Source: an uncultured Nitrososphaerota archaeon (GTDB lineage: Archaea > Korarchaeota > Korarchaeia > Korarchaeales > Korarchaeaceae). From it: a DNA stretch of 64,000 nt. The translations under genes and the position numbers were made by a program. This document shows, in pieces, positions 1 through 64,000 of the stretch. The DNA lies in assembly GCA_964594835.1 (NCBI GenBank), contig CAZQNA010000001.1, forward strand, positions 1 to 64,000, written 5' to 3'. The notes beneath the pieces are model-generated. The model saw only the letters and a list, made by a program, of their open reading frames with translations. It made no database searches and was not told where the DNA came from. How positions within the stretch are numbered: the first letter of the stretch is position 1; each line of letters begins with the position of its first letter.

Positions 1-558
1 TCTGGAAACTGATGATGCTATCGGTGGCGATGGTAACAATCGTTGGTGGAATGTGGGAGATCCTGACATTCACTTCGGGATATGCAGAATACAAAATTGC
101 GAGAGCTTTGAGTGTCGACTACACGCACCTCGTAGCGGGCGTGATCCTTATCAGCGTGACGGCCACAGAGCCGGTGAACCTTCACCTGGCGAGGGCTATG
201 GGCCAGCTCGCGTCGATCTCGCGGGATCCGATTCCCGCCGCGTCCATCCCCATCTTCCTCGCGTCCGGCGCCGGCGCCATGTGCCAGAACGTGGCCTGGA
301 GCGGCTTCATTCAGGCCAGGATTCAGAGGGCCCTGGGGTGGGACTGGAGGGGGCTGTCGTGTATCTCTCGGTGATGATACCCCTCTTCCTGTTCTACTTT
401 GAACCGCACGCCTCGCTCCAGTCCCTGATGGCCTTCGGACCCGGAGCGGCCTTGGGCATGGCCGTGGACGCGCTGACATACCACAGGTCACGAGGATAGC
501 CCCGCCGGCCCTCTGGCACTGGATCGCCAACTCGCTGGGCTTCCTCCCGGTGGGCTGA
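1..558 (+). pseudogene. Degenerate CPBP/Abi (CAAX protease-like) membrane protein with two frameshifts; probably 5'-truncated by the window edge
   Basis: Hydrophobic ORF 12..374 continues in a second frame (AVVYLSVMIPLFLFYF...TYHRS, to 499) after a G5 run at ~349-353, then in a third frame (RIAPPALWHWIANSLGFLPVG*, 493-558) with the CPBP HxxxN motif. The EExxxR motif is replaced by QNVAWSG. Confidence 0.6.
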
Positions 559-628
559 AGGCCGAAGGTTATATTCCGGGGGCGGGAATTCGCTGGGTGC
601 TGTTCTGAGCAAGAGGATCCCGACCGGG

Positions 629-1495
629 ATGGGTTTTGAGATCGAGGTGCCCTCCTCCTATCAGAGGCTGATGGAGGAGGCCGAGGCCCACATCGACGCC
701 TCCCTTCAGGGGCGTCCGAAGGCCCGGAAGATGTGGGACCTGCTGAGGGCCGACCCCGAGGTCAACGCCTGCTGGGACATGGCGGACTACATCACCACCG
801 CCAAGCTGAGGTACAACGACCACGGCGAGGTCCACGCGAAGGTCGTGGCGGCGAACGCCCTGAGGATGCTGGACCTCCTCCTCGACGCCGGAGTCCTGCC
901 GGACGTCATGGCGGACGGGGGAGGGGACGAGGACGACGCCCACCTCATCGTGCTGGCGGGCGGGCTCCTGCACGACATAGGGAACCAGGTCCACAGGAGG
1001 GAGCACAACGTGGCCGGCGTCTACCTGGCGATCCCCATCCTGAGCAGGCTCCTGCCTGAGGTCTACGGGAGGACCGAGTTCGCGTACGAGATCAGGGCCA
1101 GGATCCTGCACTGCATCTACGCCCACGAGTTCGAGGTGGAGGACCTCACGCTGGAGGCTGGCCTAGTGGGCGTCGCCGACGGGACCGACATGACCAAGGG
1201 GAGGGGCAGGCTGGCCTACGACTCGGGGAACGTGAACATCCACACAGTCTCGGCGCTGAGCATAGACAGGGTGGAGATCGGGAGGGGGAAGCAGAGGCCC
1301 GTCAGGATAACCGTTCAGATGTCGAACAGCGCGGGGATCTTCCAGGTTCAGGAGACGGTCGGCGAGAAGATAGCCCACAGCCCACTCAGGGATCACGTGG
1401 AGCTGGTGGCCGTCTCAAGGCCCCTGGGCGGGGATAAGGACGACAGGATACTCCAGAGGCTCATCCTGACCGACGGGAAGTGGGTCGCCGTATGA
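629..1495 (+). CDS. HD-domain metal-dependent phosphohydrolase
   Basis: YNDHGEVH, LLHDIGNQVHR, IYAHE and VADGTDM motifs. Confidence 0.85.
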   Translation: MGFEIEVPSSYQRLMEEAEAHIDASLQGRPKARKMWDLLRADPEVNACWDMADYITTAKLRYNDHGEVHAKVVAANALRMLDLLLDAGVLPDVMADGGGDEDDAHLIVLAGGLLHDIGNQVHRREHNVAGVYLAIPILSRLLPEVYGRTEFAYEIRARILHCIYAHEFEVEDLTLEAGLVGVADGTDMTKGRGRLAYDSGNVNIHTVSALSIDRVEIGRGKQRPVRITVQMSNSAGIFQVQETVGEKIAHSPLRDHVELVAVSRPLGGDKDDRILQRLILTDGKWVAV

Positions 1496-1574
1496 AGGGG
1501 CTCGATCTCAACTCGAACCCTTGGTTTAGGTTGCCTAACTGACCCGTTAATACGCTCCTTGGGAAGTAGGGGGG

Positions 1575-2108
1575 ATGTCCCCCCTCTCGCCAGGGGGCGC
1601 CCCCAGGGTGCTGGCTCTGGTCGACGTGACCAGGTCCTACGAGTCGGCCGTTCGGCGGCTCGCCCTTGGACCCCTGAGGAGGTCCTGGGTCCTGGTCCTT
1701 ACCAGAAGGGGGAGTCCGGTGGCCGGCGAGTTTCGCAGGCTCAGGGCGGAATCCCCCAGGGAGGGGAGGGACGTGGCGCTGGCCTACATGGTCTCCGGGG
1801 CCTCCCACCCGAGGGCGGTGGGGGAGTGGGAGTTCGAGCTCGCGCCTTCCCAGCCCCAGGTGGTGGGGATGGTCACCGCCGCCGTCGAGTCGAGGCCGAG
1901 GGGGGTCATGGTGGTGCTGGACAGCCTGACGGACCTCTGCACGCTCAACGGGCTGGGCGACACGAGGGAGCTCGTGAGAAACCTGCTCAGGACGCTGAGG
2001 GCCGTCGACGCGCTGGTGGCGCTCATGGTGAGGTGGGCCCACCCCGCCCAGGAGGTCAGATCGTTCGCCCGACTCATGGGCGTCGAGGAGGTTCTGGAGT
2101 TCCCCTAG
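1575..2108 (+). CDS. Degenerate KaiC/RecA-like domain protein (no Walker A)
   Basis: VMVVLDSLTDL Walker-B-like strand and KaiC-like C-terminal pattern; no GxxGxGK. Confidence 0.5.
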   Translation: MSPLSPGGAPRVLALVDVTRSYESAVRRLALGPLRRSWVLVLTRRGSPVAGEFRRLRAESPREGRDVALAYMVSGASHPRAVGEWEFELAPSQPQVVGMVTAAVESRPRGVMVVLDSLTDLCTLNGLGDTRELVRNLLRTLRAVDALVALMVRWAHPAQEVRSFARLMGVEEVLEFP

Positions 2109-2110
2109 CG

Positions 2111-2134
2111 GTCGTGAAATCGGCCTTTCACGAC
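2111..2134. repeat. Perfect 9-bp inverted repeat GTCGTGAAA-n6-TTTCACGAC
   Basis: Read directly; immediately after the 1575..2108 stop. Confidence 0.6.
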
Positions 2135-2270
2135 ACATCACCCTAGGGGGGAGGTGCACTGGGGGGCCCGGGAGGCATGTCGGATCGCCCTGCGGCCATT
2201 GTAGGATCGAAGGCCACCGAGAGGCCGTTTGAGGGCCGGGGGAGTAGACTCGACTCTGAAGACAAGGTTA

Positions 2271-2305
2271 CATCACCTATAAATTCTGTAGAACCTATAG
2301 TGATG
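2271..2305 (+). promoter_or_regulatory. vapBC promoter with palindromic operator overlapping the TATA box
   Basis: CATCAC-C-TATA-AA-TTCT-gt-AGAA-CC-TATA-GTGATG imperfect inverted repeat directly before the antitoxin start. Confidence 0.55.
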
Positions 2306-2306
2306 T

Positions 2307-2591
2307 GTGCCCACCACCATCCAGGTGAGCGAGAGGACGAAGAGGGAGCTACTGAGATTCGCCTCTGAGCTGCAGGCGCGGCTCGGCAGGAGGGTCAGCT
2401 TCGATGAGGCGATAATGACCCTGTTGGAGGAGAGGAGGCGAAAGAGGCTCTCCAAGGATAGGGTGAGGTCCCTGAGGGGAATCCTGGCCGGGAGGAGAGA
2501 GGAGGCAGAGTCTCTGCTGGCCGAGCTGAGGGCTCAGGGGGAGGAGAGGATTGAGCGCCTGCGAAAATCTTCCGAGGAGGCTCTCGATTGA
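2307..2591 (+). CDS. vapB: VapB-type antitoxin (ribbon-helix-helix)
   Basis: TTIQVSERTKRELL...VSFDEAI N-terminus; overlaps the downstream PIN gene. Confidence 0.75.
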   Translation: MPTTIQVSERTKRELLRFASELQARLGRRVSFDEAIMTLLEERRRKRLSKDRVRSLRGILAGRREEAESLLAELRAQGEERIERLRKSSEEALD

Positions 2592-3006
2592 CTCGAGCGT
2601 GATCATAGCGTACCTCCTCGGGGAGGACCTGGCGGACCTGGTGGAGGAGTGCGTCCTGCTGTCGAGCAGGGAGGTATATGCCCCCAGAACGGCTCTTGTG
2701 GAGACCTACTACGTCACATGCAGACTGGGCGGCAGGGATCGCGCGAGAGAGGTCCTAGAGTCCCTCAGGGGGAGCGGGGTCGTGGAGTTTGTTGGAGACG
2801 ACTCTCTGGACGAGAAGGCAGGGGACCTCAAGTGCTCCAGGGCGATCTCCCTGGCGGACTGCTACGTGATAGCCCTCGCGGAGCTCGTCGGAGGTGCGGC
2901 CGTCTTCGCTCGCCGCGAGGCAGAACTCGCCCGGGAGCAAGAGAGGGAGCCGTTCGGGGTGGATCTGATATTCCTCGAGGACATACTGAGCGGTCGGCCG
3001 TACTGA
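2551..3006 (+). CDS. vapC: VapC PIN-domain toxin
   Basis: LSIDSSVIIAYL, LVETYY and SLADCYVIALA acidic PIN motifs. Confidence 0.85.
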   Translation: MSACENLPRRLSIDSSVIIAYLLGEDLADLVEECVLLSSREVYAPRTALVETYYVTCRLGGRDRAREVLESLRGSGVVEFVGDDSLDEKAGDLKCSRAISLADCYVIALAELVGGAAVFARREAELAREQEREPFGVDLIFLEDILSGRPY

Positions 3007-3140
3007 GGCCAGCCCGGCGGGCTGAACCTTGACCCTCGGAACCGCATGCCCGACCCGCAGGAGCTGCGATCCTCGGCCTCGGCTGAAGACGGCGATGGTC
3101 GGTCCCTCCTTTTATCCGGCTCCCGTCCAGAGCTACTGAG

Positions 3141-4253
3141 GTGTCGTCGGCCGGCGACGGGCGGGGGACGCTCAGGGAGAGGGTAGCCAGGCTCCTCAGG
3201 TCTCGGGGATACCGCGTCCGCGTTGACGAGGTCATGGTCGGCAGGTCCGGCCGAAGGTATGAGGTTCAGGCCTACGCAGAGTACAGGGCGCCCCTCCTCA
3301 CATTCCGCATCGCCGTCGCGTGCCTGGAGAGGGGGGAGCCCGTGGGGGCGGACGAGGTCTACGAGCTCCTCCAGGCCCTCGACGACCTGGGTCTGGACAG
3401 GGGCATCATCGCCACAACCTCCTGGTTTACCCCAGAGGCCATCGAGGCGGCTGGGGGACGCGTGTCCCTATGGGACGGGCCCAGGGTGGAGGAGCTCACG
3501 CGCGACCTCCCCAGGACCTCCTCCCTGCCGCACGAGCTGAGGATCTATCACGTCCCTCCGAGGATCGGGGTAGAGAGGGCCGTTGAGAGGATACGGAGCC
3601 TCCTGAAGAGGCCCATCCTGGGCAAGAGGGAGACACTCGCCTCCAGGGTTGCCCTAATCTACCTCCCGGTATACGAGTTCAGGGCGGCGCCCGCCGGCGC
3701 CCGTGAGGGCGCCTCAGTCGCGCTCGACGCCCTGACCGGGGACATCCTGATCCCGGGTGGGAGGGGGATCAGGAGGGTTAGCCTGCCCAGAGACCTGACC
3801 GAGGTTCACCTGAGGATCCTGTCGGCCCTGAGGTCAGGCCCCGCCCTCGTGGCAGATCTGGCCGAGTCCCTCGGGCTGGAAATCGGTGTCGTGGACTCGG
3901 CGGTCAGGGAGCTCGCTGGAAGGGGGCTCGTGGACGACTCCGAGGTGGAGAGGGTCCGTCTGAGGATCGAGATTCCCACCCTCGAGGGGTCGGGGAGCAT
4001 CCTCAGGCTCGGCGCCAAGAGGGGGAGGCCCGGCGGCAGGAGCATGGAACCCAGGATCCCGGTGGGCGAGGCCGCTGCGAGGCTCGAGATCCTCCTGGGG
4101 GTCGAGACCTCGGGGCCCAGGCTGATCTTCCTGCCGCACTACTACGCCGTGGCCGAGCGAGACGGCTCCAGGAGAGTCGTGTCGGTGGACGGGGTTTACG
4201 GATCAGAGGCCGAGGGGGCCGAGGAGTTGATACAGGGCTTTCTTGGCCTATGA
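3141..4253 (+). CDS. Mrr-like restriction-endonuclease-fold protein with wHTH domain (catalytic residues apparently lost)
   Basis: GYRV...GRSG...RGIIATTSWFTPEA...VSLWDG Mrr pattern; HLRILSAL...LAESLGL...VRELAGRGLV wHTH. Confidence 0.7.
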   Translation: MSSAGDGRGTLRERVARLLRSRGYRVRVDEVMVGRSGRRYEVQAYAEYRAPLLTFRIAVACLERGEPVGADEVYELLQALDDLGLDRGIIATTSWFTPEAIEAAGGRVSLWDGPRVEELTRDLPRTSSLPHELRIYHVPPRIGVERAVERIRSLLKRPILGKRETLASRVALIYLPVYEFRAAPAGAREGASVALDALTGDILIPGGRGIRRVSLPRDLTEVHLRILSALRSGPALVADLAESLGLEIGVVDSAVRELAGRGLVDDSEVERVRLRIEIPTLEGSGSILRLGAKRGRPGGRSMEPRIPVGEAAARLEILLGVETSGPRLIFLPHYYAVAERDGSRRVVSVDGVYGSEAEGAEELIQGFLGL

Positions 4254-4261
4254 GCCCCGGA

Positions 4262-4825
4262 TCACACCGCCTGGGCCATCAGGTAGGCGGCCGGGGTAAG
4301 GGGGAGGGCCACCGCGGCCCCCGTCAGGATCTGGGACGGGGTGTGCGCCTTCAGCCTGAGGCGGGCCAGCCCAACGAGGGGGCTGAGGGCGAGGAGAGCC
4401 AGCCCAGCCGCGCGCCCGAGGAGGAGCAGGATGATGGAGGGTCCGACCACGCCGGCTACGTGGACGCTCCCCTTGGTGTGCAGGGCGTTCACGACCGCCA
4501 TCCCCAGCGTGACGAGGGCGTACGCCAGGAAGGCGAACTCGAGTTCCTCGACCCCCCACAGCTTGAAGGCCAGGAATCCGACCCCGTAGCTGGCGGCCGC
4601 GAGCAGCAGGAGGGGCGTCCTGAGCCACCTCTCGCTGACGAACACGTCGAATGCGCCCGACCTGACCACGGCCAACACCGGGGGCATGGGCGCGAGCACC
4701 AGGAGGGTGAAAGCGATCGAGGCCTCTCCGAGCGTGACTCCAGAGCCGCGAGACAGGGAGATAGCCACGGCCGCCGAGAAAGTCGTCGGGGTCAGCGCGA
4801 GCGAGACGGCCTCCTTCCACCTCAT
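4262..4825 (-). CDS. PAP2-superfamily membrane protein
   Basis: Multiple TM helices, KGSVH and ARLRLKAHTPSQ motifs; ATG at 4825 preferred to the longer ORF start. Confidence 0.65.
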   Translation of the reverse strand: MRWKEAVSLALTPTTFSAAVAISLSRGSGVTLGEASIAFTLLVLAPMPPVLAVVRSGAFDVFVSERWLRTPLLLLAAASYGVGFLAFKLWGVEELEFAFLAYALVTLGMAVVNALHTKGSVHVAGVVGPSIILLLLGRAAGLALLALSPLVGLARLRLKAHTPSQILTGAAVALPLTPAAYLMAQAV

Positions 4826-4959
4826 CGCCCGACCGGGCCCTGGGGGCACAAAACGCCTTCGGGCGGCCAAAGCCCCCGAACCCGGCGACCCCACCGTGGA
4901 GCGCGTGGGGCCCGGAACCTTTTTCCAGGGGCGCGGGTCAGTCAATCGAGGCGGCGAGG

Positions 4960-6378
4960 TTGTCGGCCGACCCCCTGTCACACTACTCCCGCGAGGACGT
5001 GTCGCGGGAGATCGCCGAGTACGCCCGCTCCAGGTGGGTGGCCGTCGAGGCCGCCGCGAGGGGCGGCCGGAGGATGTTCTTCAGGTACAGGGGAGACGCG
5101 CCCCTCACCATAGCCTCCCCTGAGGACGTGCCCTCCGTGGTGAGGAGGTTCGCCTTCGCCAGGCCTCGGGCGGTGTACGCCACCGCGAACCTGTACTCCA
5201 GCCTCGCGTCCAGGTCCGACGTGGACGATCCGAAGAGCGTCTCGGCGACGACGGCCGTCTGGGACATAGACAACAACCTGGAGGGGTGGAGGCAGACCCT
5301 CGAGGCGGCCAGGCTGATAGTCGAGGAGCTAGAGCGGGCCGGGGTGACGAGGTCGGTCTACCTCAAGTGGTCCGGCAGGGGCTGCCACGTCCACCTCCAC
5401 GAGGGGGCGTTCTCTGAGGAGCTGAGGTCGGAGCACCACCCGCTCGACCTGGCGTACGCGGTGGTGGAGTACGTGATCAGGAGGGTGGAGGACCGCGTGG
5501 CGGAGCTTGCCGGGAGCTCTCCTCAGGGACGGAGGGCGCTGGCCGTGGAGAACGACATGGACATGAAGAGGGTCTTCACGGTACCGCTCTCCCTCCACAG
5601 GGAGCTCGACGTCGTGGCCGTCTGCTTCAAGCCCGACGAGATCGACGAGTTCGACCTCGACTGGCTGAGACCCGACGGGTTCAGGCACAACCCCCGCTGG
5701 AGGGAGCACGAGGCGGGCGAGGCCGACGACCTGGCCAGGCGGGCCCTGGGGGAGGTGGGCGGGTACTTCACCGCCAAGGCGTCGGGCGAGGTCAGGACCA
5801 GGGTGGGCGCCCCGCTCAGCAGGGCCCAGGCCAAGAAGACGAGAGCGCCCTCGACCGGCAGGGCCGGGAGGATAGGCCGATTCCAGGTGATGGCCCTCCT
5901 CCAGGCGGCCAGGTACTACCTCGTCCGGGGGGACCTGGAGAGGGCCAAGTCGTTCGGCCTCAACAGGGCGATATTCTACGCCTGGGCCAAGAGGACGGGC
6001 GGCAGGGTGCGAAGACCCAGGCCGACGTCGCCCAGGCAGAGGACCCTCCTAGAGGCCGAGGAGGAGGCCGAGAGGCCGAGGTTCGAGGCCCTGGGAGACG
6101 AGGTGGCCTACCTCTCCGACGATGGGTTCTTCGAGATAGGGGATCAGGTCCAGAGGCCGGAGGACTACGAGAGGCAGATAGCGTCCAAGATAGAGAGGGT
6201 AGTGCCCTACGAGGAGGCCTGGAACGCCGCCCTGAACTACCTGTCCACGTTCCCGCGAGAGGTCCTCCTGAGCCAGAGGGAGTTCTTCGAGAAGGCCTAC
6301 AAGCCCGTGAGGGATCGCTTCCGAGAGGTCCTGGAGAGGTACGCCTCGAAGCGGCCGAGGGGGCTCGACGAGGCCTGA
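4960..6378 (+). CDS. Archaeo-eukaryotic primase (AEP)-fold protein fused to an uncharacterised C-terminal domain
   Basis: Motif I WDID, motif II KWSGRGCHVH, motif III region ENDMD..RVFTVPLSLH; separate C-terminal block GRFQVMALLQAARYY...GLNRAIFYAWAK. Confidence 0.75.
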   Translation: MSADPLSHYSREDVSREIAEYARSRWVAVEAAARGGRRMFFRYRGDAPLTIASPEDVPSVVRRFAFARPRAVYATANLYSSLASRSDVDDPKSVSATTAVWDIDNNLEGWRQTLEAARLIVEELERAGVTRSVYLKWSGRGCHVHLHEGAFSEELRSEHHPLDLAYAVVEYVIRRVEDRVAELAGSSPQGRRALAVENDMDMKRVFTVPLSLHRELDVVAVCFKPDEIDEFDLDWLRPDGFRHNPRWREHEAGEADDLARRALGEVGGYFTAKASGEVRTRVGAPLSRAQAKKTRAPSTGRAGRIGRFQVMALLQAARYYLVRGDLERAKSFGLNRAIFYAWAKRTGGRVRRPRPTSPRQRTLLEAEEEAERPRFEALGDEVAYLSDDGFFEIGDQVQRPEDYERQIASKIERVVPYEEAWNAALNYLSTFPREVLLSQREFFEKAYKPVRDRFREVLERYASKRPRGLDEA

Positions 6379-6411
6379 CCGCCTGGGTGGGGGAAGGCAT
6401 AAGTACCCTCT

Positions 6412-7212
6412 ATGACCCCGACCGACGCGATGAGTGGGCTGGCGGGGCTCAGGATCGTGGACCCCCACTCTCACCACCAGTTCAGCAACTACTCCACGCT
6501 CGTGATGCTCAGGGAGGCCAGCTACCAGGCGGCGGCCTGCCTCTCGTACATACCTGTGAGGCCCTCCTCTGCGTCCACGCTGAGGGACCTGTTCGAGTGG
6601 CTGGTCGAGGAGGAGAGGGCGCGCCTCGAGGGGGTTGGCATCAGGCCCGTGATCGGCGTCGGGATCCACCCCAGGAACATCCCGAGGACGGGCAGGTCTG
6701 ACGCCCTGGACTACGTGGAGGAGTACCTGGCCAGCGCCGACGTCCTGGGGGAGGTAGGGCTGGAGACCGGGTCCGACCTGGAGAGGGAGATCCTCGCGAG
6801 GCAGCTGGACGTGGCCGAGAGGCTGGACAAGCCCGTGATAGTCCACACCCCGAGGAGCGGGAAGGCGGAGGCCCTGCGGCTGATCCTAAGGGTGCTCGGG
6901 GATTCCAGGCTGCAGCCAGAGAGGGTCCTAATAGACCACCTGACCCCCGAGCTGATCCGCGAGGTCCCGAGGGGATACTACCTCGGGCTCACCGTCCAGC
7001 CGGGTAAGCTGAACGAGGGACAGGTTGCCCAGGCTCTGGAGGCCGTCCACGACCGCAGGCTCCTGATGGTGGTGGACAGCGACGCCGGTCGAGAGGACTC
7101 AGACCCCCTGGCGGTCATGAAGGTGGCCCACCACCTCGCCAGCCTCGGGATCTCGCTCGACCAGGTGGAGGACCTGGTGTCCGGGAACGCTAGGAGGTTC
7201 CTCGGGATCTGA
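6412..7212 (+). CDS. TatD-related TIM-barrel metal-dependent hydrolase
   Basis: DPHSH, GIHPR, GEVGLE, IVHTP, IDH and DSD motifs. Confidence 0.85.
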   Translation: MTPTDAMSGLAGLRIVDPHSHHQFSNYSTLVMLREASYQAAACLSYIPVRPSSASTLRDLFEWLVEEERARLEGVGIRPVIGVGIHPRNIPRTGRSDALDYVEEYLASADVLGEVGLETGSDLEREILARQLDVAERLDKPVIVHTPRSGKAEALRLILRVLGDSRLQPERVLIDHLTPELIREVPRGYYLGLTVQPGKLNEGQVAQALEAVHDRRLLMVVDSDAGREDSDPLAVMKVAHHLASLGISLDQVEDLVSGNARRFLGI

Positions 7213-7233
7213 AGAGTGGGCACCTTCAGAGCC

Positions 7234-9561
7234 TCAGCGGGCTCCGAGGGTGAGCGCGAACCCGGCCTGCCCGAGCGCTATCCCTCCGTCGCCCGCAGGG
7301 ACCTTGGTGTTCAGCCTCACCTCTAGGTCCTCCCCCGCCAAGGCGTCCTCCAAGCCCCTCACCAGGATGGCGTTGACGGCGGCCCCGCCGGAGACCGCCA
7401 CGAAGTGGGCGTCCAGCCCCCGAGAGGCCCATGCGGCGACCTCGCCCAGCGCCCGCCCCAGGGAGTAGGTGACCGAGTAGGCCAGGTCTCGCGCCTCGAC
7501 GTCGCCCAGGCGCCCCAGGACCGACTCGACCAGGCGCGAGGTGTCCACCACGGCCACGCTCCCCCGCCTCACCGGCGCCTCCACCCCCTCAACGGGCCTT
7601 CCCCCACGCGCGGCCGCCTCAAGCTTCATTGCAGGCTCACCCTCGTAGGTCCTCTCGAAGCAGACGCCCAGGAGGGCCGACACAGCGTCCAGCACGCGCC
7701 CCGCGCTGGATATCCTCGCCCCCCCGGGGTCCCTGGCCTGAGACAGGGCGACGTAAGCCTCATCCTCTCCCCTGGGCAGCCTATCGATGAGCCCAAGCCG
7801 GGATAGGGTCTCCAGTACCTCCGAATCGGACATGAACGTCGAGAGCACGCCGGTCAGCATCCTGACCGGCCACCTCGTGGCTAGGTCCCCGCCGGGCATG
7901 GGCTGAGGCGCGAGGTGGCCCACCCTCTCGAACCCTCCGTAGCCCGACAGGAGGACCTCCCCTCCCCACAGCGTGCCGTCGAGCCCGTATCCCAGGCCGT
8001 CAACGGCCACGCCCACGATCCTCTCCTCCAAGGGAACCCTCTGCTCAACCATGACCGAGATCACGTGGGCGTGGTGGTGTTGAACAGCCGCCAGCTCCGC
8101 CCCCGCCCGCTCCGCCCACCTCTCGGCGAGCCTCCGGCTGGCGTACCCGGGGTGGGCGTCCGCCACGAGGGTGGCCTCGGATGGATCTATGCCGTAGGCC
8201 TCGCAGAAGAACCGGAGGGCCCTGTCGAGGTAGTCCAGGTTCTCGAACTCGTCGGTGTCCCCTATGAACTGGGTGAGCACAACTTTGTCCCGGAAGGCCA
8301 CGGCGCCTGCGCTCTGGAGCTCCGCGCCGAACGCCACGACGGGCCTCTCCAACTCGGCGGGGAGCCTTATCCAGGCGGGGGCGTACCCCCTGCCGCGCCT
8401 GAGCATGGTCACCCTGCCGGCGGTGAACCTGACGACGCTGTCGTCCACCCTGTTCACGATCCTCCTGTCGTGGTGGAGGAAGTAGTCCACGAATCCCGAC
8501 AGCCTCCGCCTGGCGCACTCCTCGTCGGTGCACATGGGCTTCCCGTGCTCGTTCCCGCTGGTCATGATGAGGATGCGGTCCCCCGTCTCCCTCAGGAGCA
8601 TGTGGTGAAGGGGGGTGTAGGGCAGCATGACCCCGACGGTGTCGAGGCCCGGCGCCACGAGTTCCGAGATTGGAGAGCCGGGCCTCCTGGGCAGCAGGAC
8701 TATGGGCCTCTCCGGGCTGGTGAGGATCGCCTCCGCCTGGGGGTCGACCTCCACGTGCTCTCTAGTCACGTCCAGGTCGAGGGCCATGAGCGCGAAGGGC
8801 TTCTGGGGCCTCCTCTTCCTCTCCCTGAGCCTGGCCACGACCCCATCGTCCGTAGCGAGGCAGGCGATGTGGTATCCACCGACCCCCTTTATCGCCACCA
8901 CCGCCCCCTCGTCGATCAGCCTGGCCGCCTCCGAGATCGGGTCCCCCACCTCGAGCCTGCTCCCCGAGGAGTCCTCCATCCAGAGCCTGGGCCCGCACCT
9001 GGGGCACGATATGCCCTGGGCGTGGAACCTCCTCACGTTCTCCGGGTCCTCATACTCCCTCCGGCAGTCGTCGCACAGGGGAAAGTCCCTCATGGACGTG
9101 TTTGGCCTGTCGTAGGGGACCGCCTCTATCATGGAGAACCTGGGCCCGCACCAGGCGCAGCTGTTGAACGGGTAGTGGTAGTGCCTGTCCCCTGGGTCGT
9201 AGACCTCCCTGAGGCAGTCGTCGCACACGGCCAGGTCGGGCGGGATCATGGAGTAGAGCCTGGCCCCCCTCCTGCTAGGCAGGATCCGAAACTCCTCCAA
9301 GCCCGTGGGCTGGTCCTCGGTCATGGTGAGTTCCTCTATCCTGGCCGGAGGGGGCTTCTCCAGCAGCAGGAGCTTAAGGAACTCTGCTATCTGCCCCTCC
9401 TCCCCCTCAACCCTTATCTCCACCTCGCTGCCGCCCATGTTCCTGACGTATCCGCCCACTCCAGCCTTCCTGGCCGCCCTGTGAACGAACGGCCTGAATC
9501 CTACCCCCTGAACTATCCCGGAGACCCTGAGGACCGCGGCCTTCCTCGGACTCTGGCGCAC
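7234..9561 (-). CDS. hypF: Carbamoyltransferase HypF
   Basis: GIVQGVGFRPFV acylphosphatase domain, two CxxC zinc fingers, QHHHAH, GDGGIALGQ. Confidence 0.97.
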   Translation of the reverse strand: MRQSPRKAAVLRVSGIVQGVGFRPFVHRAARKAGVGGYVRNMGGSEVEIRVEGEEGQIAEFLKLLLLEKPPPARIEELTMTEDQPTGLEEFRILPSRRGARLYSMIPPDLAVCDDCLREVYDPGDRHYHYPFNSCAWCGPRFSMIEAVPYDRPNTSMRDFPLCDDCRREYEDPENVRRFHAQGISCPRCGPRLWMEDSSGSRLEVGDPISEAARLIDEGAVVAIKGVGGYHIACLATDDGVVARLRERKRRPQKPFALMALDLDVTREHVEVDPQAEAILTSPERPIVLLPRRPGSPISELVAPGLDTVGVMLPYTPLHHMLLRETGDRILIMTSGNEHGKPMCTDEECARRRLSGFVDYFLHHDRRIVNRVDDSVVRFTAGRVTMLRRGRGYAPAWIRLPAELERPVVAFGAELQSAGAVAFRDKVVLTQFIGDTDEFENLDYLDRALRFFCEAYGIDPSEATLVADAHPGYASRRLAERWAERAGAELAAVQHHHAHVISVMVEQRVPLEERIVGVAVDGLGYGLDGTLWGGEVLLSGYGGFERVGHLAPQPMPGGDLATRWPVRMLTGVLSTFMSDSEVLETLSRLGLIDRLPRGEDEAYVALSQARDPGGARISSAGRVLDAVSALLGVCFERTYEGEPAMKLEAAARGGRPVEGVEAPVRRGSVAVVDTSRLVESVLGRLGDVEARDLAYSVTYSLGRALGEVAAWASRGLDAHFVAVSGGAAVNAILVRGLEDALAGEDLEVRLNTKVPAGDGGIALGQAGFALTLGAR

Positions 9562-9639
9562 CGCCCACCACCCGGAGGTCAGGCTATTAAGCAGCTTGGG
9601 GCGCCCCGGCCGGGGGCCCGGCCTCCGATCGGAGACCCG

Positions 9640-10818
9640 TCAGATGACGCCGAGCTCCCTGCCAACCTCTTCTGCGAGGCCCCCGCCGCCGAACTTGGCC
9701 CATATGGCGCACGTCCCCTCGGAGGAGACCATGCACGGGCCGTAGGGGTTCTCCGGGGTGCAGGCCCTGAGGAACATCGGGCAGTCGGTGGGCTTCGCCA
9801 TCCCGAGGGTCACCTCGGCGCACCTGCAGCCAGGCGGGAGGTCCCTCTCCCAGGCCTCTGGCGTGAGTTCCGGTATGCCGTAGGCCTCGAGCGCGTCGTA
9901 CCTCCTGAACTCTCCCTTGAAGGCGAGCCCGCTGCCGGGGACGAACCCTATCCCCCTCCACCCCGAGTCCACCACCTCGCACGTCCTGCTCATCAGCCTC
10001 TGGGCCTCTCGGTTCCCCTCCCAGCTCACCACCCTGGAGTACTCGTTCACCAGCCTGGCTCGGCCCTCCCTGACCTGCCTCAGGATCTCCAGGATCGCCA
10101 GGAGCACGTCGACGGGCTCGAATCCGGCGACGACCGTGGGTATCCCGTACTCGCTCGGGATGAACTCCCACGCCCCGGCTCCGGTTATGGCAGACACGTG
10201 GCCGGGGGCTATTATCCCGCGGATGGGCGCGCCGGGGTGGGTCTCCAGGACGTACCTGGTTATGGGAGGGGTCAGGCGGTGCACGTTGATGAACTTCAGG
10301 CTCTCCGGCGCGTCCCCGGCGCCTATCGGGGCGAGGGTGGCCGGGGCCGTCGTCTCGAAGCCGACGGCAAGGAAGACGGACTCTCTTCCGTCCTCTCTTG
10401 CCATCCTAACTGCGTCGAGGACGCTGTAGACGACCTCCACGTTCCCTCCCTCGGCCTTCGCCCTCTCGAGGCTCTTGGGGAGCTTGGTTCCGGGCGGTCC
10501 CTGGAGTCGGTAGGAATCGCCGTACGTGAAGACCCTGACGCCGTCCATGGCCAGCCTGACCGCCGCCTCGACGTAGTAGCCCGGAGTTATGCAGACAGGA
10601 CAGCCCGGGCCCGCGACGAGCTCGACGTTCGGGGGCATGAGGGACCTCAGGCCGTAGTGGGTGATCGTCCACTCGTGGGTGCCGCAGAAGTCCATGATCT
10701 TGACCGGCCCCTGAACCCCGTCCGCGACCCTCGATATGGCGGACGCTATTCGGGCGGCCAGGTCTCTCCTCCTGAACTTCTGGACGAGTTCTGCGAGCTC
10801 TCCTCCCTCCTCGGTCAT
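9640..10818 (-). CDS. hypD: Hydrogenase maturation protein HypD
   Basis: CGTHE, GPGCPVC, GFETT, PGHVS, GPCMVSSEGTC; start placed at ATG 10818. Confidence 0.97.
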   Translation of the reverse strand: MTEEGGELAELVQKFRRRDLAARIASAISRVADGVQGPVKIMDFCGTHEWTITHYGLRSLMPPNVELVAGPGCPVCITPGYYVEAAVRLAMDGVRVFTYGDSYRLQGPPGTKLPKSLERAKAEGGNVEVVYSVLDAVRMAREDGRESVFLAVGFETTAPATLAPIGAGDAPESLKFINVHRLTPPITRYVLETHPGAPIRGIIAPGHVSAITGAGAWEFIPSEYGIPTVVAGFEPVDVLLAILEILRQVREGRARLVNEYSRVVSWEGNREAQRLMSRTCEVVDSGWRGIGFVPGSGLAFKGEFRRYDALEAYGIPELTPEAWERDLPPGCRCAEVTLGMAKPTDCPMFLRACTPENPYGPCMVSSEGTCAIWAKFGGGGLAEEVGRELGVI

Positions 10819-10909
10819 CGGCTCAGGGCAGGGGCCGTGGAATTGATAACCTTCTCCCGCGCGCGGCGCAAGCTTTTCAGCCGGGCCGCGACCGTCGGGG
10901 GAGGGGGAC

Positions 10910-11404
10910 ATGAGGATACTCGTCGCGGGCGTGGGAGACAGGCTCATGGGGGATGACGGCATCGGCCCCGCCGTCATCGAGGAGCTGACGAGGAGGAGCC
11001 TGCCCGAGGGCGTGGACGCGGTCGACTACGGCACGTCGCTGATGAGCCTGCTCCACGATCTGCCGGAGTACGACGCGCTGATAGTCGTGGACGCGGTCGA
11101 CCTCGGAGGCAGGCCTGGAGACGTCAGGGTCCTCAAGATCACCCCCGAGGACCTGGCCCGTGTCGACAAGGCCGAGGCGGCCGGTCTCATGACCCTCAGC
11201 TACCACGAGGCGGACCTCGACGCCATCCTCTCGATGGCCAGGGAGCTCGGCGTCCTGCCTGAGAGGGTCTACCTGGTCGGGGTTCAGCCCGATAGAATAG
11301 AGCTGAGCTTGGATCTATCTCGAACTGCTCAGGAATCTCTCCCGAAGGTTATAGAGTATGTAGAGCGTCTCCTGAGCGAGTTGGGCGGGGCAGTCGAGTC
11401 CTGA
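10910..11404 (+). CDS. Hydrogenase maturation endopeptidase (HybD/HyaD family)
   Basis: GVGDRLMGDDGIG, VDYGT, IVVDAV, SYHE, VGVQP. Confidence 0.93.
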   Translation: MRILVAGVGDRLMGDDGIGPAVIEELTRRSLPEGVDAVDYGTSLMSLLHDLPEYDALIVVDAVDLGGRPGDVRVLKITPEDLARVDKAEAAGLMTLSYHEADLDAILSMARELGVLPERVYLVGVQPDRIELSLDLSRTAQESLPKVIEYVERLLSELGGAVES

Positions 11405-11479
11405 CCTGGATGCGCACAAATCCTTAACTAATCGGTCAAAAAACGGGGATGCCGCTGGGTAGCGACCCGCCTCCAGCTT

Positions 11480-11650
11480 TTGACAGCTGTAAGGATATTC
11501 AAGTATAAAGATTACGATAGATTATGTGGAATCTTTTTAGTAAAACGATTGAGAAGGGAAGGATGGTCTGGTAACACCAAAGCACGACAATTGTAACACC
11601 AGACCAATTTATATGTTATCAAGTCGACAACTGTGAAGCCCTCGATAGGA
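11480..11650 (+). promoter_or_regulatory. AT-rich hydrogenase operon promoter with repeated operator-like motifs
   Basis: TTTATAT at 11608-11614; three GACAnnTGT boxes (11482, 11586, 11626); TGGTCTGGT/ACCAGACCA inverted repeat (11564-11572 / 11598-11606); AGGAGGTGA SD just downstream. Confidence 0.6.
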
Positions 11651-11661
11651 GGTGAACTCTG

Positions 11662-12864
11662 TTGGAACTCAACAGGAGGAAGTTTCTGACGACTTCCTTG
11701 GTGTATGCCGCCATCTTGGCCATGTCCAAAACCGCAGAGGCCAACGCGACGGTCAGAAGGGCTTCTAAGCTCGTCGAGAGGATGCTGCAGGGTCAGGAGC
11801 AGCCGATACACGTGATCTGGATCCAGGGACAGACGTGCAGCGGGGACAGTATTGCCCTTCTCAACGCTGTGGAGCCCAGCATCGTGGACGTGCTGATAGG
11901 CCAGGTCAAGGGAGTTCCGCCGGTTGAGCTGAACTACCACCCAACCCTCATGGCCCAGTGGGGGGTCGATCACCTTGAGGGTCCCGAGGGGCCCACCGCC
12001 CAGGCGTGGGACGCCAACCGGATACTCGAGGATGCTGCGGCAGGGGCGTACGACCCGTTCGTGCTCATAGTGGAGGGATCCGTCCCGACGGAGGACCAGG
12101 CCAAGGCCGCGGGAGGATTCTTCTGCACGGTCGGTGAGAAGGATGGCGAGGAGTACTACTTCGAGGACTGGCTGAAGAAGCTGGCTCAGAGGGCGGCGGC
12201 GGTCGTGGCCATAGGGACCTGCGCGACCTACGGCGGCATCCCAGCGGGGACTCCCAACCCCACCGGGTCCAGGGGAGTCTATGACGTCCTGGGGAGGGAC
12301 TGGAAGAGCGCCCTGGGCCTGCCGGTCATAAACGTCCCGGGCTGTCCGGCTGCGGGAGACTGGCAGGTGAAGACGATAGCCCACCTCCTCCTGACGGTCA
12401 AGGGCCTCCTCCCGCCACCCGAGCTCGACGAGTTCAACAGGCCGACCTTCCTGTACGGCGAGACCGTCCACGAGACGTGCTCCAGGGGAGTCTACTTCGC
12501 GCTCGGGGAGTTCTCCAAGGAGTACGGGGCCCCGTTCTGCATGTACGCCCTGGGCTGCAAGGGCCCGATAGTCCACTGCCCGCTGAACAAGACCGGCTAT
12601 GTGGAGGGCGTCGGCATGTGCACGGAGTACGGGGCACCATGTATAGGCTGCACGGAGCCCGACTTCCCGGACGAGCCCCTGGCGCCCTTCCTGAAGGAGC
12701 TGCCGACCTTCCTGCTGCCTCCTGAGACTCCCACCCCTGTAGCAGCCCCGGCCTCCAAGGGAGCCGCCGTGGCCGGAGCCGTCGTCGGGGCGATAGCCGC
12801 CGGAAGCCTGGTCTACGCCGCCACCAAGAAGGGCTCCTCGGAGGAGGGTGAGGCCTCGGAGTAA
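11662..12864 (+). CDS. Group 1 [NiFe]-hydrogenase small subunit (Tat signal, C-terminal anchor)
   Basis: NRRKFL Tat motif, QTCSGD, GTCATYGG, VPGCP, HETC, CMYALGCKGP, CIGC, C-terminal TM helix. Confidence 0.95.
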   Translation: MELNRRKFLTTSLVYAAILAMSKTAEANATVRRASKLVERMLQGQEQPIHVIWIQGQTCSGDSIALLNAVEPSIVDVLIGQVKGVPPVELNYHPTLMAQWGVDHLEGPEGPTAQAWDANRILEDAAAGAYDPFVLIVEGSVPTEDQAKAAGGFFCTVGEKDGEEYYFEDWLKKLAQRAAAVVAIGTCATYGGIPAGTPNPTGSRGVYDVLGRDWKSALGLPVINVPGCPAAGDWQVKTIAHLLLTVKGLLPPPELDEFNRPTFLYGETVHETCSRGVYFALGEFSKEYGAPFCMYALGCKGPIVHCPLNKTGYVEGVGMCTEYGAPCIGCTEPDFPDEPLAPFLKELPTFLLPPETPTPVAAPASKGAAVAGAVVGAIAAGSLVYAATKKGSSEEGEASE

Positions 12865-12872
12865 GGGGGTGA

Positions 12873-14663
12873 GTGAGCATGGGGAAGATCGAGGTAATCC
12901 TGGACCCGATCACCAGGATTGAGGGCCACATGGCCATCCACGCCGTGATGGACTCCGACTCCCGGAAGGTGGTGGAGGCCCACAGCTACGCCACCATGTT
13001 CAGGGGGTTCGAGATCATACTGAAGGGCAGGGACCCGCCGGACGCCATATTCATCAACCAGAGGATCTGCGGTGTCTGCCCGGTCCCCCACGCCTACGCC
13101 GCGGCCATGGCGGAGGACATGGCCCTGGGCGCCAGCCCGCCTCCGCTGGCCATAGTGCTTAGGAACCTGACCGACGCCGCCGAGATCCTGTACGACCACC
13201 CGATCCACCTGTTCCAGCTGGCCGGCCCCGAGTACAGCGCGGCCATCGTGTCCAAGTTCAACAAGGCCTGGTGGGAGGCCGCCAAGGACTTCACGTGCGA
13301 GCACCGGGACGTGCACGGCAAGAGCACCATGGCGGAGCTGATGGCCGCCCTCAACCCGTTCGAGGGGGACATCTACCTGTACACGCTGAAGATGGAGAGG
13401 CACGCCAGGAAGCTCGCCTCCCTGCTGGGGGCCAAGCACCCGCACGTCAACACGTTCGTCCCGGGCGGCGTGGCCAGGACTTGGACCGCCAACGAGGCCA
13501 CGAAGGCCCTCAGCATGGTCATGGCCCTCGCGGGCTTCTCCAAGCTGGTCGTCAGGGTCTGGGACGACATAGCCAGGTTCCTCTACGAGGTGGGCTACGA
13601 GTGGGCCGGCGCCAGGCCCGCGAACATGATAGCCTACGGGACCATCGAGGACCCGGAGGAGTACGACGGCAAGTACGAGAACATGTCCAGGTGGGGCGAC
13701 AAGAAGGCGTTCCCGCCCGGCGTGGTCTACCACGGCGAGCTGGTGACCCACGACCTGAAGGAGATCAACTTGGGCGTCAGGCAGTTCGTGGCGCACAGCT
13801 ACTACGATGAGTGGTCTCAGGAGTTCGACAAGGATCCAGAGGGCAATTCTCTCGACGCCAGGCACCCGTGGAACAAGGAGACGATACCCAAGCCTCAGGA
13901 GAGGGACTGGAACGGAAAGTACTCCTGGGGGACGGCGCCGAGGTGGTACGACAGGTCGGGCAGGAAGTACGTCGTGGAGGCAGGCCCCATATCGAGGATA
14001 TACGTCTCCGCCCTGGCTGGCCTGACCAACTTCGACAGCCCGTACTCCTCCATCCACACCGGCGGCGGCAGGGTCACGATCTCCCTGCCCGAGACCAAGA
14101 GCGAGCTGCTCCCGCCCAGCCTGTGGGAGCCCATGGAATTCGAGTGGAGGGTACCCGACCTCAGCTACGGCGGCGTGCCGTACATCAACACCATTGAGAG
14201 GCTCAAGGCCAGGGCCTACAACCACGCCTACTACGCCGCCTCGGCCCTGCTCGACGTGCTCCACATGATCAAGTACATGGGCGAGGGCAAGACCAGCGTC
14301 TGGACCGAGTTCGAGAGGCCCGAGTTCTCCATGGGGGTGGGCATGAACGAGGCCGCCAGGGGAGCCCTCGGGCACTGGATAGTGGTCAAGAACGGCAGGA
14401 TACACAGGTACCAGATCATCACGCCCACCGCCTGGAACATCTCCCCGATGGACGCGGACGGCGACCACGGCCCCGTGGAGGAGGCCGCCGTCGACACGCC
14501 CATAACCGAGGACCACGGCACGCCCGACAACTGGGTCGGAGTCGATCCGATGAGGGTGGTCAGGAGCTACGACCCCTGCCTCGCCTGCACGGTGCACCTG
14601 TACCTGGGCAAGAGGCTGCTGAGGAAGGTCGACCACAACCCGATCGGGTGCACCCTCGGGTGA
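12873..14663 (+). CDS. Group 1 [NiFe]-hydrogenase large subunit
   Basis: DPITRIEGH, L1 RICGVCPVPH, EAARGALGHW, L2 DPCLACTVH plus a cleavable C-terminal extension. Confidence 0.97.
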   Translation: MSMGKIEVILDPITRIEGHMAIHAVMDSDSRKVVEAHSYATMFRGFEIILKGRDPPDAIFINQRICGVCPVPHAYAAAMAEDMALGASPPPLAIVLRNLTDAAEILYDHPIHLFQLAGPEYSAAIVSKFNKAWWEAAKDFTCEHRDVHGKSTMAELMAALNPFEGDIYLYTLKMERHARKLASLLGAKHPHVNTFVPGGVARTWTANEATKALSMVMALAGFSKLVVRVWDDIARFLYEVGYEWAGARPANMIAYGTIEDPEEYDGKYENMSRWGDKKAFPPGVVYHGELVTHDLKEINLGVRQFVAHSYYDEWSQEFDKDPEGNSLDARHPWNKETIPKPQERDWNGKYSWGTAPRWYDRSGRKYVVEAGPISRIYVSALAGLTNFDSPYSSIHTGGGRVTISLPETKSELLPPSLWEPMEFEWRVPDLSYGGVPYINTIERLKARAYNHAYYAASALLDVLHMIKYMGEGKTSVWTEFERPEFSMGVGMNEAARGALGHWIVVKNGRIHRYQIITPTAWNISPMDADGDHGPVEEAAVDTPITEDHGTPDNWVGVDPMRVVRSYDPCLACTVHLYLGKRLLRKVDHNPIGCTLG

Positions 14664-14691
14664 GAGGGAGGGTCCACCACACCAGGGAGGT

Positions 14692-15579
14692 GTGTTGAAC
14701 ATGACGGAGCGCGAGAGTCCCCCGATCGCCGACAGGAGGACGTTCCTCAAGGCCGCGGCCGCCCTAGCGGCGGCCCTCCCCCTCCTCAAGGCCAAGGAGG
14801 TCGTCGGATCCGCCTCGACAGGAGAGGGGGGAGTCAGGTACTCCATCCTCTACGACTCGGCAGCCTGCATTGGATGCAACGCCTGCCACGTGGCGTGCAA
14901 GACGAGGCGCGGGTTCCCGATCCGCGGGATGGTGGAGAGGGAGCTGTCCCCCGTCAACTGGGTCTTCGTCTCCAGAGCCCCCTCTGGGGGACAGCTCCAG
15001 ACCCCACCATTCGTGAGACACTCCTGCATGCACTGTGAAGACGCCATGTGCCAGCTGGTCTGCCCGGTCGAGGCCATCAGGAAGTGGAACGGGCTCGTCT
15101 ACATCGACCAGAGCAGGTGCATAGGGTGCGCCTACTGCGTCGAGGCCTGCCCGTACGGAGTGCCCAGGAAGAACGAGGGGCCCAGCTGGGGAGACTGGGC
15201 ACCCCACGGCGTCAGCAGGAAGTGCGACGGCTGCTACGCCTTCGTGCAGGAGGGCAAGATACCGGCGTGCGTCGAGGCCTGCCCGGCCGACGCGCTGAGG
15301 TTCGGAACCAGGGACGAGATAGTCGCTGAGGCGCAGAGGCGCGTCTCGGAGAACCCGAACCTCTGGATCTACGGGCTCAACGAGTTCGGCGGGCTCGGCG
15401 TCATCTACATCTTCCCGAAGGGCTTCGATCCAGTCAGGGAGGGTCTGTTCCCGGAGCCGTCCGAGGGGTACCGCCCGTCGGTCAGCAGGGGGCCCATCGC
15501 GCTGGGGCTGGCTGCCGTGGGAGGGCTGGCGCTGATGGGCGCCGTGAAGGCCAAGGCGCGGGGCGAGGGAGGTGAGTGA
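14692..15579 (+). CDS. HybA/DmsB-type 4x[4Fe-4S] electron-transfer subunit (Tat signal)
   Basis: DRRTFLK, CIGCNACHVAC, CMHCEDAMCQLVCP, CIGCAYCVEACP, KCDGC; C-terminal TM helix. Confidence 0.92.
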   Translation: MLNMTERESPPIADRRTFLKAAAALAAALPLLKAKEVVGSASTGEGGVRYSILYDSAACIGCNACHVACKTRRGFPIRGMVERELSPVNWVFVSRAPSGGQLQTPPFVRHSCMHCEDAMCQLVCPVEAIRKWNGLVYIDQSRCIGCAYCVEACPYGVPRKNEGPSWGDWAPHGVSRKCDGCYAFVQEGKIPACVEACPADALRFGTRDEIVAEAQRRVSENPNLWIYGLNEFGGLGVIYIFPKGFDPVREGLFPEPSEGYRPSVSRGPIALGLAAVGGLALMGAVKAKARGEGGE

Positions 15580-16444
15580 TGTGTTCGTGTGGGGCTGGCT
15601 CGTAACGCTGTACCTCTTCCTCGGTGGGCTTAGCGCCGGCCTCTTCGCGGCCACAGCCGGGCTGGACTTCGTGGGCGGGAAGAGGTTCAAGAGGACGGTC
15701 GAGTGGGGGGCCTACTGGTCCTGGGTCATCATAGCGCTGGGCATATGCATGCTGATCCTGGACCTGGGGAGGCCCGAGAGGGCCTTCAACACCATGCTGC
15801 ACCCACACCCGGTGTCGCCGATGAGCTGGGGGTCCATTGTGATAGTGCTGTTCATGGTCCTGGCCCTGGCCTACTGGCTCGCTCACACCGGCGTGATAGT
15901 GAGGAGGATACTCAGGCCCCTCTGGGACCTCCTCGTCAGGCTGAAGACCATCATAGGCATCTTGGGGGGCATGTTCGCCTTCATGACAGGGGCCTACACC
16001 GGTATACTGCTCACGTACGCCAGGCACGCCATGTGGGCCTCCGCGGCGCTTCCGGCGCTCTTCCTGGCCTCGGCGCTGGCGACGGGATACGCCCTGTTCT
16101 CGGTCATAGTAGAGAGGACCGGCGAGGTGCACGGCACGGGGCTCGCGGCGAAGGTCCCCATGTACGAGGCTGTGCTCGGGGTGCTGGAGCTCCTGGCCGC
16201 CGGCGCCTACGTGGCCCTGCTCCCGGCCGAGGCGCGGGCCGCCCTCCTCAGCGTGTCCAACCCCTACGGCCTAGTATTCCTCCTGGTCTTCCTGCTGGCC
16301 GGGGTGATCTTCGGCGAGATAGTGCTGCCTCTGCTGGAGATGAAGGCCGGAGGTTCGGCCACACTATTCCTATCGGCGTTCCTGACCCTACTGGGCGGCC
16401 TCGCGCTGAGGTACGTCGTCGTCTTCCTCGGTCAGTCCATCTGA
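15572..16444 (+). CDS. NrfD/PsrC-type membrane anchor
   Basis: WGWLVTLYLFLGGLSAG, DLGRPER, SPMSWG, YTGILL, LRYVVV. Confidence 0.92.
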   Translation: MSDVFVWGWLVTLYLFLGGLSAGLFAATAGLDFVGGKRFKRTVEWGAYWSWVIIALGICMLILDLGRPERAFNTMLHPHPVSPMSWGSIVIVLFMVLALAYWLAHTGVIVRRILRPLWDLLVRLKTIIGILGGMFAFMTGAYTGILLTYARHAMWASAALPALFLASALATGYALFSVIVERTGEVHGTGLAAKVPMYEAVLGVLELLAAGAYVALLPAEARAALLSVSNPYGLVFLLVFLLAGVIFGEIVLPLLEMKAGGSATLFLSAFLTLLGGLALRYVVVFLGQSI

Positions 16445-16465
16445 CCACTCCCCTCTCTTTTTATT
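16445..16465 (+). terminator. Pyrimidine/T-tract terminator-like element
   Basis: CCACTCCCCTCTCTTTTTATT after the NrfD stop. Confidence 0.45.
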
Positions 16466-16516
16466 CGACCGACCCGGCCTTCGCCGACGACGCGGCTTGC
16501 GGCGCGCAGGAGGTCG

Positions 16517-16963
16517 ATGGGCGAGATGCACGAGTGGTCGTTGGCCGAGGCCCTTGTGACCTCCCTCTGCAGGTACGCGGAGCGGGAGGGGATCTCTAGA
16601 ATTGTCGAGGTTGACGTAGCCTATGGGGAACTCATGGAGCTCGACACCGGGATATTCGAGCAGGCCTTCGCCTCCATGGTCGAGGGAACCCCCCTCGAGG
16701 GCGCGAGGCTCGTCCTGAGGGAGGAGGAGGCGAGGTTCGTCTGCAACTCGTGCGGTCACACATGGGACTTCAAGGAGGCCGAGCGTCAGGTAGACTCTGG
16801 AGGCCCCAGGATAGCCGAGGAGGGGGGTGGGCTGGAGAGCCCACTCCACCTGATGCCGGGGCTGGCCACCGCCCTGATCAGGTGCCCGGCCTGTGGGAGC
16901 AGGGACTTCAGCCTAGAGCGAGGCGGAGACCTCAGGGTCGAGAGGGTGGTGGTGGAGAGATGA
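16517..16963 (+). CDS. hypA: Nickel metallochaperone HypA
   Basis: MHEWSLA, CNSC...CPAC zinc site with a long inter-motif insertion. Confidence 0.93.
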   Translation: MGEMHEWSLAEALVTSLCRYAEREGISRIVEVDVAYGELMELDTGIFEQAFASMVEGTPLEGARLVLREEEARFVCNSCGHTWDFKEAERQVDSGGPRIAEEGGGLESPLHLMPGLATALIRCPACGSRDFSLERGGDLRVERVVVER

Positions 16964-17772
16964 GCGTCGCCCCAAGCGCCCCCGACTTCATAAAAGAGGA
17001 GGCTGTCAGGAGGCTCTCAAGGGCGGAGAACGTGATCTTCGTGGGGGCCGGCAAGGGAGGGGTCGGTAAGAGCCTCATCTCGGCCTTGCTGGCCCTCGCG
17101 CTGGCCGACGAGGGGAAGAAGGTGGGCCTGCTGGATGTCGACGTCCACGGATCCTCCCTCCCGCACATGCTGGGGGCCAGCGGCCCTGTGGTTGCGGGGA
17201 GGGAGGGGATCGAGCCCACCGTGGCTGGGGGAGTTCACCTGATGTCCGTGGGCCTCCTCGTCGGGGACTCCCCCCTGCCCGCCGTCGGGGAGATCGAGAG
17301 GTCGCTGGTGGTGACCATGATGGCCCTCACGAACTGGCCCAGCCTCGACTACCTCGTGATCGACCTCCCGCCCGGGACCGGCGACGAGGTCATCTCGGCC
17401 CTGAGGGTCGCCAGGAACATGGATGAGGGGAGTTTCGGGACCCTCGTGGTGGCAACCCCATCCCTCGTGGCAAGGAGGATCGTGAGGAGGGTCCTCAGCC
17501 TCCTGAGGGACGAGCGAGTGAGGGTCCTGGGCCTTGTTGAGAACATGAGCTACGTGCCCTGCCCCGGGGGAGGGATGGTGAGACCCTTCGGCAGAGGGGG
17601 GGTGGACGAGCTGGCAGAGGAGTTTGGCGTGCCCGTCTTGGCCAGGTTTCCGATGGACCCGAGGGTAGAGGAGGCCATGGAGGCGGGCGACCCAATACAC
17701 AGGTGCTCGGAGGAGATCTCCAGGGCCGTGGAGGATCTCGTGAGGGGAGTAGAGGGCAGGATGGGAGGTTGA
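16960..17772 (+). CDS. Mrp/NBP35-family ATPase, probable ATPase-type HypB
   Basis: GKGGVGKS, DVDVHGSS, DLPPGTGD, VENMS; overlaps the hypA stop (ATGA) and precedes hypC. Confidence 0.85.
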   Translation: MSVAPSAPDFIKEEAVRRLSRAENVIFVGAGKGGVGKSLISALLALALADEGKKVGLLDVDVHGSSLPHMLGASGPVVAGREGIEPTVAGGVHLMSVGLLVGDSPLPAVGEIERSLVVTMMALTNWPSLDYLVIDLPPGTGDEVISALRVARNMDEGSFGTLVVATPSLVARRIVRRVLSLLRDERVRVLGLVENMSYVPCPGGGMVRPFGRGGVDELAEEFGVPVLARFPMDPRVEEAMEAGDPIHRCSEEISRAVEDLVRGVEGRMGG

Positions 17773-17777
17773 TCGGG

Positions 17778-18014
17778 ATGTGCCTCGGCATACCGGGCAG
17801 GGTCCTCGAGGTGAGGGGGAGGATGGCCGTCGTGGACTTCGGCGGGGTCAGGAGGGAGGTGGACGCGTCCCTCGAGGACGTCTCCCCCGGAGACTACGTG
17901 CTGGTCCACGCTGGCATAGTGATATCCAAGATAAGTCAGGAGGAGGCTGAGGAGACGATAAGGCTCTGGAACGAGATCTTGCAGGCGATGGAGGAGCAGG
18001 GGGTGTTCGGTTGA
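17778..18014 (+). CDS. hypC: Hydrogenase chaperone HypC
   Basis: MCLGIPG...GDYVLVHAG. Confidence 0.97.
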   Translation: MCLGIPGRVLEVRGRMAVVDFGGVRREVDASLEDVSPGDYVLVHAGIVISKISQEEAEETIRLWNEILQAMEEQGVFG

Positions 18015-19051
18015 GCGAGGACGCGGTCAGCCTCGCCCACGGTGCTGGCGGTCGGGAGACCTCCACCCTGATCCGGGAGGTGATCGTCTCCCTCCTAGAG
18101 GAGGACATGAAGAGGGTCGAGGGCGGCGTGGGCACGGACGAGCTAGACGACGGGGCCTCGATCCCACTACCGGACGGGAGACACCTGGTCTTCACCGCCG
18201 ACTCCTACACTGTCAAGCCCCCCTTCTTCCCGGGCGGGGACATAGGGGAGCTCGCCGCCTGCGGGACGATAAATGACCTCGTGATGATGGGGGCCACGCC
18301 GATCGCGATGCTGGACGCGGTAGTGGTGGAGGAGGGCTTCCCCATGTCTGACCTCCGCAGGATCGTAGCCTCACTGGTGGAGACCCTCAGGAGGGAGGGC
18401 GTGAGGCTGGTCGGCGGGGACTTCAAGGTCATGCCACGCGGGAACGTGGACGGCATCGTCGTGACGACCGCGGGGGTCGGGATCGCAGACAGGCTCATAG
18501 TCGACTCCCGGATCAGGCCCGGAGACAGGCTCATCATCACGGGCACCGTGGGAGAGCACGGGGCGGCCATACTTGCCGCCCAGAGGGGCATAGACGTTGA
18601 GTCGAAGGGGCTGAGGAGCGACTCCCGGCCCCTGACCGACCTCATGCTCCCGCTGATTCGCGAGTACGGGGAGCACATCAGGGCGGCACAGGATCCGACG
18701 CGGGGCGGACTCTCCCAGTCCCTCAACGAGTGGGCCTCGAAGACGGGCCTGATTCTGGTCGTGGACGAGTCCCGGATACCGGTCAGGGAGGAGGTGAGGG
18801 CCTACACTGAGCTCCTGGGCGTCGACCCCATGTCGCTGGCGTGCGAGGGCAGGGCCCTCCTAGCCGTCAGCCCGGACCGCGCCGAGGAGGTGCTGGAGTT
18901 CATCCGGGGCCTCGGAGAGAGAGAAGCTCAGATCATCGGAGAGGTGCGCTCCTCGGAGAGGTACATTGGACTCGTCCTGATAAAGACGCTCGCAGGCGGC
19001 CTCCGCATACTGGAGCCCCCCTCAGGCGTTCCTGTTCCGAGGATATGCTAA
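18011..19051 (+). CDS. hypE: Carbamoyl dehydratase HypE
   Basis: LAHGAGG, DSYTVKPPFFPGGDIG, DPTRGG, C-terminal PRIC. Confidence 0.97.
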   Translation: MSEDAVSLAHGAGGRETSTLIREVIVSLLEEDMKRVEGGVGTDELDDGASIPLPDGRHLVFTADSYTVKPPFFPGGDIGELAACGTINDLVMMGATPIAMLDAVVVEEGFPMSDLRRIVASLVETLRREGVRLVGGDFKVMPRGNVDGIVVTTAGVGIADRLIVDSRIRPGDRLIITGTVGEHGAAILAAQRGIDVESKGLRSDSRPLTDLMLPLIREYGEHIRAAQDPTRGGLSQSLNEWASKTGLILVVDESRIPVREEVRAYTELLGVDPMSLACEGRALLAVSPDRAEEVLEFIRGLGEREAQIIGEVRSSERYIGLVLIKTLAGGLRILEPPSGVPVPRIC

Positions 19052-19094
19052 GGGGCACCGAGCCCCTTATTTTCCGCCGCCCAGGGGGATCCCA

Positions 19095-19823
19095 GTGTCG
19101 CTCTGCTGCGTGAGGAGGTTCAGGATAGGCCGCTGGTCGGGGGGGCGGCTGTCCGAGGTCGAAGACGCGGTCCTCGAGGAGGTGCCCATCGAGGTCTACA
19201 TGAACGGCAGACTGGTGAGTAGGCTTCACGCCCTGCCCCTTGACTTGGAGGAGCTGGGGGTGGGATACGTCGTGTCGGAGGGGCTCGCCCGGCCGGAGGG
19301 GATCCTCTCCTGGAGATCAGGAGAGTTGAGGGTGGAGGTCGAGGCAGAGGCTGCAGGGAACGCCCGTCCCAGTGGCTTGAGATCCTCGTCCCCTCTCGGG
19401 GGACCTCGGCTCTCTCCCAACGCCATAGGTCGGATTTCCAAGGTGCTCACGGAGGGGACGGAGCTTCACAGGCTGACCGGCGCGACTCACCTCGCCGGCG
19501 CCTTCCACCCCTCGGGAGAGTCCATCTGTCTGTTCGAGGACGTCGGCCGACACAACGCAGTGGACAAGGTGATAGGGAGGATAGTCATTGACCGGATTCC
19601 GGCAGAGGAAGTGGTCCTCGCGCTGTCGGGTAGGCTGACGGTCGGGATCACGACGAAGGCGGCGCGGGCCGGGGTAGGGGTCCTGATATCCAAGTCGGCC
19701 CCCAGCTCGGCCTCAGTGGAGGCGGCCAGGAGGCTGGGCATGACCCTGATCGGGTTCGCGAGGGGGGCGAGATTCAACGTCTACAGCGGCCTCGATAGGT
19801 TGGACCTCAGCCCTCGCCCTTGA
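19095..19823 (+). CDS. fdhD: Formate dehydrogenase accessory protein FdhD
   Basis: EEVPIEVYMNG, TGATHLAG, EDVGRHNAVDKVIG, SGRL, LIGFARG. Confidence 0.9.
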   Translation: MSLCCVRRFRIGRWSGGRLSEVEDAVLEEVPIEVYMNGRLVSRLHALPLDLEELGVGYVVSEGLARPEGILSWRSGELRVEVEAEAAGNARPSGLRSSSPLGGPRLSPNAIGRISKVLTEGTELHRLTGATHLAGAFHPSGESICLFEDVGRHNAVDKVIGRIVIDRIPAEEVVLALSGRLTVGITTKAARAGVGVLISKSAPSSASVEAARRLGMTLIGFARGARFNVYSGLDRLDLSPRP

Positions 19824-19950
19824 CCCTGAACTTGTCCCTCTTCTTGCCGCCCCTCTTCTTGCACTTGGAGGCCTCTGGATACAGCATCTCCTCCAAGGCG
19901 AAGAGATCCTCAGGAACCTCCTCGGTGAAGTTCTCCTCCTCTTCGCTCAT
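19807..19950 (-). CDS. 47-aa small protein not in the ORF track (MSEEEENFTEEVPEDLFALEEMLYPEASKCKKRGGKKRDKFRVKGEG)
   Basis: ATG at 19950 to TGA at 19807; host-typical codons (GAG/AAG/AGG); lies downstream of the AT-rich spacer. Confidence 0.55.
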   Translation of the reverse strand: MSEEEENFTEEVPEDLFALEEMLYPEASKCKKRGGKKRDKFRVKGEG

Positions 19951-19954
19951 CTCG

Positions 19955-20240
19955 TAACGTAGTTACTGGGGTGACTAAAAACCATCTCTCTCAATCGGTT
20001 GAGTTCATTTTAAAGTTCTAAAAATTATGGATTCACTCATCTGAAAAGTTGTATATACTATACCTTTGAGATATTTACAATAGTTATTCAACGGCTGGGC
20101 CCTCTCTGATCAATTGTTTTGTTCTGTATGATGGAAGTATCTGCCCATTTTCTAACAAGATTTGTAGTTAACTCTGTTTTTCGGCAAAGCTTATCTTGAT
20201 ACGAGAGAAGGAGTTATACCTATCAGAATATAGGTGGTGT
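19955..20240. promoter_or_regulatory. AT-rich intergenic promoter region of the fdh operon
   Basis: Sharp GC drop; several TATA-like tracts; short inverted repeats (CTCAA-TCGG-TTGAG, ACAA-GAT-TTGT). Confidence 0.5.
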
Positions 20241-20243
20241 CCC

Positions 20244-23200
20244 TTGGCAGAGTCTGTTGTCGTCAGGAGGAGAGACTTCCTTAAGGTGCTTGGCCTCTCT
20301 TCCGTGCCTCTGCTACTCGGCGACTCCTCAAAGCTGGTCCTGGCGATCACCTCCCCGAGCGAGGAAGAGATAAGGGCCATGGAGAAGGACCTCCGCCTAA
20401 CCAGAACCGTCAGGGGGGTGTGCGCCTACTGCGCGGTCGGATGCGGCATAATATTCTATAAGGTCGGAGACAGCGTCGTCTACGTCGAGGGAGATCCCGA
20501 CAATCCCATCAATGAGGGCAAGCTATGCCCCAAGGGTAAGGCCTCAATACAGCTGTTTGGGGAGCACAACCCCAGGCGCATCAAGACTCCGATGATAAGG
20601 GTCAATCCCAAGCCTCCGCTCGATGAGCTGAAGGCCGTCAGGAGCCAGGCGGACCTGAGAAAGATTCTCGAGAAATATAAGCCCATATGGAAGCCCGTGA
20701 CCTGGGATGAGGCCATCTCCTTTGTTGCTAGGAGGATCAAGGAGATACTGGACGAGGTCGGGTGGGATCCGCGGCAGGAGGACGGGTTCTACTATAACGG
20801 AAAGCAGTTTCCCGTAATGATAGAGGCAGGGGCCAAGCTGACCAACGAGGAGGCCTACCTGATCAAGAAGATGACTACCATGATGGGGAGCTACAACATA
20901 GACCACGACGCCAGGAGGTGCCACTCGACGACCGTGGCGGGTCTGGCGGGCACCGTGGGGTTCGGCGCCCAGACGCAGCACTTCATTGACACGCAATTCC
21001 CGGCGGTTTACCTGATCTTCGGAGGGAACCCGGCGGAGAATCACCCCGTCAGCATGAGGCACACGCTGAGGGGAAAGGAAGAGAGGGGCCTGAAGCTCGT
21101 GGTGGTGGACCCGAGGTACAACAGAACGGCCAGCAAGTCCGACATATTCGCGTTCTTCCGGCCGGGGAGCGACCTGGCCTTCCTCCTCTACATCCTGCAC
21201 TACGCCTTCTGGGAGAGGAACCCTCCAGTTGATCAGCTGAGCACGTTCAGAGAGTTCGTCGAGCGGTTCAACGTCGACATCGACGAGATCGCGGAGTTCA
21301 AGGAAATAGCCAAGGACTACACGGCCGAAGAGGTCTCCAAGATAACTGGAATACCCCCCGACAAGCTCAGGCTGATCGCGCAGACCTACGTCGAGAACTC
21401 CGGGGTGACAACGAACTTCCAGAGGTTCGCCTCCATCCAGTGGGCCATGGGGCAGACTCAGCACCACATAGGGACGCAGATCACGAGGATGAGCGCGCTG
21501 ATCCAGCTCACGCTCGGGAACATGGGGTTCCCGGGAGGCGGGCTGAACCCGTACAGGGGACACAGCAACGTCCAGGGGACCACAGACCTCTGCATCCTGT
21601 CGCACATCCTCCCAGGGTACATCAAGCAGCCGTCCAGCACCCTCCAGATCCGGGTGTACCAGGACTGGAAGAACAAGGGATTTCCAGACGCCTGGCATTG
21701 GGAGATACCTGAATGGGCCGGCTCCTCGTTCGGCCCCAACGAGAAGGGGAAGGTAAGCTCCACGAAGATCCTCTGGAGCTGGTGGTTCCACAACTGGAGG
21801 AGGTTCGAGCTGACCTGGGGCATCTTCGTCGGCACCGACCCGGAGGACGACCCGCAGAACGGCACCGTGATAAGCGACTTCCCGTTCGGCAAGGGGTACA
21901 CCGAGAACACTTGGTGGCAGGGGGCCCTGTTCGACGACGTGATCAAGGCGGCCATAATCATGGCCGAGAACCCCGCCGTGAGCAACGCGGACACCCTGAC
22001 CGAGTACATGGCCCTGGCCTCCCTGAAGCTGCTGGTGGTGGTGGACCTCTGGGAGACCGAGACCGCCACGTTCGCCGACGTCCTCCTGCCGGGCGCGGTG
22101 CAGTACGAGAAGTACGGAAGCATCACGAACAGCAGCAGGTGGATACAGTGGCAGGACAGGGTTGTGAACCCGCCGGGCGACGCCAAGCCAGACCTCTGGA
22201 TAATGACGAGGCTCTGGGAGGCCCTAAAGGCAGAGGGCGCGGTGAGGCTGCCGAGTCAGGTCTACGGAAAGTACAGGGAGAAGGTCCTGATTCGGAACCC
22301 GTACAAGGAGGGAGAGCTCGTCAAGCTTTACGAGAGGAAGATATCGCCCTTCATGGACTACTACACGGGCAGGCTCCCGGACGAGGACTACTCCGAGGTC
22401 GACCCCGAGCTCGTCTACCGCGAGATAGACCTGGCCGTCGACCTCTACAACGGGATGTACGATTGGGTGGACCGCAGGCCGCTGGCCAAGAGGAGGATCG
22501 CCTTCCTGAGGGGAGAGTCGGACATCGACGGAATCCTGGACAAGACCTACCTCATGCACAAGGACTGGGGATGGAGCTGGCCCAAGAACGTGAGGATCCT
22601 CTACAACCTCTGGACCCTCTCGAAGACCCTCGGCAGGAGGGTCACCTACGAATTCCCGTCGGGGAAGTACGCCGTCGGACCGGAGCTGGACGGGAAGACC
22701 GTGGAGGTAACGGGAGAGACCGGGGAGATCAGGGACGCCGTCTCCGGGGAGTGGCGTCCAGCCTTCATACCCGGCCACAACTTCGTGATAGGGAAGTTCT
22801 ACAAGAGGGCCTGGAGCGGGGTGGCCGACGTCTTCACCGGGGCGGTGGACCCGAGGTCTCTGCTCCGCGGGAGGGTTGTCGGGAAGTTCATCTTCTTCCA
22901 CGAGGACGGGAGCTACGAGATCAAGACCACCGACGAGCTGGGCATCGTCTGTCCACTCTGCGAGAGCTTCTACTACGACCAGGAGGTCGTCATGGCCGGG
23001 AAGGCGAGCTACAAGAAGCCGTACTTCAAGGGCACCAAGGACCTCGGCGACGGTAGGGTGGTCAAGTACGTCGGGTTCTACGACTGGAAGAGGGTTAGAG
23101 ACGCGTTCTCAAGCGAACTGGCCCAGCTGGCCGATCAGATGGGTCTCAAGGGGGCCGTTATCGAGATGAAGAGGAGGTACGGGGAGTGGTACGCCTATCC

Positions 23201-23888
23201 CAGCCCGACCAATCCTAACGAGATCTGGGCGTGGGACATGAGGTATCCGATCCACTACGAGCCGGCCGAGTCCATATCCAAGGAGCTTGCCGTGAAGTAT
23301 CCGTCGATGGCGTGGAGGAGGGGCGAGAACTTCAACCTGATCAGCCCGCCCAAGGAGGACCTCAGAGAGCTGGCGGACACGGCGAACCTCACTCCCGAGG
23401 AGATGCACGTCCCCGAGGACGCGGTCGTTGTGACCGCGACCACGAACAGGCTCACCGAGCACTTCCACACCGGTCAGCTGACTAGGAACCTCCCGCTGCT
23501 GGCGGAACTCTTCCCAGAGCCGTTCGTAGAGATTCCGAAGCCTCTGGCAGATTCCCTCGGGATAAAGAGCGGGGACATAGTGGAGGTGGGCAACAACAGG
23601 AACAGGATCTTCCTCAGGGCCATGGTGACCAACAGAGTTCCCAAGATGGCGATCGGTCCTGATGGCAGGGAGTGCTACGTCGTGAACTTGCCCTGGCACT
23701 GGGGCTGGGCCGGAGCCCACAGCACCTATGCCGTCGTCAACACGGTCTCCGGGATCTACATGGACACCGTGACCACCATGCAGGAGACCAAGACGTTCCT
23801 AGTGTACATCCGCAAGGCCTCTCCAGCCGACTATGACTACAGGGCGGAGGGCGTGCCGACCTCCTGGGCGGCCCCCAGCAGGAGGTGA
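20244..23888 (+). CDS. fdnG: Tat-exported Mo/W formate dehydrogenase catalytic subunit (FdnG-like, Cys form)
   Basis: RRRDFLK Tat motif, CAYCAVGCG...LCPKG, ARRCHSTT (TGC Cys), RGHSNVQG, TTNRLTEHFH, LPWHWG; TTG start at 20244. Confidence 0.9.
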   Translation: MAESVVVRRRDFLKVLGLSSVPLLLGDSSKLVLAITSPSEEEIRAMEKDLRLTRTVRGVCAYCAVGCGIIFYKVGDSVVYVEGDPDNPINEGKLCPKGKASIQLFGEHNPRRIKTPMIRVNPKPPLDELKAVRSQADLRKILEKYKPIWKPVTWDEAISFVARRIKEILDEVGWDPRQEDGFYYNGKQFPVMIEAGAKLTNEEAYLIKKMTTMMGSYNIDHDARRCHSTTVAGLAGTVGFGAQTQHFIDTQFPAVYLIFGGNPAENHPVSMRHTLRGKEERGLKLVVVDPRYNRTASKSDIFAFFRPGSDLAFLLYILHYAFWERNPPVDQLSTFREFVERFNVDIDEIAEFKEIAKDYTAEEVSKITGIPPDKLRLIAQTYVENSGVTTNFQRFASIQWAMGQTQHHIGTQITRMSALIQLTLGNMGFPGGGLNPYRGHSNVQGTTDLCILSHILPGYIKQPSSTLQIRVYQDWKNKGFPDAWHWEIPEWAGSSFGPNEKGKVSSTKILWSWWFHNWRRFELTWGIFVGTDPEDDPQNGTVISDFPFGKGYTENTWWQGALFDDVIKAAIIMAENPAVSNADTLTEYMALASLKLLVVVDLWETETATFADVLLPGAVQYEKYGSITNSSRWIQWQDRVVNPPGDAKPDLWIMTRLWEALKAEGAVRLPSQVYGKYREKVLIRNPYKEGELVKLYERKISPFMDYYTGRLPDEDYSEVDPELVYREIDLAVDLYNGMYDWVDRRPLAKRRIAFLRGESDIDGILDKTYLMHKDWGWSWPKNVRILYNLWTLSKTLGRRVTYEFPSGKYAVGPELDGKTVEVTGETGEIRDAVSGEWRPAFIPGHNFVIGKFYKRAWSGVADVFTGAVDPRSLLRGRVVGKFIFFHEDGSYEIKTTDELGIVCPLCESFYYDQEVVMAGKASYKKPYFKGTKDLGDGRVVKYVGFYDWKRVRDAFSSELAQLADQMGLKGAVIEMKRRYGEWYAYPSPTNPNEIWAWDMRYPIHYEPAESISKELAVKYPSMAWRRGENFNLISPPKEDLRELADTANLTPEEMHVPEDAVVVTATTNRLTEHFHTGQLTRNLPLLAELFPEPFVEIPKPLADSLGIKSGDIVEVGNNRNRIFLRAMVTNRVPKMAIGPDGRECYVVNLPWHWGWAGAHSTYAVVNTVSGIYMDTVTTMQETKTFLVYIRKASPADYDYRAEGVPTSWAAPSRR

Positions 23889-23890
23889 TC

Positions 23891-24649
23891 ATGATGGAAT
23901 ATGGAGTCCTCGTGGTGGTCGACAGGTGCATAGGGTGCCGGGCCTGCCAGGTGGCCTGTCACGTGTGGAACGGCACCGAGGCCGAGCTGACAGAGTTCTC
24001 TCCGGACTACACAAACCCGCCGGACCTCACCTCAAACGTCTGGACCATGATCAGGTTCGTCGAGATGGGAGAGGGCGACAGCCTCAGGTGGTACTTTGTG
24101 AAGAGGCAGTGCATGCACTGCGTCGAGCCCGCGTGCGTCGCCGCCTGCCCCACAGGGGCGCTTCACAAGGATGAAGACGGAATAGTCCTCTGGGACTCTA
24201 AGAAGTGTATCGGGTGCAGGTACTGCGTCGAGGCCTGCCCGTACGGCGTGCCGCACTTTGATCCCCTTGACAAGACGATAAGGAAGTGCACATTCTGCGC
24301 GGACAGGGTCAGGGAGGGCCTCGAGCCTGCGTGCGTCGCCGCCTGCCCCACGGACGCCTTAATCTTCGGTAGCCTGGACGAGATCAGGGCCAAGGCAGAG
24401 GAGTACAGGACGAAGGGGCATCCGGTCTATGGACTGGAGGAAGGAGGAGGAACCTCCTGGATCTACGTATTCCCGAAAGAGACTGCACCGTCCGACGCTG
24501 GCCTGCCGAGGCTTGGGCCTGAGAGTCCGCGTGAAAGGATAGACAAGGGACTCATGGCTCTGGCCCTGGCCGCCGTGGCTGGACTGGCCGTCTGGGGAAC
24601 TTCGAGGGGCAAGGCCGCTCCGGCAGTCCAAGAGGTTAAGGCGAGGTGA
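23891..24649 (+). CDS. fdnH: Formate dehydrogenase FeS (beta) subunit, FdnH-like
   Basis: CIGCRACQVAC, QCMHCVEPACVAACP, KCTFC; C-terminal TM helix; no Tat motif. Confidence 0.9.
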   Translation: MMEYGVLVVVDRCIGCRACQVACHVWNGTEAELTEFSPDYTNPPDLTSNVWTMIRFVEMGEGDSLRWYFVKRQCMHCVEPACVAACPTGALHKDEDGIVLWDSKKCIGCRYCVEACPYGVPHFDPLDKTIRKCTFCADRVREGLEPACVAACPTDALIFGSLDEIRAKAEEYRTKGHPVYGLEEGGGTSWIYVFPKETAPSDAGLPRLGPESPRERIDKGLMALALAAVAGLAVWGTSRGKAAPAVQEVKAR

Positions 24650-25524
24650 TTGCGATGGTAGAGTGGGGAATACTGATAGCGACGTACCTGTTCCTTGGGG
24701 GGCTCGCTGGTGGGCTCTTCGCCTCGACCGCGGCCCTTGACGCGCTGACGCGTGGAAAGATTGAGCGCACAGCAAAGCTTGGCGCGCTGATCTCTTGGAT
24801 CTCCATGGCCATCGGACTTATCCTCCTACTGGCCGATCTGGGAAGGCCTGAGCACGCCTTCAGGATAATGTTAGCACCTCACATGGAGTCTCCAATGGCA
24901 TGGGGCGCCTGGGTCATAGTGATGTTCACGGTGCTGGGGCTTGCGTACTGGCTCGGACTCTCTGGCTTTGGAGGAGAGCTCCTTAAGCCACTGAGATCCG
25001 CCCTCCACCGAATCAAGGATCTCTTGGGGGCTCTAGGATCCATGTTCGGCCTGATGACGGCAGCCTACACGGGAATACTCCTGGGATTCTCCAGACTACC
25101 TCTCTGGAGGCCCTGGGCTCTCCCCCTCCTCTTCACGGTGTCGGGGATCGCAACCGGATACGCCGTCCTCACGTACCTGGTGCACCACACTGGGGAGGAT
25201 GCCGGACTGAGCCCCGCAGGCCTGTCCAAGGTGGAGCTGACCATTGGAGTGATAGAGCTCCTGGTCGCGCTGCTCTACGTCGCGACGATCCCGGCGTCCG
25301 CGAGGGGGGCAATAGCGTCTCTAACCAGCGTGAACGGGATCCTGTTCTGGCTGGGATTCGTGGCAATAGGGCTGATCGTCGGAGAGATACTCCTCCCGGC
25401 GATCTCGCTCAGGACGCCCGAGAAGGGCCTCAGCCCAGCGCTGGTGCTGACGACCGCGGCCTTAGTGTTAATTGGGGGCTACATTCTCAGATACGCGGTG
25501 CTCTATGCCGGCCAGGTGGCCTGA
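24646..25524 (+). CDS. NrfD/PsrC-type membrane anchor (second paralog)
   Basis: WGILIATYLFLGGLAGG, DLGRPE, SPMAWG, YTGILL. Confidence 0.9.
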   Translation: MIAMVEWGILIATYLFLGGLAGGLFASTAALDALTRGKIERTAKLGALISWISMAIGLILLLADLGRPEHAFRIMLAPHMESPMAWGAWVIVMFTVLGLAYWLGLSGFGGELLKPLRSALHRIKDLLGALGSMFGLMTAAYTGILLGFSRLPLWRPWALPLLFTVSGIATGYAVLTYLVHHTGEDAGLSPAGLSKVELTIGVIELLVALLYVATIPASARGAIASLTSVNGILFWLGFVAIGLIVGEILLPAISLRTPEKGLSPALVLTTAALVLIGGYILRYAVLYAGQVA

Positions 25525-25545
25525 GCCCCCCTTCCCACTTTTTAA
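25525..25545 (+). terminator. Pyrimidine/T-tract terminator-like (or internal promoter) element
   Basis: GCCCCCCTTCCCACTTTTTAA after the NrfD stop. Confidence 0.35.
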
Positions 25546-25590
25546 CTCGCCCCGTCGGGTGGGGAGTTCCTCGTCAGGGAGGATTGGAGG

Positions 25591-26457
25591 TTGACCGACT
25601 TGGCCAAGCCGGATATGAATGTGAAGTATGCCGCGGACAGGATAGCGATCGAAAGGCCAGGCCTCAGAGAGGCCCTCGACTTCTTAGTCGACATACTGGC
25701 AGTCCAGAGGGAGTTAGCTCGGGAGGTGATCTCTCCCGCCCTGGAACCAATCCTGCCGGAGATGAAGGAGGCCGCCCGCAACGTCGGCGGGGGCAGGTCC
25801 CTAGTCGACCTGGTGGGCCTGCCGGGGTTATCTCCCTCGGCTTGGGAGAGGATCGCTCTCAGGATCCTGGAGGTGATCAGGGAGCATAGGAGGGACCTGG
25901 AGTCACAGGTAGCCGTCGTCGAAGGGGCAATCAAATCCGGGAGGCTCAAAGTCCGGGAGTTCGTCGAGAGTTCCCTCTCAGGAGACGGCGAGCGGGTGAG
26001 GAGGGAGGCCGAGAAGCTGGGGGTTGAAGCCCCCCTCATGGAGACCCTCTCCCTCTGGTTGGCTCAGACGCTCCTCCGCCCACTCTCCTCCGCCATCTTG
26101 GGGGACATAGGTATCGAGGGGTGGCGAGAGGGAAGATGTCCTGTGTGTGGGAGTCAAACTAGGATAGGCTACATGAGGGGCGAGGGTAGGAAACTGTACC
26201 TGAAGTGCCCAGTGTGTGGAGCAGAGTGGCCCTTCCAGAGGATCAAGTGCCCATTTTGCGGAAACGAAGACAGCCAGACGCTCGGTTTCTACACTTTGGG
26301 CGACGACAGGAGGTTCAGGCTGTACTTCTGCGAGCGGTGCGGGAGGTACTGGAAGGTGGTCGATGAGGAGGAGGCCGGGAGCCAGATTCCCACGGAGCTG
26401 TACGATGTCTGGACTTCTCACTTGGACGCGATCGCCAAAGAGAAGGGTCTGAGGTAG
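25591..26457 (+). CDS. fdhE: Formate dehydrogenase maturation protein FdhE
   Basis: CPVCG, CPVC, CPFCG and CERC motifs; position in the fdh operon. Confidence 0.9.
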   Translation: MTDLAKPDMNVKYAADRIAIERPGLREALDFLVDILAVQRELAREVISPALEPILPEMKEAARNVGGGRSLVDLVGLPGLSPSAWERIALRILEVIREHRRDLESQVAVVEGAIKSGRLKVREFVESSLSGDGERVRREAEKLGVEAPLMETLSLWLAQTLLRPLSSAILGDIGIEGWREGRCPVCGSQTRIGYMRGEGRKLYLKCPVCGAEWPFQRIKCPFCGNEDSQTLGFYTLGDDRRFRLYFCERCGRYWKVVDEEEAGSQIPTELYDVWTSHLDAIAKEKGLR

Positions 26458-26516
26458 AGATGTAGGGGACCTCGGAGGGGGTCAACTTTGTTATACTCCA
26501 CCGCCCCGTCTCCCAC

Positions 26517-27743
26517 GTGATCGAAGGCCTCCTGCGGCGAGTAGAGTCCATGAGGGGAGCCATGATCGACGCCCTAATAGGGCTTTGCTCCGTGGAAGCC
26601 ATCGGTCCGGAGAACGGGGGGAGCGGTGAGCTGGAGAAGGCGAACCGCATCGAGCGCCTCCTCAGTGACCTGGGATTCGAGGAGGTTGAGAGGCTCGACG
26701 CGCCTGATGAGAGGGTCCCCTCAGGCATCAGGCCAAACCTCATCGTCAGGCTCCCGGGAAGGGCAGAGAGGACGATCTGGATAGTGAGTCACATGGACGT
26801 GGTTCCTCCCGGGGACCTCTCACAGTGGGAGACGGACCCCTTCAGCCCCGTCCTCAGGGGCGGAAGGATCTACGGGAGGGGGACAGAGGACGACGGGCAG
26901 GGAATAGTCTCATCCATCTTTGCCGCCAAGGCCCTAATGGACGAGGGCGTTAGGCCCGATCTCTCGCTGGGGCTGGCCATTGTGTCCGACGAGGAGACCG
27001 GAAACAGGTTCGGGATAGAGTACCTGATATCTCAGGGAGTCTTCGGGCGGGAGGACCTCGTGGTGGTGCCGGACGCCGGCAACCCCGAGGGGACCATGAT
27101 CGAGGTGGCTGAGAAGGGGATCCTGTGGCTGAGGGTGGAGGTCAGGGGGAGGCAGACCCACGCCAGCACCCCGCACCGCGGGCTGAACGCCCACAGGATA
27201 GGCATGGAACTCGCGATTCAGCTCGACAGGGCCCTTCACGCGGTCTTCCAAGAGTGCGACCCGCTCTTCGATCCGCCGTGCTCGACCTTCGAGCCGACGA
27301 AGAGGGAGCCGAACGTCGAGAACGTGAACACGATCCCTGGGAGGGACGCGCTTTACTTCGACTGTCGTGTGCTCCCCAGATACGACCTCGACGACGTCCT
27401 CAGACTCGCGACGGACCTCGCGAGGGCCTTCGAGTCGATCTACGGCGCGGAGATCCTAGTCGGCCAGGCCGCCAGGATGGACGCCGCCCCGCCGACCGAC
27501 CCAGGCTCAGAGGTCGTCAGGAGGCTGACCAAGGCCATAAGATTGGCCAGGGGGATCGATGCCAGGCCTCAGGGGATAGGGGGAGGAACCTGCGCGGCAG
27601 CCTTCAGGAGGGCCGGGCTGCAGGCCGCCGCCTGGATGACCACGGACGAGACGGCGCACCAGCCCAACGAGTACTGCAAGGTCGAGAACCTCGTTGGTGA
27701 TGCTAAGGTCTTCGCGATTCTTCCAGTGATAGAGGCGGACTGA
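26517..27743 (+). CDS. M20 family metallo-hydrolase (DapE/ArgE-like)
   Basis: SHMDVVP, GRGTEDD, SDEETG, AHQPNE. Confidence 0.9.
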   Translation: MIEGLLRRVESMRGAMIDALIGLCSVEAIGPENGGSGELEKANRIERLLSDLGFEEVERLDAPDERVPSGIRPNLIVRLPGRAERTIWIVSHMDVVPPGDLSQWETDPFSPVLRGGRIYGRGTEDDGQGIVSSIFAAKALMDEGVRPDLSLGLAIVSDEETGNRFGIEYLISQGVFGREDLVVVPDAGNPEGTMIEVAEKGILWLRVEVRGRQTHASTPHRGLNAHRIGMELAIQLDRALHAVFQECDPLFDPPCSTFEPTKREPNVENVNTIPGRDALYFDCRVLPRYDLDDVLRLATDLARAFESIYGAEILVGQAARMDAAPPTDPGSEVVRRLTKAIRLARGIDARPQGIGGGTCAAAFRRAGLQAAAWMTTDETAHQPNEYCKVENLVGDAKVFAILPVIEAD

Positions 27744-27803
27744 GGGCCTGCTACGGCCGGGCCGACCCTCGCGTTTAAGGCGTAGGCCGCCCCCAACGGT
27801 TCG

Positions 27804-28289
27804 ATGGGTCCCTCGTTGAGGGAGGGGGACGAGGCCCCCGACTTTGAGCTGTCGGATCAGGACGGTCGAGTCGTGAGTCTGGGGGAACTGAGGGGCAAGA
27901 TCGTGGTTCTCTACTTCTACCCCAGGGCGGGGACCTCCGGGTGCACAAAAGAGGCCGAGAGGTTCAACGAACTCCTCGACGAGTTTGAATCGCTGGGCTC
28001 CGTAGTACTAGGGGTCAGCACCGACGCCCCCGGCACGATATCCCGATTCGCAGAGAGACTCGGCCTGAGGTTCAGGCTCCCGTCTGATGAGGGCGGAAAG
28101 GTCGCGGGCGCCTACGGCGTTCTCAGGACAGGCAGGCGCCGAGTCAGCGCGGAGAGAGTAACGTTCGTCATAGACCGCGGGGGACGCATAGCGAGGGTCA
28201 TAAGGAACGTCAGACCCGCGGCCAGGCACGCCGACGAGGCCCTCAGGGCTGTGGCCGAGCTGACCTTGGGTTCGGCCGACGCGGGGTGA
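27804..28289 (+). CDS. bcp: Peroxiredoxin BCP/PrxQ (single Cys)
   Basis: VLYFYPRAGTSGCTKE, ERVTFVID. Confidence 0.9.
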   Translation: MGPSLREGDEAPDFELSDQDGRVVSLGELRGKIVVLYFYPRAGTSGCTKEAERFNELLDEFESLGSVVLGVSTDAPGTISRFAERLGLRFRLPSDEGGKVAGAYGVLRTGRRRVSAERVTFVIDRGGRIARVIRNVRPAARHADEALRAVAELTLGSADAG

Positions 28290-28813
28290 CCGCGCTGACC
28301 AGCCGACCGGACTCGGGGAACTACGCGGAGAGGGTCACCCTGAGTCGATGGATCGCCCTGGCCTTGAACGGCCCCCCTCTAGCCCTCCTGCTGACCTCGG
28401 CCTACGCGGCCATCTCGCTGGGGCTGAGAGAGGCCCTGGTACCGATGCTCTTCTTCTACTTCTTCCTTCAGGCGAGCGTCCTCTTCCTCCTGAGCAGGTA
28501 CGGGGCGCTCACCCTCAGAATCTCGTCCGGAGTCCTCAGAGTGACGTACGCCGGTGGAGAGATTGGGGTCCCGGCCTCAGCGGTCGAGCGGGTTGAGATA
28601 GGCCGGGTGAGCACCCTTCGCATCGCCCTCCTCCCCAGGCCCCTCGACGGGACCCTCCCCTTCGTCCTGAGGGGAGGCCCGGTGATCAGGCTCGTGTTCG
28701 CCGAGCCCCTCCACACGGCGGTCGGGGAGGTCGCTGAGGTCCTCATCTCGACCCTCAGGCCGGATGAGGCGCTGGAGGCTCTGAGATCGTCGGGCTTTCC
28801 CGTTGTGGCTTGA
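28286..28813 (+). CDS. Hypothetical two-TM membrane protein with a beta-rich soluble domain
   Basis: Two hydrophobic helices then a PH-like beta pattern; overlaps the bcp stop (GTGA). Confidence 0.55.
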   Translation: MTALTSRPDSGNYAERVTLSRWIALALNGPPLALLLTSAYAAISLGLREALVPMLFFYFFLQASVLFLLSRYGALTLRISSGVLRVTYAGGEIGVPASAVERVEIGRVSTLRIALLPRPLDGTLPFVLRGGPVIRLVFAEPLHTAVGEVAEVLISTLRPDEALEALRSSGFPVVA

Positions 28814-28819
28814 TGGACC

Positions 28820-29599
28820 TCAGTCTCGGGACGGGACGTCCGCCCCCTCTCCGCCCTCCCCGACGTCGGACCCAAGCTCCCTAGTTATGATCTCCTCAAT
28901 CTCTTCCGGTCCGAGTTCCTCCTCGAGGAGCTGATTTTGGTCGTAGTCTGGCTTCCTCTCTTCTCTGGACAGGTTGACGAGCCTGAGTGCGATCGCCTTA
29001 CGACTTGGGTGCATCTCCACGTTGACCACGGCCCTCGCCACGTTCTCCATCGTCGCCTCCTGGAAGACTATCCTGGACCCGTCCCTCAGGATGAAGATTG
29101 CCCTGGCGTGCTTGTGTCCCCTGGGGACGCCGAAGAGAAATCGATCCACGTCCCTGTTCCTCACGACCACCGTAAACGGTCTCCTCAGCTCCTCCAGGAG
29201 TCTCCTGGTCGAGGACGTCAGCTTGAGGTCAAGGGCCCGGTCGAGGGGGATCCACCTGACCTCCTTGGCGTCTCCCCCTGGCCTCAGGGTCCCGCCGACC
29301 GGCCTGCAGAGGAGGTCGACGACGACGTAGTGGTACCTGACCCTCCCCTCCCCGTCCCTCTCGATGTAGTCGAAGGCGTAGATGGGCCTGAGGGGCTCCA
29401 CCTCAAGCCCCGTCTCCTCGGCCAGCTCCCTGGCGCAAGCCTCCTCGAGGGTCTCACCCAGCCTGACGTGCCCGCCGGGTATGGACCAGAGTCCCGCCCC
29501 GGGATCCCTCTTCCTCCTCACCAGCAGGACCCTGTCGTCCCTCAGCAGAACGCCCCCGACCCCCACTATGGGCGTCGGCGGATACTCTCTGAACTCCAA
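28820..29599 (-). CDS. Nudix hydrolase fused to an uncharacterised C-terminal domain
   Basis: GGHVRLGETLEEACARELAEETG Nudix box; extra ~115 aa (GHKHAR...FQEATMEN...HP). Confidence 0.85.
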   Translation of the reverse strand: MEFREYPPTPIVGVGGVLLRDDRVLLVRRKRDPGAGLWSIPGGHVRLGETLEEACARELAEETGLEVEPLRPIYAFDYIERDGEGRVRYHYVVVDLLCRPVGGTLRPGGDAKEVRWIPLDRALDLKLTSSTRRLLEELRRPFTVVVRNRDVDRFLFGVPRGHKHARAIFILRDGSRIVFQEATMENVARAVVNVEMHPSRKAIALRLVNLSREERKPDYDQNQLLEEELGPEEIEEIITRELGSDVGEGGEGADVPSRD

Positions 29600-29642
29600 T
29601 CCGAGCCCAGGCGCGGGTCACCGGCAAAAACTTGACTGCCCC

Positions 29643-30500
29643 TCACGGTCGGCCCGGGGGGAACGTCGCCCTCGTCAGGAGCCTCCTCGCGGCGCCGATG
29701 GCAGTAGCGTAGGTCGCCCTCTCCGGCACGATCGCCCTCCCCCCGAAGAGCTCCACGGCGTGGATCACGGTCCTGGCCACGGGCTCCTCCTCGGCCAACC
29801 TACCGACCAGCACTATGCTGTCCTCGAGCCCGGCGGACTTGGCGGCCAGGACCGCCACCGTCCCCACGACCTGGCCCACCAGGTTCACGATGCCCGCGGC
29901 AACGTCGACCGGCCTTGTCCAGTCCCCGACCTTCCCGAAGTTTGAAGCGGTGGCGTCCGGCGGGAGGATCCCCACCCCCCTGCCGACTATGTCCCCTATG
30001 GTGAGGTCCACGCGCTTCAGATCCCCCTCCCCGGCCATCTCTAGAACGCTGTCCACGCTGCTCTTGCCGAGCAGGAGCCTGCCGAGGCCCGCTAGCGTCC
30101 CTCCCCCGACCGCCGTCCCTCCCAGGTGCTCGACCCGGAAGCAGGACCCGTCTCCCCAGGCCCCCACCACCGCCGTGCCCGTCCCGATGCTCACCACCGC
30201 AGCCCTGTCCCTCCCCGACAGGAAGCACCCCCCGACGCCGATGGCCTCTATCTCATCGATCTTCTCGGCGCGAACGCCCAGCAGCCTGTCCGGCAGGCTG
30301 TTGGCGCCTCCCCCCGTCAGGGCTATGCTGGAGAGCTGGTCCACCCCTATGCCCGACTCGAGGATCAGCTTCCCGAGGGCGCCCATGGCCGAGGAGACGG
30401 AGTCGGAGGCGGTGACGTCCGCAAACCCCCTTATCTCACTCTCGGTGATCAGGACGGCCTTGGTAGCGGTCCCGCCCACGTCGAGGCCGGCAATGAGCAA
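29643..30500 (-). CDS. Type II pantothenate kinase (CoaW/Fumble-like, ASKHA fold)
   Basis: GLDVGGTATK, SIGTGT, GGTAVGGGT, VDLTIGDI, TASNFGK. Confidence 0.82.
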   Translation of the reverse strand: MLIAGLDVGGTATKAVLITESEIRGFADVTASDSVSSAMGALGKLILESGIGVDQLSSIALTGGGANSLPDRLLGVRAEKIDEIEAIGVGGCFLSGRDRAAVVSIGTGTAVVGAWGDGSCFRVEHLGGTAVGGGTLAGLGRLLLGKSSVDSVLEMAGEGDLKRVDLTIGDIVGRGVGILPPDATASNFGKVGDWTRPVDVAAGIVNLVGQVVGTVAVLAAKSAGLEDSIVLVGRLAEEEPVARTVIHAVELFGGRAIVPERATYATAIGAARRLLTRATFPPGRP

Positions 30501-30536
30501 CTCAACCCACCTGAGTCGCCCGGCTTGTGAAAAAGG

Positions 30537-31130
30537 TTACCGCCCTGCCAGGCGCCCTAGCCCGCCGTTCTCCAGCGCCCTGCCGACGGCCCTGACCAGC
30601 GGGGGGACGACGAGGTAAAGGAAGGGAGCCTCGGTGACGAAGGTCCATCCGGCGACGCTCATCCCCGCCGCCAGGCTCAGCGGGGTCATCTCAGAGTGAA
30701 AAGGCAGGAGGAAGAACCTGCTCCAGATCGTCAGGCCCAGCCCTATCCAGAGGGACCCCACCGCGAGGCCAAGCGTGTTCGCGAGCAGGAGCCTCTTCAC
30801 GCTGGACCACCTGTCCGTGAGCGCGCCTATGACGTAGAAGGCGAGGAAGTTGGCCGGGACCCCGACCGTCAGGCTGAGGAGCGCCATCCCGTGGGAGGCC
30901 ATGTCGGAGAGGAAGATCCCGATGGCCGCGGAGGCGCCGCCCACCCAGGGTCCGAACAGGGTCGCGAGGGTCGAGGGGATGACCACGGCGGGCCAGAACC
31001 TGACCCCCATGAAGTTGAGCCCCAGAACCCCCAGCCAGGTCAGGTATCCCACCCCGGCGTACAGGGCTCCGCCCACCCCGGCGACGACGGCATCGAGGGT
31101 GCCGGTCCTCTCCCCCCTCACGCTCCCCAC
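30537..31130 (-). CDS. ECF transporter S-component
   Basis: About six TM helices; VRFWPAVVIP...LFGPWVGG...IGIFLSD pattern. Confidence 0.78.
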   Translation of the reverse strand: MGSVRGERTGTLDAVVAGVGGALYAGVGYLTWLGVLGLNFMGVRFWPAVVIPSTLATLFGPWVGGASAAIGIFLSDMASHGMALLSLTVGVPANFLAFYVIGALTDRWSSVKRLLLANTLGLAVGSLWIGLGLTIWSRFFLLPFHSEMTPLSLAAGMSVAGWTFVTEAPFLYLVVPPLVRAVGRALENGGLGRLAGR

Positions 31131-31217
31131 CGCCCACGCTGGCGTCCGTCAGGGATTTTAACCTATTTAATTACGGGTATTTCGTCTATAGAGGTATATA
31201 GATGGGAGGGCGGTTGG

Positions 31218-32165
31218 GTGCCAGTCAGGAGGATCCAGGAGGTCGGGGGTGGGTCCCTCTCCATCACGCTTCCGAAGGGCTGGGCCAGGAGACAGGGGCT
31301 TTCAAAGGGGAGCCTCGTGATAGTCGAGGAGTCCCCGGCAGGCATCCTGACCGTGATGCCAGCCGAGCCAAGGGGGGCCGTGACGTCGATACCCCACGCC
31401 CCCGGGGACGTGAGGGGCACCGTGAGGCGTCTCCTCGCCGCCTACCTCGACGGGTTCGACGTCATAGAGGTGACCTCGGAGGGGTTCATACCCTCAAGGG
31501 AGAGGTCGGCGATCAAGAGGGCGGCCTCAGCCCTCCCGGGCCTGGAGGTCCTCGGGGAGGACGCCTCCAAGCTGTCCCTCAGGTGCGTCCTGGACCCGAG
31601 GCTTCTCAACCCGCGGGAGCTCATGACCCGACTGGGCAGCCTCGTCGCCGGGATGCTGAGAGATCTCTCTAGGGCCCTGGAGTCAGGAGACGCCGAGCTG
31701 GCGGGACTGGTGGCGGAGAGGGACGACGAGGTCGACAGGCTCTACTTCCTGCTGGTCAGGCTGGTGAGAAAGTCGGCCATGGACCCGTCCCTCGCCTCCA
31801 GGTCGGGGCTCTCGCCTGCCGAGCTGATAGACTACAGGGTGGCGGCGCTCCTCCTAGAGTCGGCCGCCGACAGCCTGGTCCTCCTGGCCAGATCGTACCA
31901 GGGGTCCGGATCGTCCGCTCCCGGGCTGGGCAGGATCGCTGGGGCCGCCGCCGACCTCGTGGAGAGGTGCCTCCAGGCGCTCCTCGAGCGGGACGTCCCG
32001 TCGGCGGTCCAGTTTCAGTCCTCGGCACGGGCGCTCGGGGAGGAGCTGGCTGGGTATGGGGGCCACTCGGGGAGGGCGGCAGACTACCTGGGAGACGTCC
32101 TCGACAGGCTTATCGACATCTGCGATCTCGTCTCTCCTGGGGCGGGACACCAGACCCTCGACTGA
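31218..32165 (+). CDS. AbrB-PhoU archaeal regulator
   Basis: RRIQEVGGGSLSITLPKGW AbrB domain; AAYLDG, RDDEVDRLYFLL PhoU domain; GTG start at 31218. Confidence 0.88.
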   Translation: MPVRRIQEVGGGSLSITLPKGWARRQGLSKGSLVIVEESPAGILTVMPAEPRGAVTSIPHAPGDVRGTVRRLLAAYLDGFDVIEVTSEGFIPSRERSAIKRAASALPGLEVLGEDASKLSLRCVLDPRLLNPRELMTRLGSLVAGMLRDLSRALESGDAELAGLVAERDDEVDRLYFLLVRLVRKSAMDPSLASRSGLSPAELIDYRVAALLLESAADSLVLLARSYQGSGSSAPGLGRIAGAAADLVERCLQALLERDVPSAVQFQSSARALGEELAGYGGHSGRAADYLGDVLDRLIDICDLVSPGAGHQTLD

Positions 32166-32182
32166 CTCCCCGGGCCTCAGAG

Positions 32183-33010
32183 TCACCGCCCCAAGACCGG
32201 GCCGTAGAGGTCCGGTCTCCTGTCCCTGAAGAGGTCGTTCCTCTCGGTCACCCTCTTGTCGTCCGCCTCCCCCGGGTCTATGGTCACGACGGCGACGTGC
32301 TCCCGGTCCCTTGGTCCCCTCACCAGGATCTCCATCCCGGGAGAGGTCACCTGGCTCTGCCCCGTGAAGCCTATCTTCTTCCCGCTGGGCCTGGCGTCCT
32401 CGCCCACGCGGTTGGCGGTGACCGTGAACACCCGATTCTCAATAGACCTGGCGAGCATGGCCGTCTGGGCGTAGGGGAGAACGAGGTTCGCGGGATGAGC
32501 TATTATCTGGGCTCCGCTGAGCGCCAGCACGCGGGCGGATTCCGGGAAGAACCAGTCGAAGCATATCATGACGCCGACCCTGGCCCCGGCGACGTTGAAC
32601 ACTCTGAACCCCAGGTCCCCGGGCTCGAACCAGACCTTCTCCTCGTTGAAGAGGTGCACCTTCCTGTAGACCCCTCTGACGTCCCCCGTCCCGTCCACGA
32701 CCACGGCCGAGTTGTAGGGCTGGCCGGACTCGGGGTCAAGCTCCGCGAACCCCGCGACGAGGGCGGTGGAGGTCTCGGCGGCGAACTTCGCCAGCGCCCT
32801 CACGGTGGGCCCCTCGAGCCCCTCGGAGAGCCTGACTGCCTCCTCTCGGGACTCGAAGAGGTAACCGGTGTTGAAGAGCTCCGGAAACACTAGCAGGTCC
32901 GCCTCCACCTTTGAGGCCAGATTGAGGGCCCTCTCAACGTTCGACTCCACTTCTCCAAATCTGGGCCTAGTCTGGACGTAGCCGACGACCAGCTCGCCCA
33001 TGGATCTCAC
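32183..33010 (-). CDS. Carbon-nitrogen hydrolase (nitrilase superfamily)
   Basis: FPEL, YRKVHL and ICFDW catalytic E-K-C triad. Confidence 0.92.
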   Translation of the reverse strand: MRSMGELVVGYVQTRPRFGEVESNVERALNLASKVEADLLVFPELFNTGYLFESREEAVRLSEGLEGPTVRALAKFAAETSTALVAGFAELDPESGQPYNSAVVVDGTGDVRGVYRKVHLFNEEKVWFEPGDLGFRVFNVAGARVGVMICFDWFFPESARVLALSGAQIIAHPANLVLPYAQTAMLARSIENRVFTVTANRVGEDARPSGKKIGFTGQSQVTSPGMEILVRGPRDREHVAVVTIDPGEADDKRVTERNDLFRDRRPDLYGPVLGR

Positions 33011-33119
33011 CGCAGGTCCTCGCCCCCGAACGCCATAAACCCCTCCGGCGATCGGTCCCCCACGTCCCCTCCAGAACGACTAAATCCCCCCGCCGCCTGA
33101 AGCAAAGGGTGCCCCCAAC

Positions 33120-34334
33120 TTGTCGCGGGCCCTATCGCCGTACAGAACGCTCGGTCGGAACGCAAGGCTGATGTTGGCGTATAGCGGGTTGTCCGCAATT
33201 TGCTGGGGAGCTTACGGAGCCGTCTGGCAGCTCTACTTCAAGTCCGCGGGCTACGGGGGCACCTGGATAGGGACTTACGCCTTCATCAGCGGGGTGACCA
33301 TGACGGCCCTCACCCTCCCGCTCGGCGTGGTGGCCGACAGATTCAGGAGGAAGGCCATGATACTGGCGAGCACCGTCATCTCGGTCGCCTCCACCGCGAT
33401 GATCCTTTTGTCGACCTCCAGGACGGCGCTCGTCGCCTCAGCCGCCTCCTTCGGCGTCTCCTGGGCACTCGGCGGACCGGCGAAGGAGGCCCTCTTTGCG
33501 GAGACCGTTCAGGAGACGGGGATGGAGAGGGGATACAGCGCGGTGGCCTCCGTGGAGGCCCTGGCCCTCTCCGCCGGGGGACTCCTCGGCTGGGTTCCGG
33601 AGGCACTCGCCGCTGGGAGGGGCCTCGATTACCTCTCCTCCTACAGGATCTTTCTCTGTGGAGTGGCCACGCTGGAGATCCTCGCCGCGTCTCCCCTGAT
33701 CCTTATCTCTGAGAGGTTCGGGGCCCGGGCGGCCGCCCGGGCTCGGCTGCCGCTGGACCTGAAGGCGAAGGGCGTCGCGCTGAGGTTCGCCCTGATAAAC
33801 TCCCTGGTGGGCTTCGGGGCCGGCCTCTCCATCCCCCTGATGGGCTACTACCTCAGCGTCAAGTTTGGGGTGGAGTCCGGCCCAATAGGAACGCTTTTCG
33901 CCGTGGGGAACGTGGTGGCGGCCCCCGCCTACCTCCTGGCCGCCGAGGTGTCCGCAAGGCTGGGCACGGTGAGGGGTGCCGCCACGCTCCAGGCGGCCTC
34001 GATCCCCCTCCTGGCAATGATACCCCTGGCCCCGAGCTTCCTGGTGGCCTCAGCCCTCTACGTCCCGAGGTCGGTCCTGATGAACATGGCCAACCCCCTG
34101 ATCAGCGCCCTGGTCATGAAGCTGACGCCTGAAAGTGAGAGGGGTACGATGGCGTCGATATCCCAGCTCTCCTGGAACCTCCCAAACTCCGTCGCCCAGC
34201 AGGTCGGCGGCGTGGTCATGGACCGCCTCTCCCTGGACGCCCCCCTCTACGCCACCTCGGCGATCTACGTCCTGTACGTGACCACCTTCTACCTGATGTT
34301 CAGCAGGCTGGAGCGCGGGTCTGGGGCTCGGTGA
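33120..34334 (+). CDS. MFS transporter (copy 1)
   Basis: 12-TM pattern; GVVADRFRRK motif A. Confidence 0.9.
   Translation: MSRALSPYRTLGRNARLMLAYSGLSAICWGAYGAVWQLYFKSAGYGGTWIGTYAFISGVTMTALTLPLGVVADRFRRKAMILASTVISVASTAMILLSTSRTALVASAASFGVSWALGGPAKEALFAETVQETGMERGYSAVASVEALALSAGGLLGWVPEALAAGRGLDYLSSYRIFLCGVATLEILAASPLILISERFGARAAARARLPLDLKAKGVALRFALINSLVGFGAGLSIPLMGYYLSVKFGVESGPIGTLFAVGNVVAAPAYLLAAEVSARLGTVRGAATLQAASIPLLAMIPLAPSFLVASALYVPRSVLMNMANPLISALVMKLTPESERGTMASISQLSWNLPNSVAQQVGGVVMDRLSLDAPLYATSAIYVLYVTTFYLMFSRLERGSGAR
33802..34327 (+). repeat. 526-bp direct repeat, copy 1
   Basis: Identical by eye to 35139..35664 (offset 1337). Confidence 0.92.
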
Positions 34335-34441
34335 GGGCGTCGTTGGGGCGTCGACGGCCTGACGAAGTTTCCACCCGAGGCCAATCCCCGTACAAAATTC
34401 GCGGCCATCGGTAAATATCAGGTCCGCAGCGCGCGGGTCCG

Positions 34442-35683
34442 GTGAGGCCCGGACTCGATGGCAGGCTGTCCAATCTAAGGAGGCTGGGGAGAAACGCAAG
34501 GCTCATGCTCGCCACGACCGCCATCTCGGGACTCACCCAGGGGGCGTACTTCTCAGTATGGCAGCTCTACCTCAAGTCCGCGGGCTACGGGGGCACCTGG
34601 ATCGGGACGTACGCGCTGATAGGGACCGTGGTGGCCACCCTGCTCAAGCTCCCCGGAGGCCTCGCCGCCGACAGGTTCAGGAGAAGGTGGATCGCCGTCC
34701 TCAGCTTCGCCGCCGCTGCCAGCTCGGGCGCGGTGGTGGCGTACTCGGTATCCGAGGCGGCGCTGGTAGTCTCGGCCGCCGTGGGCGGGATAGGTTGGGG
34801 GGTGGGCGGGCCCGCGTGGAGCGCCCTCTTCGCCGAGAGCGTGGAGGACGCAGGAATGGACCTCGGGTTCAGCGTCTCGGCCTTCGTGAACAGCGCGGCC
34901 ACCTCCCTCGGAAACCTGATGGGCTGGATCCCGGAGTACTTCGTGGGCTCGCTGGGGATGGGGTACTTCGAGGCCTACAGGTGGTTCATGTGGATCATCG
35001 TGGCGATCGAGGCGTCGTCGATCCTCCCGATCCTACTGATCTCGGAGAGGTTCCGTCCATCCTCCGGGAGGTCGGGAGGCTCATGGAGGCCTAAGCTTCC
35101 ATCTAAGAGGCTGATATTCGCGGTTATGACTACGTATGCCCTGGTGGGCTTCGGGGCCGGCCTCTCCATCCCCCTGATGGGCTACTACCTCAGCGTCAAG
35201 TTTGGGGTGGAGTCCGGCCCAATAGGAACGCTTTTCGCCGTGGGGAACGTGGTGGCGGCCCCCGCCTACCTCCTGGCCGCCGAGGTGTCCGCAAGGCTGG
35301 GCACGGTGAGGGGTGCCGCCACGCTCCAGGCGGCCTCGATCCCCCTCCTGGCAATGATACCCCTGGCCCCGAGCTTCCTGGTGGCCTCAGCCCTCTACGT
35401 CCCGAGGTCGGTCCTGATGAACATGGCCAACCCCCTGATCAGCGCCCTGGTCATGAAGCTGACGCCTGAAAGTGAGAGGGGTACGATGGCGTCGATATCC
35501 CAGCTCTCCTGGAACCTCCCAAACTCCGTCGCCCAGCAGGTCGGCGGCGTGGTCATGGACCGCCTCTCCCTGGACGCCCCCCTCTACGCCACCTCGGCGA
35601 TCTACGTCCTGTACGTGACCACCTTCTACCTGATGTTCAGCAGGCTGGAGCGCGGGTCTGGGGCCGAAGCTGGAATCGGCTGA
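34442..35683 (+). CDS. MFS transporter (copy 2)
   Basis: GLAADRFRRR motif A; C-terminal half identical to copy 1. Confidence 0.9.
   Translation: MRPGLDGRLSNLRRLGRNARLMLATTAISGLTQGAYFSVWQLYLKSAGYGGTWIGTYALIGTVVATLLKLPGGLAADRFRRRWIAVLSFAAAASSGAVVAYSVSEAALVVSAAVGGIGWGVGGPAWSALFAESVEDAGMDLGFSVSAFVNSAATSLGNLMGWIPEYFVGSLGMGYFEAYRWFMWIIVAIEASSILPILLISERFRPSSGRSGGSWRPKLPSKRLIFAVMTTYALVGFGAGLSIPLMGYYLSVKFGVESGPIGTLFAVGNVVAAPAYLLAAEVSARLGTVRGAATLQAASIPLLAMIPLAPSFLVASALYVPRSVLMNMANPLISALVMKLTPESERGTMASISQLSWNLPNSVAQQVGGVVMDRLSLDAPLYATSAIYVLYVTTFYLMFSRLERGSGAEAGIG
35139..35664 (+). repeat. 526-bp direct repeat, copy 2
   Basis: Identical by eye to 33802..34327. Confidence 0.92.
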
Positions 35684-35760
35684 AGACACAGCCGCGTCGG
35701 TCTTGATCGGCCCCAGGAAGGGTCGATCGGCTTCCCTCACGCAGAGTCAGGCGATATCTC

Positions 35761-36948
35761 TTAGTCACTTTCCATCGGCCGTTCGGGCCCCTCATCGGCC
35801 CGACGTCGCGAGGGGTCGGTTGGACGGTCCCTCCTTCCCCTGCAGGAGACCTCAAGGGTCGGAGCCGCGAGGGCGCTCAGTCCGACGGCTATCCACATAG
35901 CCGCATCGAGTCCGAGGGACCCTACCACGACGCCCCCCATACCGTTTCCAAGCGCCTCCGAGACTGACCCTATTGCCGAAGTGACGGAGCTGGCAGAGGC
36001 CTTCTCTTCCGGAGCGAGCGAGATGGCGAGGGCGTTTCGGGCGGAGTAATGCAGGGCGAACAGCGGGACCACCATCAGGGCCGCCAGGACCTTGAAGTCC
36101 CTTGCCACGGCGCCGGCAGCGAAATACAGGGAGTAGAGCAGGCACGAGGCCACAAACGCCCTCCTGCCTCCAACCCTGTCCACCAGCCTCCCGTAGATGG
36201 GCCCCATCACGGCCCCAGCGAGTCCAGCAGCCGACACCAGGATCCCCATCAGGGCGTCTGACCTGCCTGAAGCCTCAAACACCTTCAGAGAGAAGGAGAC
36301 GTAGAAGGTGGAGATCGCTGAGCTGGTGAGGAGGAGGGAAGGGATCACCCTTCCGGTGTCCCCCGGCCACCCGAGACTGATGGCCGACCTTATCGCCGCC
36401 GCGAGGTCGGGTCTCCCCGCCCCCCTCTCCTCCCTCACGGTCGCCAGGACCCCGACCGCGAGACTCGACAGTGCGGATGCTATCATCAGGGTCGTCCTCA
36501 GGCCAAGGTACTCCGTGAGGAATCCACCGATCAGCACCCCGACCGTGAAGCCCGCCTCCATGGCCATGAAGTAGTCCCCCGCCGCCGAGCCCCCTGGACT
36601 GCGATCTGCCAGGAAGGCTATGATCACGGGCTCCTCGGAGAGGAAGAAGTACCAGGCCACGACTATCGGAAGCCAGGCGGAAGGCCCGGTAATCGCGATT
36701 CCTAGAGGGAAGAGGGGGTTCAGCGCAGCGGCTGCGAGCATCAGCGGCTTCCTGGCGCCCATCTGATCGCTCAGTGAGCCGTATATCCTCGTCCCGAGGA
36801 AGTAGGCGAGGGCTGGAACCCCCCTGATGAGCGCATACTCCAGGACCGAGCCCCTCTCGTAAGTCTCGAACGCCACGAAGAGGAATGTCATGCTCCAGCT
36901 CAGGTCCCTGAGGAAGGCCGCGATGAGCACCTTCCACCGGTCTGTCAA
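35761..36948 (-). CDS. MFS transporter (third, divergent)
   Basis: GSLSDQMGARK and GRLVDRVGGR motifs. Confidence 0.85.
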   Translation of the reverse strand: MTDRWKVLIAAFLRDLSWSMTFLFVAFETYERGSVLEYALIRGVPALAYFLGTRIYGSLSDQMGARKPLMLAAAALNPLFPLGIAITGPSAWLPIVVAWYFFLSEEPVIIAFLADRSPGGSAAGDYFMAMEAGFTVGVLIGGFLTEYLGLRTTLMIASALSSLAVGVLATVREERGAGRPDLAAAIRSAISLGWPGDTGRVIPSLLLTSSAISTFYVSFSLKVFEASGRSDALMGILVSAAGLAGAVMGPIYGRLVDRVGGRRAFVASCLLYSLYFAAGAVARDFKVLAALMVVPLFALHYSARNALAISLAPEEKASASSVTSAIGSVSEALGNGMGGVVVGSLGLDAAMWIAVGLSALAAPTLEVSCRGRRDRPTDPSRRRADEGPERPMESD

Positions 36949-36986
36949 GGGGGCTCCGCCTCCAACGCCCGGGCGGGTCGATCATA

Positions 36987-37098
36987 AAAAGGGGAGAAGG
37001 AGCTAACGCCCTCAGTTCAGCCCGGCGACTGCCGGGCTGGCGCCACCCATCTTACGATGGGTCGTCTCACCAGCCCCCTGGGGCGACTGGCTCACATA
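36987..37098 (-). ncRNA. Candidate structured small RNA or leader
   Basis: Perfect hairpins ACCCATC-GTAA-GATGGGT (GNRA loop on the - strand) and CAGCCCGGC-AGTC-GCCGGGCTG; ends in CCTTCTCCCC-TTTTT. Confidence 0.4.
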
Positions 37099-37132
37099 AA
37101 ACTGAGCCGAGATAGCGAACCCAGAGCCCCCC

Positions 37133-38035
37133 ATGAGCCCTATTGAGCTGGTAGTGCCGGTATTCTCCCTCATAGCCGTCGGCTGGGTGCTCTCTAGAAT
37201 CGGACTCGCCGGAGAAACGTGGATCTCCGCCCTAAACGACTACGCCTACTACGTGGCGTTTCCGGCGCTCATGCTCGCCAGCCTGGCAGAGAGGCCCCTC
37301 TCGGGGCTTGGGGGGATGATTGCCGCGAACGCGGTCTACCTCATGATCTCGATGGTCCTGGCCCTGCTGGCCGCGAGGGCCCTCGGGCTGGACAGCGCCC
37401 TGGCCGCCACGCTGGTCTTCTCTGGAAGCTTCGGAAACGTCGTGTACATGGGGTTCCCGCTCGCCGAGAGGGCCTTCGGGGAGGAGGGTCTGTTCCTGGC
37501 CGCCGGGATAGCCTCCGTGCACCTGGCCATCATGCTCTCGGTGGGCCTCTCGCTGGCTCAAGTAGTGTCGTCCGGGGAGGCGAACGCGCGGGACGCCGCG
37601 GCGAGGGTGGTCAGGGTCCCGCTGTTCTGGGCGGCCGCCGTGGGGCTCGCGCTCTCAGCGCTCAACGTTCCCCTTCCGGAGCTGGTGCTTTACCCCCTCC
37701 AGGCGCTGGGTCGGTCGGCCTCGCCCACCGCCCTGTTCGCCCTCGGGGCCTTCCTCCAGGCGCGGGGCATCGGAGAGGGGCTCTCCAGGCCGGTGTCGAT
37801 CTCGGCCTACAAGCTCCTCGCGCTTCCCGCCATCGCGTACGCGACTGCGAGGGCCCTAGGCCTGGGCGGTGTTCAGCTGGGCTGCACCCTGCTCCTGTCG
37901 GCCGCCCCGCTGGCCATCACCAACTTCGTGGTGGCTGACAAGTTCGGGCTGGACGTGGAGGCGGTCGCGTCGGCGATAGTCCTGTCGACCCTCGGGTCCG
38001 CCCTCACACTGTCGTTCATGGCCGCCTTGCTGTGA
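37133..38035 (+). CDS. AEC (auxin efflux carrier / malate permease) family transporter
   Basis: YVAFPAL, FGNVVYMGFP, PTALFALG, AAPLAI motifs. Confidence 0.88.
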   Translation: MSPIELVVPVFSLIAVGWVLSRIGLAGETWISALNDYAYYVAFPALMLASLAERPLSGLGGMIAANAVYLMISMVLALLAARALGLDSALAATLVFSGSFGNVVYMGFPLAERAFGEEGLFLAAGIASVHLAIMLSVGLSLAQVVSSGEANARDAAARVVRVPLFWAAAVGLALSALNVPLPELVLYPLQALGRSASPTALFALGAFLQARGIGEGLSRPVSISAYKLLALPAIAYATARALGLGGVQLGCTLLLSAAPLAITNFVVADKFGLDVEAVASAIVLSTLGSALTLSFMAALL

Positions 38036-38062
38036 CTCTCGCAGCACTCGAACCGCGCGCGA

Positions 38063-38767
38063 CTAGCCGAGCACCGACCGGACTGCCCCGGGAACCTCTT
38101 CAAAATCTCGGATCACCGCGTCGGCGGCCCCGTGATCCGAGCCGGGGGGCCCAATCAGTATTGCCCTCACCCCCGCCGACCTGGCACCGATCACGTCGTC
38201 AACGAGTTCGTCTCCGACCATGACGGCCTCCGAGGGCTTCGCGCCCAGGGACTCCAGGGCGCGGACGAATATCTCTGGGTGCGGCTTCCTGAGGCCCACG
38301 TCGTACGAGGTCACCACCTCGTCAAAGTAGCCCAGCAGCCCGTGCATCCTGAGCTTCTCAATGACCATCGGACCGTAGGTCACGTTTGAGACCACGGCCA
38401 GCCTGTACCTTCCACTCAGCTCCCTGAGGGCCCGCTCGACTCCCCTCCTGAGAGCCGTGTACTCCAGATACGGCGCCGAGTAGGCCCTCAGGTGAGCCTC
38501 GGTGACCTCGGAGCCCACCCCGATGGTCCTGAGGAAGGCGCGGATGTCCTCTTCGGCCGGGATCTCCACCAGCCTCGTGGTGCGCTCGAGCCAAAGCGCG
38601 TCCCAGTGCCGCTCGTACTCGGCGACCGCCCTCTCCAGGACCTCGGATGTGGGCTCCACGCCCGAGGCCTCCAGAAGCCCCCTGACTCGGGCCACCCTGA
38701 AGTCCCTCCTGGATCGCGCCGGCTCGATTATGGTCCCCCACATGTCCACCAGGACCGCCCGACTCAT
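38063..38767 (-). CDS. HAD-superfamily hydrolase
   Basis: LVDMWGT, VVSN, KPHPEIF, MVGDELVDDV. Confidence 0.88.
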   Translation of the reverse strand: MSRAVLVDMWGTIIEPARSRRDFRVARVRGLLEASGVEPTSEVLERAVAEYERHWDALWLERTTRLVEIPAEEDIRAFLRTIGVGSEVTEAHLRAYSAPYLEYTALRRGVERALRELSGRYRLAVVSNVTYGPMVIEKLRMHGLLGYFDEVVTSYDVGLRKPHPEIFVRALESLGAKPSEAVMVGDELVDDVIGARSAGVRAILIGPPGSDHGAADAVIRDFEEVPGAVRSVLG

Positions 38768-38779
38768 CCTACCACCCGC

Positions 38780-39448
38780 TCAGAAGGTGAACCCCGGCCT
38801 TCCGGCCCTGGACACCTTGACCTCCGCGATCTCGCCCTCCCTCAGTCTGACCGAGCAGTACATCCCCCTGCTCGCAGGTCCGGGGTTGACCGCGATAGTC
38901 CTCCCCAGCCTCTCCATGCCAGCCGACTCGTGTATGTGCCCGCAGACGCACATGAGGGGCTGAAACTCCTCGATGTACCTTCGGACCGACGCGGACCCGG
39001 CGTGTCCCCCGGAGTGCGGGACGTCGAGGGTCGTGCCGTGGGGCGGCGGGTGGGACAGGAGGATGTCCACCCTCCCCAGCCCCCTCAGCAGGTCCCAGAG
39101 CCGCTCCTCGCTCAGCTCGATCGGCGTTGAGAAGGGACCCGGGTTGGCCCCCCCGACCCCGCCGAACGTCACGCCCCGGAAGCTGACCGTTCTCCCGTGG
39201 ACGTTCTCCGCCGACCCGATCCTCTCCACGCTGAGGAGCTCGGGGGGATCCATGTTGCCCGGGACGAACAGGGTCGGAAAGTCTTCGAAGTATCCCAGCA
39301 CCTCCTCAACGTCCTCCAGGTCTCCAGCGTTCGTTAGGTCCCCGGAGAGCACGACGAGGTCTGGGCTCTCTTCGGTCAGGGCTGGGAGGATTGCCTGGGG
39401 TCTCCCGTGGATGTCCACCGCTGCCAGTATCCGCAGCGCGCCGCCCAT
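38780..39448 (-). CDS. Calcineurin-like metallophosphoesterase
   Basis: DIHG, GDLT, GNMD, LSH, GHIHE. Confidence 0.9.
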   Translation of the reverse strand: MGGALRILAAVDIHGRPQAILPALTEESPDLVVLSGDLTNAGDLEDVEEVLGYFEDFPTLFVPGNMDPPELLSVERIGSAENVHGRTVSFRGVTFGGVGGANPGPFSTPIELSEERLWDLLRGLGRVDILLSHPPPHGTTLDVPHSGGHAGSASVRRYIEEFQPLMCVCGHIHESAGMERLGRTIAVNPGPASRGMYCSVRLREGEIAEVKVSRAGRPGFTF

Positions 39449-39501
39449 CGCGCCGGCCGGGTCGGGGAGTCGATATATTCTCCTCGCCCACCCGCCTTCC
39501 G

Positions 39502-40512
39502 GTGCCCCCGGCCCTGGTCAGAATTCCAGAGGACGCGGCGGTCCCCCTTATCGGGACCGTGGCCTTCGGCCTGATAGACAGGGGGACGACCCTGATCCAG
39601 GTGAGGCCCTCCAGCGCCTGCGTCCTCTCGTGCGTCTTCTGCTCCACCGACGCCGGGCCACGCAGCAGGACCAGGCTGGCGGAGTATCTCGTAGACCTGG
39701 ATTACCTGCTCCAGTGGTTCGACGAGTTGGCCGCCTACAAGGGCGTGGGTGACCTAGAGGCTCACGTTGACACCGTTGGCGATCCGTTCGTTTACCCGAA
39801 GGTCATGGAGCTGTTCAGGAGGCTCAAGGCTCACCCCCAGGTCTCGGTGGTCTCGGTCCAGACCCACGGGGCTCTTTTGGGGCCGGAAGACGTTCCAAGG
39901 CTCGAGGAGTCTGGCCTCGACAGGGTCAACCTCAGCATAGACAGCCTAAACTCGGAGAAGGCCCGGGCGCTCTCGGGCACCCCCTCATACGACGTGGAGA
40001 GGGTGAAGGAGTTCGCCAGGAGGCTCGCCGATAGCGAGGTGGACCTCCTGATAGCGCCCGTGTGGGTGCCCGGCCTCAACGACGATGACATCCCCGAGAT
40101 CATAGAGTTCGCCCTCGATATTGGAGCGGGCAAGAGGTGGCCATCCCTGGGGATACAGAAGTACGAGGCTCACAGGCACGGCAGGCGGCCGAGGGGCGTC
40201 CGGCCAATGCCCTGGTCGAGGTTCTACACCGCCCTGAGGAGGTGGGAGGAGGAGTATGGGGTGAGGCTGGTGCTGACGCGGGAAGACTTCAACATCAGGC
40301 CCGCCAGGAGCCCGCCGAAGACCATGAGGGTCGGCGAGAAGGTGACCGTGAGGGTCGTCGGGCCCGGCTGGAGGAGGGGAGAGGCCCTCGGCGTCGCGAG
40401 GAGGAGGGCGGTGACTTTGGTCAACGCGGAGGCATACCCCACGGGATCGGAAGTCAGGGCCGTCGTTCTCAGGGACAAGGACAACGTCTACGTCTTGAGG
40501 CCCGCCCCCTGA
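39502..40512 (+). CDS. Radical SAM protein with a C-terminal TRAM-like domain
   Basis: CVLSCVFC; C-terminal VGEKVTVRVV...VRAVVLRDKDN; GTG start at 39502 avoids overlap with the divergent gene. Confidence 0.85.
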   Translation: MPPALVRIPEDAAVPLIGTVAFGLIDRGTTLIQVRPSSACVLSCVFCSTDAGPRSRTRLAEYLVDLDYLLQWFDELAAYKGVGDLEAHVDTVGDPFVYPKVMELFRRLKAHPQVSVVSVQTHGALLGPEDVPRLEESGLDRVNLSIDSLNSEKARALSGTPSYDVERVKEFARRLADSEVDLLIAPVWVPGLNDDDIPEIIEFALDIGAGKRWPSLGIQKYEAHRHGRRPRGVRPMPWSRFYTALRRWEEEYGVRLVLTREDFNIRPARSPPKTMRVGEKVTVRVVGPGWRRGEALGVARRRAVTLVNAEAYPTGSEVRAVVLRDKDNVYVLRPAP

Positions 40513-40553
40513 CCGAAGGGGTTAAGGCCCCCCAGAGGATCTGATCACGTAGC

Positions 40554-41660
40554 TTGAGGAGGACGGGAGAGGCTGTACTCCCACTGCACGTTGGGAGGGC
40601 TCCTCGCTGGCTCTTCGTGAGGATGAAGAGGCTGGCGGGGCTGGTCTCAGAGGCTATCGTGCGAGAGTACGGCAGGCTCGAGCTCCTGAGGAGGCTCTCA
40701 GACCCGGTCTGGTTCCAGGCCTTCGGGTGCGCCCTGGGCTACGACTGGCACTCCTCTGGCGTGACCACCGTCTTGACTGCCGCCCTCAGGGAGGCGCTTG
40801 AGGAGCGTGAGCTCGGGGTTCTGGTGCTGGGCGGGAAGGGGAAGGCCTCCATGAGAATCCCTGAAGAGGTCCGAAGGGTGGCGGAGAGGCTCGACCTTCC
40901 GGACTCTACCGTTCAGAGCCTGAGGAGGGCCAGTAGGATGTCGGCAAAGGTCGACAACGCCGTCCTGCAGGACGGGTACCAGATCTACCACCACGCCCTC
41001 GTGGTCTCGGAGGAGGGGTCGTGGGCAGTCATCCAGCAGGGGATGAACCCGGAGAGGAGGCTGGCCAGGAGGTACCACTGGCTCGGGGAGAGGGTCTCCA
41101 GCTTCGTCGTAGAGCCGCACTCGGGCATCGCCGGCGAGAGGAGAGAGCCGGCCGTGCTCGACATGACCGCCAGGGAGAGCGAGGAGGCCAGGAGGGCCTC
41201 CGTGGATCTGGTTATGGAGGGCCCGGAGAGGCTCTCTAGGATGCTGAGGAAGGCCGCGGTCGGGCCCCTCTCGAGGTACCTGGGGGAGGAGAGGGGGATC
41301 CCCGTCCTCGTCATGCCGAGGAGGGTCGACTGGTCCGCTCTCAGGAGGGCCTACGAGACGTCGATCTCCACGTACGAGGGGCTCGTCGAGGTGCGCGGCG
41401 TGGGCCCGGCCACCATAAGGGCCCTCGCGCTCCTGGCGGAGCTAATCGAGGGGGCCGAGCCCAGCAGGAGGGACCCGGTCAGGTACTCGTTCGCGTTCGG
41501 CGGGAAGGACGGCGTGCCCTTCCCGGTGGACGTGAGGAGGATGGACAGCGCCATAGAATTCCTGACAGAGCTGATCAGGGGATCGGACCTCCCCGAGGGC
41601 GAGAGGAGGGAGGCGCTCGAGAGGCTGAAGAGGCTGGCGAGGCGCGTCCCAAATGCTTAA
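40554..41660 (+). CDS. DUF763-type protein (HhH motif)
   Basis: [47 protein letters not shown]. Confidence 0.8.
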
Positions 41661-41821
41661 TTAGGTTCGGAATAGACCTGGCCGAGCTGGGGGAGGAGGG
41701 GATGCCCTGCCAATTTACCCGGCCCTGATCGACCCGCTCCGCCTGGTGGAGTCTGGTCCATCTCCTCTCGCGGCCGGAATGCTCTCGCCCCCTCCCACGC
41801 CTAGAACGCCTGTCCTCAGGG

Positions 41822-43330
41822 GTGGTGTCCTTGGTTAGCGAGGTCTCGCTCACAGAGGGAGAGCTCAGACTGCTCAGGCTCTTGGCGGACCTGGGAGGCG
41901 AGTCGGACGTCGACCGCCTGCCCATGGACCGGAGCGCGGCCCTGGCCCTGGCCTCCCTGCTCTCGGACAAGGGGCTTGTCCGCGTCGAGAGGAGCGTGAA
42001 GAAGGTTCTCAGGCTCACTGATAGGGGCCGAGAGGCCTTGGATCGCGGTCTACCGGAGGAGCGCCTCCTGAGCCTGCTCAGATCGTCAGGCGGCTCGGTC
42101 CCGCTCAGGGCGGTTAGGGAGTCCAGCCTCTTCGCCGACAGGGCCGAGCTGGACGCGGCCCTCGGAGAGGCCAGGAGGGCTGGCTGGATCTCCTTCCAGA
42201 AGGTGGACGGCGAGACGGTCGTCGGGCTGTCCAATGCTCCGGAGGAGGTCCCACTGGCCAGGGCGCTGAGGGCCGCGGCCGCCGGTGAGCAGGTGCCGGA
42301 GGATATGATCAGGAGGCTGAGGTCCAGGGGGCTCGTGAGGGAGGAGGAGCTGGCCCAGTTCACGGTCAGCCTCACGGACGAAGGCCTCCGCGTGGCCCGC
42401 GGCGAGGTGCCCGTGGCGATAGAGGTGGCGAAGCTGACCAGGGAGCTGATCGAGACCGGCTCCTGGAGGAACGTCAGGCTCAAGTCCTACGACGTGACGC
42501 TCCCGCCCCCGACGGTTTACCCCGGCAAGTCCCACCCGTACGTCCAGTTCCTCGAGGAGGTCAGGGAGATCCTGATTGGGATGGGCTTCGAGGAGGTGAA
42601 GAGCCCCATCGTGGAGATGGAGTTCTGGAACTTCGACGTCCTGTTCCAGGCTCAGGATCACCCCGCCAGGGAGGTGCACGACTCCTACTCGCTGGCCTAC
42701 CCGTCCCGGGCCCCGAGGACCCCGGACGATTCCTTAGTCGATAGGGTGAGGAGGACCCACGAGGACGGGTGGAGGACTGGCTCCACGGGCTGGAGGTATC
42801 GGTGGAGCTTCGACACGGCCATGAGGCTGATGCTCAGGTCCCAGACGACCTCAGCCTCCGCGAGGACGCTGGCGAGCAGGAGGGAGCTGCCGCTGAAGAT
42901 ATTCGTCATTGACCGGGTCTTCCGGCCTGAGGCCCTCGACAGGACCCACTCCATGGAGTTCCACCAGTGCGAGGGTGTGGTGCTGGCCGAGGGACTGACC
43001 GTGAGGCACCTCCTCGGGTACCTGAGGGAGTTCGCCAACAAGCTTGGGTTCGAAGAGGTGGCCTTCAGGCCGGCCTACTTTCCGTTCACGGAGCCGAGCG
43101 TGGAGGCCTACGTCAAGCACCCCGAGCTGGGGTGGATAGAGATCGCGGGGTCGGGCCTGTTCAGGCCGGAGGTCCTCATCCCGCTGGGCTACGACTACCC
43201 GAAGGTCCAAGCCCTGGCCTGGGGGATCGGGATAGGCAGGCTCGCGATGGTGAGGCTAGGCATAGAGGACATCAGGGACCTGCACAGCCAGGACCTCCAG
43301 TTCCTCAGGGAGTTCCCGGCGAGGTGGTAG
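41822..43330 (+). CDS. pheS: Phenylalanine-tRNA ligase alpha subunit
   Basis: FWNFDVLFQAQDHPARE, LRSQTT, YFPFTEPS, AWGIG. Confidence 0.96.
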   Translation: MVSLVSEVSLTEGELRLLRLLADLGGESDVDRLPMDRSAALALASLLSDKGLVRVERSVKKVLRLTDRGREALDRGLPEERLLSLLRSSGGSVPLRAVRESSLFADRAELDAALGEARRAGWISFQKVDGETVVGLSNAPEEVPLARALRAAAAGEQVPEDMIRRLRSRGLVREEELAQFTVSLTDEGLRVARGEVPVAIEVAKLTRELIETGSWRNVRLKSYDVTLPPPTVYPGKSHPYVQFLEEVREILIGMGFEEVKSPIVEMEFWNFDVLFQAQDHPAREVHDSYSLAYPSRAPRTPDDSLVDRVRRTHEDGWRTGSTGWRYRWSFDTAMRLMLRSQTTSASARTLASRRELPLKIFVIDRVFRPEALDRTHSMEFHQCEGVVLAEGLTVRHLLGYLREFANKLGFEEVAFRPAYFPFTEPSVEAYVKHPELGWIEIAGSGLFRPEVLIPLGYDYPKVQALAWGIGIGRLAMVRLGIEDIRDLHSQDLQFLREFPARW

Positions 43331-43331
43331 C

Positions 43332-45011
43332 ATGCCCGTGATATCGGTCGGCTACTCGGACCTTTGCAGGCTCGTGGGAGAGCTCATCCCCACGGAGTCC
43401 CTCGAGGACCTCCTCTCGAGGGTTAAGGTGGAGCTCGAGGGCGAGGAGGATGGACAGCTTGAGCTGGAGGTGACGGCTGATCGGCTTGACCTCGTGACCG
43501 TGGAGGGAATTGCGAGGGCGCTGAAGGGACTCTTGGGCAGGGAGACCGGGCTCCCAAGGTACGAGGCCCTCGACTCCGGCTGGGAGATCCGCGTGGACCC
43601 TTCGGTCGAGCGGGTGAGGCCATACGTGGTCGGCGCAGTCGTGGAGGGTGTGGAGTTCGACGAGGATGCCCTGGTGGCGCTGATGAGGGCTCAGGAGAAG
43701 CTACACCAGACTTTGGGGAGGGACAGGCGGAAGATGTCGATGGGAATTCACAACGCCGACGTCATCGAGCCCCCCATATCCTACGCGGCCGAGCCCTCGG
43801 ACCGGGTGAGGTTCGTCCCCCTCGGAGAGGCGGAGGAGATGACGGCGAGGGAGATGCTCAGCAGGACCGAGAAGGGCAGGGAGTACGCTCACCTGGTGGG
43901 CGACGGGTCCGTGGTTCCCGTGCTCCGCGACTCGAAGGGAGACGTCCTCTCGATCCCGCCCATCCTGAACGGGGAGCTTACGAGGGTGACCGAGTCCACC
44001 AGGAACCTGTTCATCGACGTGACGGGCCCCGACCTGAGGGCCATCTCCCAGGCCCTCGTGCTGATCACCACCGCGCTGGCCGAGAGGGGGGGCAGGATAG
44101 GAACCGTGGTGGTCAGGTATCCGGGGGAGCCTGGGGAGCTGATCACGCCCGACCTCTCCACGTCGGAGCTGACGGTGGACGTGAATTACGTGAACTCCGT
44201 GATGGGCCTCAACCTGACGCCGGAGGAGATCGCTGACCTGCTGAGGAGGGTCAGACTGGGGGCCGAGGTCCAGGGGGACTCGGTGAGGGTGCTGATCCCG
44301 CCGTACAGGTTCGACTTCCTCCACCCGGTCGACGTGGTCGAGGAGGTCGCGCAGGCCGTGGGCTACGACAGGCTCGAGCCAGAGCTCCCAGCCTGGGTAT
44401 CCACGTTCGGCCGCAGACACCCGATCGAGAAGGTCTCCGCCCTCGTGCGGACGCTGATGATCGGGATGGGCTACCAGGAAATACTGAACTACGTGATGAC
44501 GAGCAGGGAGGCGCTGTTCGAGAGGGTCCTCAGGCAGGAGTCTCCCGTGGTCGAGGTGGCGAACCCCGTGACGGCCTCCTACTCCGTTCTCAGGGACTCG
44601 CTCCTGCCGGGCGTGATCGCTTTCCTCGCCAGGAACACGGGCGCGCCCCTCCCGCAGAAGGTGTTCGAAGTGGGCGACGTGGTGATACCCGACGAGTCCG
44701 CCGAGACGGGAGCGAGGGACGAGAGGAGGGTCTGCGCCGCCATAGCGGACAGCGAGGTGGGATTCGAGGACATACAGGCCGACCTCTACGCGCTCCTGAG
44801 GAACCTGAACGTCGACTTCGAGGTCAGGCAGGCCCGCCACCCGACGCTCCTGCCCGGCAGAACTGCGGAGATACTCGTGTCCGGAAAGACCGCGGGGGTT
44901 GTGGGCGAGGTCAACCCGGAGGTGCTGGAGCTGAACAAGATCAAGACTCCCGTCGCCGCCTTCGAACTCTCACTTCCGGCCCTGAAGATTATAGGCCCCA
45001 GGGGTCCATAG
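43332..45011 (+). CDS. pheT: Phenylalanine-tRNA ligase beta subunit
   Basis: DRLDL, QEKLH, IPPILN, RFDFLHPVDVVEE, LRDSLLP. Confidence 0.96.
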   Translation: MPVISVGYSDLCRLVGELIPTESLEDLLSRVKVELEGEEDGQLELEVTADRLDLVTVEGIARALKGLLGRETGLPRYEALDSGWEIRVDPSVERVRPYVVGAVVEGVEFDEDALVALMRAQEKLHQTLGRDRRKMSMGIHNADVIEPPISYAAEPSDRVRFVPLGEAEEMTAREMLSRTEKGREYAHLVGDGSVVPVLRDSKGDVLSIPPILNGELTRVTESTRNLFIDVTGPDLRAISQALVLITTALAERGGRIGTVVVRYPGEPGELITPDLSTSELTVDVNYVNSVMGLNLTPEEIADLLRRVRLGAEVQGDSVRVLIPPYRFDFLHPVDVVEEVAQAVGYDRLEPELPAWVSTFGRRHPIEKVSALVRTLMIGMGYQEILNYVMTSREALFERVLRQESPVVEVANPVTASYSVLRDSLLPGVIAFLARNTGAPLPQKVFEVGDVVIPDESAETGARDERRVCAAIADSEVGFEDIQADLYALLRNLNVDFEVRQARHPTLLPGRTAEILVSGKTAGVVGEVNPEVLELNKIKTPVAAFELSLPALKIIGPRGP

Positions 45012-45027
45012 CAGCAGTGCAGATCCC

Positions 45028-45393
45028 ATGCTGGTGGAGTCCACGGGCTTCGGCCACATAGTGATCGACGGCAAGCGGTACGGGCACGACGTCGTCCTGA
45101 CGGACGAGGTTCGCCCCAGGAGGAAGGAGCTCTCCAAGTCCCTCAGGTCGAGGTTCGGTCACACTCCGCTCACGGGCGACGAGATCCTCGCCTACTTCAG
45201 GGACTACAGGCCCGAGGTGATCGTGGTGGGCACCGGGCAGTTCGGGGCTCTCCCGCTGGTCGGGGTCGAGGAGGCGGCCAGGGAGCTCGGTGCGGAGCTG
45301 ATCGCGAAGAGGACGGGGGAGGCCCTGAAGGAGTACAACAGGCTAGTGAAAGAGGGGAGGAGGGTGGCGGCCCTCTTCCACGTCACCTGCTGA
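45028..45393 (+). CDS. Mth938-like domain protein
   Basis: FGHIVIDG, VVGTGQFG, ALFHVTC. Confidence 0.85.
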   Translation: MLVESTGFGHIVIDGKRYGHDVVLTDEVRPRRKELSKSLRSRFGHTPLTGDEILAYFRDYRPEVIVVGTGQFGALPLVGVEEAARELGAELIAKRTGEALKEYNRLVKEGRRVAALFHVTC

Positions 45394-45402
45394 GGCCGCC
45401 CC

Positions 45403-46512
45403 TCAGGATCCCTCCCTGGCCCAGTCCAGCACGTACTCCGCCAGGAGCCTGCTGTTCAGCACTAGGTCCCTCAGGTCCACGACCTCGACGCCGCTGTGCA
45501 TGTACCTGTTGGGGATGGACGAGAGGGCCGTCTTCACGCCGCCCCGGGCTATCTGTATGGCCCAGGTGTCCGTCCCCATGCCCCTGGGGTCGGCCTCCCT
45601 CTGGTGGGGTATCTCCCTCTCCTCCGCGATCTTCAGGAGCCTCTCGACCACCTCCGGGTGGTAGATGGGCCCTATTGAGATCACCGGACCCTTGCCCAGC
45701 TCGGCCCTGACCCTCTCGGGCGGCAGGCCGGGCGAGGTCGCGAAGGTGACGTCGACCACGAGGGCCACGTCTGGCCTCAGCTCGTACCCCATCATGTAGG
45801 CGCCCCTGAGCCCTATCTCCTCCTGAACCGTGGCCACCACGTGAACCCTCACGTCCCTCAGCTCTTCCCTCCTCTCCCACAGCCTCTTGGCTGCCATGAA
45901 GATCGTGGCAACGCCCGACTTGTCGTCGAACCCGCTTCCGACGACCCTGTACCTGGTCAGCTCGTCGTAGGGCGCGTCGAGGATCACGTAGTCCCCGATC
46001 CTCACCCCCATCTCCTTCGCCTGTTCCTTGCTCTCCGCCCCGATGTCTATGGCGAGGTTCTCAAACTCCGGCGGCTTCTCCCTCTGCTCCTTCTTCATGA
46101 GGTGAGGCGGTACCGTTCCTATGACCCCCTTGACGGGCCCCTTCCTGGTGAGGACCCTGACCCTCCAGCCGTACGGGACCTTCGGATCCCACCCTCCGAC
46201 GGGGGAGAACTTCAGGTACCCCTTGTCGTCGATCGCCCTGACGATGAAGCCTACCTGATCGATGTGGGCCACCAGCATGACCGACCGCTTCCCCTCGGGA
46301 TTGATCGTGCCTACGTAGTTGGCCCACCCCGTGACGCGGATCTCGTCGACGTAGGGGCTCAGGAGCTCTCTGACGACCTCTTCGGCCGAGCGCTCCATCC
46401 CAGTCACGGTGGGGGTGGAGACCAGGCGATTCAGCATCCGGGCCGCAAGGGTCCTCTCCTCCTCTGGGACCTCAACGACCTCCCCCTTCTTCTCCTCCTT
46501 TTCCTTGGCCAT
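45403..46512 (-). CDS. M42 family (TET) aminopeptidase
   Basis: AHID, DDKSG, QEEIGLRGA, VDVT, RYMHS. Confidence 0.92.
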   Translation of the reverse strand: MAKEKEEKKGEVVEVPEEERTLAARMLNRLVSTPTVTGMERSAEEVVRELLSPYVDEIRVTGWANYVGTINPEGKRSVMLVAHIDQVGFIVRAIDDKGYLKFSPVGGWDPKVPYGWRVRVLTRKGPVKGVIGTVPPHLMKKEQREKPPEFENLAIDIGAESKEQAKEMGVRIGDYVILDAPYDELTRYRVVGSGFDDKSGVATIFMAAKRLWERREELRDVRVHVVATVQEEIGLRGAYMMGYELRPDVALVVDVTFATSPGLPPERVRAELGKGPVISIGPIYHPEVVERLLKIAEEREIPHQREADPRGMGTDTWAIQIARGGVKTALSSIPNRYMHSGVEVVDLRDLVLNSRLLAEYVLDWAREGS

Positions 46513-46741
46513 AGTAATCGCCGATCGGCACGTAGAGTGGGTAGAAATAAAACCAGCGGTTGGTGAGGCAGGAGATTGGTATTCTACGGTCTCTTCGCCC
46601 TTATCAACCCGCAGAGATCCCTAATGCGAGCGCGTGACCCGCTTCGCGCGGACGACGAGACTGCGAACAGCTATAAGGCAAAGCGCCCCGGACTCGGGAT
46701 CCGGTCGGGGGGCGGCGGGCCTCCCGCAGGGGGTGCGGGTG

Positions 46742-48019
46742 ATGAAAGAGTTCCTCATTGAGGATGTCAGGTCCATGGAGGTCCTCGACTCTAGGGGCAA
46801 TCCCACCGTCAAGACCTGGATTAGGACCTCTGGGGGATTCGTCGGCTCATTCTCGGTTCCGTCTGGTGCCTCCAAGGGTGTTCACGAGGCGGTGGAGCTG
46901 AGGGACGGGGGAAGGAGGCTGGGCGGCAGGGGAGTCCTCAAGGCAGTCGCCAACGTAGAGGGTCCCCTGGCGGCGGTCGTGGTGGGAAGAGACGTCAGGA
47001 TGCAGAGGGAGATAGATCTGGCCATGATAGAGGCCGACGGCACCCCCGACAAGTCGAGGTTCGGGGCCAACGCCATCCTATCCGTCTCGATGGCAGCCGC
47101 GAGGGCCGCCTCGATCGGCCTGAGGATGCCCCTATACCGGTACGTGGGTGGGGTCAACGCCCACGTCCTGCCAGTCCCACTGATGAATGTACTGAATGGG
47201 GGCCTCCACGCTGGAAACGACCTCTCGATCCAGGAGTTCATGATAGTCCCAGCCGCCTTCGACTCTTTCCGCGACGCCCTCTACGCGGCGGTCGAGGTCT
47301 ACAGCGAACTCGGGAGGATCCTGGTGGACAGATACGGGAAGACCGCCAGAAACCTGGGAGACGAGGGGGGATACGCGCCGCCCATGAAGGAGACCAGGGA
47401 GGCCTTGGACGCCCTCATGTCCGCCGTTGAGGCGGCGGGGCACGACGGCAAGGTGTTCCTCGCTCTTGACGCCGCGGCCAGCAGCTTCTACAGGGACGGC
47501 ACCTACTCGCTGGACGGGAGGGACCTGTCCCCGGACGCCCTCCTGGACTACTATGAGAGGCTCCTGGAGGAGTATCCGATAGTCAGCTTGGAGGATCCGT
47601 TCTACGAGGAGGACTTCGAGATCCTCGCGAGGATGACGAGGGAGTTCGGAGACAGGGTTCAGATCGTCGGGGACGACTACTTCACGACGAGCGTGGAGCG
47701 GCTCAAGGTGGGGATAGCGAGGGGCGCGGCGAACTCCCTCCTGTGGAAGATCAACCAGGTCGGGACGCTCACAGAGGCCCTGGAGGCGGCCAGACTGGCG
47801 CAGAGCAATGGATACACGGTGATCGTCAGTCACAGGTCGGGAGAGACGATCGACACGGCAATAGCGGACCTGGCCGTCGCCATAAACGCGGGGCAGATCA
47901 AGACAGGGGCCCCAGCGAGGGGAGAGCGCGTCGCGAAGTACAACAGGCTCCTTGAGATTGAGGAGGATCTCGGCTCAGCCGCCGTGTACCCCGGGCTCTC
48001 AGCCTTCAGGAGGGGCTAG
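46742..48019 (+). CDS. eno: Enolase
   Basis: DSRGNPTV, VPSGAS, GDEGG, KINQVG, SHRSGET, KYNRLL. Confidence 0.97.
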   Translation: MKEFLIEDVRSMEVLDSRGNPTVKTWIRTSGGFVGSFSVPSGASKGVHEAVELRDGGRRLGGRGVLKAVANVEGPLAAVVVGRDVRMQREIDLAMIEADGTPDKSRFGANAILSVSMAAARAASIGLRMPLYRYVGGVNAHVLPVPLMNVLNGGLHAGNDLSIQEFMIVPAAFDSFRDALYAAVEVYSELGRILVDRYGKTARNLGDEGGYAPPMKETREALDALMSAVEAAGHDGKVFLALDAAASSFYRDGTYSLDGRDLSPDALLDYYERLLEEYPIVSLEDPFYEEDFEILARMTREFGDRVQIVGDDYFTTSVERLKVGIARGAANSLLWKINQVGTLTEALEAARLAQSNGYTVIVSHRSGETIDTAIADLAVAINAGQIKTGAPARGERVAKYNRLLEIEEDLGSAAVYPGLSAFRRG

Positions 48020-49411
48020 GTACCTGGCGAAGAAGTCCCTCCGCCTGATCAGCATCTCCCACATGACCGGGAGCAGGTCTCCCCACGCGGGAAACTCCGG
48101 GTCTCCGTCGGTCATGACCCTCGCCCTGTCGGCGGACAGCCTGAGGATCTTTGGGAGGGGGCCTCTCTCGCCGAGGAACTCTCCGGCAAACTCCGTCAGG
48201 TTGCGGGGCCTCCTGAGCTTGTAGACGACCCACCTGCTCCCCTCGATGTAGGGGCCGCCGAGGGTGTCCCTCGCCCGGAGGTGCCTCTCCAAGAACCCCT
48301 CCTCCCCCGGTCCCCCCACCTCTGGGCCCCTCCTCTTGATGACCTCGGGGAGCTCCACCCTCTCCACCTCGGCGATCAGGGCTACCCTGCCCTCCTCGTC
48401 AGTCCATCCCTCGGCCTGTACCGGCAGGAACCCTCGCTCCTCGAGGAACCTCTCGAGCCTTCGCGCGCCGCTCAGGGCCTGGGACCACAGCACGTCCGGC
48501 GCCTCCCGCAGCCCGTCGAAGAGGAAGAGGACGAGGTGAGTTCCCCTCCTCCTGAGCTCGTCCTTCACGTCCTCCAAGCCCACCGGTGGAGTGCCCTTCT
48601 CCGCGAAGAACTCCTCGGTCGGATTTCGCAGCAGAGCCCTGCAGGCCGCCCTGAACCTGCTGAACTGTGTCTCACTCACCGCAGACGCCACGTTCCTCCT
48701 GGGGTCGACCGGATCCACCACGATCATGGGTTCGGCGCACTCACTGACCCAGGCCGGGGGCTCTCCTTCGAGGGTGATCATCACCCTCCTCCCCCAGGAG
48801 GCCGCGGCGCGCACCAGGCCTACGAAGGACCCGTGCGACAGTATAAGGAGCTCTGCGAGGTACCCGCTGAACCCCGAGGTGGATATCTCCGCCCCGTAGG
48901 CGCCTATCCCCCTCATGAACGCCTTGAGGACCCTTACCTCGTCTCTCAACCTGTCGTTCAGTCTCCCCTGGAGGAACCTGTTGTGGAGAACCGTTCTGTC
49001 CACTGGCGACTTGATCTCGTCGTGGCTTGTCACCCTGTAAGCGGGGACTACGTCTATCTCGAACCCCCTTAGCGTGACCACGGCGTAGGGGTGGCTCGCG
49101 TACCTGAGCCTGTACTCCCCAAAGGCCCTCTCGGCGGCGGCCAGGGCCGAGGGCCCCAGCCGGTCGTACGGGTACTCAAGGGGAAAGAGGAGGAGGATGT
49201 CGATATCGGCCTTGCCTGGCAACCAGGTGTCTCTGACGGCTGATCCAACAGGCGCAGGCTCTGCGGGGATCTCCAGATCCTTTAGGGCCGATCTCAGCCT
49301 GTCGACCGATTCCCTAATGACTTCCCTGACCCTCTCCCTCTCGGAGGTTGAGGGCCTCAGCTCCTCCTTCATCCTCTCGACGAGTTCTAGTAGGGGGGAT
49401 TCGTGGCCCAA
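47999..49411 (-). CDS. cca: Archaeal class I CCA-adding enzyme
   Basis: VGSAVRDTWL..DIDI, YASHPY, VDRT, GFSGYLAEL, DPVDPRRNVA. Confidence 0.95.
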   Translation of the reverse strand: MGHESPLLELVERMKEELRPSTSERERVREVIRESVDRLRSALKDLEIPAEPAPVGSAVRDTWLPGKADIDILLLFPLEYPYDRLGPSALAAAERAFGEYRLRYASHPYAVVTLRGFEIDVVPAYRVTSHDEIKSPVDRTVLHNRFLQGRLNDRLRDEVRVLKAFMRGIGAYGAEISTSGFSGYLAELLILSHGSFVGLVRAAASWGRRVMITLEGEPPAWVSECAEPMIVVDPVDPRRNVASAVSETQFSRFRAACRALLRNPTEEFFAEKGTPPVGLEDVKDELRRRGTHLVLFLFDGLREAPDVLWSQALSGARRLERFLEERGFLPVQAEGWTDEEGRVALIAEVERVELPEVIKRRGPEVGGPGEEGFLERHLRARDTLGGPYIEGSRWVVYKLRRPRNLTEFAGEFLGERGPLPKILRLSADRARVMTDGDPEFPAWGDLLPVMWEMLIRRRDFFARYLAPPEG

Positions 49412-49470
49412 CGCCGCGTCGCGGCTGCGGCCCGCGGGGCAATAATATCATCCCCCCACATCCCGACTCG

Positions 49471-50244
49471 GTGACCGCCTGGACGGCCGTCAGGATAGCC
49501 TACCTGGGCTCTGGCTTCTTTGGGTTCGCGAGGCAGCCGGGCTTGAGGACCGTTCAGGGTGAGCTGGAGGACGCCCTCGCGGACCTGGGGTACCTGAGGG
49601 AGGGAGGGCTCAGGGTCACCAGCAGGACGGACAGGGGGGTATCCGCCCTGGACAACGTGGTCGTCTTCAGGTCCGAGGGGGAGGTCTCCCTCGGGGCCTT
49701 GAACGCCAGGCTCTCAGAGGACCTCTGCGCGTGGGGAGTGGCCAGCCTTGGGGGCCCCGGAGACCTGAGGTGCCGGTGGAAGGTGTACCTCTACGTCTCG
49801 CCGGCCCTCCTGGCCCCTCCCCTCGATGCCCTGAGGGGGGCGCTGCTGGAGGCCAGGAGGCTTGGGGGAGCCGCCTTCTGCAGGAGCGGCGAGGCACCCT
49901 TCCCCGAGGTCGGAGTGCTCGACCTCTACCCACTCACCAGGGGGCTGATCTTTCGGGGTGAGAGGTTCTGCTGGGAGATGGTGAGGCGGATCGTGGGGTT
50001 CACCCTCGAGCTTTCCACCAGGGGGAGGAGTGTGGTGAGGCCCGCCCCGCCCGGCGGGCTCCTCCTGCTGAGGACAGCGTGCGAGGGCGCGGACTTCCAA
50101 CTTGACCCGAGACCCCTGCGCAGGATGGCGGAGAGGTACGCCAGACTCGCGGACTTCTGGGCGGGTCAGGTGGCGCTGGTGTCCCTGGCCTCCGGCTCGG
50201 TGGACGTGGAAGAGGTCATCTCTTGGTCGCGATCACCGTTCTAG
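49471..50244 (+). CDS. truA: tRNA pseudouridine synthase TruA (compact)
   Basis: IAYLGSGFFGFARQP, SRTDRGVSA, EMVRRIVG, APPGGLLL; GTG start at 49471. Confidence 0.85.
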   Translation: MTAWTAVRIAYLGSGFFGFARQPGLRTVQGELEDALADLGYLREGGLRVTSRTDRGVSALDNVVVFRSEGEVSLGALNARLSEDLCAWGVASLGGPGDLRCRWKVYLYVSPALLAPPLDALRGALLEARRLGGAAFCRSGEAPFPEVGVLDLYPLTRGLIFRGERFCWEMVRRIVGFTLELSTRGRSVVRPAPPGGLLLLRTACEGADFQLDPRPLRRMAERYARLADFWAGQVALVSLASGSVDVEEVISWSRSPF

Positions 50245-50494
50245 TCTCCACGACGTACCACCTGACCCTGTCCCGGAACCACCTCCAGAACCTGACGTAG
50301 GCGTCCATGCTGTCACACTCCAGCATCAGGAAGCCGTTGTAGGACGTCCCCCAGGCGTGGTCGTAGACGCCGAGCAGCCTGACCTCCGGCGGCCACTCGG
50401 CCATCATCTCCTCCCACTCGCGCCTGGCCTTCTCCTCCTCCTCGTCCGACATCTCCTTGAGCTTGTAGAAGACGATGTACACGTACGTGGGCAT
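50216..50494 (-). CDS. Small hypothetical protein (ferredoxin-like alpha+beta fold inferred)
   Basis: 92 aa from ATG 50494; host-typical codons; alternating beta/alpha pattern. Confidence 0.65.
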   Translation of the reverse strand: MPTYVYIVFYKLKEMSDEEEEKARREWEEMMAEWPPEVRLLGVYDHAWGTSYNGFLMLECDSMDAYVRFWRWFRDRVRWYVVETRTVIATKR

Positions 50495-50528
50495 GGCTCC
50501 AACCCAGCGGGACGGGCGGCCGTTCATA

Positions 50529-52079
50529 TTAAGGGTGAGGGGGACGGACCGGACACACCCCACACGCCCAGCAGCGCTCGTCGCAGCTCGGCGTCACCTG
50601 GCCAGCCTCCGCCCTCTTGAGCTCCGTGAGGAGCGCCTCGTCGGTCACCCCTGTATCGACGGCTCTCCTCCAGGGAACGTCGCGGCGGCCGTAGAGGACG
50701 CGCTCCGGATCGATGCCCCACCTGGAGAATGAACGGGCGTAGTTTGACAGCTGGTAGGGGCCCGTCGAGGCCTCGATCAGGGCCTCCCCGGACCCGCGCG
50801 GGGCGAGGGAGATGAGGCCCTGCACTGCCGCCCTGCCGGGGTGGACGGCCTTGACCCTCACCCCTGCCCTGGACCTGAGGTACCCCACTCTCGCCCTGTA
50901 GACCTCCCGCCGAGTCATGGGGACGCCCTGGAACGGGGTGTGCGGCTTGGGAACGAACTGGCTGACGGAGACGTCGACCCTCACGCCCGCCGACTTGACT
51001 CGGGATACCATCTCCGCGGTCGAGGCGAGGTCCTCCTTGGTCTCTCCGGGCAGGCCGACCATGAGGTAGAGCTTGACCTCCCAGATGTCCGCCGACTTGA
51101 GGATCTCGACGGCGCTCAGGATCTCCTCGAGGACCGTCCTCTTGTTGATCGCCGCCGCCAGCCTGGGGCTGCCTGTCTCGGGGGCGAGCGATACCTTCCT
51201 CACACCCGACCCCCTCAGGACCTCTCCCATCTCCGGGGTCAACATGTCCGCCCTGAGCGACGGGAGCGAGGGCCTGAGCCCCGCATCCACCACGCTCTGC
51301 AGGACGTCGACGGTCCTTGGATGGCCGAGGACGTCGCTTCCTATCACGTAAACCCTCTCAAACCCCAGCTCCGCGGCGAGCTCCACCTGACCCAATAGCT
51401 GGCTCAGCGGCCTGTCTCTCCTCGGCCTCTGAGTCCAGCCCAGGAGGCAGAACCTGCACCCGTGAGAACACCCCCTCGAGAGTTCCAGGAGGAAGGGGTT
51501 CTGACCCCCGTCACGGAACCTTGCCCTTATCTGCCTCTCGGGCAGGTAGGTCAGGGGGGATCGCCTGAACCTCGCCCGCCCTCCGGGGAGGTAGGCCCCC
51601 TCGACCTCCTTGAGGCTCTCCGCGTCTCCCCCCTCTAGGAAGACCCTCAAGATCTCTTGGACGACCCCCTCTCCGTCCCCCACGACCGAGACGTCGGCGA
51701 ATCCCTCGAAGGGCAGCGGGTTGGCGGTGACGGGTCCACCGACGACCAGCCTGACCTCCCTGTCCCCCCTGCGAGGGGAGATAGAGTACTCCCTAAGCAT
51801 TCGGAGCAGCGTGTGGACCTGCCCCTCGAAGTGCAGGGACGCCAGTATCACGTCGAACTCTCTCAGATCTGATCCGCTCTCCACCGATCCGACCGAGTCT
51901 GACGTGAACCTCTCCGCCATCACCCCGGGCACGGAGTTGGCCAGGAAGTAGATCATCTGATGGCCGAGCGAGTTGACCGCGGCCTGGTAGGGTCCCGGGT
52001 ATACCACGGCCACCCTGAGCCCGTAGTCCCTAGGATCTCTATCGTAGAAGCCGCCTTCCTCCAGGACCCCCCGGTGCAT
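50529..52079 (-). CDS. Radical SAM protein with an N-terminal B12-binding-like domain
   Basis: SLGHQ, VGGP, GDGE, ELSRGCSHGCRFC, APETG, FVPKPHTPF; C-terminal Cys cluster. Confidence 0.88.
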   Translation of the reverse strand: MHRGVLEEGGFYDRDPRDYGLRVAVVYPGPYQAAVNSLGHQMIYFLANSVPGVMAERFTSDSVGSVESGSDLREFDVILASLHFEGQVHTLLRMLREYSISPRRGDREVRLVVGGPVTANPLPFEGFADVSVVGDGEGVVQEILRVFLEGGDAESLKEVEGAYLPGGRARFRRSPLTYLPERQIRARFRDGGQNPFLLELSRGCSHGCRFCLLGWTQRPRRDRPLSQLLGQVELAAELGFERVYVIGSDVLGHPRTVDVLQSVVDAGLRPSLPSLRADMLTPEMGEVLRGSGVRKVSLAPETGSPRLAAAINKRTVLEEILSAVEILKSADIWEVKLYLMVGLPGETKEDLASTAEMVSRVKSAGVRVDVSVSQFVPKPHTPFQGVPMTRREVYRARVGYLRSRAGVRVKAVHPGRAAVQGLISLAPRGSGEALIEASTGPYQLSNYARSFSRWGIDPERVLYGRRDVPWRRAVDTGVTDEALLTELKRAEAGQVTPSCDERCWACGVCPVRPPHP

Positions 52080-52102
52080 CCGTGACCACACCTGAAGAAG
52101 TC

Positions 52103-52178
52103 TGGTGGGCCGGGTGGGACTCGAACCCACGGCCTCCGCCTCGTAAGGGCGGCGTCATAGCCACTAGACCACCGGCCC
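52103..52178 (-). tRNA. tRNA-Val(TAC), intronless, CCA encoded
   Basis: GGGCCGG acceptor stem, anticodon arm CCGCC-CTTACGA-GGCGG, GTTCGAGTC T-loop. Confidence 0.95.
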
Positions 52179-52188
52179 TCCCTGGGAG

Positions 52189-52276
52189 TGGCGCCGGGGG
52201 TGGGATTCGAACCCACGCGGCCCAATGGGCCACGGGCTCTCCAGGCCCGCCCCCTACCTGGCTAGGGCACCCCGGC
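52189..52276 (-). tRNA. tRNA-Ser(GGA), long variable arm, CCA encoded
   Basis: GCCGGGG acceptor stem, CGGGC-CTGGAGA-GCCCG anticodon arm, GTTCGAATC T-loop. Confidence 0.95.
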
Positions 52277-52301
52277 TCCCTGTCCACCCCTTTAACCTCG
52301 G

Positions 52302-52308
52302 TTATAAC
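52302..52308 (-). promoter_or_regulatory. Probable TATA box of the tRNA pair, overlapping the cbf5 stop codon
   Basis: GTTATAA about 26-31 nt upstream of the tRNA-Ser 5' end. Confidence 0.5.
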
Positions 52309-53321
52309 GATTTGCGTCCCCTCCAGGCGGGAGGGTAGAGGTCCCTCGGCATTACCACCCTCTCGAGATCGGCGGCTATCCCCCTCTCCGCCTGCAGGAT
52401 CTCGGAGGCGTCCATCCTCGATTGGACGAGCGCCACGAGTTCGCCCTTCAGCGTGACGGCCAGGGCGACCCCTCCCCTCCTGAGCCCCTCGCTCACGGCG
52501 ACGATCCCGGGCACCTTGACCGCGTCTCCGTGTGTTATAGCCGACACCGCCGTGTCCTTGACCACGATCCTGGGGACGTAGTCCAGTACCTCCTCGATCG
52601 GCCTGACCACCCTCCTCAGGAGCGTGTCGTCCCCCTCCAGCCAGGCCCTCGAGGCCTTCTCCAGGTCCTGCAGGGTGACCGAGTCCCTCTCGTGCATGGG
52701 GCCAGACCTGACCCGCCTGAGCTCCCTCATGCTCGCCCCAACGCCAAGAACCTCTCCCACATCGTAGAAGAGCCTTCTGATGTAGGTACCGGCCTCCACG
52801 ACGGCCCTCACGAGCGCGTACCTCCCCTCCCTCTCCAGGAGTTCGAGCTCGCAGACCCTCCTGACTCTGAGGTCCCTCGCCACGGCCGCCTTGACGGGGG
52901 GCCTCTGGTATATCGGGCCGGTGAACATCTCCAGGGCCCCCCTCAGCTCCTCGTCCCCCACATCCCCGTGCAGGTAGAGCACGCCGATGTACTCCTTCCC
53001 GGCCCTGGTGACCAGCCTGCTGAGCCTCGTGGCCCTGCCGAGCAGGATGGGGAGCACTCCCGTGACCTTCGGATCTCCCCGGCCTCAGAGGGCCTCTAGG
53101 GTCCCGCAGTGCCCCACCCTGCCCGGGAACCCCAGGATGGTCCTGACCCACCTGGTGACCTCATGCGAAGTGGGCCCCGACGGCTTGTCCAGGTTGATCG
53201 CTCCAAAGTCCAGGTAGACGTCGATGGGCCTCTCCCGGGGTGGGTAGCCGTATGGCCCCGGCTCCGACTCCTCCCTAACCAGGAGTCGACCGGGCCCCGG
53301 CTCCCCGGGGGGGCAGATCAA
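52302..53321 (-). CDS. cbf5: H/ACA RNA-guided pseudouridine synthase Cbf5 (two exons; 332 aa after splicing)
   Basis: NLDKPSGPTSHEV, GHCGTL-D-PKVTGVL (after removing 21 nt), KEY, IYQRPP, GTYIR, PUA domain; TTG start at 53321. Confidence 0.93.
53075..53095 (-). other. 21-nt BHB intron in cbf5 mRNA
   Basis: GGA-CCCU-AGA-GGCC-CUCUGA-GGCC-GGGG-AGA-UCC forms a canonical helix-bulge-helix-bulge-helix; contains an in-frame UGA. Confidence 0.92.
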
Positions 53322-53611
53322 GAGCCCCCTCCTCCCCTGACCCGCGCCTCCTTCTCCAGCTCCTCGTAGATTGTCGTGGCCTTGAGGGCCTCCAGGACCT
53401 CCCCGTCGTCGGCACCCTCCGAGATGTCGATCTTGACGGGCAGGGGAACGAGGTGCTTGATGTTGGCCCTCCTCCGCCGCACGCCCGTCAGCTCCTTCGG
53501 TCCGGTGATCTCCACGAAGTTCTTGTCTATCACCCGAACCACGACGCACTTCCTTCCGGCCTCACGGCCCGCCACCTTGACGCACAGCCGACCTACCTCG
53601 ATAACTCCCAT
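53318..53611 (-). CDS. rpl14e: 50S ribosomal protein L14e
   Basis: IEVGRLCVKVAGREAGRKCVVV..IDKNFV. Confidence 0.95.
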   Translation of the reverse strand: MGVIEVGRLCVKVAGREAGRKCVVVRVIDKNFVEITGPKELTGVRRRRANIKHLVPLPVKIDISEGADDGEVLEALKATTIYEELEKEARVRGGGGS

Positions 53612-53662
53612 GAATCACCACCTCTCGCGAGGCTGACAGATCTCGCCCCATCGGCCCGATCC

Positions 53663-53983
53663 TCAGGCGAGACCCCCGGCTGGCGAGAGCCTGGCCCAGC
53701 CCGTCTCTATCGCGCGGGTAACCATGAGCTCCCTGAGGCACTTGGAGCACAGGTACCCGCCGTAGGGCCTGTTGGGCCTCTTTTCACTCTTCGCAAGCCT
53801 TGCCATGACCGAGCGGGGCCCGGTGCGCGTCCCCGTGAGGGGCCTACCGCATCGGGCGCACCTCGCCTTCCCGTGCACCTTGTGCCTGTAGTGGTAGACC
53901 GTCCTACCTCCCGGAGTCCTCACGGCGACCCTTCTCTTCCTTGAGCCCCTCGGAGGCCCGAATGGATCCTCTGGCATCGCCAA
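53663..53983 (-). CDS. rpl34e: 50S ribosomal protein L34e
   Basis: VRTPGGR, CARC, RPNRPYGGYLCSKC. Confidence 0.95.
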   Translation of the reverse strand: MAMPEDPFGPPRGSRKRRVAVRTPGGRTVYHYRHKVHGKARCARCGRPLTGTRTGPRSVMARLAKSEKRPNRPYGGYLCSKCLRELMVTRAIETGWARLSPAGGLA

Positions 53984-54037
53984 GCCCTCCGCCGGGATCT
54001 GGGGGGCTCTCCCCCTGGGATATTTAAGGCTTGACCC

Positions 54038-54553
54038 CTAGTCCAGCGAGATTCCCAGGAGCCTCTGTAGGATCATGGAGAACATGAAGCTGGACAGGAA
54101 GTAGAGGCCCACGTATCCTATCACGTCCGGCGCGAAGGAGCTACCGCGCCTCAGCAGGCCTATCATGGGGATGGCGAAGGGGAGCCTCACTATCGGAACC
54201 TCGTAGTAGAACCCCCTGAGGACCCAGAATATGGCTAGGAGGGGAACCGTGGTGTAGAGCATGGGCCTCATGCTCATCTTCGTCATCTCGGCCTGGGCCT
54301 CGGAGTAGGCCGGCTTCATCTTCTCGAGCCTCTTTGCCAGCTTTCTGTCCCCTCCCGAGAGGGCGTACTCTCTCTGGAGCCTCGTGTACTCCGTCACTAT
54401 CTTCCGGTAGTACCTCATCTTGTCGTAGTCGATGGTCTTCTTGCTGACCAGCGTCGTTATCACGGATATCACGAAGGAGATGGCGACTATGAACAGAATG
54501 GAGTAGGGGGGGAAGGCGAGCTTGTCGACCAGCCCCTCGAACAACCCCCTCAC
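54038..54553 (-). CDS. EMC3/TMCO1 (DUF106) Oxa1-superfamily membrane protein
   Basis: TM, coiled coil, then MRPMLYTTVP and TM; downstream of secY. Confidence 0.85.
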   Translation of the reverse strand: MRGLFEGLVDKLAFPPYSILFIVAISFVISVITTLVSKKTIDYDKMRYYRKIVTEYTRLQREYALSGGDRKLAKRLEKMKPAYSEAQAEMTKMSMRPMLYTTVPLLAIFWVLRGFYYEVPIVRLPFAIPMIGLLRRGSSFAPDVIGYVGLYFLSSFMFSMILQRLLGISLD

Positions 54554-54554
54554 C

Positions 54555-55970
54555 TCACGCCCCGAGGAACTTGGCGAGCCTCGGGTAGAGCTCCAGGGCC
54601 CTCTCCTTCGCTATAACCTCGTAGAAGGACGCTGTTATCGTAACAGCCAGCAGGATTCCGCTCCCCGTCCCTATGGCCCCGCTGAAGTCTGCCAGAGCCG
54701 CGAGGGCACCGACGAGCGCCCCTCCCAGGAGCGTCACCGCCTCTATGTACCCCTTTATCGTGTCGGCCAGCACCTTGGGGCTGGACCTCCTCCCAGGGAC
54801 GACCATTCCCTGGGCGACGAACTGGCGCGCCACGCTCTCGGCGTCCATCCCCGAGGTTATCACCCAGACCTTGGCGAACACCACGGAAAGGATTACGTAG
54901 AGGGCGAGGTAGCCTAGGGCCTTGCCCGGGAGGGCGGCCACGGCTCCCGGACCGTTCGGGGGAGTCATGTAGTACATGAGCCCTCCCGTCGGGATTGTCC
55001 TCCCGCTCATCGGGTCGACCTGGTACTCACCCAGCAGGGAGACGAGGGTCCGCACGATCTGGTTGCTGGAGGTTGAGAACTTGTTCCAGAGGATTGAGGA
55101 AACGATCCTGACGTCCCCGAAGAGGGCCTGAGTGAATATGATGGGTATGTTGCTCACGTAGAGCAGCCTGAGCGGGTACCTCATCCTCTGACCGCCAACC
55201 CTGGAGAAGGCGATCGGGACCTCCACCCGGACCTCGTAGGCCCAGACGACCACCAGGAACACGATTATCGTGGCTATGAGGCCGGCCATGTCCGGCAGCG
55301 ATCCTCCCCTGTAGAAGGCGTCGATGCCCTCCTCGATCAGCGCGGGTATCGCCCCGACGACCCTCTCCTGGTACTTGATCGGAGAGAAGGCGCCCCAGAT
55401 CACCCTCTGCGCGACCCCGGCCAGGATGAAGAGGCTTATTCCGCTGCCTATCCCCCACTTGCTGACCAGGTCGTCCAACATCATGAGGAGGAAGCTTCCC
55501 AGGGCGAGCTGGGCCACAACGAGCGCGGCCACGTTCCACGGGACCTCGGCCGGTACGGCCCCATACCTCCCGCCCATCACGTAAGCGGCGTTCTCCAGGA
55601 AGATGAACAGGAGGGCCGCCACCCTCTGGGCCTGCTGGAAGTATACCCTGTTCTCGGGATCCGTGAGGTCCAGGGGCACTATTCTGCTTCCCACGAGAAG
55701 CTCGAGAACTATGCCCGCGGTCACCACGGGGCCTATGCCCAGCTCCACGATGCTCCCCGAGGCCCCGGCGAAGATCACCCTGAACTCGCTGAGTATGTCC
55801 GTCGCGGGGGTCTTGACCCCGTATATCGGTATCTCCGTCAGTATGTAGTATATGAAAAGCACGACGGCGGTCCAACCCAGCCTCTCCTTCAGGCTGGGCC
55901 TCTGCTTGGGCTTCTCTACCTCGGGGATCACCCTATTCACGCCGGCAACGAGGCTCCTGAAGAGGCTCAC
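54555..55970 (-). CDS. secY: Protein translocase subunit SecY
   Basis: ELGIGPVVTAG, KWGIGSGISLFI, YVSNIPII, GTGSGILL. Confidence 0.97.
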   Translation of the reverse strand: MSLFRSLVAGVNRVIPEVEKPKQRPSLKERLGWTAVVLFIYYILTEIPIYGVKTPATDILSEFRVIFAGASGSIVELGIGPVVTAGIVLELLVGSRIVPLDLTDPENRVYFQQAQRVAALLFIFLENAAYVMGGRYGAVPAEVPWNVAALVVAQLALGSFLLMMLDDLVSKWGIGSGISLFILAGVAQRVIWGAFSPIKYQERVVGAIPALIEEGIDAFYRGGSLPDMAGLIATIIVFLVVVWAYEVRVEVPIAFSRVGGQRMRYPLRLLYVSNIPIIFTQALFGDVRIVSSILWNKFSTSSNQIVRTLVSLLGEYQVDPMSGRTIPTGGLMYYMTPPNGPGAVAALPGKALGYLALYVILSVVFAKVWVITSGMDAESVARQFVAQGMVVPGRRSSPKVLADTIKGYIEAVTLLGGALVGALAALADFSGAIGTGSGILLAVTITASFYEVIAKERALELYPRLAKFLGA

Positions 55971-56437
55971 TCACCCACCCCCTCCACAGGGACGGCCTTT
56001 CCCCCGGCCGACTCGATCTTGGAGACGGCCTTCTCCGTGAACCGGGCCGCCTTCACGATCAGGGGAGTGCTCAGCTTGCCCCTACCCAGCACCTTCCCGT
56101 AGGGCGTCTTCGTGAGGTCCACCTCCACGGTGCCGTCCTCCCTCCTCGTGACGGCCCCCATCCCCTCGAGCTCCGGCAGGATGTCCTCGAGCTCGCCGAC
56201 GTTTATAGTCCCAACCTCTCTGACCACGGCCCTGGGCCTCTTCATGCCCCTCCTTCCCCTGCCGAAGTAGTCCGGCCAGTAGGTGGTGTACCACGACCAG
56301 AAGTGCTTGTGTCCACCGGCCTTCCCGAACCCACCTCCCCTCCCGCTCCTCCTATGCTGCCTCTGTAGTCCGTACCCGTGGAGCCGGCTACCCCTGTACT
56401 TCCTGGTCTTCTTCCTCCTTCGGGGTATGCCCCTCAT
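55967..56437 (-). CDS. rpl15: 50S ribosomal protein uL15
   Basis: RGSRLHGYG, GRGGGFG, KVLGRG, KIESAGG. Confidence 0.95.
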   Translation of the reverse strand: MRGIPRRRKKTRKYRGSRLHGYGLQRQHRRSGRGGGFGKAGGHKHFWSWYTTYWPDYFGRGRRGMKRPRAVVREVGTINVGELEDILPELEGMGAVTRREDGTVEVDLTKTPYGKVLGRGKLSTPLIVKAARFTEKAVSKIESAGGKAVPVEGVGE

Positions 56438-56438
56438 C

Positions 56439-56933
56439 TCACATCATCCTCCTCAGGAGCGGGTTGATGTCGCGGCCCCTGTACCCCAGCTCTCCGCCGT
56501 CCCTGTAGCCCCTCTTGGTCGTCCTCTTAAATCCCCCGCTGGGGGGATGGAGCCTGAAGTAGGGCTTGAGCCAGCTCAACTTGTGGAGCCTCGCTCTCCC
56601 GGAGAGCAGGGCCTCGGCCAGGTCCTCCACCCCGTCGAACTCGGTGTTCTCCCTCAGCCAGTCGTCGGTGACCCTCCCGCCAGACCTGAGCTCGCCCCTC
56701 CTCCTAAGCAGCTCCACGAGCGTGTCCCTGTCTATCTCTCCGTAGGTCGTGTAGTCCTTGACGACCCTGAGCATCCCCAGGTAGCTCTTCGTCGCCGGAA
56801 CCACCGTGGCCCAGAACTTCCTCCTCATGTGGAGCATCTCCATGGTCCTCCTGATCTCGGGCCTCACGTCGACCCTTCCCCTAATCCTGACCACGGCTAT
56901 CAGGGGTTCTTCACCTCCAACGTCGCCGGACAT
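56439..56933 (-). CDS. rpl30: 50S ribosomal protein uL30
   Basis: IAVVRIRG, VKDYTTYGE, FRLHPPSGG, LGYRG. Confidence 0.95.
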   Translation of the reverse strand: MSGDVGGEEPLIAVVRIRGRVDVRPEIRRTMEMLHMRRKFWATVVPATKSYLGMLRVVKDYTTYGEIDRDTLVELLRRRGELRSGGRVTDDWLRENTEFDGVEDLAEALLSGRARLHKLSWLKPYFRLHPPSGGFKRTTKRGYRDGGELGYRGRDINPLLRRMM

Positions 56934-57013
56934 TACCCCCACCTCTCGTGGCGAGGCCTCATTGAGCGCCCGGCCGCGCCTGTGGCCCGCCGACGGCCCT
57001 CACCTCTAGTGAG

Positions 57014-57670
57014 TTATAAAGTAGTGGTCTCGGGCGGGCGCAGCCTGACCTCCCGCCAGTCGGTCGGGAGGGTCATCAGCAGCAGTCTCCTGAGCGCGTC
57101 GTGTATCGCGTAGGCGTAGTTCATCCTGTTCCGGGTCTCCCCCCTGGAGAACACCCTCACGTCCTTGACGCCGCCCAGGCTCAGCACCACCTTTGCCACC
57201 TCGTTTGCCACGAGCCCGAGGCCCCTGGGGGCGGGCATGAGGGTCACCCTGACGGAGCCGGACTTACCCTCCACCCTGGCGGGGATGGAGTGGGGCCTCC
57301 CGCACATGCACTCCAGGGAGCCGCACCCCTTCCTGACCTTCACTATATTCAGCTTCGCCGCCCGGACCGCGTCGGACAGGGCGTCCCTGAACTCCCTGCC
57401 CTTCCCCTTTCCAACGCCGACGTAGTCGATGCCATCTCCGACGGCCACGACGATCCTAAGCTGGGTGAGTTCTCCCGCGTCGGTCTGCCTCTGGACTCTT
57501 CGGACCTCGATTATCTCCTCCCTGAGGCCCGGGAGCAGGGCGTCCACTATCTCCGGCTCCTTTATCGGCGCGCCGGTGCGCAGTATCTCGTCTATGGATT
57601 GAACCTTCCCCTCGGCCACCAGCCTGCCCAACCTGGTCCTGGGGACCCACTCGCCCTCGATCTCGCTCAT
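57014..57670 (-). CDS. rps5: 30S ribosomal protein uS5
   Basis: [28 protein letters not shown]. Confidence 0.96.
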
Positions 57671-58308
57671 CTTGGGCTCTCCTCCCCACCCTCAATTAAT
57701 GTCTGACCCTCCGTCGCAGCTCCCTGGGAGGACTTGATGGCCTCGAGCACGCGCTCGAACGCCTCTGGAATCTCCTCGGGGTTGACCCCCTCCCTCAGAT
57801 ATTCTGAGAACTGCCTCCCGTAGAGGTCGGGGTCCTCCTCCCTGAGCCTCGCGGCCCACTCGGCTATGTGCTCCCCCCTCATTCTCTCCTCTTCAGGCAG
57901 GATCTCCTCACCGTGGGGGATCCGCAGGCCAGCGTCGACGGCCCCCTTCAGGGCCGCGTATATCCTCGACCCCCTGGTGGAGGCCTGCCTCCCGACGTCC
58001 AGAACCGCCTCCTCCACGCCGGCCCGCCTCGCCCTGAGGGCCGCGAGGTAGCCCGTGAGGTAGGCCGCGGGAGTGCTCTTGAGGGAGTACCTCCATCCGA
58101 ACTCTCTGAGTTCCTTGGAGAAGGCGTGCGCCAGGGTCCTGTCCCCGCCTGGTGAGTACTCGACGACCTGAACTATGATGTGCCTGTTCGTCCTCCTCAC
58201 CACGAGCCTGGGCAGGCCGCTCTTCAGCAGGGCGAGCCTCCTCCTGTAGTCGGTCTTGCCCTCCCTCCTCCTCCTGAACTTCACCTTGTACCTGCCCGAC
58301 CTCGCCAA
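57667..58308 (-). CDS. rpl18: 50S ribosomal protein uL18
   Basis: [28 protein letters not shown]. Confidence 0.96.
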
Positions 58309-58309
58309 C

Positions 58310-58771
58310 TCACCGCGCCTCCCTCTCTGAGAGCTTCAGCTCCTTCTCCAGGGCAGACCTGAGGTGCCTCACGGAGGAGTACATGGAGAGCCTCCTGTAG
58401 AACTCCCTGTACTCTCCCCTGGATATGGCCCCTGAGTCCCTCAGCCTCCTGAGCTCCCTCCTGAGGGCCCTTATCCTCCTGACCCACCTCTGCTTCCTAC
58501 TCAGCGTCGCGTACTTACCTCCCTTCCTGCTGCCCGGGCCCTTCCTCCTCCTCTTTCCCCTGACCCTGCCCCTGCTCACGCCCCTGGCGGGCCTGATCAC
58601 GATGGCCCCGGACCTTATGAGCCTCTCGACGTCCCTCCTGGTTATGGCCTGAGCTATCTCCTCGGCCCTCTCGGGGACGAGCTTCACCCTGTCGAGGCCC
58701 ACTCCAGCTATCTTGGCGGCTAGCCTCTTCTGATAACTCAGGCTCTTTATCCTGATTTCCTCCTCAGCCAA
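58310..58771 (-). CDS. rpl19e: 50S ribosomal protein L19e
   Basis: [29 protein letters not shown]. Confidence 0.95.
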
Positions 58772-58772
58772 A

Positions 58773-59180
58773 TCACTCCCCTCCCGGCTCGGGGTTGGCC
58801 ACGGGCAGGTTGAGCTCGCGGGCCCTGCTCTCTATCTCGGCCCTCTTCCTCCTCCCAACCGAGGAGGCTATGTACACTATCACGGGCTCTCCTGACTCGG
58901 CCGCCCGCTCCAGATCCCCCAGGCTGTGAACTATCACCGGCCTCCTGCCAGACGGGTGCAGCCCTCGGATCCTCTCGGGGTTCCTGTAGCCCACGGTCGG
59001 ATGCTTGGGTCTGCTCTTCAGCTTGAGCCTCTGCTTGTTGTCTATCCCTCTGGGCCGCCTCCAGCTCTTAACGCTCCCCCTGTGCCACCACCTGGCGAGG
59101 TTCAGGAACCTGGGCTTCTTCTTCCCCAGCCTCTCCCTGAGCGCCCTTAGCTCCCTAACGGCCTCCTCCGACACCATCAC
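58773..59180 (-). CDS. rpl32e: 50S ribosomal protein L32e
   Basis: WRRPRGIDNK, VGYR, RGLHPSG. Confidence 0.95.
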   Translation of the reverse strand: MMVSEEAVRELRALRERLGKKKPRFLNLARWWHRGSVKSWRRPRGIDNKQRLKLKSRPKHPTVGYRNPERIRGLHPSGRRPVIVHSLGDLERAAESGEPVIVYIASSVGRRKRAEIESRARELNLPVANPEPGGE

Positions 59181-59199
59181 TCACCCCCACACCACATCG

Positions 59200-59757
59200 T
59201 CACTCCTCCATGACGTAGATGCCGTCCATGAAGACCCTCGGATCCTTCCTCTTGATCCTAGTGGCCTGTCTGATGTTTGCGGCCGTCTGACCGACGTCCT
59301 CCTTCGATATTCCCTCGATGTGTATCCTGTCCCCCTCGACCTTGACCTTGACGTCTCCCACTATCTTGGCGAACCTCGGGCTCCTCTCGCCCAGGAAGTT
59401 GTGGATGAGCACCAGCCTCCTCTTCTCGTCCACCTCAACCTTGATGGGGAAGTGGGCGTAGACCACGATCATCTCCTTCTTGAAGCCCTCGGTGACGCCC
59501 CTCATCATGTTCCTTATGTGGGCGGCCACGGTCCCGATGTACGACCTCTGGAACTTCCTCGGGTTGTAGGTCCTCAGGACCACCTTCCCCTCCTCCTGAT
59601 CCACCTCAACATCGACCATCCTGGGGTCGTACCTCCTACTCAGCTCCCCGAGGGGCCCCTTGACCCTGATTACGTCGCCCTCGACTGACACCTCCGTCCC
59701 CTCGACTATCGGGACCTCCTTGACGAGCACCTCCGCCGCGACCTTTGGGTAGGGCAT
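59200..59757 (-). CDS. rpl6: 50S ribosomal protein uL6
   Basis: VKGPLGEL, YAHFP, NFLGE, DPRVFMDGIY. Confidence 0.96.
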   Translation of the reverse strand: MPYPKVAAEVLVKEVPIVEGTEVSVEGDVIRVKGPLGELSRRYDPRMVDVEVDQEEGKVVLRTYNPRKFQRSYIGTVAAHIRNMMRGVTEGFKKEMIVVYAHFPIKVEVDEKRRLVLIHNFLGERSPRFAKIVGDVKVKVEGDRIHIEGISKEDVGQTAANIRQATRIKRKDPRVFMDGIYVMEE

Positions 59758-59777
59758 TGAGCATCACCTCCATTCAG

Positions 59778-60179
59778 TCAGTAGAAGTAGGCCAGGAGCA
59801 CCCCGCCTATCCCCAGCTCCTTGGCCCTCCGGTGAGTCATCACCCCCCTCGGGGTGGAGACGACGATGGCCCCGACGTTGTAGGCGGGTAGGAACCTCCG
59901 CTCGAAGTCCTCAAACTCGTCCTTCTTCACTGGGAATCTGGGCTTGACGGCCGCCGCCCTGTTGAGACGCCCGATCAGCCTGACCCTGTACTTGCCAGCC
60001 CTGCCGTCGTCTATGTACTCGAACTCCCCTATGTAGCCCTCCTCCTGCATGACCCTCAGTACCTGACCTATGAGCTTGGAGGCGATCGGGATCACGACTT
60101 CACGCTTACCCAGCCTCGACGCGTTTGTCAGGGCGCTGAGGGCGTCCGCCAGTGGATCCAGCCTCGTCACGGGCCACAC
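59778..60179 (-). CDS. rps8: 30S ribosomal protein uS8
   Basis: [30 protein letters not shown]. Confidence 0.96.
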
Positions 60180-60183
60180 CCCC

Positions 60184-60366
60184 TCACTCGTACTTCCTCC
60201 AACCCATCAGCGGGGCGACCTCTCTGAAGCAGGACCTGCACAGGTACAGCCCGTACTTCCTTATGATGCCGTAGCCGACTCTCCCGCATCTGCGACACAC
60301 GTAGGCGCCCTTTCCCTTGGTCCTGACCTTCTTCTTTGGTCTCACCAATTTCCCCACACCTCTCAC
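60184..60366 (-). CDS. rps14: 30S ribosomal protein uS14 (Zn form)
   Basis: CRRCG...[15 protein letters not shown]. Confidence 0.95.
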
Positions 60367-60929
60367 TCCTCCTCGACCACCTCGATCTTTAAGCGCTTCC
60401 TGACGTACTCGATCGCCTCCTCCCGGGTGAGCCTGTGCCTCCTCGGTACCCTCTTCCTCCTGAGCCTCCTCCTCGCCACCCTGTAGCCGGCCCTCCCCAG
60501 CGTGACGATCACGTCCATGCCGAAGACCCCAACCTCTGCCTTGTACCTCATGCCAGGGATGTCTATGTGCTCCCTGATCCCGAAGGCGAAGTTTCCAAAC
60601 TCGTCGAATGAGGAGGCCTTCACCTTCCTGCCGACGGCCTCGACGACCCTGTCGAGCACCTCGTAGGCCCTCTTGCCCCGGACCGTCACGGACACGGCGA
60701 TCGGCTCCCTCTTCCTGATCCCGAACTCCTTAATCGTCCTCTTGGCCCTTCGCTGCACAGGCTTCTGGCCCGTGAGCTCCTCCAGCACCGAGGCGGCCCT
60801 CTCCAGGACCTCGCCGCTCCTCCCAACCGCTATGTTAAGCGTCACGGCCATGAGCCTGGGCTCCAGCATCGGGTTGCTCTTCCACCTCTCCTCGTAGCTC
60901 TCCCTGACTCCCTCGGTCTCCGCCCCCAT
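60363..60929 (-). CDS. rpl5: 50S ribosomal protein uL5
   Basis: [24 protein letters not shown]. Confidence 0.96.
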
Positions 60930-60934
60930 TCAGG

Positions 60935-61660
60935 TCACCTCACCTTGATGACCGGCGACTCCCTTCCGACGACTATCAGGCTCTCCTTTAGGGCCCTGTA
61001 GGTCAGGTTCGGATCCTCTAGGTCTCTCATCTCCATGAACTCCGAGATCCGCTCCACCTTCCCGATTCTACCGGCCCTCCTCCCGCTTATCACAAGGGCG
61101 GTCGCCCCCTCCTGCAGGGGGAGGACCTGGACCACCTCCTGGCTCGGGACCCTGATGAGGAGGGAGTCCCCAACCCTCACCCCCGCCAGCTCGGTGCCGG
61201 GCTCCGCGAGGAAGTTTCTCCCGTCGTGGCCCGTGAGCTGGATCTTCCCGCCCTTCACGGCAGTCTTCCTCTTGATCCTCACGACCTTGAGCCCAGCCTC
61301 CTCCTCAGGTATCTCGATCAGCCTGAGGAACTTCGTGGGGTCCGAGGTCATCCTGAGGTGCATCTCGGCCCTCGGTATCGAGATCGTGTCCAAGAGCCCG
61401 ACCTGGAACTTGTGATCGTACACGGGCCTGCCGTCGACCAGTACCTCCTTCTGGTGGATGATCCTCTTTGCCTCCCTGGCCGTCGTGGCAAGCCCGAGGA
61501 TGTCCCTGACTATGATGAGCAGGGGGACCCCACTGTCGATGGGGTGGGGACCCGGCCTGGGCTTGACGGTCCACTTGAACTCCCTCTTGGCGATGGGCCA
61601 GTAGCCAGGAGCCTTCATCCTCTTGAGGTGTCTTCCCCCTCCCTTCTTTGTCATGGTCAC
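60935..61660 (-). CDS. rps4e: 30S ribosomal protein S4e
   Basis: [24 protein letters not shown]. Confidence 0.96.
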
Positions 61661-62037
61661 TCAGCCTCCTCTCTCCTCTCCAGGGCGGCCTTCCTTCTCT
61701 CGTCGCCCAGGTCGAGGTCAATTATCATGACCTTGGAGGGGTGCACGGGGATCGGGACCTCCGTCCCGTCGGCCCTCTTCCTGGTCAGGCCCTCCACGTG
61801 GATCCGGTACTTCTCCCTGTCGATCCCTATGACCTTTCCCTCCCTCCCCGCGTAGTCACCCCTCATTATCCTGACCTTGTCTCCCTTCCTGACCGGGAAG
61901 GACCTCCTCCCGTACCTCTCTCTGAGTTCGGGTGAGAGCGGGGCGGCCATCATCTTCGCCCTGAGGTGAAGGGGAGCGTTGTAGAGGAACTTCCTCTGCT
62001 TGGAAGGCTTAGAAGACGTCACTCTTCCCCCGGACAT
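61657..62037 (-). CDS. rpl24: 50S ribosomal protein uL24
   Basis: [23 protein letters not shown]. Confidence 0.96.
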
Positions 62038-62040
62038 TCT

Positions 62041-62469
62041 TCACACCACCGTCATCGACACGGCGCTGAGGGTCGGCCACTTCTCGAGCGCCTCCTTGGC
62101 CACCGGACCCTTGACCTCGCTCCCCTTGGGGGTGCCGTCGTCGTTGACCAGGATGGCGGCGTTGTCCTCGAACACGACCCACTGCCCGCTCTTCCTCCTG
62201 AAGGGCTTCCTCTGCCTCACCACGACCGCCTTGAACGGCTTGTGGAGGAGGTCGTGCTTGCCCTGCTTGACGACCACCACGACCATGTCCCCCACGCTGG
62301 CGGTGGGGAGCCTGCCCTTGCGGCCCTTGTACCCCATAACCCCGATTATCTGCAGGACCCTGGCCCCCGTGTTGTCGGCGCACCTGAGCTTCGCCATCAC
62401 GGGCAGGCCCCGCGATACCCTCGGCTTCACGCCCTTCAGCTTCCGCCTTCTTACGGCTCTACGGGCCAT
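62041..62469 (-). CDS. rpl14: 50S ribosomal protein uL14
   Basis: CADNTGA, VGDMV, FEDNAA, GPVAKE. Confidence 0.97.
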
Positions 62470-62513
62470 TTACACCCCTCCGGAATCCCAACTCGGGGCC
62501 CCTGCCCGGGTCG

Positions 62514-62526
62514 GCTATAAAAAGGT
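62514..62526 (-). promoter_or_regulatory. TATA box upstream of rpl14
   Basis: ACCTTTTTATAG on the - strand in the spacer between the oxidoreductase stop and rpl14. Confidence 0.55.
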
Positions 62527-62542
62527 TCAACGGGGCCCTCGA

Positions 62543-63937
62543 TCAGCCCGCCAGGCGTCTGGCCACGTCCCTTCCGATCACCACTCCCGACGCGGACGCC
62601 TGGACCAGCCCTCGCGAGACCCCGGCGGCGTCCCCACCGGCGTAGAGACCCTCAACGGTCTTGCTCTCCAGGTTCCCCTTGAGGTCCAGCTTTGCGGTGT
62701 GGAGCTTTATCTCGACCCCGTACAGCAGCGTGTGGTCCGAGTATATGCCCGGCATCACGTTGTTGAGGGCCTGCAGGGTCTCCAGTATGTCCACCAGATA
62801 CCTGTAGGGGTAGACGAAGCTCAGGTCTCCCGGGACCGCCCCCTCCAGCGTGGGCTCCACCACGCTCCTGGAGATCCTCGCCGGGGTGGACCTCCTCCCC
62901 CTGAGGAGGTCCCCCAACCTCTGGATGATGGGCTGGTTGTCGGCTATGTTGTTTGCCAGCCTGGCTATGTCTAGGGCGTAGGAGATGGAGTCCTTGTATG
63001 GCTCGGTGAACTTCACCGAGACCAGCAGCGCGAAGTTCGTGTTGTCGGTCTTCGAGTCCTCCCTGGCCGCCCCGTTCACGGTCACGATTCCCCAGTAGGA
63101 CTCGGTGACGACGAACCCTCCCGGGTTGACGCAGAACACCCTCACCTTGTCGTCGAAGGTCTTGGTGTAGTAGACGAGCTTGGGCTCGTAGAGGACGTCG
63201 GTGAACTCCCTCATGACCTCCGCAAGGACCTCCACCCTGACGCCTATGTCGACCCTCCCGGACTCCACCCCAATGCCCAGCCTCCTGGCCTCCGAGACGA
63301 GCCAGTTCGCGCCCACCCTCCCGGGGGCCACGATCACGTACCTGCTCGAGAGGAACTCACCCCCGGCCAGGGTGACCCCCCTGACCCTCCCACCCTCGAC
63401 CTCTATCCTCTCGACGGGGGTCCCGAACCTGAACTCAACCCCCAGCTCCTCCAGCAGCCTCCTGAAGTTCTGGAGTACCCTGTATCCGCCGTCGCTTCCC
63501 ATGTGCCTTATCCTAAACGGGATTAGGAGGAATCCCTGCCTGTAGGCCTTCCTCTTGAGCTCCGCTATGGCCCCCTCGTCGGTCCCGTAGACCCTGTCCG
63601 GGGCCCCGAGCCTAAGGTAGACGGAGTCGACGTACGAGATGAGCTCCCTCACCTGCCCGCCGTCGAGGTACTCGGCCAGCTCCCCTCCCACCCTGTCTGT
63701 CAGGTTGAGCTTTCCGTCGCTGAAGGCTCCAGCCCCGCCGAAACCTGACACGACGGTGCAGGTGGGGCAGAGGACGCACCTCCCTGTCGACTGAGCCGGG
63801 CAGCGGCGGCCAGGCAGGTCGGGGCCCACCTCCACCACCAGCACCCTGGACTCCGGCGCCCTCCTCTTGATCTCGTGAGCCGCAAACAGCCCCGTGGGAC
63901 CGGCTCCCACGATGACGACGTCGTATTCCGGAGCCAG
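62543..63937 (-). CDS. FAD-dependent oxidoreductase (uncharacterised FAD-dependent dehydrogenase type)
   Basis: EYDVVIVGAGPTG Rossmann motif, GGAGAFSDGKL, DIGVRVE, YAGGDAAGVSRG; exact start uncertain. Confidence 0.85.
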   Translation of the reverse strand: MAPEYDVVIVGAGPTGLFAAHEIKRRAPESRVLVVEVGPDLPGRRCPAQSTGRCVLCPTCTVVSGFGGAGAFSDGKLNLTDRVGGELAEYLDGGQVRELISYVDSVYLRLGAPDRVYGTDEGAIAELKRKAYRQGFLLIPFRIRHMGSDGGYRVLQNFRRLLEELGVEFRFGTPVERIEVEGGRVRGVTLAGGEFLSSRYVIVAPGRVGANWLVSEARRLGIGVESGRVDIGVRVEVLAEVMREFTDVLYEPKLVYYTKTFDDKVRVFCVNPGGFVVTESYWGIVTVNGAAREDSKTDNTNFALLVSVKFTEPYKDSISYALDIARLANNIADNQPIIQRLGDLLRGRRSTPARISRSVVEPTLEGAVPGDLSFVYPYRYLVDILETLQALNNVMPGIYSDHTLLYGVEIKLHTAKLDLKGNLESKTVEGLYAGGDAAGVSRGLVQASASGVVIGRDVARRLAG

Positions 63938-64000
63938 CCCTATCCCTTCCGCCCCTCCGGGGCACTGCGATATTAACCTTATTCCCTCGCCCTCCGCCCC

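Follow-up and report, generated by a model that had tools for sequence, protein, structure and literature searches.

The cbf5 gene of this archaeon is interrupted, within the codon for its catalytic aspartate, by 21 nucleotides (53095-53075, minus strand) that are very probably an archaeal bulge-helix-bulge (BHB) intron, spliced out of the pre-mRNA by EndA and RtcB. All positions refer to the window, i.e. the whole stretch of 64,000 nucleotides that was analysed. Introns of this kind are already known; what is new is the host lineage and a wider range, and the interest of the case lies in this extended range and in what it says about the age of the cbf5 intron. The anatomy of the insertion, its conservation, its covariation and the presence of the enzymes are observations, from which we infer that the transcript would be cleaved and ligated.

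In the H/ACA pseudouridylation complex, Cbf5 acts as the catalytic subunit, and this pseudouridine synthase is the product of minus strand 53330-52302. The identification as cbf5 made in the initial annotation is upheld by profile scans, which scored 374.2 bits against NCBIfam NF003280 (cut-off 242) and 356.9 bits against TIGR00425 (cut-off 238). Four Pfam domains were found (DKCLD, TruB_N, TruB_C_2 and PUA), the best PDB matches were Pyrococcus Cbf5 structures (∼310 bits, P. furiosus), and a search of the ESM Atlas with the product returned generic TruB/Cbf5 clusters only. There is one copy of cbf5 in the host genome, which is 97% complete. Exon 1 (53096..53321, minus strand), delimited by translation and by the Pfam DKCLD and TruB_N matches, carries the DKCLD region and the ...GHCGTL motif, and its last base, at 53096, is the G of the Asp codon. 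Its start codon is tentatively placed at the TTG at 53321-53319; the context of this TTG is kept in two congeners (G004 and G001), and it overlaps the TGA stop of an upstream ORF of 97 amino acids in the same orientation (MGVIEVGRLCVKVAGREAG..., 53318..53611, minus strand, from the ORF list), which we take to be ribosomal protein L14e. Exon 2 (52302..53074, minus strand), delimited by translation, domain scans and structure alignment, runs from the AT of the Asp codon through PKVTGVLPILLG..., the TruB catalytic core, TruB_C_2 and PUA to the stop at 52304-52302. Downstream of it on the minus strand lie tRNA-Ser(GGA) (52189-52276), directly adjacent, and tRNA-Val(TAC) (52103-52178), both recognized by ARAGORN and by the Rfam tRNA model, the pair scoring 52.8 and 70.1 bits. 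Compared with two congeners, dN/dS was 0.11-0.12 in exon 1 and 0.086-0.088 in exon 2; these ratios indicate purifying selection on both exons, and both halves of cbf5 are therefore functional coding sequence.

Read without splicing, the frame runs ...GHCGTL, EAL*GRG and then DPKVTGVLP..., which, against the solved Cbf5 structures 3lwo and 2hvy, amounts to an insert of seven residues immediately 5' of the catalytic Asp. As had been predicted for gene callers, the ORF listing splits cbf5 into two broken ORFs, 53085..53549 and 52302..53057.

The minus-strand bases and the parts of the motif as first quoted were all confirmed from the sequence. The whole helix-bulge-helix-bulge-helix motif spans 53071..53104 (minus strand) and was recognized by sequence, MFE fold, a strict genome scan and covariation. 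An outer helix of 3 bp, GGA/UCC (53104-53102 with 53073-53071), is read from the sequence. Sequence and MFE fold together give a central helix of 4 bp, CCCU/GGGG (53101-53098 with 53080-53077), the two bulges, AGA and AGA (53097-95 and 53076-74), and an intron hairpin of 4 bp, GGCC/GGCC (53094-91 with 53084-81). The hairpin closes a CUCUGA loop (53090-85) that holds the in-frame TGA (53087-53085), and the intron as a whole reads A, GGCC, CUCUGA, GGCC, GGGG and AG. Two 3-nt bulges are accordingly found on opposite strands with a 4-bp helix between them, and helices flank them on both sides (hBHBh'). The textbook fold first claimed is confirmed: computing the MFE structure of 53115-53060 returned both bulges, the central helix and the hairpin, with a preference for a 4-bp outer helix containing one bulged A, a close variant of the 3-bp GGA/UCC. 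Beyond the 3-bp outer helix there is a G·G mismatch, which we count against splicing. The intron borders follow from the cut rule given in section 8 of Yokobori et al. 2009 (PMC2738675), the part of that paper drawn on here, under which the cut separates the second bulge residue from the third; applied to this motif, the rule bears out the original proposal of a 21-nt intron, 53095-53075, that splits the Asp codon as G|AU (G|AT in the DNA).

In the proposed mechanism, GGA and CCCU of exon 1 would pair with UCC of exon 2 and with the GGGG at the 3' end of the intron, so that the folded transcript would present two 3-nt AGA bulges 4 bp apart. The host EndA would cut each bulge after the second nucleotide, and RtcB would join the exons (...CUA-G|AU-CCG...) to give GTL-D-PKVTG, in which the catalytic Asp would again have its usual neighbours. 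Performed in silico, these cuts join CUAG to AUCC and yield GTL-D-PK, as in intronless Cbf5. Unspliced mRNA would stop at the intron UGA after ∼80 residues, and active Cbf5 would therefore depend on splicing. It had been suggested that splicing is enforced by the UGA and by the loss of the Asp; the UGA half of this suggestion stands, but the Asp half fails, since a read-through product (…GRG-D-PK) would still hold the Asp because both bulges are AGA. As predicted from the translated frames, the barriers to an unspliced Cbf5 are the UGA and a seven-residue insert in the active-site loop.

Taken alone, neither the motif nor its stability exceeds what chance would give. The strict BHB pattern matched 677 times in the G+C-rich 1.82-Mb host genome, the cbf5 motif among the matches, and a relaxed pattern matched 23,315 times, with 2,824 matches joining ORFs. 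The folding energy was no better than that of shuffled sequences (z = 0.49; 134 of 200 shuffles at least as stable), and an Rfam scan gave no family match at the intron site. The significance of the cbf5 motif rests instead on its position, its conservation and its covariation.

Two tests across homologues bear on the structure. In the first, the exon motifs fixed the pair register in 39 distinct junctions that bear the intron. The central helix was paired in 153 of 156 cells and the outer helix in 100 of 117, and 34 of the 39 junctions had an intron helix of 3 bp or more. Slid registers left 59-105 of the 156 central-helix cells paired, and when partners were permuted the mean was 143.0 (sd 1.2), with none of 5000 permutations reaching 153. 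The second test counted pairs in 47 distinct junctions over 12 pairs and compared them with shuffles: 93.0% of cells were paired versus 79.1 ± 0.9 in shuffles (0/500 reached the observed value), cells changed on both sides numbered 71 versus 17.6, and the covariation score was 0.439 versus 0.173. Helix 1 was paired in 85.6% and helix 3 in 95.1% of cases, and slid registers gave 37-60% paired. Compensatory change was seen in 6 of the 12 pairs, two of these six lying in the central helix that joins exon and intron, for which the types CCCU/GGGG, CUCU/AGAG, CCUU/GAGG and CACU/AGUG were found.

A synonymous position of the exon covaries with the intron, ACC occurring with GGGG, ACU with AGAG or GGAG, and ACA with AGUG. 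Codon usage at the junction is in line with this. The Leu codon CTA is used in 30 of 39 intron-bearing genes versus 8 of 65 intronless ones, the Thr codon ACC in 30/39 versus 19/65, and the Gly codon GGG in 29/39 versus 19/65. By these sequence counts, the synonymous exon positions that contribute to the motif show constraint in genes bearing the putative intron and not in the intronless ones. The shuffle and codon statistics overstate the support because related sequences are not independent; their direction is, however, uniform despite this kinship.

A further regularity concerns stop codons. The frame of exon 1 meets a stop within 30 of 39 distinct introns, as against 6/39 and 8/39 in the other two frames. 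In 31 of the 39 distinct insertions the length is not divisible by three, and all eight in-frame introns carry a stop; among loci of the Asgard phylum, an exon-1-frame stop was found in 6 of 10 introns. The pattern suggests, as far as sequences can, selection for ending the translation of unspliced mRNA, and it points to a gating function that could be tested. If so, the in-frame stop would tie Cbf5 synthesis strictly to EndA/RtcB activity, and the pseudouridylation machinery would be coupled to the capacity for tRNA and rRNA processing.

Both enzymes expected for a BHB intron, EndA and an RNA ligase, are encoded in the host genome. One EndA ORF of 363 aa contains PF02778 twice and PF01974 twice, i.e. 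the fused two-unit form, and no second PF01974 ORF was found in the host genome at E <= 0.01. The chains closest to its C-terminal half are 3p1z_B and 3ajv_B, presumably the catalytic alpha subunit of crenarchaea; for its N-terminal half there is a weak match to NEQ261 chain 3iey_B (E = 3.4e-5), which we assume to be a structural beta subunit. These matches suggest that the host EndA is a covalent beta-alpha fusion. RtcB was identified at 596 bits. With introns allowed, ARAGORN reported tRNA genes with short introns (23-46 nt), and the splicing pathway is therefore in use in the host; many long tRNA "introns" in the same output were regarded as false.

Four other explanations of the interrupted frame were weighed. 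The in-frame TGA and the two separate ORFs are what would be seen if cbf5 were a pseudogene whose insertion is never removed, leaving the cell with no full-length Cbf5, and a search of sequencing runs turned up no RNA run that contains the locus. The gene is, however, single-copy, both exons evolve at dN/dS 0.09-0.12, their in-frame junction yields the conserved GTLDPK, and the insertion occurs with an intact BHB in all five congeners and, with compensatory changes, in many deeper lineages, all of which makes a pseudogene highly improbable. We give just as little credence to readthrough or recoding of the UGA, by which Cbf5 would be made without splicing and with a seven-residue insert before the Asp. 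The length of the intron, a multiple of three, would allow this, and the read-through frame regenerates Asp-Pro-Lys. Against it, the insert sits where solved Cbf5 structures have none, all eight in-frame insertions carry stops, the other 31 of the 39 distinct ones have lengths that three does not divide, and an unsystematic look at the host genome gave no sign of TGA recoding. Moreover, two congeners (G002 and G003) have 19-nt insertions, which shift the frame, and read-through is therefore not how the genus makes Cbf5.

Still less probable is a split gene, with Cbf5 made as two polypeptides that assemble non-covalently. A downstream ORF does have a GTG start at 53057, but it begins after DPKVTG and so would be without the catalytic Asp; a split gene also leaves the BHB geometry, the covariation and the constrained synonymous exon sites unexplained. 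Least credible of all is an artefact of assembly or sequencing, a concern that arises with a metagenome-type assembly of 24 contigs. Logan DNA contigs from four runs, which represent at most two samples from two studies, reproduced the stretch without differences or indels: those of runs X1, X2 and X3 each span a stretch of 701 nt with neither differences nor gaps, and a contig of run X4 spans the intron. These contigs do not count as independent because they possibly derive from the source data, but the same-site insertion is also found in four other species of the genus. The artefact named at the outset as a possible refutation is thus not borne out by the Logan contigs, with the same proviso on their source.

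The spliced intron, our preferred reading, was followed through the host phylum by searching for Cbf5 across the genome library and inspecting the junction locus by locus. The host class comprises 40 species genomes in seven genera and the host phylum 43 species genomes; this lineage is probably Korarchaeia-like. Of 41 readable cbf5 junctions in the phylum, 17 carry an insertion at the same site. All five genomes of the host genus (g1) have it (21, 21, 21, 19 and 19 nt), and so do all four of genus g2 with a match (33, 33 and 29 nt, with one contig that ends inside the intron), the one of g4 (16 nt), both of g6 (20 and 20 nt), both of g7 (25 and 22 nt), and all three genomes of the phylum outside the host class (23, 15 and 15 nt). 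Genus g3 has no insertion in 10 genomes inspected at sequence level, and 10 further genomes of it gave contiguous, stop-free Cbf5 matches of intronless length; genus g5 has none in four. The best-sampled genus of the phylum is without the cbf5 intron, and two genomes of the phylum (75% and 96% complete) gave no Cbf5 match. Between the window and two congeners the stems of the hairpin are kept, and the loop differs (CUCUGA versus GGUUGA). The closest named public relative, "Thermoproteota archaeon isolate Kor2", matches at 77% over exon 2 and has a 19-nt intron.

Beyond the host phylum, 80 named loci were gathered with the Cbf5 profile, and 28 of the 73 readable junctions have the same-site insertion. 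It is present in 16 of 21 records labelled Bathyarchaeia or Bathyarchaeota, in Ca. Culexmicrobium cathedralense, in Ca. Jordarchaeum madagascariense (Asgard kingdom in the NCBI taxonomy) and in MAGs of Sulfolobales and Desulfurococcales; among the named loci, Methanosarcina, Archaeoglobi, Methanomethylicia, Thermocladium/Caldivirga and Odin- and Loki-type records have no insertion. The Bathyarchaeia, Culexarchaeia and Sulfolobales records belong to a large phylum distinct from that of the host. Genomes were also scanned with a degenerate pattern (GHxGTL, then G, 15-45 nt and AY-CCN...GGN), for which reversed controls gave 0 in each of the following phyla. In the phylum that includes a Bathyarchaeia record and also holds Sulfolobales, 165 of the 401 genomes sampled had the pattern (Cbf5 itself being present in 395 of the 401). 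In the Asgard phylum to which the Jordarchaeum record belongs it was found in 21 of 301 genomes, and in the phylum with a Methanosarcina record in 1 of 151. This single match was rejected as spurious, as it reads GHVGTF and is not cbf5-like. Several of the 21 Asgard-phylum matches sit on contigs >1 Mb, and all 10 loci fetched from that phylum have every position of the central helix paired and an uninterrupted exon 2 ORF of 256-262 codons. Intron sizes across the homologues seen here are 15-47 nt. Judged from these insertions, the cbf5 intron has a much broader distribution in archaea than published accounts give it, and its lineage range is extended, as had been proposed: the host phylum lies outside the two published orders.

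The proposal to plot intron presence and absence on a cbf5 tree succeeded in part: an intronless Bathyarchaeia subclade is nested within intron-bearing ones, but deep branches are unresolved. Intron-bearers of the Asgard phylum form three well-supported clades in the Cbf5 trees, none of them inside a Thermoproteota clade. We entertain, tentatively and with more doubt than belief, an ancient, vertically inherited cbf5 intron that predates the split of the host phylum, Thermoproteota (with Bathyarchaeia, Culexarchaeia, Sulfolobales and others) and part of Asgard, was lost many times, and has been under selection for an in-frame stop. Alternatively, the intron may have been gained repeatedly and independently, as the exon sequence (GGGACCCUAG/AUCCC) already gives half a BHB. 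An ancient single origin, if true, would make the cbf5 intron the oldest known intron of a protein gene in Archaea. Confirmed splicing would re-date the origin of the intron and multiply its independent losses, and the cbf5 introns would then offer a natural covariation data set on what EndA needs in an mRNA.

To our knowledge, the cbf5 intron is the only coding-sequence intron known in Archaea. It was reportedly first described in Aeropyrum and Sulfolobus, and Watanabe et al. 2002 and Yoshinari et al. 2006 are said to have treated the cbf5 pre-mRNA intron, the former that of crenarchaea. In the sections and table of Yokobori et al. 2009 (PMC2738675) drawn on here, the intron is confined to Desulfurococcales and Sulfolobales, interrupts the catalytic residue's codon, and has a size of 16-44 bp, with 21 bp in Desulfurococcus amylolyticus (Table 1) and 33, 36 and 39 bp in the in-frame cases; a size of 0 is given for Thermoproteales, Cenarchaeum, Nitrosopumilus and Ca. 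Korarchaeum cryptofilum. The present 21 nt fall inside that published range, which already includes a 21-bp case, and the initial annotation's description of the intron as very small has to be dropped. Its statement that cbf5 introns at the Asp codon are known in crenarchaea proved right, both in the portion of PMC2738675 cited and by the identical junction in the Sulfolobales and Desulfurococcales MAG loci (L066, L075 and L102). With the same gene, the same site in the catalytic Asp codon and the same BHB architecture, the putative host intron is homologous, by both its position and its architecture, to that of Desulfurococcales and Sulfolobales. Unlike the published introns, it occurs in a host outside these orders, in a separate small phylum whose scored member, Ca. 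Korarchaeum cryptofilum, has none, and its motif is canonical, not "relaxed". The machinery differs as well. Section 8 of the same paper, as far as it is drawn on here, ties cbf5 splicing to a hetero-oligomeric (alpha-beta)2 EndA, whereas the host EndA is a single fused two-unit ORF and not two subunits; we count this difference against splicing. A literature search for cbf5 or BHB with Korarchaeota, Bathyarchaeota and Asgard, with subscription journals outside its scope, found no report of a wider range, and cbf5, introns, splicing and pseudouridine went unmentioned in the Korarchaeota genomics papers searched.

Three other systems invite comparison. In the Ire1/RtcB splicing of HAC1/XBP1 mRNA in eukaryotes, an endonuclease and an RtcB-type ligase gate the production of an active protein. 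The cbf5 case would likewise combine a small mRNA intron with a protein endonuclease and an RtcB-type ligase, but the endonuclease and the recognition structure are different, and gating is only proposed. With the BHB introns of tRNA and rRNA the cbf5 intron shares two 3-nt bulges 4 bp apart and the presumed enzymes EndA and RtcB. Unlike them, it lies in a protein-coding frame, its exon pairing partners are codons with constrained synonymous positions, and it mostly has an exon-1-frame stop (the 30 of 39 above). The third is the BHB intron in the 5' UTR of Haloferax volcanii HVO_1309, described in the portion of Schwarz et al. 2020 (PMC7714728) drawn on here, where cbf5 is named as the sole other BHB intron in an archaeal mRNA. 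Both would represent mRNA as a type of substrate of the archaeal splicing endonuclease; the HVO_1309 intron lies in a euryarchaeal untranslated leader, whereas the cbf5 intron interrupts an active-site codon.

A practical consequence is that gene callers split or truncate the single-copy, essential cbf5 in the host lineage and in many others, and for this reason the Cbf5 marker will look broken or missing in quality checks of MAGs and in phylogenies. The genome-wide BHB scan that had been recommended was carried out with the strict pattern to find other split genes; 79 of its 677 matches join ORFs, and five were left after a coding-frame filter. Among the others, C14:23972-24012 corresponds to the ordinary C-terminal end of a membrane-protein ORF, C2:171640-171718 looks intergenic and contains an A/T-rich box and a stop, and C2:220484-220550 and C11:17841-17896 have weak downstream coding scores. 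This strict scan, which misses relaxed motifs, gave no second mRNA intron in the host genome, and cbf5 is the clearest of its five candidates.

Beyond the published range of the cbf5 intron, Desulfurococcales and Sulfolobales (PMC2738675), we found BHB insertions of 15-47 nt at the same site of cbf5 to be widespread. The insertion was present in 28 of the 73 readable junctions among the named loci (L031-L110), including 16 of the 21 records labelled Bathyarchaeia and the records of both Ca. Culexmicrobium and Ca. Jordarchaeum. When genomes were scanned with a degenerate cbf5-junction pattern allowing an insertion of 15-45 nt, a match was obtained in 165 of the 401 genomes sampled from one large phylum, that of the Bathyarchaeia record (G052-G454), and in 21 of 301 in the phylum of the Jordarchaeum record (G054 and G455-G754). 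In the phylum of the Methanosarcina record there was a single match in 151 genomes, and that match was spurious. Within the host's own family, cbf5 lacks the intron in two genera, in the 20 genomes of g3 and the 4 of g5, and a subclade of Bathyarchaeia without it (L070, L080, L091, L104, L107) is nested among intron-bearing relatives. Together, these intronless genes suggest that the intron has been precisely lost, and repeatedly so.

Among 39 distinct intron-bearing junctions drawn from loci L001-L118, 30 carry a stop codon within the intron in the frame of exon 1, compared with 6 and 8 for the two remaining frames. All eight introns with a length divisible by three contain such a stop, which in the 21-nt intron of the window lies at 53087-53085. 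The intron stop codon may be selected for, as a means of halting translation of unspliced mRNA. The closest ESM Atlas clusters are "TruB family" proteins from Nanobdellota, Bathyarchaeota and Methanobacteriota, 185-230 aa long. Exon 2 called by itself would be expected to give a protein of this length, and we therefore speculate that some of these entries may be gene calls truncated due to the cbf5 intron.

The sole EndA detected in the host genome comprises two endonuclease units in one ORF of 363 aa (contig C4, locus L119:1462-2553, minus strand). The N-terminal half shows a weak match to chain 3iey_B (NEQ261), which we take to be a structural beta subunit; the matches of the C-terminal half are to chains 3p1z_B and 3ajv_B, presumably catalytic alpha subunits. 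Judged from these matches, the enzyme looks like a covalent beta-alpha fusion encoded by a single ORF, whereas the EndA tied to cbf5 splicing in the literature is a two-gene heterotetramer.

At 53318-53321 the minus strand of the window reads TTGA, a sequence shared by the TTG that is the likely start codon of cbf5 and the TGA that ends an upstream 97-aa ORF, presumably L14e-like; the overlap suggests co-transcription and translational coupling of the two genes.

Elsewhere in the genome, a BHB-like motif that fits the strict pattern and encloses a 66-nt "intron" (contig C2:171640-171718, L123) is flanked on both sides by sequence that is strongly coding on the same strand. The region is probably ordinary intergenic sequence, since it holds a stop and an A/T-rich box. 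With introns allowed, ARAGORN reported numerous tRNA genes, at 3463-6101 of the window and on other contigs, whose "introns" measure 200-2500 nt; one example is a tRNA-Val CAC with 2544 nt. Joins of this kind are most likely false. The short tRNA introns, 23-46 nt in length (Met, Pro, Leu, Ser, Asn, Arg), look genuine.
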